64,000 bases of DNA. It comes from Ophelia neglecta (Eukaryota). Where the stretch lies: NCBI GenBank assembly GCA_965285935.1, contig OZ260665.1, positions 34,844,001 to 34,908,000 of the forward strand. Reading direction: 5' to 3'. The translations under genes and the position numbers were made by a program. Positions 1 to 64,000 of this stretch are shown here, piece after piece. Each line of letters starts with the position of its first letter. The first letter of the stretch is position 1. The notes under the pieces were generated by a model. The model was not told the origin of the DNA. It searched no databases and saw only the letters and a list, made by a program, of their open reading frames with translations.

Positions 1-2253
1 CATTGGACATAGGGTAAATTTCAAGTTAAGGGTAAGGGTTAGTGTTTTTTGCTCCATATTTTATTGTTGCTCCAAAACCTTAGGTTCCATATAGGCCTAA
101 ACCCATCTCTACATTTCTGCATTATGAAAAGAGCTGATATGCATTTAGAGAGATATTCAGCAACACCACTTTAAATTGTGGTCACCTTTTCTTCCCTAAC
201 AAGGGACAGTAACTCATGCATCATGCAGGTATGTGAATTTGGTTTGAAACACTGATATCAAAGATTTGACTCTTCTTTGTGCAGGCAGTCACTGCGCTTG
301 ATGAATTGGCTGAATCTTCTGCTTCGGAAGCCAACTTGTTGTGCCTGGATGAACATGCTTACCAAAATTAAATGGACTAGTTGAAAAACACTGTAACTGA
401 TTGGAGGCCACTGCCATTGAAGGTAGACAGGTATAGCACACCTTTGAGAAACCTTACATATGGATGGCAATTTTGATATACCAGTAAACAGGAACTGAAA
501 TCAGATTTAAAATTGCTGTTGTGAATAAAGCATGTTTTTGTCACTAGCAGACATCTTTTGGCATACCAGACATCAATACACAGTCATATTCTCTTCAACA
601 TAAAGTGCAATTTACCAGGCCTGCAATTGCCAACTGAACATAGTTTGGATTCAAAGGAGGGGATAAGCTGATGAAATATGCCACACATTTATTTGGCAGG
701 AGTCAATAATCAATATGTACTGTTGATTATTTACTAGAATAGTTGTACCAACAATATCACAAGTTTCTGCACCTTGATAATGCTGGCCAAAATGCTCAAC
801 ATTGCCCACACCTGTGTCAGACCAGCCCCATCTTCATACACTTGCTTCACTGAACCCTGTCTTTGAGCAGTGTAAAAGAAATATGCGTATCTATACAGTA
901 GACTGCCTGGCCTTTAAATTCCTTTTATGTTAAAATCTAACAAAGAAGTCAAGTCATGGTCTTCCTTTCTTTACATCAAGGTAACGAGTCATCATTACAA
1001 AACCAACGGCCGGGAATGTGTGCCTGCCTTCCTCAAACTGACTGCTGCGGGTCAATACTGTTAATAAACTGCTCATATGGTCCACAAAGGATTATATAAA
1101 AATGCCCATATATATGTGTTCTCCAATGGCTTGCAAATTGGCCATTCATCCTGGTTTATTCTATGATTAGAGCTAGGAGGGTACAGTTTGGTATTAGGAA
1201 TTTAAGACTTATCAAGCTTCACGCTCATAGTGGCACAGGTAGAGTAAAAAGGAGAGGGGGGCTTCTTATTCAGGAGATTAAAACAGACTTATTAACAGTA
1301 ATCACAATTGGAGGATAAGTAGGATATGAGTGTCTTTCCCAAAATTGTGCTTAAGGTAAGATGACCTTATTGGTGAAACTGCAGCAGTTTCAAAGACCAA
1401 GTTTCATTTCATTTTGAAAGTATAAAAACATTTTAACTGGTTAAAGAAACCTTTTCATACATACCAAAAAGAAATACTGAATAAAGTTTTAATGCTTTCT
1501 TTGTACATAAAAATGATTGGAATATAACAACTTTTAATATACTTACAATAATTAAGTATCACATATTTTTTCACCAGTCAAAATGTTTCTAAACTGCATT
1601 GAAAATTGTACAATAATTAATTACTATTAGCGGATTTACAGAAATACATTACAATGCAGATTTTGTAGTTCCAGAAGGAATGCACAGTGGAATTTATTCA
1701 TGGCCCCCTTTTAATACTAAGAGCCACATTTGGTATAGTTTTGTATAAGAATGTTCAGCACATGCTAATAAAACATACCATTAATGAATGTTCAGTTAAT
1801 AAACATATTATATCATTCTGTGACACAATGCATCAAATTTTATCTTTAAGATACAATATCAAACAAAGCATTAAATTCAATTATATTAAAAACTATAGGC
1901 TTCCAAACAGTGACAGAATATTGGTTGCGTAAACATGTCACCTTTTGGTTAAACCATTACCCTAATAGTATAACCTTAAAATTAACTTTATTTTTATAAT
2001 CATATGTATCAATGATACTATATACATTTTTTTGTCTTAAATTCATTAAAACTGTGATCAGTCAGTTTTTTTCCAGAAGGCCAACCAGTTATCTTAACAG
2101 GGGTTAATCTACTTTTTCTTTGACACCGGAAGATTCCCCATCTCCCATCCTCCCATGGCTCCATCATCACCCATAAGATATCATACGCGAATGAAAATTA
2201 TAAAATATGTCAATCTTCCTTTTAAAGAAAAGTAAATAAGCCTAATCTCTCAC

Positions 2254-2620
2254 CTTATATACGAAAACAAAACTCGTATCTGGTACTCCAACAAGCCTTG
2301 CTCATATATTCCAGAAGTTCAAATGTATTTCTAGGATTGTAAAGTTATGCCAGCCACTGCACGCCACACCTCCAGAACCTCGGTCGACAGTACAACACAG
2401 ACTCCCTGTTTTAGATGGGGATCACCACTATGAAGACTTGTCAACTATCGTCATGCCGGCTTCTCCTGCAACGTGCTTTCTACAGCAAAAATAGTCCATT
2501 GACTGGCATTTGGCGACAAAACCGGTTTTTCCGCACCGCTAGCACTGAATGAATTTCTCTCGTATACTTTAGCGCTTAAGGTGTTGTGACCTGGTGTAAG
2601 ACTTGCGGAAAGTAACGTGC
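2254..2620 (-). promoter_or_regulatory. Candidate promoter and non-coding first exon of a gene running off the left edge
   Basis: CpG-containing patch next to a strongly CpG-depleted 1-2100 region; minus-strand donor AAG|GTGAGA at 2254. Confidence 0.35.
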
Positions 2621-5101
2621 TTCAGTAAGCTTTAAAGTAGTTCTTATTCCATTCACCAGGTGGATTCCTGCCTAACATAAAGGAAGAAGGAGACAACACC
2701 GTGCTTATATATTAAGTAACGAAAGGTGTAGGACATTCGGAAAAAGAATTGCACCACGAGATATTAATATAAGATATTGGCGCCAAAATAGACCATTGAT
2801 GTAAGCTATAATCTAGTTGTAGGAAGTTAAAGAAAGTAGTATGTAAAGACTGTTAAATAGTAACTTCTCTATCTTTGGACGGACTGTTTTCTTTTGTTAA
2901 GATCAATCAAAGGCCAAAGCTACTCAGAATTACAAATACCATGTGGAAAAAAGCTTTGTTTCTTGTCTGCCAATATTAATCGATTAATGGGAAAAACCAA
3001 TGAAAGGAAACGATAAACGGAGCCACACACCCCAAAGGTCCATGAATAAATCAGATAAGTAAATCAACAAATTACGATGTGCATGGATCAACGAAACGGA
3101 TAAACACAGCATCATACAAAGGAAGGCTATACGTAACAATGTATCAGCGCCAGAGCAGTCGAGCCACAGATGAAACCTCGATACTGACAATGACTGACGA
3201 GCCCTCTATGAATATCCGGGCGACAAAACAAAATCAGTTATCAGGAATAATCTATTGAAATCAGTCCGAAAAAACGAATGGACCAAGAGATCAATGTACA
3301 GACTATACCAATATAATAAACATTTTATATAAACAACGGGTCAATGAATTATCAGATAAACGCATCAAAGCGTCAACGGGAAGAAACGAAACTTAAGCAT
3401 AAACGCTTCAACGAATTAACAGATCAAGGAAATTATGTATCATCGAAATAGCGAATCGACAACGCAACGAAGCAGTGAGAACTGATGCCAACAGGTAAGT
3501 CATTAATGTTGCGTTTTGTTTTGCTTGTGTTTTTTGGGGAGGGGGGGGGGGGGCGGAAGGGGGAGGCGGTGCACACATTACCGACTTTATATATCAAAGA
3601 AGCAAAGGGTAAACAGATCAGTGAATCAGCACATAAACTTAAATTAACGCATTGAATTAAGAAATAATGAAGTAATTTTATATGCGCACAAATCTGACTA
3701 CAATCTGGACATACGAAACCTTCATGTAGGCTACGTTTGCGTGCGGTCGTACACCAAATTCCATAGTATAATACACTGTTTAAGGCTCGGATATACTACA
3801 GCGTGCCAGTTACCAGCACACAGTTATATAGTTTCAGTCCCATTCACTATAGAACAATAACAGGTTTAAACCAATAACTACTTATGTACCTTAAGCTTTT
3901 AGATTCTCTTAATCTCATCATCACGGCCTCGACCGTGGATAAGAATATAAAAGCTTAACAGTTATGCAACTTTCTGGCGACATATTAATCCATTGCCGGA
4001 TTCGTTGGCGTAGAAGGTTAATACTTTAGAAATATGTGTTTCCTTGGTTGTGTGTTGTGATTTGGAGATTGGTTCACAGGTAAGATCAAGATGCAGGATC
4101 GGGATAGCAGAGCTGTCTACAAAATAACTGTTCTGCCGAACTGGTTATAGACCACTGGCCAGCGATCACTAGCAAACATTGAGTAAGGCCATATCAACCA
4201 AAACTGGATTCTAAGACACTTCTTTAATATAAGCTTGACAATAATATACATAATATTACAAGCACAGGCACAAGTTAATAACTGCATGGGTGTATCTAGA
4301 AAAGAGATAAAAGAGCCTCGGATCAAATTATATGTATCATCTTTATGTCGTCTAAACATTATACCGCAAGTAGATCTTTGAGTAAACACAGTATAGTTAA
4401 AAAGTAATACGTGTATTGTTTTTTTTTCCAAAATCCACCCCCCCCCCCGCTCCCCTCCTCAACCTATCTCCAACAAAAGGGAGATTATCCATGTGAAACT
4501 AAATACAGTAATCGGGAAGACCGCACACCCATACACACACCCCCTCTGATAAAAATACATAAATTTGCAATTGATTTGATCTTCTGCACAGGACAGACAG
4601 TTAGAACTGGTGCATTTACAACCATATACAGTTAACAATCCTTCGCACTACTTCAGTCCGTAGTTACATGTACATGTGCTTACTACGCGAACTACCCAAA
4701 TGCTACTTTTTGGCCACAATCCAAATTCAAGAATGTGTTACAGTCACTACGTATAAATGGTACGGGCTGAACGAGGACGAACGCAAGGCCAACGTAAATC
4801 AATACGTGAGTTCAACGTATGGTAAACGTGATCGTCTGCGGTTTCGCAGTTATAGAAACAAATCAACGATAATCATTCGTTTTTTGTATGTTTATGCAAC
4901 GTTCAATGAAACGCAGAGCAGACGTTTTCACTGTTTGGTATATAAAGGTATGGTGTTTTGTTAAATGCTTCATTTCACTTTTGGATATTGTCCGGACACA
5001 AAGTGTAATCACACCGGGGAACAATCAAGCCTGACGGTATTTTAAAAGCATCAAAACAGGAGTGACTAATCGTAGTGGATGAAGGAAATTGTCTTTCGGA
5101 A

Positions 5102-6820
5102 ATGCCTCGAAATGTTTCTCCGTTGAATGATACGTTTGGGAATTTAAGAAATATCGCCCGAACCAAAAGGAAAGCTGAGAAACCATCACCGATCAGATCG
5201 GAAAGAGAACGGTTATTGGAAGGGAAGGCGAAAAATGAATACGCCGGAGAAAATCAGAAGACAATGAGGCCCCTACATCACAGCCGCGGATGGAAATCAG
5301 AGTTGTTTATTTGGAAAAAGAAGTTAGAGAAAGAAGGAAATAGTCACATGTCAGTCTCACAGCTAGTTCAGTTACAGAAGAGGAAAATCAAAGAAAACGC
5401 CAGCGAAATGTTAGCAATAAAGAAACGAAGACTGGAGAGAGAATGTCAAGTTGAGGCCAGGAGGGAAGAGAAAGAAAGGAACTCTCAAATATCAGAGGAC
5501 CAATTCTACGACAAGTGGCACCAAATGGAAGAAGGTTTCTTCATGGGCCAGGTTAAACTGAGGTCTGAACTGAGAAGGAAGCAGGGGAGAGGTAAACCGA
5601 TTGATTATCTGTCTCTGTATTTAAATATTATAAAATCAAATAGTGCTGAACATATTCCTTCACAACTTTCTTCTGGCCCTTTGAAGTACATAAATAATAT
5701 GTCGCGCATTGACTTAGAAGATCTCGATGAAGATATAAAAGTATACAAGCAAGTGGATCGAGGGGTAAATGATGACTTGTGGGATATCATCGACTCAGTA
5801 GTAACAGTTAAGTTACAAGATGGTGTGCCAGGTCGGGTGTTGAACCAAGAAGTACAGAAGCTAGTAAGGCAAAGGTTCGAAACAAGAACAGAAGGCGAAC
5901 TACTCACACTGCAGCAAAAAATACAGATGAAGATGACAAGTTCCGATGTTGATGTGTCCCACTGGGAGGCAATATCCTGGTATCTTCAGAAAGCATTAGC
6001 AGAGAAGAGACTACTGAAACTTCACCTTCAATACATAAGAAACCAAAAAACTGTTATAACTCATCAGTGTCAGTCAGTAGCAGCACCAGATTTAGAGCTA
6101 TTGGAGACGGGAGAATCTGTTAATATAAGAGAAACACGTCGTTCCAGTGGTATCGACTGGGCTTATTATCATCATGAAATCTTGAAAAACAATGATCGAT
6201 ACCCAATTTCAGGTGGCGCTTTTTCAGACGAGGTGGGCAAATTAGAAAGTCCGCCCCCTGTCGAGAAGAAAAGCATACAACAGCCATCCATCAACGCTCT
6301 TGAGGAGGATATAGATAAGACAATATTGGAAGAAGCCAGAAAAAAGGTCATCGAACAACTGAAAAGAAACGGTGACTGTGTACACACAGATGATGTGGAA
6401 AAGGGTCAGACCTCACTTTTTGACAGTCCTTGTTTTAAGCCTCAGAAACCACGTTTTTCCAATAAACTGGAGACTGGATTTACCTGGAACAGGTACAACA
6501 GAACTCATTACGATCGGGACAATCCACCTCCTAAGATGGTGACAGGCTATAAATTCACGGTGTTTTACCCGCACCTTCTCGACAAGTCTATCATGCCTAG
6601 CGTTTCTGTCAAACCTTTGGACCGTGACCCGGATATGGATCCTTCACAGCCTGATTTGGCTGTTCTCCATATTAGTGCTGGACCTCCTTACGAAGATGTC
6701 GCCTTTAAGGTTGTCAATAAGGATTGGGATACGTCCCGAAGGAGTGGGTACCAGTGTACTTTTAGAAACGGCGTCTTCAAACTGTGGTTCAGATTCAGAC
6801 GTTTGCGTTATCGACGGTGA
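5102..6820 (+). CDS. CACTIN: Cactin-like spliceosomal protein, single-exon (572 aa from first ATG; ORF open from GTG at 5075)
   Basis: Cactin_mid-like segment (FIWKKKLEKEG...KKRRLERE...QVKLRSELRRKQGRGKPIDYL) and C-terminal CactinC domain (KPRFSNKLETGFTWNRYNRTHYDRDNPPPKMVTGYKFTVFYP...AGPPYEDVAFKVVNKDW...LWFRFRRLRYRR*), the characteristic cactin terminus. No introns. AATAAA at 6898-6903. Confidence 0.93.
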   Translation: MPRNVSPLNDTFGNLRNIARTKRKAEKPSPIRSERERLLEGKAKNEYAGENQKTMRPLHHSRGWKSELFIWKKKLEKEGNSHMSVSQLVQLQKRKIKENASEMLAIKKRRLERECQVEARREEKERNSQISEDQFYDKWHQMEEGFFMGQVKLRSELRRKQGRGKPIDYLSLYLNIIKSNSAEHIPSQLSSGPLKYINNMSRIDLEDLDEDIKVYKQVDRGVNDDLWDIIDSVVTVKLQDGVPGRVLNQEVQKLVRQRFETRTEGELLTLQQKIQMKMTSSDVDVSHWEAISWYLQKALAEKRLLKLHLQYIRNQKTVITHQCQSVAAPDLELLETGESVNIRETRRSSGIDWAYYHHEILKNNDRYPISGGAFSDEVGKLESPPPVEKKSIQQPSINALEEDIDKTILEEARKKVIEQLKRNGDCVHTDDVEKGQTSLFDSPCFKPQKPRFSNKLETGFTWNRYNRTHYDRDNPPPKMVTGYKFTVFYPHLLDKSIMPSVSVKPLDRDPDMDPSQPDLAVLHISAGPPYEDVAFKVVNKDWDTSRRSGYQCTFRNGVFKLWFRFRRLRYRR

Positions 6821-6897
6821 TTTGCAATCTGTCCAGATATAATGACCTAACCTCATTATTATTCAATCGTATACTCAGATAATTCGCCATTGCAAAA

Positions 6898-6903
6898 AAT
6901 AAA
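6898..6903 (+). promoter_or_regulatory. Candidate polyadenylation signal of cactin
   Basis: AATAAA 78 nt after the stop codon, inside an A-rich run (aaaaaataaaaa). Confidence 0.5.
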
Positions 6904-7979
6904 AAGAATCACGTAGCCGAACTAATAATTAACGACCATTCATTATATCCAGCTTTGCAGTCAATGTTTTCTTGGCGATACACTAAGCCTATATCATATT
7001 TTCAAATACAAAGGAGGAAAACTAATTCTACAATATTATATTTATTGATCTCCTACCAGTTTATTTATAAAATCATCGTCATCTTAAAGTTCCATAATAA
7101 TTATAACTCCTTACACTTTCTAAAATATTTTACACGGGTTTTAACTATATAAATTACTAAAATGATGAATATATGAGAACATTTAATTTAGCGTTCGATC
7201 ATCGTACTGGTATGTAACAGAAATAAATATTATTAACACAAATAAGAAATAGAATCAGATATTTTATTCAACACTATGGGAAGAGACACTAACAAATGGT
7301 CAAAGAAACGAACTGTGATCAACATTTAAATCAATTACGTTAGAATATTAATTCATCTGCATAGTTGAGAAAATATCTCGTCATCACCCGACCGATATAT
7401 ATTGCTAAAACACTGTTATCCTCAACCCAATCAACATCTTTAATAGTGGCGAAACAACACGGAAAAAATGGAAATGGTCTTCAACAATTTGGATAGTCAA
7501 TTTTGCATCAACGTTCACCATTTTCCCGGATAATGCAGTAATATCACGATACAAGTGTTCAGAGTCTTATTCAAATGAAAAGAAAACTGCTGATATATAC
7601 GCACTTGCTCAATCAATTTATACACGAATGTTAAATAAAATGCTGTAAGGAAACGTGCACCATTTGTAACCCGGTGGTAGTTGAAGAACTAGATACACAA
7701 ATATATTTAGCCCGTAGGAAAAGCTTATACAATATAGGTGTTATCACGAGGAGGCGCAGTGAAAATGTGTACACAGTTTAGCATGAATCGATGACAATGG
7801 TGAAAAAAGTTATCAATACTCTGTACAACCATTCAATGCAGTACAATCTATTTACAAAATATTAATATATATATGAGATAGAAGAATTGTACAATGCTTG
7901 AACCGTGTAAAAACAAACAACGAGTTAACATGAGAGCACATGAGAACAAGTTTAAATGCAAAGTGCATCCTCTAAACAT

Positions 7980-8012
7980 TTATATATATATATATATTTA
8001 TATATACATATA
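7980..8012. repeat. (TA)n microsatellite in the probable TRPC 3' UTR
   Basis: tatatatatatatatatttatatatacatata. Confidence 0.8.
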
Positions 8013-9684
8013 GACAAAGCGTTCATTTGTACAGTCAGGCGGGCATTGGGCGGTTAATACATATACTTACTGCCACGTGCCACAGCCGGTCATCTTGCAG
8101 AGATATCAACCCCCTAGTAATACAATAAATGATCAAAAATTAAACAATCGTATCACCCTCGTGGTACTGAATAATTTACCTATGCTAGGTGGACACGAAA
8201 CAATTTGCAAGAAATGTATTATAGAAAGCATTGCATGCACACGCTTTGCTACTGAGATTGCTCAAGGTGAATACATTTAATTTAAAGTGTTGAGCATGAC
8301 GATTTGGAATTGTGAAGTTCTATGTGGATACGATTCTTAGATATATGGTTGTTTTTTATATAGGATTTCAGCCTTTTCAATATCATGACATTGCTCTCGT
8401 TAAATACTATACCATTTTATGATATGTGTAAATCTTCAATTGTTTGAACCCCTTATTATGATGCTTTTCAAATTTCGATACACCAATTAATGAAAGAGAT
8501 TCAGCAATATAGCATGGGAAGTTTATGCCTCACAAAGTTGGTCGAGCTGAAATTTATTAAATTGGTGAAAGCGAAACTAAACCATTATATGTTAAAGTTA
8601 CCTAACACGCTCACATTAGCAGAAAAATGCAATTTTACCACATTTGAAGGCTTACATATTAATCTATAGTAATAAAAAACTGCTTTAGCTGTAAGCCAAG
8701 GCAAAACTAGCACACGTAACAAACAAATAAAAAGTTAAGGCTAAATCTTATTTAATTAATAGTGTATGAACATTTACAATACACAAATTACTTTATCATT
8801 TATAATCAAGAATCACGCGTGATTTATTCGGAGGAAATCACAGATTTTAGCGACGTCAATCCACAGAGACCCTCAAAGTCGGTCAAATGTCACACCCAAA
8901 ACACAATATACTTAAAATATCCTATTCTCTTACAGTTAGGAAAGAGACTCTCTTCAAACACTCGTGTATTATTCTCCAACAGCTAAACCCTATAACACTA
9001 CAGACGCGCTTAAATACAGGACGATAAAATGTCAACGCATCATAATAGTAAAAGGTCCACAGGTCTACCTCTGGCAAAGTTCACATGACTACTTTTACTA
9101 CGAAAGCGTATTAATATATTCTCAAAGTGAGGGCAAATGAAATTGATCACTCCAAAACATGCTATAAAAGAACGGCTGTATGTTATCCATGGTGACACTA
9201 GAATGACTGTTCTACCTGGTGATACTTCGCAATGGGGCACAACTCACCCCTTTGCAGGTGAATGATAAAGATGAAAAGGACATTGTATATTTTCAATGCA
9301 TAAATTTCATATTTGCTTGAAATGACTATTGATGGTGACTTTAAATTCCGAGTTTTGGTGGTCCTCTAGCTAGTTATCTGTGGATAAAGACACATTTGAC
9401 GTTGGTGAAGTATCCACCTCCGAACAACCAATGTTATAACACAACATCTACGATCAATAGGCACATGCGGATCCCTCATCCCTGGGGCCAAGTTCATTCC
9501 TAACATTTCCTCCAACAGTAGGTTCTGTGGGGTTTGTAGTTATTAATAACCTCGTCTCCGTACGTCAACAGGTCTGAGAACCAACCTCACGAGCTCAGTG
9601 ATACACCCGTACGAACTTGTTTACTTCCCGACATCGGTGCCAGTCAACAAAGGAGTTGTTTTATCCTGTCTTAAGCAAGGACCA

Positions 9685-10253
9685 TCACACATGTGAGGTC
9701 TCCATGTCGGTGGACATGAGGCCACGGTTGCTGGTACCTTGCTCTGAACCGCTGGAAGCCGGCTGGCCTTTGGCGTTCGTCTCGGCAGACTTTTTGCGGG
9801 CTGGCGCCTGTATCTGGAAGGTATTTTTCTCCCGGTGGTGTACCGTGATGCTGAGCGAGCGCACCTCTTCTTGTATGGAAGCGAGTACGGTTACCACCGT
9901 GCTGAGAGCTTTCTGGTTCTCAGACATGACACGTCGGATGTGCTCGATGTCGTCTTTCGTCTTCTGATCCTCCTTGGAGTTGGACTGGACGTGTTGGAGT
10001 CGGACGTCGAGCAGTTTGAGGGAGCGTTGGATAGCGTCCAGCTGCGGTATGGAGAGCAGCTGGACCTGCGGGGCGTTTTGACCTATGGAAGGGCGGCGGG
10101 CGCGAGTGGGTCGCAGACCGCCGCCCGGTCGTAAGGACATACGCCGCCGCATGTTGGGCCTGCCGCTATCCGAGGAGGGTGGGAGAGGAGGGGCCAAGTA
10201 GCCGGACTCTTGACCGTAAGATGGCGGGGGAGCATCGTCCCCCTCTCCCTCGT
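9685..10253 (-). CDS. TRPC: TRPC terminal coding exon: Pro-rich segment, coiled coil, ends ETSHV*
   Basis: ttttcag acceptor, phase-1 join, GC-rich coding composition, heptad-like segment [15 protein letters not shown]...[14 protein letters not shown] at 9687-9685. Confidence 0.82.
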
Positions 10254-13200
10254 CTGAAAATCAAGTCAATAGGTAAAGAAGCTATGATTAATGCCAAAAC
10301 GGCTAATTATTATAAGAGATCCATTTAATATAGTATGTCTCTAAACGCACATTATCAAATGTAGGTTAACAAACTAGAAGAATATATATGTTAACATGTG
10401 TGTTTGAATGGACTACACAGAAATGAGAAGATGAATGAGTCGATCCCTACCAGCAAAGGTTGGCTCTCTGCTGGCACTACTGTAAGCCTCTGTAGTGGCA
10501 CCTGCAATCATGCTGTCAGCTCCGGTATTGGTCTGGCCGCCTGAATATAAATGTCAAAAATTTAGGATTAATTCGAATTTTTATTCCTCTTTTTTATGAG
10601 TCATGATTTTCTTATTTGTAGTTTGTTGGTTGTATATGCTTCAGAACGTATGCTTTATTTGTGTGATCAGTGCTTGCCACAAGGATGAATTCTCGGGAGT
10701 CAAACTACTAATAAAGAGATTATTATTGTCATCAGTTGTTCAGTATACCATGCAAGCAGTCTCATATGGCTCTACGTTAACTATTGCAACAGTGCTTTGT
10801 GAATGACCTAGTTTACGATCAGCGACTCAGGCTTGTCCTTTGGGTGCCTATTAATGACCTAGTTTACGATCAGTGACTCAGTCTTGTCCCTTGGGTGCCG
10901 AATAATGACCTAGTTTACGAGCAGTGACTCAGTCTTGTCCCTTGGGTGCCGGAAAATGACCTAGTTAACGAGCAGTGCCTCAGTTTTGTCCCTTGGGTAC
11001 CGGTTAATGACCTAGTTTACGATCAGTGCCACAGTTTTGTCCCTTGGGTACCGGTTAATGACCTTGTTTACGATCAGTGCGTCAGATTTGTCCCTTGGGC
11101 ACCGGTTAATGACCTAGTTTACGATCAGTGCCTCAGATTTGTCCCTTGGGTACCGGTTAATGACCTAGTTTACGATCAGTGCCTCAGATTTGTCCCATGG
11201 GTACCGGTTAATGACCTAGTTTACGATCAGTGCCTCAGTTTTGTCCCTTGGGTACCGGTTAATGACCTAGTTTACGATCAGTGCCTCAGATTTGTCCCTT
11301 GGGTACCGGTTAATGACCTAGTTTACGATCAGTGCCTCAGATTTGTCCTTTGGGTACCGGTTAATGACCTAGTTTACGATCAGTGCCTCACTCTTTCCCG
11401 TTGGGTCCTGTTTCTGACCCACTTGCAATCAATGCCTCAGTATTGTCCTCTGGCAATCGGTTAGCTCAACAAAAAGGCCGAAAAAGTTGACTAATACTAA
11501 TACGTAACATACAGTTAAATTTGTTTCGGTGAAGTTAGTGATTCAGGTGAAAGCCCCAGAAATACTTTTGACTATAGGCTTGCAATTCGGCACAGTATTG
11601 CATAGCTACATTTGACTTTGAAGTCTCCGGAAGTAATTAAGGGTAGCAAATTTTAAATTGATAAAATTCTTATTGGCCAATTCATTGTCATCTATGATAT
11701 TTATTTCAAACTGATGTGGTTTATCTAAGCCTACAGAAAAACTCAATTTGATCGTGTTGTGTATAAGAATAAGCTACAATGGCGGGCGAACGAAAAGAAA
11801 CTACTGATAGAAAAGAAGCAAAACCTACAGGTTTTTTGTACTACTTAAGTGTGACTACTATTTTCGAAAGCAATAGTAAAATATTGATAAGGCTAATACA
11901 AAGGAGAAAATATTCAGGGAAGCACGATCGCGACAATAAAATAGTTATTCAATCAAATGTATATGATTATAGTGATATGTATAACGATAAAGTGTCGGTG
12001 TTGATGCTAAAATTTATTTTCAATCGGAAAGAGCGTTGGCTGTGCAGTGTAAATGGTCGAGGAACATCGTGTGAGTTGATAATTATATATGGAAAAAGGA
12101 AAAAAAACATGTACGTGTTGCAAAAGTCAAATCGAGAGCGTCCGTAAACAGCAAAGTGTAAAGCCTTTGCATGCAAGATCGAATGTGCATAACAATCATG
12201 CTGAAATCGCGCCCATGCTTAAAGCGAAGAGCCACACACTAGTACAGGAGCTTACTGGCACGAAAAAGGGAAAACCACTCAAAGGAATGGTCGGAAAGAA
12301 GTAGAGTAGACTGGAGGGCTCCTGAATCTTACCAAAGGTAGGGATCTCGGGCCGAGGACCCACATCGATGATCTGAGAAGGAGCGGCTATCACCATACTA
12401 CTTTGTTGATGATCAATTTGAATATCTGTTCAATGAAATGTTATTTAAGGGATCACTCTTTAGATTTCGACATTGCATCCTAAATGTGAGATGCCTGACC
12501 TACTGCGCAAAGATTTGAGATACATATGGATCAGTAAGCTCAAACAATCACACAATTCATATTAATTCTAATAATTTGTTTACACCGAAATAGTATACTA
12601 CACTTAACTTCACCTCAAAACTGTTAGTTATGATTTACTAGTCTTTCTAGAGACAACAGCATGCCTTAGATTCCTTACAAATTAGTTAGGTCGATTAAAT
12701 TAATATTCACTCACTTAACTACATGTACTTATTCATCAAGCAATAAAATATAAGTTTGGAGGGGAAAAAAGCTAGAGTCGAAATCAAACTAAACACAAAT
12801 AATGTTTTGGGCATTTCGATCGAGTGACAGAAGCTTAAATATGTGCGTTTTAAATAGTAAAGCATTCTTCTTGCTATTTCTTCTAACCAGAAGATGGTAT
12901 GCTAAAGACTTTAAGCAGATCACAATTCAATTGACCATTAAAACAAAATTATGTATTAATAAAGCAAAATAAACAATTTACTTCCTGATAATTTGAACCA
13001 TCACAATTAGAAAACATAGCATTTCATTGTTAGACCTATCGCGTCAAGATACAAGGATTTTACGGTAGGATGCATTATGAAGTAGTACTCAAATGCCTAA
13101 AAATGCCTGCATTCCGTCTACTAAATGCACTCTCTAAAGTGGCACGCAAAACTAATCTCTAAAAATCTACAGTAAATGCTGAAACAAGTGGGAACAAAAA

Positions 13201-16200
13201 TAGTCCTTCTTTTATATAAAACTTGTGCTTACCTTCATCTTTTTGTCGTTCTAATTTGAATAAATAACGCCGTACTAATCGCTGAAGTATGTCAGTGTAG
13301 GAAGTCTCTGGAGCTTCGATGTTAAGACTCTGGCATACATTTTCTCGGCGTTTCTGTAATGTTTTTAAACGTGTAGATAAACCTTCGCTCAAGGAGGAAA
13401 ATCTGATTGTCGATGTAGACATTTATTATACAAAACTGAATAAAATACAAAATATCATAAAGTGACCCATTACGTATAAAACTGGGATGCTGCTATGATA
13501 TCAACTCAGTTATAAATGTAATCAAGAAACAATTAACTTATAATACACTGAATTAATACTAGTAAATCAACTTTATTTAATAAAGCAACAACTACTGTAA
13601 CACTACCCTGCTAACAGTGGCCATATTGTTGTTGAAATTACATTTTTTAAATACTGAAAGGCGATATAAAGCATTTAACTCAATGCAAATACATAATATA
13701 GGCTCGACCGCCTGTGAGCAGGGTATTTCAACGCCTTTAATCTCACACGGTCATACCTTAAACAACAATCCAGGTATGAATGCTTCGCTGTCTTTCTTTT
13801 TGTCATTTTTTTTATTCTGTGAACACCAAAAGCAAAAATCGAAACATGTAACTTTACAGCTCACACATATTCGCACGTGATACTAGCTCTAAGAAAACCT
13901 CCACCAAGATATTGTAACAATAGAAGAAGTAACGTAATACTATTTATACAAAATACTACTACTGTAACAATAATAATATAGTCAAAAGGTGCTCAGTACA
14001 AATTAAAAACTACTAATAATTATAAAAGTTACTATCTGATACCGTTACAATATCCAATTTGCAAAATAGTATAATATACGTATTATGGATTTAGTAAATC
14101 TACTTTTTAATTAGCCTGTTAATTGCTATCTGTGTTTTTGAAAACGAGATATTTTGATACTAGCGACTTCTAGTAGCTACTTGCATGCTGTTATGGGTTG
14201 AAGATTTAACCGTTATTATTATTAAGGTGGTTACTCAAAGCGGCATGAAAATAACTCTTAAATTCCGTAATGATTGATACCAGCCATAATGAAAAATAAC
14301 ATGATGACTTCATTTTAGACAAGACATACGACATAATATCTTTGGGGATGATATGCGATGCTTGAAGCAGGGAGATCTATTACTGGGTTTATTTTTGCAC
14401 ACTATTTTCTCTGAAGTGAACTGGAACCTTCTAGGACTCTCTATACAGGTGGTTCATCTCACCTGTCATACACTGCGAGGTGTACACTCACTGTATATAT
14501 GTCAGGCGTTGATATGAAATCTACCCATCGGAATAATTCTCTTTTTACTGATAGGCATTTGAAGCCAGGTAGTTTATCAGACACGCCAGATTGATGTCTC
14601 GTATTTAGAGTCCCTTCAACTCGGCTGGATTTCGATATGAGGAATGCAGATAGATGTGCACTTGACTAGTTGCCTCTTAATATCATGTATCAAATTATCA
14701 TCATATCTGACTTAATGCGTTCTATAAAGCCGAATAGCTAGGTTAACTCTATGAAAAATAGCAAACAAGTTCTGGCAGGCTATGAAACACATATGAATAA
14801 TTAAAGTAAATGGAATGGCCTGTCTCAAAGCTTAACTACCACTCCTCTCGTTCCATTTATCTGTACAGAGTAATGTTGTTGTAGTACCGTCTACTGATAT
14901 ACAATTATATCTAACATGGCTGAAAATTGGGAATATGTACATTGATATTGTAACAATAATCTGCTAACAAAAACGTGACAATGTCAATTGTATGTTTTCA
15001 CGTTGGTGTGATACAACAAACGAGGGCTGGTGCATGGGTAGAGACTGTTAAATCATAGACAACAATTCACTATACGTACATCACAGTCGGACTAAGGACA
15101 TTACACATAACACTTTTGTGAGAAGTTATTGGTTTCTAACCTTGATGAAGGTTTGCCGCTTTCCCATTTCGTATTCTAGTAATCCGCCCGAATCAGACCT
15201 GATAATGGATTACCACACATGCAAGGCGTGTATTTTGGTGAGACAAGTATTATAGACAGGGTGATAGCCAAAATAATTAAGAAAAACAATTAGAACCAAA
15301 CACTTGGTCAGTTACACAAATTGTATTCTTTGTGGGGGAAGGGGGGTTCTTATAACGAAGAAATTATCTTCAAACTACTTTTCCACAAATAATTACCTAG
15401 TTCAAGTGGAAATCACATTTTATCACTGATAATACCCACACTACATGGACATTAAAGGGCAGAAAGCGGAGGCCTTTCGTGACATGGTCATTGATACAAC
15501 ATATTTCTAGAAGGGAACTTGACCTCCGATTTCTTTTACCTTCTGCGATTCTTCTTTTACCTGCACAGCCAATTTTCTGAGCCCTTGTCAGTCATGGCAT
15601 GCACGTGCTTTTCTCTTAATATTACTTTCAGAGAATGCCACCAGGCATATGATTCTCACCTAGATAAGTCTTTGATCCATCTCCATAAGTATTTGATCGA
15701 CTTGGGCGTTGGTATCATATTGAATGGAACTGGGAGGGTACTTCCTTCGTCAATATAATTCATCCACAGATTTGTTCGAGCAAATTTCCATTCTACATCA
15801 CAGTCACCCTATTCAGATGGCCACAATGAGATATCATAAATATTGTATACTTTTACAAGTGATATTTCGCTTGTGTTCATTTGAAAAACAGTTACCTCCA
15901 TGTACCAAATGTTAATCAGTTATACACACATTTTATCAAATATAATAATGTAAACTATATTGATGACAATTCGAATTAACGGGAGTTAATGTGTAGTCTT
16001 AAACTTAGGTAGACGAATTATAAGTTAAACCTAATTTATTTATGAAACATAACCCTATCCGCCTATGGTGTTAAAAGGCTGACCTGAATATCTTCAAATG
16101 AGTGGCTCATCATTGCAATCAGCATGTTGACTAGGACAATGATGATGACGACGTGATAGCAGGCGAAGAGAAACATGCCTACCCCCTCAACGACCGAGGT

Positions 16201-19200
16201 GGCATGGTTACCGCCTGGGAAACTACAGACGAACAAAATATCACTATCACTCCACCGATTATGAAGAACAAAGATGAATAACATAGAATAGTTTCTTGAG
16301 ACTCTTTAGGCACAGTGGTATATGTTGGATACAAGACGTATAGGGGTTGTATGCTCATCAGTGGGAAAGGTGTAGGTATGTATAGATAGATGAACTTCAT
16401 GATAAATTATAATTTATAAGACGAGCACCCACACGCCTTTACACGTTTGTTAAACCGAGAGACCCCACCCCCAACAAACACTCACTCGACGATTTCGGGA
16501 CGTTATTTTACAGTTTCACTCAAGGACCACTGGTAAAAAATAAAATCCCCAAATCTATTCTTCTGCCATATATCACAACCCTGCACTGCAACACTGCCAC
16601 AATGCTCACAGTCTACCAGGTCTGGGGTCGTAAACCCCACCTCCACCCATCCCTGCTGCACAACGGAGTTGTTGCTTAACACTAATTATCTATAATATAT
16701 GCTTTTTATCAATTTAATACCTCGGCTGGACCTCCCACGACCTCAAACCTCTTCTGCACCGCTTACCTAATTTATATTGTTTATTTCACGGAAAATGATT
16801 ATTAAGTGAACAAATGACATGCAAGAGATGCAAACAATCACGGAGTGCAGTAACAGTTCGTCAGGATTTCTCTCCGATTAACATAATGATAAGCATTGAC
16901 TAGCGCCATTTGATAATACCCACCTGTATTCGAATCGACTATTTTGATTCTTGCTAGGGTATTTTATTTCTACGCTGTCGACTGATACCAGCCCGAACAT
17001 GGACCATAGCAATGTGTACAAAGTCCGAGGTAAGCTGGAAAACAGTAAAATGAACAGGAAATTATTTTCTGTGTATTCAAAGTATCACCACTTGATGCGA
17101 TTATGTGGCACGAAGAAGGGATTAAATGCCATGAAATCTAGAATTTCAGGAGTTTTGTCAAATTTAACGACAGTAGGATAACTACAGAAGGAATAACGAT
17201 AAGATGACAAGCGTCAGGAAGGAAACACTAAGATAAATGACAGGAAATAGCTAAAAGTTCACGCCTACAGCTATCAGAAAAACAAGAGATAAAAGCATAG
17301 AATACATTTCTACTATGCTGGCAAAATAAAGTAATTTGGCAAAGCAAAGTACTTCTGGGTAGAATAACGTTCTGTGTTTGGATTTACTTCGTGCAATGTG
17401 TACAATGTGTAACACATTGCACGGTCTTCTGAATAAAGAAACAAACCGAAGATCCCAGAAGGGAAGGAAGTACTAAGCCTATGATAGAAAGTCAAGCCTA
17501 AACATCAACGGTTAATTTGGAGGTGAGCGAGAAACACTTACTTCACAAAACCAAACGTGTTATCTGGCGTAGCCAGGGAGTTAGCTACAGCTCTGCGAAC
17601 CCTTGATCTATGCATCGATCCCCTATGACATAACCAAAACACAGAACGTTAAATACGCACTGGCGTTTCGCTCACACTAGGCTTGCAAAATTTGAATGAC
17701 AAAATAGAACGAAAGCTTCCTCACAGCACACAGAACGCTTAACAATTACATTTTAACTGCCCTATAGGTCAATGCAATTGGTTGAGATATGCATACTGGG
17801 AAACCAGTCAAGGGAAAGATGGGTTAAATAAAAAAAATAATGCGATTACTGTAAAAATATCAGTCAATAATTTACATACAAGATCTAGAGCTTGTTGTGG
17901 GCTGATATTCATATGATGTGTAATAGAGCGGAGGGAAGGCCGGTATCTGGAGAAGGAGAGGATCAACAAAGAAGTGGACCTACCCCTGAAATGCCTCGGA
18001 TGAGTGGATGAGTTTGCCACCATTTATTTTATACGTTTGTGAACCATAGTACCAGTACAGGTTGTGTAACCCGACCATGAAGGCAAATAGCACCTGAAAA
18101 AAAGAACAGTGTTCAAGATAAAATAACATCAAAAACACGCAGGTGACATCAATATCTAAAACATTCGGATTAATTTTGCAAACACATTCATTTGTCTTTT
18201 ATCACATGTCCTTCTGTATATTAGCTTATTACTGACTGAGCAAGAAAATCATAGTGTTGGATGTAATTGGACGTTTGAAACTTCAAACGCGTAAAAAAGG
18301 GCAGTAAGGTGCCTGGCTGCAACCAGGAAGTTCCCTTCGGCGTTTTAATAACAGCTGCGATATTAAAGTTATAGTATGTTTATGCATTGACAAAGGTCGT
18401 AACGGCCGCCTATTGCAAAGTCAGGTCTTATTTTCATCTCCCCACGGAATATGTCTTTAAATAACTTTGTAGAAGATGGATAGTTAGAACAACAGTTAGT
18501 TAGCCTGCACATTTGGCAGTCACTTGAATTCTGATTGGTTCATACGTATATATTGCTAGTGGACTATAGTGGTTTCTCATAAGTTGTTTATTGTTTTACA
18601 TACAATGAAGACATCATATCTTTCATTGTAGCTTTAAATATGATACCTTAACATTATGGCATCTTCATAGTGGAGAGAACAAAACACATACGGCGACCAA
18701 AATTATACCAACCAGAATCCAAGCTAGGTATGTAGCCTAGCTCACTCGGATAACTTAATTTTTAAAAGCAGACATTAATACATAATTAACATTATTAGAA
18801 ATTCGTAATTGAGTAAAAGTATGTCAATGATAAGAGGGGTTACCAATGAGAATAGGACGAGGAAGCGGCTGATGTCGGCGATCATACGCCCGAGGGAGAT
18901 CTGAAGGGGCCCGAGTACCTCGAAGGCCGGCATGAGGTAGGTGGTCCGGGCGATACTCAATACGTTAGCCACGGCAAACAGCACGTCGGATACTATCTCT
19001 GGATCGTCCGGCTTCCAGACAAACCGAGCTGAATACAATATTAAAACACGTCACAAACAATAAGATCTCAAAATGAATCTCAGCGCGAGATCAATTCATC
19101 TCAAAATAAGGGTAACGCTTGTCGGCAAATTTCGATCAGGATTGGTGAAGTACAAATGTAGGTTATCGCAAACTCTTTTTAGTTAACAACCAGAGCAAAT

Positions 19201-22200
19201 TTCTGTGCATGTTAAACACAGCGTTGATAAGGTTTGAAAGTAAAGACGATATTCTAAGGATGATAACTGTTGAAGATAAAAATGCCATTTATTGGATGGA
19301 ATCAATGACAGTATCAACTAATATACCTGCGTATTGTGTTCTCTGGGACAATTATTGGATACAATAGTCAGTTGTTTACTAAATCATGTTTATCATATAT
19401 CCTGCGCAATTTATGTTTGATACATCATTGGTTTTTTTCTTTCTCCGAAAGTTTCTGATGAAATTGGACGATATAATGGATAGTTCTTAAAGGCTGAATT
19501 TGAAAGTGGCAGCGTAGTGATTTACGTTTTCACTTAATATGTTCGCTTATTCTTCTATTGTTCATGTTAAGCATATTGTTTTATCATGGTCCCTTCTTAT
19601 TGTGAATTCTTGATCTGATTTAATTACCCCTTGATCTGATCTCATAACCTCTTTTAATATTTCATGCTAACTTTCCATACCTTTTCATGTAATGGAATTT
19701 ACACACAATTTGCACTTTGAATGGTGGAATGCGATGTGCACGTGAAAGTTCTGCATTTTAAATCCTTATTTTATATTGATCATGTTGGATTTTCATCGGT
19801 TGGACTTTTACTGGTGAAATGTTTCGTCTCATTTTGTAAAAACTCAGTGCTTCTGTCATTGTTGTAAAGAACTCTCGTCTTATTGTGTTTACTGTCTCCC
19901 TCTTTGCATGTAAGAAAACCATCTGTTTATTCCATCATTTCCACCTCATTATTGACGCAGCTATAAGGAGCTCCAGCAAAAAAATTGTCGTCTGGTGAAT
20001 ACCCAGCAGAAAAAGCAGAATCAGTAAACAGGAAGTGTAAATTCAATCGGTCTGAAATCACTCGAAACAAAGACGATTCTAAATTAAACCGTATTTGCCA
20101 TCTATTTATTGGGTATAGATGACATGATAAATAGTATACAGCATGGTATTCTCATAACTGTTGAAGAAGTTAACTGCTGATAACTCCTTCACTCAATGCT
20201 TGTGTGATATTCTTGATAATCACTTTGGTTATTGGTGGGAGGATCAGAGTGTGCAATACACTTGTCAGTAAGACCAGTCTATTAATGAAATATATTAACT
20301 CTAGAAGGCCTATTTCCAGGACTGTTTTTAGCCAATAAATTACTTGTCAAAGTATCAAAGAATAATCCAGCTAGATGCATTGGCTTTTGAAAATACAAAA
20401 CTTTCCAAAACAGACTAATCTATTGGAAGCCAATACAGGGCCAATTGCACGGATTCTCAATAGGAATAAGCCACCTAGAAGTCCAATCACTCTCTTTTAC
20501 ACGCTCTGCTAATAAGCATTGGCATTCTTTGCTAATTACTCATATTGGTTAATTTCTGATAATAAATACCATGATGGTTCATACTGTTCACAGCCATGCG
20601 CCACTCATAGAAAAGCTACCCAGTTCTCAGGGAGCACATCGTTGTCTCTATACTGAATTTTTGTACATGGTGTATCCAAACACATGCCCTCTGAATCTGT
20701 GGTCATGTCAAGACATATCTCCGATTAGAGCGATTTTGTTTCGACGCACGTAGGCCATATATGTTGAATTATAAGTCGTTTGACGAATTCAGTACTGCTT
20801 CCATCAAACGTGTCAAATGATGGCTTGCAATACAAATCTTCTTTTTATGCAAGAATAAAAAATGCCAATGTCGGATATCAATATGTTCATTAAAAAAATG
20901 CTACTGTAATGAAGATGGATATGCATATTTAGTAACTTTTGGGCACGGATTAAAGACACGTGATTTATATGAGTTGCAGTTGTTAGAAAGTTCTTTTTAA
21001 AAGGTTTACAAACAAGAAATTAGTTTGTTTATACAATGACATGGTAGCTAAACTTCTCGATTACAAGTCAATTTTATAGAACTTGTTGAGCCCACATAAT
21101 GTTCAAACCTTGATAGGATAGAAAATCTATATATGGAAAAGAGTGCATCCAAACAGTTGGTTAAAAATGTGAATATTCATAGAAAAGCCCAAATAGGTAA
21201 TTTTCCTATAATTCAAGTTAGATCTTCCTGAGGAAACTACTGAGTTTTGACCTCATGATAAGGGCCATGTCAATTTCAATTGGACCGATGGAAATATGAC
21301 CAGTATTAACCTCAAAGAAACATGTGAAACTGTTGGATATATGAACATGTTAGTTATGAATGAAACAGGAAAGTGATAAATATCTGTACTCTAAATTAGA
21401 CACAGATGCGGATACCCGACAGATAAAAAAATCGCTCATCAAGCATATGCCATTAAATGTGTTCGACATCTTTCGGAACCAGCAGCCACAGGCCTAGATA
21501 AAAAACAATGGAGGAATGGCGATAACTATGAAGATTGGCAAAGCAGCAAAGAATATACATGTTCAACGATGAGGCATGATTTTTGAAGCATGAAAATTGC
21601 AAAATGAACCATGCAGCGCGGCCAAAATAGTATAAACAATACAAACAAACATAAAACATGTATGACAAAGAACTATAATCATAATACAATTTAAACCTAA
21701 GTTGCATTGAATAATGCAATGTCCTAAAAAAGATTAAAATTCAGTCAAATAAAACACAGGGGTTCGATATTTTAAACACGGACAAAAAACATAAGACAAG
21801 ATAATAAATAATATAACGAATGTATATAACGCATACAAATAGAATATTCAACATCAACAGAGCAAAATAATGTAAAGGCAATGATATATCCAACATGAAC
21901 AAGGTTATTAAAACTGCTGAACGGATCATTCAATATCACATTGCAAAATATGCATCATGAATAAATATATTGATACATTTCTATATTAACTTAACACATA
22001 ATATAGCTTGTTGCGCGACCTCACAGGAGATGATATTTATAATTTATATTTGTTCGACATGGTAAATTTTTCATTGTGATATAAGACCAGTCGCATTGAT
22101 TTAACGATTACATAAGTGTCAATCTCCCCATTTTGAGCGTTGCAAAAAGGAATCCCTGCTGAAAATACACAAATATTGTATTTTCAAACCTTAGATATAA

Positions 22201-25200
22201 ATTAAGTGGTTTCCTCAATACTTACATGCTTTCATGAAGTAGCTTTTAACCGGCTCATCATGATCTTCAAATATAGAGTTTTTTATGTGCTCATAATATG
22301 TCATATTTTTTTCCAACAGAGCACTCCTCGCTCGAGCCGTGCCATTATAATATCTGTCAGCGTCTTTCACCCAATGGTCGACGAGAAAACGTAAGACGTA
22401 TGATGATAGGTAAAATGAGAGCACCATGTAGTCTACCACATTGTAATTGTCTAGAGCATAAACGCGTATTCCTGAGTTATACATCTGCTTGCATTCCATC
22501 CACATTAGACCTGAAATGGAGGTAAAACGGATTATATTACATAACTTAACACTGAACAATGTTATTGTGTCCATTAATAAAGGAATATCTAAATCGTTTG
22601 CGGTTAATACTGTAGTCACAGAACGCTAGTGTACAGTTATCACTCAGAGCACTTATTTCTAATGTATTGGTTTAAGCTTTATCTCATCCCTTTGTTATGA
22701 TGTGTTCCCTTACAATCCAAATCTCTAACTTGCGCACTTCCTATACTCACCAAAAACCCAGAACATGAGGCCGATCTGGACATGAGTCATTAGGATGTTG
22801 GCTGGGCGGAAGTTGCCTTTCAGGATTCTTTCCACTTTCTCCTCGAATGGAAGAACGTTCTTAGTGTCCAAGTCGAAGTCTTCGAAGATGGAATCGCTGA
22901 GATTCTCCTTATCGGAGGATACAGGGTATCCCCTCTCCTCCAGCCTGAAAGTGGCTGCCGCCAGCAGGAACAGGAAACACATGTGGGACAAAGTGTGAGT
23001 GATGAACTTAGCCGCTGGGCACCGCAAGGCATTTCCTAACTGTGGATAGATAGTGCCGTTATTTCAGTTTATTGGCCTTACAATTAATTACGGAGACCAG
23101 CATTCATCTTTTGATTTTAATAGTTTTATCAAGGCAGAATATAATACCGAACAAGATCAAATTATACAAGTGTGGTAAGTTGAGCAACAGCAAAAAAGAA
23201 ACTGTGAACGCCCAAGCTTCTTGAGGCCTAAACCAAAGTCATCGGGAGATAGAAATACGACGATGATACATTTGTTAAAGACATTAACGAAACTTAATTG
23301 ATCTAAATGGGTCACAATGTTTTTATGCTTAACGCTGATGCAACAAGTGAATAAAAATGCTTTATCTACTGCCTTCTTTTGATCTTGCACCATTAAGCTC
23401 TCTGCAATAGTTATAATGTAAGAATATGATGCATAAGTTTACTATGGACATGTCAGACTAAAACAAAACTTGTTAAAGAAAAATACAAGTGTTTTTAAGA
23501 TATTGTCACTGAAATTTAGTACCAATTATATCCATGGGTATGGGGTTCCATAAGACTGCTCGATATTACTTCACTTTCCGTTGCCCGTCATTATATTATA
23601 AGTTATGTATTATGTAAGTAATTTATTTATCTTATTCTATTTACTTCTCAATAAGTAAAGTATTGTGAGCTTGTAGGTTATGATAAATAATAAAATAGAA
23701 TGAAAGGTATTTTATTATTGTTCGTACTGCTAGTATTGTTTATATTAACGACGACCAAAAAACGTATTTGTCTATTATGTTCATCTTTTGGATATATAAG
23801 TTTTTAAACTCGTTTTATTTTATTCCCTATGATCCTGTATTCTACAGTTATTTAATCTCTGTCTACCTTGACTCGATTGCTTAATGAGTCTCATCATGCA
23901 AACTGTTTGCTGTCCCTCGTTCCCAGTGATTTCAATTTAATATGTTATCATTAATTTCGTTAACATTGTACTTGCTGTTAGGGATTCGGGGCTTGATGGT
24001 TGTGGGCCTGCAGCTGACAGTTCCGATGACTTCGCATCGCTTTAATTAACTATGATGTATCAATGATTTTGTTTGGTCAGCCGAGTATCCGCTCCCTTTA
24101 TTGTATTCCCTGTTCTTGTCGACTGGACCTTTATGCTTCTAAGCCCAGACAGCGTGTATTTCAAGGCATCAAGCATTTTTTTAATGTTGATTTCCAGTCC
24201 AAGTGTTGATCCTGATTTACTCAACAGCAGGTTATGAAATGAAATCTTACTGCGATGTATGATTACTTCCAGGGAAGCTTTATTTGTACGAATTAAAATA
24301 AGGTCGATAGGGTCAATTGTGCTTATGGTGACTACACGATTTCGGATCGTTTCAATTGTCATTTTTTTCTGTAAGAACGTGTTGAGCTGCAAAAAGAATA
24401 TTTGCTAAGATTATGGTGTCATCATCATATAATCATATTTGCCTTACTGTAAATTCTTTAAGTGTTGACTATTGAATCATTCCATGGAATGGAGTGACAT
24501 CTTATTTCGCAGAACTTACATTTTCCAAAATTAATTTAATCATTAAAGTGAAAAACGCAATTTGTGGATCAACGAAAATCACATTCTATATATCAATGTA
24601 TTTCTTACACTTTGTGCCTAATTTCATTCACAGCTAGTGCAAAAATAATACTGCTAAACAGAAAGCTGTATGTAAAAAAGTATTTTCTTTTTATTTGGTA
24701 AAAACGAATTTTTTTTTTATCCAATCCTAAGGGTTTATTAAAATTGATGAGGAAGGTAATACCTAAAGTGTTCTGAATTATCTTTGTTTCTATTTTATGG
24801 ATAACGTTTGCCCTTAGACTGCCAATTATCTTTCTGCCTGATACTAGTCGCGGTTACCCTTTCCTTGAACTTTTCGCTTTGTGCAACAACTTTTTTTAAA
24901 TGTATTGTTAAGAAATATTGTATAGAATGTATTAGGTTATGTGCACACCTCTTCGCTTTAATAAAATTCACGCTCTGTGAAAGTGTTTATTAGCCCAATC
25001 TTTTATGTTTGGCTTATTATTTTCTTGTAGGTTTCGAAAACATGATAATGAAGTTGGCAAATGGTTAGTCATGCCACAGTCAACATTAAACCATATATGG
25101 ATTTGATAACATTTCATAGGTTGACAATTCACAATGAGTCATATCTGTCCATAGAGGCCATTAATACAATACATTAATGGTCCTAATTTGCAACGACATT

Positions 25201-28200
25201 TATTGGTTTTCAGTTCAACTGTTTTAAGTAGCGTGCCATTTCACTGTACAGAACGCTTCGTTCTGGTGAGATCCGACCACATATATTCGAAAAAGCTCTA
25301 GAAAGCGGACATTGAGGTAAACTCAGACCCGGAATAGGATGAAAACTGACAATTAGCTCAATCAGGCTTCAACAGCGATAACAATAACTGGACGTTTGCT
25401 GAATAAACTGTCAACATACATAGCAACCGAGGTATTAAATTTATTGTACACTGGGTCCCAAAGCATTTTCGCTTCACTAAAATATGATCGTATTGTTCAG
25501 AACAAATATAATATTTTAGAATTATGATCATAGATATGTCTGTGCTATACTTACCTTAGAATCAGGAGATAAAACATATATAAGACAGAAGAAGGGCACA
25601 AGAGGTAAACAGAGTATCCACATGAGTATTTTCTTCCACAGCGCTATCGATTGCATAAACCCCATTTCAGGGCCAAACCATATACTCGTCAGGTGTTGCT
25701 GGCAATTAGGGTGGGCAACAAACTGCAACATAATCCTTTTATTGTTATTGAAATGATTAATTATATAAAAATCTGAAGTTACTAAAAATTTCACAACATT
25801 TACCGACATTGCGGATGTTTTATTACATTTAAAAAATAACGAAAAACGAAAAACACCGATAACAAATAAAACAAACAATCAAACTATTGTGGTTATCGAA
25901 ATAGGAGATGAAATAAAAATACCATTGTTAGTAAATTCATTCCATGAACATTGGCAATAAGATAATATACAACCTTGGTAATCGTAAAAGTGGTAAGTGC
26001 TTACGGAAAAAAATCCCTTGTCCGCTTGTATGGAGCCATTCTTTGGATGGAATAAAAGCATGTTTTATCAATCGCGGTTTTACCAGAAGCAAAAGTATTT
26101 GGTTTATGGGTTCAGGGTGCACAATGCTTTACAGCATGCATATAGGGAGAGAGCACTCTCTGGTGATCTACTGAAATTCAGTGCAAATTGGGATTCACTC
26201 CAAACAAGACAGGCCTTTAGGACCAAAGAGAAAAGCGAAAAGAAGGGTGTCTCGCGTATCAAGACGACTGGAATGGCAGGTTGTGCATATTGCTTATGTT
26301 CACGGAGGTAAAAGATATGTGTACTGGTATAGGTATGCATTTGACAGGCACCCAGTCTAGGGCTCACGAGTGACCACTAAGAAAACGATATGTCAAATTG
26401 GTGCAAATAATTTGGAAACAGGATAATATTAAGCCATTTTGAGTTTTGGTACAGTTTCAAGATGGCTATGTGTTCGCTTGGTCATACAACGAGTATGTGT
26501 TTTGTTTCAGAAATATTGAAACAGTCGTAAAGAAAAAAGACGCTGTATTTATTTACATCGATAAAATAATGTATCTTTGTTTTATTTCCTGCTGGTCCTA
26601 CCTTTTTTATTTATATCCTATGCTTTGAATGGGATTTAATCTGTGTGCCATACACCATTGTAGAAAGCATTTCTACGTCTGGTGTTTTTTGGAATGTTGT
26701 TAGTTTCTGTTAAATCTTTGAAGGGCCTTCCAATTTTCCCATTTGATAAGAAAAGTTTCAAAAAGAAGAAACTTGCTTAACTGTGACTTCTCTATAGTTG
26801 CCTTATACATTGTTTTATACAATACCTTGCTTAGGTCAGGGACGGGGACACTGCAACTCAGTGCAGACAATGACATTTTTCTTAAACAAATGTGTATGCC
26901 TTTAGACCAAAAACCTATATTTCAGCATTTGACCAGACAAGCTTTATCTACAGCAAAATCATCTGGGGAAAGCCTGGTTATCCCGCTTCCAAAGTATATG
27001 CAAAACACTCAGATATAAGTCTACACCAGTGTTACATGCTCCAGAGACGCGAAACTTATTGTGTTGATTTATTGTTAATTAAGTCAAGTGGTTTTAAACT
27101 TGGTTCGTTTTACGATGCCAGTGATTATGTTAGTGATTCATAATCCAATAAAACTACACATCTGGACAATACTACTTCAGTAATTACACAGTGAAGCATA
27201 GGCGGAAAAAACTCAATACAGAAAGAGGAGGGATGCAAACAAGGGAAGATATGCACTGCAATGTAAAACTAGGAAACAAGACACCATCAAGCAGGCGTTT
27301 GCCATCACACAGAGTGGGAGCGGATGGTGTATATCAAAAAGAACCTTTTTCTCCTCGTATTCCATGGCCATTTTGAGTCGTGCGAGAGGGTCCCGCGTCC
27401 CATTATCTTCGGAGCCCTCGCTGAGCACTGCCTCTACCTCTTGTGTTCCCCGGCAGAGGTCCATTAATTCACAGGCAAAATCCATGCACTGCTCTACCAA
27501 ACTCAGGTATTCGTTCTGAAAAAAACGCATTTTTGTTTTGTTTATGGCATGATATCAAACGTCGGCATCTTTTTATATAAAATATGTGATTGTGGTTCTC
27601 ACAAAACAGCATCGTTGACTAACACAGCTCTTCATGAAAACTCGCTGAGTGAGTTAGCTTACTGAAAACATAACTAGCATACTTTCTTCGCACCTTTTCG
27701 TTTCAACTGGCAATCAAGGAAGCGATAAATAACACATTATCACTTAACTGGAGCCAAGTTCTTGGTAGTAGTTAGGCTTTCATAAAAGCAATTCCTCAAC
27801 CATTTGTCACATCAGAAGTGATTAACTTAGTTAAGACATTATATAGGCCTAGTACATGCCAAACATTTAATGAATTCGCTCACCTTGAACTCTTTTTCGA
27901 CTTGTGCCAGTTTTTTCATTTCTTGACGGAGTTCGAATGTGGTCATAATGGGGTCGGGGCTGGAAAGTGCCATGTAGGCCGGGCTGGCCAGGGCCCGATA
28001 AGCGTTCAACCGCGACCGCGAACGTTTTAACGAATCGTAGTTCTGTTTAGTCACACAGTCCGTACATTGGCACGATATTGGGTGAGGTTTCTCTAGCACG
28101 TGGTTCCGAGCTAGAAATATCTGTATAATCTCGTGGTTGTTGTAGTGAGCGGCGAGAATTAGTGGCGTAATATCCGGAGAGAACTGCGATTTTTCCTCAG

Positions 28201-31200
28201 TTCGAAAAAACGGGTCTCTTACTCCGGTCCTTTTCATGTGGTCCTCCCCCGCCATATAAGTCGGGTGTTCAACTATCACTTTGACTATTTTTATAGAGCC
28301 TTTACTTATTGCATGTAAAAGCGCCTCCTCAATGCACTCGAAGTTGAGTTTGTCCAGTAGAATCTCCGCCGCCTCCATATTTTCACTGTCCACTGCAAGG
28401 TGGAGCGCGTTTCGCCCCATGTAGTCCACACAGTTGACATTGAGTATGACCTCATTTTCCTCAAGACTCTGACGTATGATGCCCGTGTCACCCATCGCCG
28501 CCGCGTTCAGGTATAACCGCTCCTCGTCCGTCAACTACAAAGAAAGAAGACAATTACAGCACAGCACTGAGTCAAGCATACTCCAACAAAACCTGAGATC
28601 AGCCTCACACTGATATAACAATATTGTATAGTGCAAATGGACGTGTTCATGAAAATAAAAGCGTGATTGGTTCACTTTACTTCTTTCTTTGAAAGAGAGT
28701 TCATCCAGACAAATTCATCTATTGTCTCACATAAACTTATGAGAGAGTTTTTTGCCACCCAATAGTATCTCTTGGGGCAAATTTAATCTGAGCCATGTGT
28801 AGACTACTCATTCATTTTATTCTATGTATAAATTTCGTAACAATCTTATTTACAGTTGATGCACTGGGTAGTGGTGAATTTGGGCCTGCAGCTGTCTGTT
28901 CCTGATAATTTCAGATTGATTTAAAGAAATGTTGTTGATTGATGATTGTATAGTCTGTCGTATACCCACTCTTTTTTATCGGGGAACTAATCTTCACAAA
29001 ACATCAGTATTCGCGTTATCAGTCTTTAGAAAAAAGAATCACAACTGTGAGTGCGCACGATTTCTTTATTTGAGGTGTGCGTGTTAAAAGATATATAATG
29101 GAAAGAATGAACTCCATAGTTGTGCACCTTAAATACTTGACTGTTATATTGTTTATTAAAGGAAACATAGCCGAAATCAATTTGACAGATCCCAAAAATT
29201 AAAGATTATTTTCCATCAGGACAATTTAATTATTTTGGTGTGTAAAGTATTAAAACGTTTATCGTAGTCAGTGACACATATTAGCGGAAATTACCCAAAA
29301 TCCCACAGCTGACAGAGATGGCCCGAATCTATCATTATAAGTGAAAGATGTGCGAAGGATCTCAATGCCGAATAGAAGGCAAATGTATCAAGGGGAAATT
29401 GTCAACGATTACTGGACACTTCTCAAAACAATGAGGATTGTCATTTTTCACATTCTATAACTTATTAAAACGTCAGATTACTTTCTTGAATAATAGGTTA
29501 GCTGGGGTAAATAACAAAACGCCGTTGACACCCCAGACGCTTAGTATAGATAGTAACTTTAATAGTCCACAAGGATTATGGCGGAAGGAATTTATAGTTA
29601 ACATGTAAAAAGCATGAGACTCCCGTTCAGACTGTAGAATTATAGGAAGTTCATTTTCGGTCAGGAGTTATTCATTAACTGAGTAAAAAATGTATCAGGA
29701 ACCGTCAGCTGTAGGACCAAAAACATCACTCCCAATTTGTTTCTGTGAATAAGTTGTTAATGAATTAGTAATAATTGATTTATACATTGAAATAACCCAG
29801 TAATGTTAACCATTTCTGTCAATCTGAGAGATTAAAATAAATCAATCTTTTCTCGTATTTTCATTACATTTCTTTAAATAATGTCTTCCTGTGAAAGTTA
29901 CTCAATGCAGATGTTGCACATAAGATTGAGTTTCAGGAGTTTTTATTGGTAAAAGGATCATTGTTGCTCGTGGTTATTCGGTGCTAAATACTTAAACTGT
30001 CAGGATATCACTTTACAAATGAACCCAGTAACCACAAAAGGCCAACTCTGATGACATTTGTTTATGAAATATCCTCCTGTTTATCTTAATATTTGATCAC
30101 CCGATTTGAAAACTATAGGTTTGCTTTGTGTTATTTTCAAAATTGATCCCACCGGAAATGAACGATAAGGCCTGTTTCTCTTTACTTCAGAAGATTTCGT
30201 ACATGTGTGTGATTTAGTACAATTAACATTGATAAGTCTGCTTCTTGTCTTGTTTTACTTTACTCAGAATCATTAAAGAGATGGTACGATTGATAACAGT
30301 CTAGTTTATATAAACATTTACACCCTCTGTCTAAAAGTATTGCTGAATTGAGCGGTTTGACAATATAAGCCTAGTGGTGGGTGTATTGGCCCAGAACGCA
30401 ATGCAGCAAAAGCATTCGTAGAAAATACCTCTTCCATTATGTCAGAGAAAACAAACATTTTCATATGGCCTTATGTCCCACTTCTGAACAGGGTATTAGT
30501 TGCTAGACAAGTGCCACGCGCATGTCAATGAGCTTGTCTAAGCTGATTTGACGCTGATGCCAGCCACAAAGAGCCAAACATTTCCATCGTTCGACAGCGG
30601 ATTTTTGCGAATAAACACCTAACAGAGTCGTTGCGGATAAGTGACAAAAAACAGGCAGGCAAGGAACCCTTTCAAACCAGACCCAGAACGTGGAATAAAC
30701 GAAGCCGAAACCGTAGAACGACAAAAGTTAAATGGGCCAATATCCAGATCTCCATAAAATACCCAATGTGAGCCGAGCCTTTACAAGTCCATGCCTCTTT
30801 TCAATTGCTGTTGGTAGCAAATCATTATCCCGAAACATCCGCCATTTAGGCGAATTCAAAAAACCGTATCACTCATAATCGCTTTATGAGAAAGGCCCGT
30901 GAGTTATGAGTTTGTTTAATCCTAGTCAAAAAGAAGCAGGAGCTTTGCTGATTATTGGCTTTGTTAATGAATGAGCTCTTCTATATTCCTCAACCGAAAC
31001 GCCGACAAATGCAGTGGACATGATTTGCAACCTGCATCCCAAGCGGTCGGTCACGAGTCAATGACAAACCGGAAGTAGCGAGAGTGTTGGCAGGAAGTCA
31101 CTTTTGGTGATTTATTGCTTTCCCGGGCTACCCGACCCTTAGCTACTTCGAACGGAAAGTATTTCTACTCGACATCTGCCAAATAGTCGTGCCTCAAAGT

Positions 31201-34200
31201 GTGTGAATTCTGTTAACAGCGGACTTTGGCTCCGTTCATAAGAGGGTCAACCACCAAAAAATCTTTCTTGCTTTCTTGCGAATCGAAAGTCACATACTTT
31301 AGTAACTGGCGCAAATATGCGATCATTTGCAATAAAAAAACAAGCCAGCAATGATCAACTATAGACAAACGGTAAAGACAAAAAGAGCAAAACTATCTCA
31401 ACTCATAATGGGAGGAAAAAGTGGGATGGGGTAGGGTTAGAGACGACGTGACTGAATGATGTTTATTGCTATGATCTACAGAAGAGATACACTCCGTGCA
31501 AAGCTTTCGATTGCCAGCCAGTGACACGTCTTGAGGATATGGAGAAGAAAAAAAGATTATGTGGACTAGTTGAGCATCGCCTGATTATCGGCTGATACCC
31601 TGTAGACGGGTATCGTCTGCCTGTGTGCTGGCGGTGGGAGTAGTTATTAATTTACGGGAGACCTGAGTGGCCTGGCAGAACGCTTATCTTCGCAGAGAGC
31701 CCATTACCCATCATCCATCGCTGTCATCCAAACAAGCGTCGCATTATACTGCTTTGTCAGATCCGTTTTTTGAGAGTAGGCAAACACAGTCCAGGTTAAC
31801 CAGAAATTACATTTTTATGCGTATGCGTCTGGAAAAATACGATCGCATTGAATTGGCTTAAATTGTCCATCTTAAGTCAGCTATATAGTGAAACTAACAC
31901 GTGTTTAAATTTACATAACTGCAACATAATTATAATGCACTCGTCCACAGAATAACATGCTTTTGCCTTGAAACCCAAGGGGGTTTGTCTTTTTTATTAT
32001 TATAATTGAAGGTAATTACTTTGCAGTGGAGATGCATTTTATAATCTAAACGAAAACCGATGTTAAACTTTCATTAGTGTCATTTGTATTGGTATCATAC
32101 AATAACTTTGTAACTAGTTGAAACTAGTTTCTGTCTGTAGAAGAGAATAAATTGTTGACTACCTGTTTCCTTTAGTTCATTCATTTTACTATACATGGCT
32201 TATCTATTATCTTGACTCTAATTAGGTTATTCATTTTTAACTTCTGACTGCGTTTTCCTAACTAAACTCACTCCTCTAGACTGGTCACATGACTAAGGTA
32301 GAAGGATTCGTCTGACTATGGTAAATCTGGTCAGTTGTCATTTGACTATGATCAGTATAGTCATTTGAATCTAATTTTTTAGCCGTTTGACTAGCAGTGA
32401 CTATATTTTGAGCAGTAAATAGACCCAGTCAATTGATTAAGCCAGCTTAGTCAATTTGACTAAGGTTCCTTAGACAAGTATTGTCTATGTAAATCTTACT
32501 CTTGGATGGTTTACCAGCAGCGGTGTTTTTTCATGGTTACTATTGATCTAGAACTATTCAATTATTTATAAAGTATCTTATTATAAGACCTTTGCATGTG
32601 TACCTATATTTAAATTTTGTCTTCGTGTACTCACCAAGGTGTATTTATCTTTCATAGCACGACCCTTTCATTGTGACAAAATCACAGATGTTATTGTGCA
32701 TGTTATTAGGAATAGCCCTAATCGATCATGTTGAGGTGTGAAAAGGTGAGTGCCCATTGGGTACTTTTTGGTCATGACCTTTCGACCTATAAAGCCTATA
32801 ATTACTTTACAAGCCAGAACTGTGCGTCATGCACGCCACATGTTTGTTAATGATAAAGATAATCAGCAAAATTATAACAGGACACAGTCACGAACGTATA
32901 AATTCACTGGCCCCGCAGGAGATTTAGTTTAGAAAATTGCGTACTAATCAACATTCATCCATTGAAAGACAGGCAGTTCCGATTGGCTGTTCCAAACAAT
33001 ACGGCAGACTAGTGACTATGTGGAACCTAATTTAGTTAAACCCAAGCATTCATTACAATATCTGCCCTGTAATAAAGCCTAGCAGCAAACACTTTAGTAT
33101 CTATTTCAACTTGGAATCGATTGCACTCCATTGAACGTGTTGGACAACTTGTGCATTCCTTTGGCTAGTCCCTTCTAGTGACACTCGGTCCTAACAATGG
33201 CTGTAAAGGAGGCAAAGGTGCATCTTAGGATTTGCTAGAAGTCGACCGTATCATTGGATGTATTTGTTCATTTTCCAGCTCTAATTGTGTCAGCGGTTTC
33301 TGCCCGTCGTCTATTTCCGTCGATTTCAGATAGGCCCATCGGTTGATATTCACATCAATCCCCTGTCGCCATTACTCCCTAGAACACTGACTCAGCTGAT
33401 AGGTAGGCCTGCTCGCTGTGGCAAATAAGCCACTGAGCAATGGATTTGTCTCTCACGATGTAATTGTCAGCCACGCTTCATTGGTCATAGCATTAATTAG
33501 AATGTTGTCATTAAGCTACTCAGTCAAGCAATGTAACTATATTCGTTGATATCTCATCCATTAAATTTGGCGTGTACTTCAAATTGAGCAGGGGCATTTT
33601 GCTGTTTATGGCAATAGGTGGCAGCTTGCTTTCCAATAAATGCATCGAAAGATATCTAAGACCATTTCAACGCCAAGTAATATGTGAGCATTCTGTTCCC
33701 CTAATTTGTAACTGCTCATCTTGGGCGTGCATCTTGGGCGTGCATTCAATTTGGAATGTGTCATAGCCATTGGCTTCCTATTGCCTACCTAGCCTACTCT
33801 CAGATGATTTTTCTGGAAGCCACTGCAAATTAGTTGATTTACTTACAATGTTTTGTCTGGTTTTATTTATGACCACGGTTGACAAAGAAGTCACCCATGG
33901 CTTATACAGCGATGAAGATTACTTTCAGATTATTCCAGTCCCCGATATTTCCGACTTCTCATCGAAATTTGCCGAGCAGTGCTGCGCAATTTTCATCTGA
34001 TGCCTGGTAATAGCCATGATAATGGCCGTTGAACGGCCTGTGTGTCCTTGAGACAGACGCGGCTCGGTCTCAGGTCATCCTCTTCAAAATTACCTTGCCT
34101 CTTGCAAGCCAAAGTTTGCTCCGCTGGTTTCTGGCACACTAATAGCCAAAGTGATGCATATATTAGATGAAGATTCAGACATTAAGGTACATGGGTATTG

Positions 34201-37200
34201 CTTTCTACACATGAATGGATGTATATTGGATCCTACAAAATAATCCTTAAAGTACATTTATGCAGGTGACTAACTTCCAATGAATATCACTCCCAGCAGG
34301 GTTACTTGCAATAATTTCGAGTCCGCTGTGACTTAACTCTATCAGTAGTTCGGCAAAACACACTTGTTGATATTAATATATAATTATTGAACATGTCTAT
34401 CAGTATAAAAACTAACAATAATGAAACAATTTCCATGATTGATTAAATTTTTCAAGAATGCGTGCCGCTCGGTATGCCAATTTATATTCGGTTTGGCTGT
34501 TTTTATCGCTGGCGATGTATTTTGACAGGTCTTTTACATCTCGGCGGTGGAGACATGGCGCTGTGATTACTGAGTTCCAATCTGGATCGACCAGGTCTTG
34601 ACCGATCCGTGGATGCGGAATAAACTCACGCGATGATTCCCTGTGGAGCCGTCTGGACATGGCCAAAACTATCTTCTATGTCCAAGAACTCTAAAGCCCA
34701 CTTCCCGCTTATCTTTAAGACACACCTGGGACTTCCGCTTATTTTGAAGTCAATTACCTGAACCATTTCCCTTTAAACTAACCATTGTTGATTGTGGTCG
34801 ATTACTGATTGGGGACTTATAAATTAGTGACCACGGTGTTCTACGGCCGAGGCATGACACCTGCAAAGACTGAGCGCCAGTTTATGCCGTTAACAGGCAG
34901 CCTCGGCCTTTGTCAGATAGGTCTACATAGTAATACGTTTCTGATTTTAAATATACCCTTAGCATCTAGCTGACTTGAATAGCAACTAAGGGGCCGTCTG
35001 AGTATTATACCTGCCAGAGATTTGATGGCACGAATACCCCTAAATGATACTTCCATTTCGGTAATTTGATAAGCTAGCCACATCAGTATTCGACACAGCC
35101 CAGCAGGAATGGTGTCTTGGGGCGACCAGTAATTGCAAGGAATGTTTATGCATGACTGTACGTTAGATGTTTACACTGGAATACGTTTTTGAGCACGGTG
35201 TGCTTGAGTTTTTTATATTTTATCTTGTACACCACGTGGTTTAAAACACGCTACACGTGTTGCTTCCTGGTCGAGTCGGGACATGTCTCGTTAGTAAAGT
35301 ACCTCTCTAAGTTCTCAGAAGGAACCTAGATTTACGTCTCATTGCGATCATCAAAATCCAAGCAGGGTGTTACACATAATTCTTGATCCAGTTTTAGACT
35401 GCAGTACTCTATAGCTTTACATCACTAGGCTAAATACATTCTTGCTTTGAATAAATGTTAAGTGGCTTACATCTTTAACTATATATACGAACATTTTTGC
35501 AACAGTTTTGCATGTAAATGATAAAGAAGTCAGTCTACCGACTGATTTATCACAAGTCTTTGGCCTTGAAGAAAATATGACTCTGTGATGTTTAATACAG
35601 TGGCTGTGCTTTGGGATCAAATTGAGAAATTCCACAGATCTCATCCAATAATATTAGTATACCTGCTGTGATTAATTTGTTCTAATTAGGAATTTGCCTA
35701 CTTTGTAAGAAAGTCTCTTTGAATAGAACAAAAAAATGATTGATGATCTCACCACTGACAACACTCTAGAAAGTTCTGTATCATATTTTTTATTTTTCTA
35801 TTGTGTGTCATGTCGAGACTAATTAGTTTGATTAATTGGAAACAAAATTCTGAAAGCGACTGCTTGAATGTCAGAGATACGGTGTTTAATGTAGTAAGGA
35901 AACTAGAATCTGAAGAAGAAACGCCAAGAGAAGACGCTGTCGAGGGCTGGTAGTTGTGTGAGGCCTATTCAAGGCGATGTTCTCTCTTCTTTCCTTTGAT
36001 AAAGCAGACGATTCTGCTCCGGAATTGCACTCAGCTACTTTGGCGTCCTTGAGCTACGATGTTGATTCGACAGCTATATCCTCATCTTCATCATGCCCTT
36101 GGGCAGGGGAGGGACTCTAGATGTAGGGTCAAGGGTTAAGTTTGACGGACCTTTTCTCCTCCCATTCAGTAGCGGTGTTTGGCGTTGATAGTCGCGGCAT
36201 GGTGAAGTTGTTTGGATGTCGGCAGTGGTCGAGTGAAAGGTCAAAGTAAGGTCGACAAGTCATTGTGCTTTGTGGGAACTATGATCATGTTGCCATAAAT
36301 TGGATTCGGTCGGAGAAACGGAAGTGACGCCTTGGCGGGATTTTTTACCTGTTCAAAGAGTTGCCTTGGAATGTTATCACATACGACGCCTTACAGTACT
36401 TCTGGTTGATGGCCGACATCTCAAACATAAATATCAACTTCCTGCACAAGTTTGTTTTAAGTTTGTTTTAGTGGTCTGAAGTTATGTAGCCTAAAGCCAC
36501 ACCTACACAACTTCAGGAGGGGAACGTGCAACGTTTTTTCTGCCTCTCTCGTTCTCTCTCTATCTCTCTAACAGACTGCAGCTTTAGTTCAATGAACTGA
36601 GAAGCGCTGCCTACTTTAATCGGACAAAATCAATCAATCAATCATTTAAATAATATAAATTCCAACGAGACACAAGGTCATGTCATGATGATTATCTTCT
36701 AAATGTTTATGAAGTCAAAGCCCTACAGATGATAGTTGTTTCAGAGGGTTTAAGTGCCGCCCTCTGGCTTTTAGCACGCCGTGTACATCACAAATATACA
36801 ACCATCTTTATAAAAGACATGCTGCTGTCGGGTATATTGACCTATAGGGAATTCTTCTACCTACACAAATCAAAGTGTTTATCTTTCATGTTTATCAAGC
36901 TCCATCAGCATATCTCTAGGCGGTCTGGTGTTGTCATTTTTGTATTCACCCTGACATATACCAAGGCGATTCACCTGAGCTGGGGCGGCAGCCTCGTCCG
37001 TGGCTGTCAGACGACTTTATAATGTGGTAACTATCTGATGATAGTCAGATAGCTACACAGTATCCTTCGACATAATTACTGCCAGTGCACATGTTCAGAA
37101 GACAGGTATAAATAGATCAACAATTATATATGTTTAGCAACTGCATTTGGCCCTAAATTAGAATAATCCGAAATATTAAACTAAACTCCTATGTTCTTTG

Positions 37201-40200
37201 AACTTACACGTTCTTTACCCACCATCCGGCCTTACCAGTATTCTAATTAACGTTTAAGTCAATATGACATTGTCCTTGTCACTGTATAAGAGAAATCGTA
37301 GTCCTGCACGAATAGACATTAAAATTAAACACATTCTACCTTCAGTAAATGATATCCTTTTTATTGAATAAGAAATAGGCTGATATTACTTTTAGATTCC
37401 TCTATTAACCATTAAAATATTATACCATTGCTGATGCTGATTGGAAACATTTGTTGAACAATACAGCTTCAGTGAAATTACAAAAGACAATATGGCTGAG
37501 AAGATGCGATGGTTTTTAGGTGACAAATTTCTTGGTTTCTTGCGTTCGAAAAAGAAGGCTCAAAAGCCTTTGCTCATTCTTGTAAAAATAGGTTCTATCT
37601 ACAGTCACATTTCTCATGTCCATTTGCTCATTGGGAAGGTAGATTGGAGAAAATTTAGTCATATTATTGTGAATATTCTGAACGCGTTGGGAAAAGAGGC
37701 TTTTTTCTCGAGTGCATTGATCTTCGATCTCGAATCCAACAAAAACTTACACGCTTATAGCTGAGATTTTCCCCTGTGTAAACTGTTATTAAAAGCGATG
37801 GATGACCTCTTCATACCAAGCTGGTATTTCACTTAGATTTTTTATCCACTTTGGTACGAGATTATAGGGGCACTTTTTGATAGTCTCGTCTTTAATACGC
37901 ATATCCACTGTATTAGTAACCAGATATAATATTATCTCTCACTAACCAGTGTAAAACTTAACTCCCGGTTTATGACAAAACAGTTTTTAAAGGAATCTGA
38001 ATGTTTTACACGTTTCTGCTTTCATAATCAGAGTCTTCAAACAATATGCTATTTGTACAAGCCATAACTCGATATCAAGTCTAAAGGTCGTTTTTCATCA
38101 ACAAGGCTTCACAAGACGCCTGTGTACAAGTTGCGGCCGCCAATCAGGGCATATTATAGACAACCGTTAACGGCTTTTAGAGAAAACAATAGAGTTTCCT
38201 TCCCCGTCATGGTTCAGATCAAAGTTGTTAGTGCTGACAAGGCTCCTCAAGAAAGAAAAAATAATGGCAGCTATAAACCCGGGATCGATCGCCCAATTTA
38301 ACGCCGCTCCTACCAATGTTTTTCTTCGTATTTGGCTAGCACTTAAAGTTGCATCAATCCGGCAACTATTTTCCATTTGTATTAGAATCAATCCGATGGT
38401 GATATTGACTCGAAGCTTAGCTAGACTCTACTGCCAACTCCAGTCAGTGCGAGCCAGTAATTCTCATTAGATTCGCCTGATTAAAAGCGTGAAATAATAG
38501 GGTAATTACTATCAAGAAAAATGTTAGGGGCACTTTCATCAATGTGACATGGCTTGAGCCTATATGCCAAGTGCATAATTTATACCATGTCCTAATTAGG
38601 TTGCATCAGTGATGTATTCCTTTCATAATCTTATGAAAATAGAAAAATGAAGCTACTGCTTAAATTATGTCCCCGTCTTTATGAAAGCAGGCCTTCTTCA
38701 AGTGGTGTTTTTCGTTTTATTTTACAGCTTTTATATCAATTGATTATTGGCGGACAATTAACAGCGCCACCTACCTGCACATCCTCGAAGTTGGTGAAGA
38801 GTGAGCCGCGCGAAGATGGGGGCGTCTTTCGAAGGTCCACCATGTTCACCTGCGGCCTGCAAAAAAACGAAAACAGGTAAGTCCCCTATCTAAAATTCTA
38901 GATTTCATTTCTTACACTGAAAAATATTTCAAAGAAACTATCCTAGTTGACATTTATAAAGGAATTGCTAGACATGGGAGGTCACTGAATAAACGACCTG
39001 TGGGTATTCATCGGTGGTGAATCGATAGACTAGCAACACGTAAGAGGGTGTTCCATACACGCTTGAAGAGAACTTCAATTTTGCCCAACGTGCCAACAGA
39101 GTAATTATACCTCAACTGTATGATCAAGTTTAATGTTTACATTCGGTTGATTAGACATTATTTGTACATAGTAATTTTTTCAGTCGACATAATACCTGCT
39201 GATGCTGGAGGCTGGGGGACGCGTCAATTTATGTTAACTAGAGGACGAGAATTTGAGTAGACTGCTGCTTCTGACAATTCTTGACCTATTTACACCGCAA
39301 TAGGATAAGGTGTGTGAAGCACAATCAAAGAGTCTAGACTCTCACAGGAACAAGTACCGACCGCCTATGTATTTCTTATTGATCAGGTTAATAGATCCGG
39401 AGAGAAATGGCAGGGAAATGTATGCCCACTATAAGCTGATGCGAATAGTCCCTCCCCTTCTCATTGAGAATGATTTGGCGATCAATAGCGAAGAGCCAGT
39501 CGTCTGTTGGGCCAGTCACCCAACCAACACGGGAGGGCCTATTAAACAATCATTAATCGACCCACCATTTTGTTCTTTTTTTTATCGCGAATAAACTCGT
39601 GTTCCCATCAATTCTAGTAAGCTTTCTCGTTAATTGAACAAGAACTAGAGGTATATTTTCCAGATGACTGCTTCCTTGGCTGTACCCCACGTAAAAAACA
39701 AGACACAAACGGATTTTTCCATTAGTACTGCCAGAACAATTGAGTAAATTTATGTATTTATATAATCCAAACATATGTTGAAATTTGGTTCATGGGGCGG
39801 AAACAGTTCTAGGAAAGCTTTTTATCACCTCTGCGTTCTAAATGGATTATAATATCGCTCATTTAATCAAGGACTAATCATGAATTCTCCGTCACATCGC
39901 CCCAGGAAGGGCATGGCTCAAACTAGTGAACTGGAGAGACGAGCGGGGCCTTTAATGGAGTGGGGGGCTGGGAGAGAAGCGTCTCTGTGCCTAATCCGGT
40001 ACTCAGTAAAGGCTGAATGGCAATGCAATAATAAGTAAGCAGAAAATCAAACAAATGGGAGCGGGTCAGATGTATTGAGACAGACATAACTCCATTGTAC
40101 AGCCATGTCAATGTAATTCATTGATCAATGAGGCGAGCGGCCCACCTCTGTAGGCCCGGCGTGATAACAAGTGTATGCTGAGAAGGGATAGCAAGGAGCG

Positions 40201-41628
40201 TCCAGGAGGCCGAGGACGGGGCAGATAACCACTGCTAGCCTCGTTAATCATCGAAAATCATCCCGCTACGGTAGCGCCCTTGTCAACCACATGGTCAGAT
40301 GATTGGCAAATCTGTCAAACCTACGACAGCTAAGCCCCCATAATCGGCAAATTCAATAGTCGACGGTGATTTCTGGCAGTGGAAAATTCGGTTTCCAAGT
40401 TTGCCAGCCCAACTGACGCTGATTTTTTCGCACATCCCATTCGCATTTCCAGCAATAGAACATCACGCAGTTGCTGTTGATGCATAATTGACAGGAGTTA
40501 GGGAATACGTGTTTGCCGCTTGGGTCTTAAGACAAAACCTTAATTTAATGAAAAACAATTATAAGTGAAGTGTAGAACAAAAACTTAAGGTACTTAATAT
40601 AAAAACGTAGTGCCTACTTGAAGGTTTTGCCACAAAAAAAGTGTCTACACTTCCTTAGCTAGAAACTTGACTTTTGTACTATAGAGTAATCCCAGTGATT
40701 GAGTTTAAATCAAGAATCCCGACTCTTTGTATTTATATGCCTGTCTCATAAAAGCGCGTCTTAGCACGTACACATGTATAGAACATACTAATGTGTTGAC
40801 AAACCCAGAAGAAACACGGCATCGTCCCTTGTATAAACGGATATATAAAAACAAATGAATCGACATTTCTCTTAATTCCCGACCTGCAAAGTTGTGTATA
40901 AATAAAATTGTACAATGACATGAAAATAGCCAAAGTTTTTGTGTACCAATGCCCTGCATAGAGCTTCATATAAATAAATATATGTATATATATAAACCCG
41001 GATGAATAATATTGTCACTTAACAGAAAAATTCAAAATTAATATAACAAAAGATATCTAAATACAATTGGAACTATAGGCAAACTGCATGCTGTGAATTT
41101 TTTTCATTTCATCAATTTCAATAGACATATTAATTATATAAGTTTAAAAATAAAAGGCTTCGTTTATGGGATATGGCATGCACTGGAAAGACAATATAAA
41201 TCCAAGGGACATTTTACATATTAGTCAGGTAAATGTGGAACGCACAAAGCTAATCAAGCATGTTGTTAAGATGTGGACCCCGGAAAAGGACTACATTTTC
41301 TATACATGAATTTTTCCAGTTAGACTTGTGAGGACAAGGTATGCTTTTTGAGATTGGTCCTACATCACCTTTCGCTGTCTTGTTCCATCTGTTCCAGTTT
41401 CTGTACTTGCAGCTGCACTTCTCGGTCGGAGTCCTCTCTAGACCGACCGTTCGGGTCATGATGTTGGGGATAATGACCAAGCTCTGTCGGCTGTCGTTCG
41501 GGGGTAGGGGCGAAATGCACCCTTCCCCGAGACCTCAGGTCTGTCATGGTGTCAAGAGAACCCGGTCGAGTGGGGACACTCCCGATGGAGTCGGTGGGTG
41601 AAGCCTCCTCCTGGTCTGCGGCAGGCAT
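9685..41628 (-). CDS. TRPC: Canonical TRP (TRPC3/6/7-like) cation channel, multi-exon gene; core model 1115 aa
   Basis: Core exons 41628-41369, 38856-38775, 28534-27884, 27515-27345, 25722-25555, 23039-22751, 22510-22226, 19028-18844, 18093-17984, 17034-16924, 16222-16084, 15808-15660, 15198-15141, 13353-13233 and 10253-9685 all have AG/GT boundaries and matching phases. Motifs seen: NVNCVDYMG ankyrin start, [23 protein letters not shown] Zn site, [27 protein letters not shown] pore helix, TRP box EWKFAR, TLPVPFN. Confidence 0.93.
10451..10540 (-). CDS. TRPC: Putative TRPC C-terminal cassette exon B ([30 protein letters not shown])
   Basis: 90 nt, phase 1-1, open; acceptor tttgacatttatattcag; donor G|GTAGGG; GC-richer than its flanks. 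Confidence 0.65.
10802..11410. repeat. Intronic minisatellite, 51-bp unit, about 12 copies
   Basis: Consensus AATGACCTAGTTTACGATCAGTGCCTCAGATTTGTCCCTTGGGTACCGGTT, starting at 10802, 10853, 10904 and so on. Confidence 0.97.
12333..12425 (-). CDS. TRPC: Putative TRPC C-terminal cassette exon A ([31 protein letters not shown])
   Basis: 93 nt, phase 1-1, open; acceptor catttcattgaacag; donor G|GTAAGA. Confidence 0.65.
13233..13353 (-). CDS. TRPC: TRPC exon: CIRB/rib helix (KRRENVC...[22 protein letters not shown])
   Basis: YxxIxxRLVxRY motif typical of the TRPC CIRB helix; G|GTAAG donor. Confidence 0.88.
15141..15198 (-). CDS. TRPC: TRPC exon ([19 protein letters not shown])
   Basis: atcag acceptor; AAG|GTTAG donor; bridges phase 2 to phase 0 as the flanking exons require. 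Confidence 0.75.
15660..15808 (-). CDS. TRPC: TRPC exon: TRP box ([37 protein letters not shown]...)
   Basis: EWKFAR and LPVPFN boxes, hand-translated; AG|GTGAG donor. Confidence 0.96.
16084..16222 (-). CDS. TRPC: TRPC exon: S6 ([36 protein letters not shown])
   Basis: Conserved LxNMLIAMM gate motif; ctgtag acceptor; CAG|GTCAG donor. Confidence 0.95.
16924..17034 (-). CDS. TRPC: TRPC exon: pore helix and selectivity filter ([24 protein letters not shown]...)
   Basis: LFW-type pore helix; ttttccag acceptor; AG|GTGGG donor; phase 2-2. Confidence 0.94.
17542..17622 (-). CDS. TRPC: Putative TRPC cassette exon in the pore turret ([27 protein letters not shown])
   Basis: 81 nt, phase 2-2, open in frame; acceptor ttctgtgttttggttatgtcatag; consensus donor AA|GTAAGT. 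Confidence 0.65.
17984..18093 (-). CDS. TRPC: TRPC exon: S5 and turret ([37 protein letters not shown])
   Basis: Hand-translated; ttttcag acceptor; GG|GTAGGT donor, phase 2. Confidence 0.94.
18844..19028 (-). CDS. TRPC: TRPC exon: S4, S4-S5 linker, start of S5
   Basis: [24 protein letters not shown]...[18 protein letters not shown]; ttcag acceptor; TTG|GTAAC donor. Confidence 0.96.
22226..22510 (-). CDS. TRPC: TRPC exon: end of S2, S3 and long S3-S4 loop
   Basis: [17 protein letters not shown]...[16 protein letters not shown]...YFMKA; tttcag acceptor; T|GTAAG donor. Confidence 0.95.
22751..23039 (-). CDS. TRPC: TRPC exon: S1, S1-S2 loop, start of S2
   Basis: [26 protein letters not shown]...LMFWVFG; cag acceptor; G|GTGAG donor. 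Confidence 0.93.
25555..25722 (-). CDS. TRPC: TRPC exon: FVAHPNCQQ and pre-S1 elbow
   Basis: [15 protein letters not shown] motif; tgcag acceptor; AAG|GTAAG donor. Confidence 0.96.
27345..27515 (-). CDS. TRPC: TRPC exon: linker helices ([22 protein letters not shown]...[14 protein letters not shown])
   Basis: Conserved TRPC linker sequence; tttcag acceptor; AAG|GT donor; phase 0-0. Confidence 0.95.
27884..28534 (-). CDS. TRPC: TRPC exon: ankyrin repeats and TRP_2 Zn-binding region
   Basis: [12 protein letters not shown]...[13 protein letters not shown]...[13 protein letters not shown]...[10 protein letters not shown]...[14 protein letters not shown]...EKEFK; tttgtag acceptor, AAG|GTGAG donor. 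Confidence 0.97.
28864..29735. mobile_element. Probable non-autonomous transposon remnant(s): inverted copies of a dispersed repeat motif
   Basis: 28864-28907 (ctgggtagtggtgaatttgggcctgcagctgtctgttcctgata) matches the reverse complement of 29693-29735; the same motif recurs at 24003 and 48088. Confidence 0.45.
38775..38856 (-). CDS. TRPC: TRPC exon ([27 protein letters not shown])
   Basis: Strong pyrimidine-rich acceptor ending tttgcag; donor CAG|GTAGGT; phase-0 end joins LTDEER in frame. Confidence 0.8.
41369..41628 (-). CDS. TRPC: TRPC first identified coding exon (disordered N-terminus MPAADQEE...EQDSE)
   Basis: ATG at 41628; donor AG|GTGATG is phase 2 and matches the 38856 exon; an acceptor ttttag lies 18 nt upstream (exon start 41646). 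No family homology is visible in this segment. Confidence 0.6.
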
Positions 41629-44600
41629 AGAGTGGACAATATATTCCTAAAATATGGCTAGGCCATCACAGCAGATTATCCTTTACCATCATTAACTAAA
41701 CAGGCCATTAGAAGGTAGTTATGGGGACAATGATAAGTATTCCACTGTCGTCGACGGGACAGACGCGCGCATTGACCGCAAAAGATCAGGCCGTGGAACC
41801 TGCTTCAAACTGGAACTATCAGCCGATATACTGGAAGACATTAGGCAGATGCCCGCAAATTAACTGGCTAAGAATATGTAACAAGTCTGCGTATATCCAA
41901 GACATTTGCTCGTGATCCAAACACCTGAAAACCTTTGGCTTTGGCAGTTCTAATGTTTCAGTGAGGCTGGCAGGTTGATCTTTGCGCAGCTCTGACATGG
42001 GCAACAAGTTGCTCTTAATGCCAGCTAAAAGTCCTATAAGTCAGTCGTTCAGAATGTATATAAACAATTTTTTGTCTCCAAAATCATCCACTACACGTGA
42101 TCAGCAAGTGATGAGGTTTATATGGCCTTCAGCAGCCTTTCTATGTTGGGCGCCCGTCAAATGGCGGGAGGAAACAGTCTAAGTTAGGGGGCGCCTCCCG
42201 CGCTTCCTAGCGGCGAGCGAGCAATGCTATAGAAAGCAGCCGTCAAGCGCCTTGTGCACGGCCTACAAATGACAAGCCCAACTCAGGACGATTTATATAG
42301 CAATGGAAATCAGCCGACAGAAAGCCATCGATATCAGGATCAGGGAAGAGTTCATGTTTATTTCTCTTCCTGTCACGTCCAAGGTAAAAACCTGTTTGGT
42401 TGTCAGAAAACATATGCTGCCCCTGTTGCTGTTTTCCCGGAGTCGACTCCCCCGGGCAGTCAGCTATAATAAGGTCCATGATACCAAATTAATAACACAA
42501 TAACGATCAGCCCAGTATTGATACTCGTGTGGGAGGGCGGAATTCTCCCCATAATTAAGCAGGAAGTGCGGACGATAAACAACAAAGGTTAAATAAAAAC
42601 CAGTTTAACTTCATGTAAAAATATGGCATATTGTTACGCGGAAGCCATTTTTCGCACTGGCAATTGGCTTTTTCTATTCACTGCAGCCTAAATTGTTGTA
42701 GCTACACATTAAACTTGTCAGTTGGCATCTAAAAGATTAGTTATATAGAAAATGTATAGATCAATAAACTTGAGGACAAAAACAAAGAATCTCATTACAA
42801 CCATTCTGGGCAAGTAAATGACGACATTCGCCATTGCGTTCTTTGCAATACATGCCCAGCAATGGCTGTGAAGGCATTGAAGCGAAGCAAATGGTTGAAA
42901 TGGCGCCTTAACTAAACTTAATGGTGTTTTGTTCGAGAGAACACGGCTTTGATATACTTTGTGAAAGTTGAGTACTGGGTTTGTTTTTTGCCTGTGGGCT
43001 CGGCAGACCTGTAAATCCCCTGTCCTATATTATAGCTGTAGTTAATGTTTCGGTGATGTTGGTTCGGTGGGCTCCTTATCGGGCGGTCAGAAGGTGCAGA
43101 TTACTCCGGGTCTGCCTATCGCTGCTATTGCCAGCTCGATGGTGCTGCTACTGCTGTAAATTTGATCACAGCACCTCTTACCAATCTTAAGTATGTTGAC
43201 ATTCGACAGCAAGCCGCGTTATTTCAGTCGTTTAGGTATTGTTATGGTAAAAACTTTGTCCTGATTATCATGGAGACCCGCCCAGAGCCAGACGCTGGTT
43301 TCCAGCCACTTTTACAGGCCGTGACGCTCCATAAATAATCTCAGCATGACATAATTCTGCATCTAAATAGCCCCGGGCCAACAGCCGACCAAACGTCAAC
43401 CGGTGGTGATACAGAGATGACAAATCCCGTTGACGTTTGGTGGCAGATGCTGTCGTCCCGTGTCCCCTCAGTCAAAGGAACAGGAGACTTTCTAGATCTT
43501 TGTTGACCTGCTACAATCTGAGAGGCAGATAAAGACGTGCGGTTGCTCTGTTTGTAGATCTTGGTGGTTTCAGGACAGTCAGCTGTCTTCTCACGTGTCA
43601 GATGGAGATATCGAGACAGGTCCCTGTGTGATCTCGCTATCAACTCTCACGGTCTCGTCTGACTGCCTCTCTCAGACCGAGACCAGTATATTCTGGAGAT
43701 AGACCCAATCATCCACCCCATTAATCATTAATCTCTAAGTTTATATCGCTAAGCCTATAGCCGATCAGTCGTAAGTTTGTAGCTATAGTGTTTCGATTTT
43801 TTCTAGCGTTCGACGGTTCTCAGTTAATCCTTTTTATTGCTGATGCTTTTTTCTGGGGTCAAGCCATTGACGCTAACGTATTTGATCTATCAATAATTGC
43901 AGAAATTTCTGTCATAGGTGACAGTTTTATCACATCTTCTTCAAGCAGAATTGATATTAAATCGAGCCATTGCAATAAACTGGCAAACATCGTGCACTTT
44001 TACAGTCAATCGCTCGACTGTTGCTATGAGTTAACTAGGTCATGCCTCCATTATCCAAGGAAATCGTCAGCCGCAGCATTTAAAGGTCGTTTCACTGTCA
44101 TGAGAATGGAACACACTTCTCGATCTAGTTTTAAATGGGGTCACTATGGCAGATGGAGAGAAGATTAACAAAGGAGAAGATAAAAAGGGTCATTGATAGA
44201 AAAAGTGGATCCAGCATAGAACAAGAACAACGAGAACATATATGAATTCAACACTTCGGCGTCATCATTATGTTTCCCTTTATTTCTATAGCATTATCCA
44301 AGGTCATGTAAGCTCTTTATATTTCACGTATATGGGTAAAATTGACAAAATCACAAAGGTTGGATACCAAAACCCATTTTAAAAGAAAGTAATTCAATTG
44401 TAAATATATCCAGAACATTGTAAGCTTTTGTTACTTTTCTTTTCTAATGTTTAGGCCTCATAACAAAAAACCTGGGCCGCAGTTCACCTTCAGATTATTC
44501 AACATTGTTTTCTCTAATAGGGTATCGTTTGGTGGTACTGAGATGCCTAAGAGTCTCCTGAAAATCCACCCATAATGCCCTCTACTTTCGATAGATACCT

Positions 44601-46845
44601 CTCGTCTCAGCGTCTAATGGGAAACGAGACACCTATCGGCCATAGAGAGCTGTGGGCAACCTTCTATCTAGAGAAAAAACTCGTTATCGTAGATGATCTG
44701 CTTAATATAGCGGCAGTCGGTCTCTGTGCAGAAGGGCGATAAAACGGGAGTGGAAACGCGGCAGACACAACAAAAGTCGTTAAGTACGAATTGCCCATAA
44801 AATTCACCGGGAACCAGTAGCCGCGAGGGGTGGGCGGGTTCTAACTTGTTATTGATCATACTACCACTAAACATTGTCACCAAGTTTCATGATAAGGATT
44901 GGACAATAAATACTCAGGTAACCGTGTGATCACCATATAGGCCTATTTTAATAATAAGCTTATAAGCCGCCGCCGTCAAAAGTGGTCCATATATGCCGAC
45001 TTAGAGCTGGCGACACAAAATCCTAATTCCAACGTCAAATGGTAAGGGACTTTACTAAAAACTTGATTTCATGGCATTTTCGTAAACTTGTGAAATTAAT
45101 TAGAAATGACGATCCATGAAGCCATGCGCCCCTCGATGTATACAAAATGAGCGTTTCATAGCGGTGTTGGGGCAGGATGAAAAACAATCGACAAAAAATG
45201 TTTAAATTTTGATCGATCAAAATAGGTGAAACAGAGCTTTAATCCATTAATATGTTTTCTAGCGAATAATACTTTTCAATTATTTGCTGAACTTAAGTTT
45301 GATATAAATTACATGATACCTCTATACGCAGGCACTGTTTTTTCCTCTAACGGGCAAGAGGTGCAATATCTTGTAACTTTCTGCTTTGAACTAATCTTAG
45401 ATACAAGGCCGCTCGTCGTATGTGTCGTATGCTTTCGCGGAAGAGCAAAAGTGTAATAAGGCATTTCAACCGAATCTTAACTGGATATCCCTCAAGCAAT
45501 AGTAATTATACTTTATTATTATTTGGATATATGCGGCCTTGATAAAAATCGCAGTGTTAGCCCTCCTGTACATAATAGTATACATGCAGGATAAGGCGTC
45601 TAGAAAATCCCCATTTATATGTCATCATTTGCAAAAATATGAATGAAATAGGCAGATCCAGGGGAGGGGGGGGGGGACCACCCGGAACTCATTTTTCAGG
45701 CTATGTGCATAATATTCAACAAAATAATTAAACTACGGGACTATTTTTTACGGGAACATTTCATGCCACAGTTTTATTTGTCCCCTGAGAAGTCCTGCCT
45801 ATTATCTTGTTTTTTCGAGGGTGAAATTAATCTCAAGTACCAGCAACAAAACCAGACTAAATGACGATGAGGTCGAAGAAACATAATAGTTTGTCTTTAA
45901 GTTCAAACTTTCATCCTAGTAATGTAGGCTTCTCACAACTTAAGAGCCACCTCCTCTCTAGTCATTGCGAATTTATCAAAGGCGAACAGTTCATATCAGC
46001 CTCTAAATCAAAAAAGCACCAACAACATTTTGCTGAGTCGGAAGTTCATGGCCTAATATCATGTTTGGCTTAAGATACTATTGATGGTCAGCGCCTTGCT
46101 TTAGTCCCTAGATACTCTTAGACGGACTTTTTTTCCCCTTTCAACAAGAAAATACTTCAAGAAATGTTCACTGTAGCATGCTGTTTATGTCGTAACCCGT
46201 TGTTATTGCTGTAATCCCGGGTATGAAAGCAGACATGCTTGTAATTTAAGATTTGTGTAAAATCAATTCTTTGTTTGATGAATCGAAGCAACGTCGGGTA
46301 TGGGAATTTCAAAGAGCGGGTGGGGTAGGAGTCTTACAGTTCTTTGTAAGGGTACCGAGGTTCAGAAGCTTCGATGGGAAGGGACATGCTCTCCTGCTCA
46401 TGTTCCCCTCTGCTAAATTTCCTCTGGACCTTCAGTGTGCAGCAACTCTTGGAATAAAAAGGGGGCGGTGACACATGGAGTCAGCTCTCTATAGATTCAG
46501 AGGGGGGAGGGGTGTCCCCCGACGCCTGGTTCGGCTCTCTATAAACAACCAGGTAGCCAAAAAAAACCCGAGTTAGCTCTCTATAGATCCAGGGGCCTGG
46601 AACCCCCTGAGTCAGCTCTATGGATCAGCAATGCGAAATGTGAAAGCCCTTCTATAGGACGTAGAAACAGAAGTCGTAATTTTCCCCAGGAGGTTTATTT
46701 ATACCACGTACTTAAGCCTAGTTGAGTATGAGCTTGTTTTTTTAGTATAGTGGTGCAAAAGAAACCTCAATACATAGCAACAATATAAAGACTGTCAGGG
46801 AATCTTAAGTTATTTTAGCCAAAGGCTAGTACATTTTCGCATGAC

Positions 46846-46923
46846 CATCTCCTGAACAAAATGGCTGGTACAATAAATAATATACATCTCCTGAACAAAA
46901 TGGCTGGTACAATAAATAATATA
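46846..46923. repeat. Perfect 39-bp tandem duplication
   Basis: CATCTCCTGAACAAAATGGCTGGTACAATAAATAATATA x2 (46846-46884 and 46885-46923). Confidence 0.92.
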
Positions 46924-61528: not shown

Positions 61529-64000
61529 TCACATTGGAATTAAAAATTAGTCCTCTATTTTCTTCCACTGTTGCAGCATATAAGCATCTTTAAGAAGTCC
61601 TGCAATTAATTAACCGTAATTAGAGAGATATTGTGTTGTAGTCGATAATTTGGAAATTAGTCAACAGATATCTCTTGGAAAAAGTACAACATGACTTCTT
61701 AATTTGGGAATCTCTTCGAGCTAGATAAACAACTGGCATGGGATACCCGGCAGTTATAACCGATTAATTGGAACGCTGAGCAGACCTAATACAGACCACT
61801 GTTTCAATGCGATGCGATAATTGAGCATAATTGAACACACACAAAAATAGGTAACAAAAGGTAGATGGCGAATTGTTTTCCCCCAATTTAGACAATGCTC
61901 TCAAAATTAATGTCTGAGCAGGTTTCATTAACATTAGTCCGTGTTCCATTGCTGATTCCACAGCGCATTTTATCTCGAACAATCTAGTGCCATTAATTTG
62001 ATCGATGCAATTATTTGTGCAGTTCAGTCATAACACTTATGAAACTTTGAAATCAAGAAAAAAAATCAGTCAATAATCATACATGCCTTCCATACAACTA
62101 GGTAGATGCACGTCAATTTCTCTGACAACTTGACAAGATTTTTCTATTGCGCAATCAATCAAATTTAGATCACAATGCATCACGGTATTCGGTTTACTTC
62201 CGCTGCGCGGAGTGATAGGGATTCGAGATGGTGCGAGTTGCTATCGGCCAGTCTTCATGCTGTACACTGGTTGATTATAACCTGCTATCAGACTGATAAT
62301 GGAAAAGCTTCCTCCGCATCCAAGGCTGTCATCAGCTATTGTTAACCTATCAGATCAGTAGCCGTTCTCTTTGTCAGGGCACTCAACCTCATTTCAAGCT
62401 CTCTGATTATCGCTTTTGTGAGCAATCTAATAGTAGAAATGGCTTGTCTTTGATCTGTAACAGTGTTTCAATTCAGATTGAGGTTACATGCCACTTTATG
62501 AAAAAATACTTGAACTTCGAATTCAACCTATTAACCTTGTAAATAATACCATGGGCAGAGAGTTTCTGGAAGCCACGTCATCGTTGTCTCGGCTTGTTCG
62601 CCATGCATGAAATTTAGGAATTATGGCTATATTGTTGTTGAGGAGAAATGACATAAACCCACAAGGAACACGCTGTTTGCTATAAAATAAGTGGTGTTAC
62701 AAACCCTCAGTCTGTCTCAAGTACGGAACTCGTCATGTTGCCAGTGGGCTAGATAGATAATAACCTACGAACGCTCAAGAACGGAGCAAGTGCAACTTCT
62801 AAAATCCTCTTCCCATGCTTCTTTAGAGAAGTTGAGGATTATCAGGTCTAGAATAATCCTTGTCTACCCAATTCAAATCTTCCTTGCAATCCCTAATCAT
62901 TGGAAAAAGTTGAGAGGTTGTGTTTAGTGGAATCGAGTCGAGCTGTGTCTATTTTGCATAACAGGGGTTGCATAACGATTACAAGACATTTGAGCCACTT
63001 AAAACTGCTAGGCTTTCAGGGATATGTGACGAATTTCGACTGATGGAATCTAATCCGTGTGCACTGAAATATGCGAAGACTATCCTCTGCCTGAACAAGG
63101 GCTACGAAAAGAAATCAACATAATAGGGAAAAAGGTGGCAGCACAATGTCTTAGAGCATTGTCAATGTACGTGACACGTCCAGCTATACATTAAACGTGA
63201 ATTTATTGCTTAGTAGAAAAATTGATCTGCATAGGCAAATGGTTCTAGTTAAGAAGCAAAAAGTCGTACGCAGCATCCCAGTTTAAACATACTAGTTAAC
63301 TTATTGATATAAGGGCCCTTGCGTAAGAAACAAAATAAAGTCCATTTAGGGTGGTACGTGAATGTTATTTGCATACACCGTTTACATTTTGTAGCAATGC
63401 CCATGACCTGTCAATTTTTATTCATAGTTTATAGAAATTATGGTAACAGGGCACAAAAAAATCTAATCAATTGATTGAATGAAAACCATAAACGGCTCAT
63501 CAAAGCCTTTACCTAATTTCCTCAATAAGGGTTCGATTTCAAAACGCCACTAATGGTTTTACATAACCAGGATATTTCAGACGCTGGTTGACGTCTGATT
63601 TGAAGATGATAAGAATTCACCAATTAACCTGTCAAATGCAGGTCGATTGGTGAACCCTGAAGCAATTGTAGGTAGAGGAGTCACTTAGAAACGTACCATC
63701 TAATAGCGTGTATGCAAGAGCAATTTTTGATGTTAGCGCCATCTGGCGAGAAAAGGAAAACCGTCCTACATGATTGGATACTTTGGTAGGCAAGAATATA
63801 AGGCTGCCATTATTTCCTGCTGCCATGCTCTCTTGTCACTGTCTTTGTGTGCGCAAATCACCGCTGCATTGAGACGGCATGTATGCTTTGTCCGGGGAAG
63901 TGACAAACATATGTATCTCCAACCTGGTGTTTCCTAACCGGGTTCCAAAAGTTCATTTTTAATTCTTATTGTGGCTGAAAACATGCCCGCCTAACATTAC

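Follow-up and report, generated by a model that had tools for sequence, protein, structure and literature searches.

The question raised by this locus is whether pairing between two intronic arms of a pre-mRNA decides on the inclusion of a small candidate exon in a TRPC channel transcript. The window, i.e. the whole 64,000-nucleotide stretch of Ophelia neglecta DNA that was analyzed, harbours a gene on its minus strand (approximately 28540 to 9800), identified as TRPC by its ankyrin repeats, its S5-turret-pore helix-S6 order, its TRP box and its best matches, which are to TRPC. About 60 spiralian TRPC proteins match the ankyrin exon with 75-83% identity, and the named proteins nearest to the pore region come from annelids, namely Helobdella (P0060 and P0062), followed by Owenia and siboglinids. 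For comparison, metagenome contigs were scanned, yielding 217 relatives of which the best 80 were kept. Among these best 80, a complete intron at the same position and in the same phase as the host intron was found in 51 loci, representing 34 distinct groups. The host intron measures 949-950 nt and is a phase 2 intron. The exons concerned are:

17984..18093, minus strand: TRPC S5/turret exon, with its phase 2 end just before the pore helix; located by tblastn with annelid TRPC proteins, its intron position being common to the 51 loci among the best 80 of 217 relatives.
16924..17034, minus strand: TRPC pore-helix/selectivity-filter exon, phase 2-2; located by tblastn with annelid TRPC proteins.
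17542..17622, minus strand: candidate cassette exon of 81 nt, phase 2-2, with TAG acceptor and GTAAGT donor; predicted only.

In profile alignment, the region matches the turret and the first part of the pore helix in the solved TRPC4 and TRPC5 chains, and the available part of PMC5951680 places the turret and the LFW motif in the aligned TRPC4/TRPC5 region. The pore helix of the window reads YTLLWS (17021-17001, minus strand) where all 34 homologous groups from the best 80 of 217 relatives have xSLFWx, so that the LFW motif is altered here. The same stretch of the pore exon recurs in the intron as a 13-nt direct copy (approximately 17405-17393), and it also has a bulged complement of 18 bp there, at 17430-17411. 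The duplex of the latter with the pore exon (-24.1), considered as an editing-complementary structure, was set aside as unexceptional; pairing of an intron with its own pore exon was stronger in 9 of the 34 homologous introns from the best 80 of 217 relatives. The next intron (16923-16223), which separates the pore and S6 exons here, is apparently missing from most related loci, in which the two are contiguous. Three DNA runs of one sample differ at about 1 position per kb (40 of 61 differences listed), and two of the three carry a 51-nt deletion allele at 16430-16482.

The reading frame of the candidate exon (17622-17542) contains no stop codon, and inclusion would add 27 residues with the motif RVRR, which we take to fit the furin-type consensus R-X-K/R-R. 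A 51-nt variant, starting at an inner CAG at 17593, would be devoid of this motif. Splice sites were scored with matrices derived from related loci (73 donors and 118 acceptors), all from species other than that of the window. The donor reaches the top possible score (7.5), while the acceptor (6.4) is near the lower quartile of real sites. With score thresholds that, like the Phe and furin features described below, were picked after the candidate had been seen, four AG-GT pairs reaching both candidate scores were found in 15,839 nt of sense intron, three of them using the candidate donor; the frame-keeping pairs among the four are those of 81 and 51 nt, both on this donor. The antisense strand of the same 15,839 nt has no frame-keeping pair at these scores, and other parts of the window yield approximately one in 89,000 nt. 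In the homologous introns (34, from the best 80 of 217 relatives) an equally scored frame-keeping pair occurs in one, and in 10 at relaxed scores. With the exon included, a Phe also remains 12 residues ahead of the Trp of the pore helix; the same spacing is seen in 115 of the 116 homologues, out of 192, that could be anchored. Among 2716 stop-free intronic stretches, taken as overlapping windows, the Phe register occurs by chance in 226, a furin motif in 29 and both in 3.

Searches for the exon outside the window brought no counterpart. No homologue was found by tblastn at E values up to 1 among the best 80 of 217 relatives, and a search of 1.84 billion representatives with the cassette peptide gave a 52-residue repeat protein as sole match, which was rejected as spurious. 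P0011 is the only protein in the orthologue range with an insert at the S5-pore junction, and the sequence of this insert is unrelated to the candidate exon. A search for short protein fragments retained 8 proteins from 30 candidates, of which P0189-P0191 and P0193 start in intron read-through and are uninformative on the insert. Contigs of the three DNA runs across 9500-29000 give genomic cover, with no joint at the exon. A second AG-GT segment of 41 nt (17428-17388, minus strand), which overlaps a 12-bp hairpin, was rejected as an alternative candidate: its acceptor is good (7.1), its donor is weaker (5.4) than that of the candidate and it is out of frame. It may represent a poison pseudo-exon, since its inclusion would shift the frame. 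Judged by frame, splice signals and register, 17622-17542 is probably a real exon that would be spliced into part of the transcripts, and its insert might be cleaved by a furin-type protease.

The intronic elements around this candidate are:

17637..17651, minus strand: arm A1, which covers the U/G-rich tract of the candidate acceptor together with the branch-point-like adenosine at -27.
17365..17379, minus strand: partner arm P, which lies 163 nt beyond the 3' end of the candidate exon and can pair with A1 over 15 bp without mismatch and with D over 12-13 bp.
17728..17741, minus strand: second ('decoy') arm D, pairing with P at -19.8 kcal/mol; one extra base compared with the other copy.
17390..17423, minus strand: perfect local hairpin of 12 bp inside the loop.

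A preliminary description of this DNA had reported a perfect inverted repeat with an extension across a bulge, and both were confirmed. The arms at 17365-17379 and 17637-17651 are exact reverse complements of 15 bp, spaced by 257 nt, and the helix gains four further pairs across a 1-nt bulge to reach 19 in all, with a predicted energy of -24.1 kcal/mol (duplexfold). The distance of the partner from the exon end, given there as about 165 nt, was measured as 163 nt. The upstream arm had been described as covering UUAAC and the tract, 15-29 nt upstream of the exon. Indeed, A1 (17651-17637) covers positions -29 to -15 relative to the AG ending at 17623, including the adenosine at -27 of TTAAC, which is presumably branch-point-like, but the first T of this element (17652) is just outside the arm.

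None of 3000 dinucleotide shuffles of the host intron yielded a repeat of at least 15 bp, the largest being 14 bp, and within the window it is the only perfect repeat of at least 15 bp with a spacer of up to 2000 outside the ATT/TAA microsatellite at 61474-61527. Folding of the pre-mRNA predicted the A1:P helix with a probability of 0.84-0.92 in 4 of 6 folding windows. It is conceivable that the exon is real and the repeat incidental, having arisen by chance or by a local template-switch duplication and leaving splicing unaffected. Repeats of at least 15 bp appeared in 2 of 40 whole-window shuffles at spacers up to 500 and in 8 of 40 at spacers up to 2000, and perfect repeats of at least 12 and at least 15 bp are present in 8 and 3, respectively, of the 34 homologous introns (best 80 of 217 relatives). 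Shuffles thus understate the background, since real homologous introns exceed them in perfect repeats. The block contains other short copies as well, namely the 13-nt copy of the pore exon and the 12-bp hairpin. Against coincidence, the arm sits on the branch point and the tract, and a helix of -24 kcal/mol with the pairing probabilities given above could hardly stay neutral if this exon were in use. We regard an incidental repeat as improbable.

The block enclosed by the arms is unusually stable. The 320-nt segment 17660-17341 had the lowest z score (-5.4) among 46 windows of a grid that was chosen so as to contain the block, and on an independent grid of the pre-mRNA an overlapping window had a z score of -4.4, the lowest of 141. 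The two strands fold alike (z -5.35 for plus, -4.97 for minus), with no preference for the pre-mRNA strand. The interior of the block is structured also without the arms (z -2.84, 2 of 200 shuffles being as stable), as would be expected if the 290-nt block were a structured RNA encoded in the intron, with a terminal stem closing it and no connection to splicing control. However, there were no Rfam matches at E values up to 1 in 16900-18100, no tRNA genes in the window and no similarity in the best 80 of 217 related loci, and this reading is considered very improbable.

Of 10 acceptors of the gene that were compared, the candidate one forms the strongest duplex with downstream sequence (-24.5, versus -11.5 to -18.4), and P pairs weakly with the other nine (-6.5 to -11.7). 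Modelling of the whole intron in the A1:P state left the branch-point region 0.28 and the tract 0.13 unpaired. A duplex covering the donor instead (17677-17663 with 17537-17523) was about 4-5 kcal/mol worse and was dropped. Complementary arms thus flank the exon at a stability above background, as in a loop-out, and these models suggest that the A1:P helix forms in vivo and represses the exon. The proposal in the preliminary description that the duplex loops out and silences the exon is thereby borne out in silico as regards the masking of branch point and tract, while repression itself is a deduction from it. The further proposal that the duplex is an independent sign of a real and regulated exon found no support. 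The available text of PMC8052449 reports that human complementary regions are over-represented at inactive and cryptic splice sites and under-represented at active ones, so that a duplex alone is no proof of exon use. Moreover, the long terminal repeats of an element in a homologous intron (L013) enclose an equally good pseudo-exon.

The helix might also serve solely to suppress a cryptic exon that happens to have a consensus donor, in which case inclusion would not be regulated and the long isoform would have no function. The tract being paired in both predicted states (0.13 unpaired) is consistent with such constitutive silencing, as is the lack of this insert in the orthologues. Against it speak the Phe register, the reading frame and the furin motif, which suggest selection on the peptide, and we hold this function to be improbable.

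The second predicted state involves arm D. The partial third copy claimed in the preliminary description is present at 17728-17741, with one extra base, and was found to pair with the same downstream site P (-19.8 kcal/mol). D:P was favoured in two folding windows starting at 17800, and over the whole intron the minimum free energies of the A1:P and D:P states are 1.3 kcal/mol apart, which makes competition plausible. In the D:P state the accessibility of the branch-point region rises from 0.28 to 0.58, but the tract, which folds back on 17670-17663, remains at 0.13. The decoy would therefore free the acceptor only in part, and the claim that it does so stands for the branch point and not for the tract. 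None of 41 control stretches paired with P as well as D does, whereas the alignment score of D with A1 was reached by 338 of 2000 shuffles; the significance of D is borderline. By the same shuffles (338 of 2000), the idea that D and A1 arose as tandemly duplicated units is unsupported and was discarded. In this model D might act as a switch. D also spans -26 to -13 of a weak AAG acceptor at 17716, which would give a 174-nt exon with a stop codon built from the first three bases of A1, and another acceptor beside D would give a 178-nt exon with a frameshift. An alternative-acceptor switch at D is possible but speculative.

It had been stated beforehand that the proposal would fall if the arms were fragments of a high-copy repeat. 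At 90% likeness this is not the case: the depth of the bin 17312-17962 corresponds to a single spanning contig in all three DNA runs of the one sample, which indicates that there are no extra copies at 90% likeness. A short high-copy repeat at 23988-24024 was observed in the same runs, with a bin depth of 287-1177, a more than tenfold rise. Flat depth over the block compared with this rise at about 24000 argues against a young high-copy element.

An old element is another matter. TA-inserting MITEs derive from Tc1/mariner, and TA marks insertions of the Tc1/mariner type. The block could be a decayed non-autonomous MITE of 283 bp (17367-17649) with 13-bp terminal repeats at TA, the exon being a pseudo-exon inside it or one exonized later, and the pairing a by-product of its ends. 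Like such elements, of which L013 and L048 hold apparent examples, it is approximately 280 bp long and intronic, with terminal inverted repeats and TA at both outer ends of the arms, and its folding is strand-symmetric. Three homologous introns from the best 80 of 217 relatives have repeats of at least 15 bp: that of L023 is a simple repeat, while the long perfect repeats of L013 and L048 (at least 29 bp) are TA-flanked and transposon-like. The MITE-like elements in these introns extend over 646-1401 (L013) and 757-843 (L048). An end of the former recurs in L078, and it encloses a 69-nt in-frame pseudo-exon (approximately 1030-1098) with a splice strength equal to that of the candidate; L048 is the only homologous intron more structured than the block (1 of 32 groups, from the best 80 of 217 relatives). 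In contrast, the repeat of the window has only 13-19 bp, short compared with those of L013 and L048. Dispersed copies are lacking, there being no second copy of the block in the 64-kb window and no additional contigs at 90% likeness in the three DNA runs. Segment 17367-17649 is formally compatible with a TA duplication, but other direct repeats of 2-3 nt suit neighbouring boundaries equally well, which makes TA weak evidence. Furthermore, a perfect core in an old single-copy relic requires luck or selection, and the Phe register and the furin motif are left unexplained. Derivation from a MITE is thus judged unlikely, while deserving more weight than coincidence or constitutive silencing.

The arms have no counterparts in the homologous introns. 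The best blastn hit to the window intron had an E value of 0.24, and no exact arm matches were found in the best 80 of 217 relatives, whose introns are unalignable with the window intron. Most of the 34 groups do not align mutually either. This does not refute conservation, since these relatives are too distant for alignment. The arrangement is not old, however, because some homologous introns measure only 186-230 nt. One of the homologous introns, that of L033, has a perfect 12-bp inverted repeat (1306-1317/1796-1807), the downstream arm of which is placed at approximately -32 to -21 relative to the constitutive acceptor of the pore exon.

Several orthologues show variation of their own around the pore. 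Two tandem copies of the pore-helix exon occur within single gene models of the gastropod proteins P0011, P0022 and P0165, which suggests mutually exclusive pore exons in a gastropod orthologue. A two-cysteine segment following the filter is present in the mollusc orthologues P0001, P0008 and P0013 and absent from P0025, P0036 and P0059, which points to a conserved cassette exon for the loop behind the filter. The selectivity filter contains Ser or Gly (MFSQ or MFGQ) in P0007 and P0148 versus P0010, and in P0043 versus P0041; octopus models also differ from a close relative in Ile/Val and Asn/Ser. A-to-I recoding would give this pattern of Ser/Gly, Ile/Val and Asn/Ser differences.

The explanation that we prefer, tentatively and with confidence somewhat short of even, is a lineage-specific loop-out that masks the acceptor of a real cassette exon. 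In this mechanism the S5-to-pore intron of an annelid-like TRPC gene would have acquired a weakly defined, lineage-specific exon of 81 nt. Once transcribed, P would pair with A1 upstream of the exon, and the resulting helix of 15-19 bp would hide the branch point and the tract, leaving the exon in a folded loop of 257 nt. Skipping would be the default, giving the ancestral S5-to-pore junction. Inclusion would follow if the acceptor were bound before P is made, or if P were captured by the upstream copy D, and would place 27 residues with a furin-type site in the extracellular turret. A more ambitious version, which we consider a long shot, is a two-state RNA switch of one partner and two competing arms that controls a newly evolved turret exon and renders TRPC furin-cleavable beside the pore helix, possibly built from an exapted transposon whose end supplied the branch point. 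If true, this switch would imply a protease-processed TRPC isoform whose output is set by pre-mRNA folding. If the preferred loop-out is confirmed, it would provide a compact (less than 400 nt), easily mutated case in which RNA structure controls splicing in an annelid-like animal, and the part of TRPC affected would be the extracellular turret. The splicing mechanism itself is well known and the finding is a prediction from a single genome. The result listings of a literature search in a collection with few subscription journals mention neither an exon of this kind nor furin cleavage of a TRPC turret.

Looping-out of exons is reported to reduce their inclusion in the sections consulted of PMC8052449 and PMC10790352. 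The candidate resembles the human pairs of conserved complementary regions (PCCRs) and the Drosophila Nmnat loop-out described there, in that a cassette exon is bracketed by intronic arms spread over a few hundred nt, one of which overlaps with the tract, and in that reduced inclusion is the predicted effect. Unlike the present single-genome prediction, those cases were defined, as far as these sections go, by conservation or experiment (PMC8052449, PMC10790352). Human complementary regions also tend to avoid branch points according to the same part of PMC8052449, whereas the arm in the window covers a branch-point-like site.

The preliminary description had drawn an analogy with Dscam1. Docking-site/selector systems (Dscam1, 14-3-3, Mhc, ATE1), as outlined in the available portions of PMC10790352 and PMC6071210, share with the locus a single site, P, that is complementary to both A1 and D (-24.1 and -19.8 kcal/mol, with the decoy borderline), so that A1:P and D:P are mutually exclusive. 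In contrast to the systems in the accessible part of PMC6071210, there is no cluster of homologous mutually exclusive exons here and one donor only. The D and A1 units share nothing beyond a 15-nt core. Pairing beside the exon is predicted to hide the acceptor rather than to expose it, and the model, with branch-point region and tract 0.28 and 0.13 unpaired, does not activate the adjoining exon. As it combines a single candidate exon with a repressive geometry and lacks a cluster of homologous exons, the locus does not belong to this class.

On the protein side, exons 12a/12b of Lymnaea Cav3 also vary the extracellular loop from S5 to the pore helix by splicing in a spiralian cation channel. 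These exons are mutually exclusive, functionally tested and part of another channel family, as described in the excerpts of PMC10017353 and PMC9694082, while the window has a single additive predicted exon with a furin-type motif. Splicing of the turret region in Lymnaea Cav3 changes ion selectivity according to the available text of PMC10017353, and by analogy it is the nearest functional precedent for the arrangement described here.
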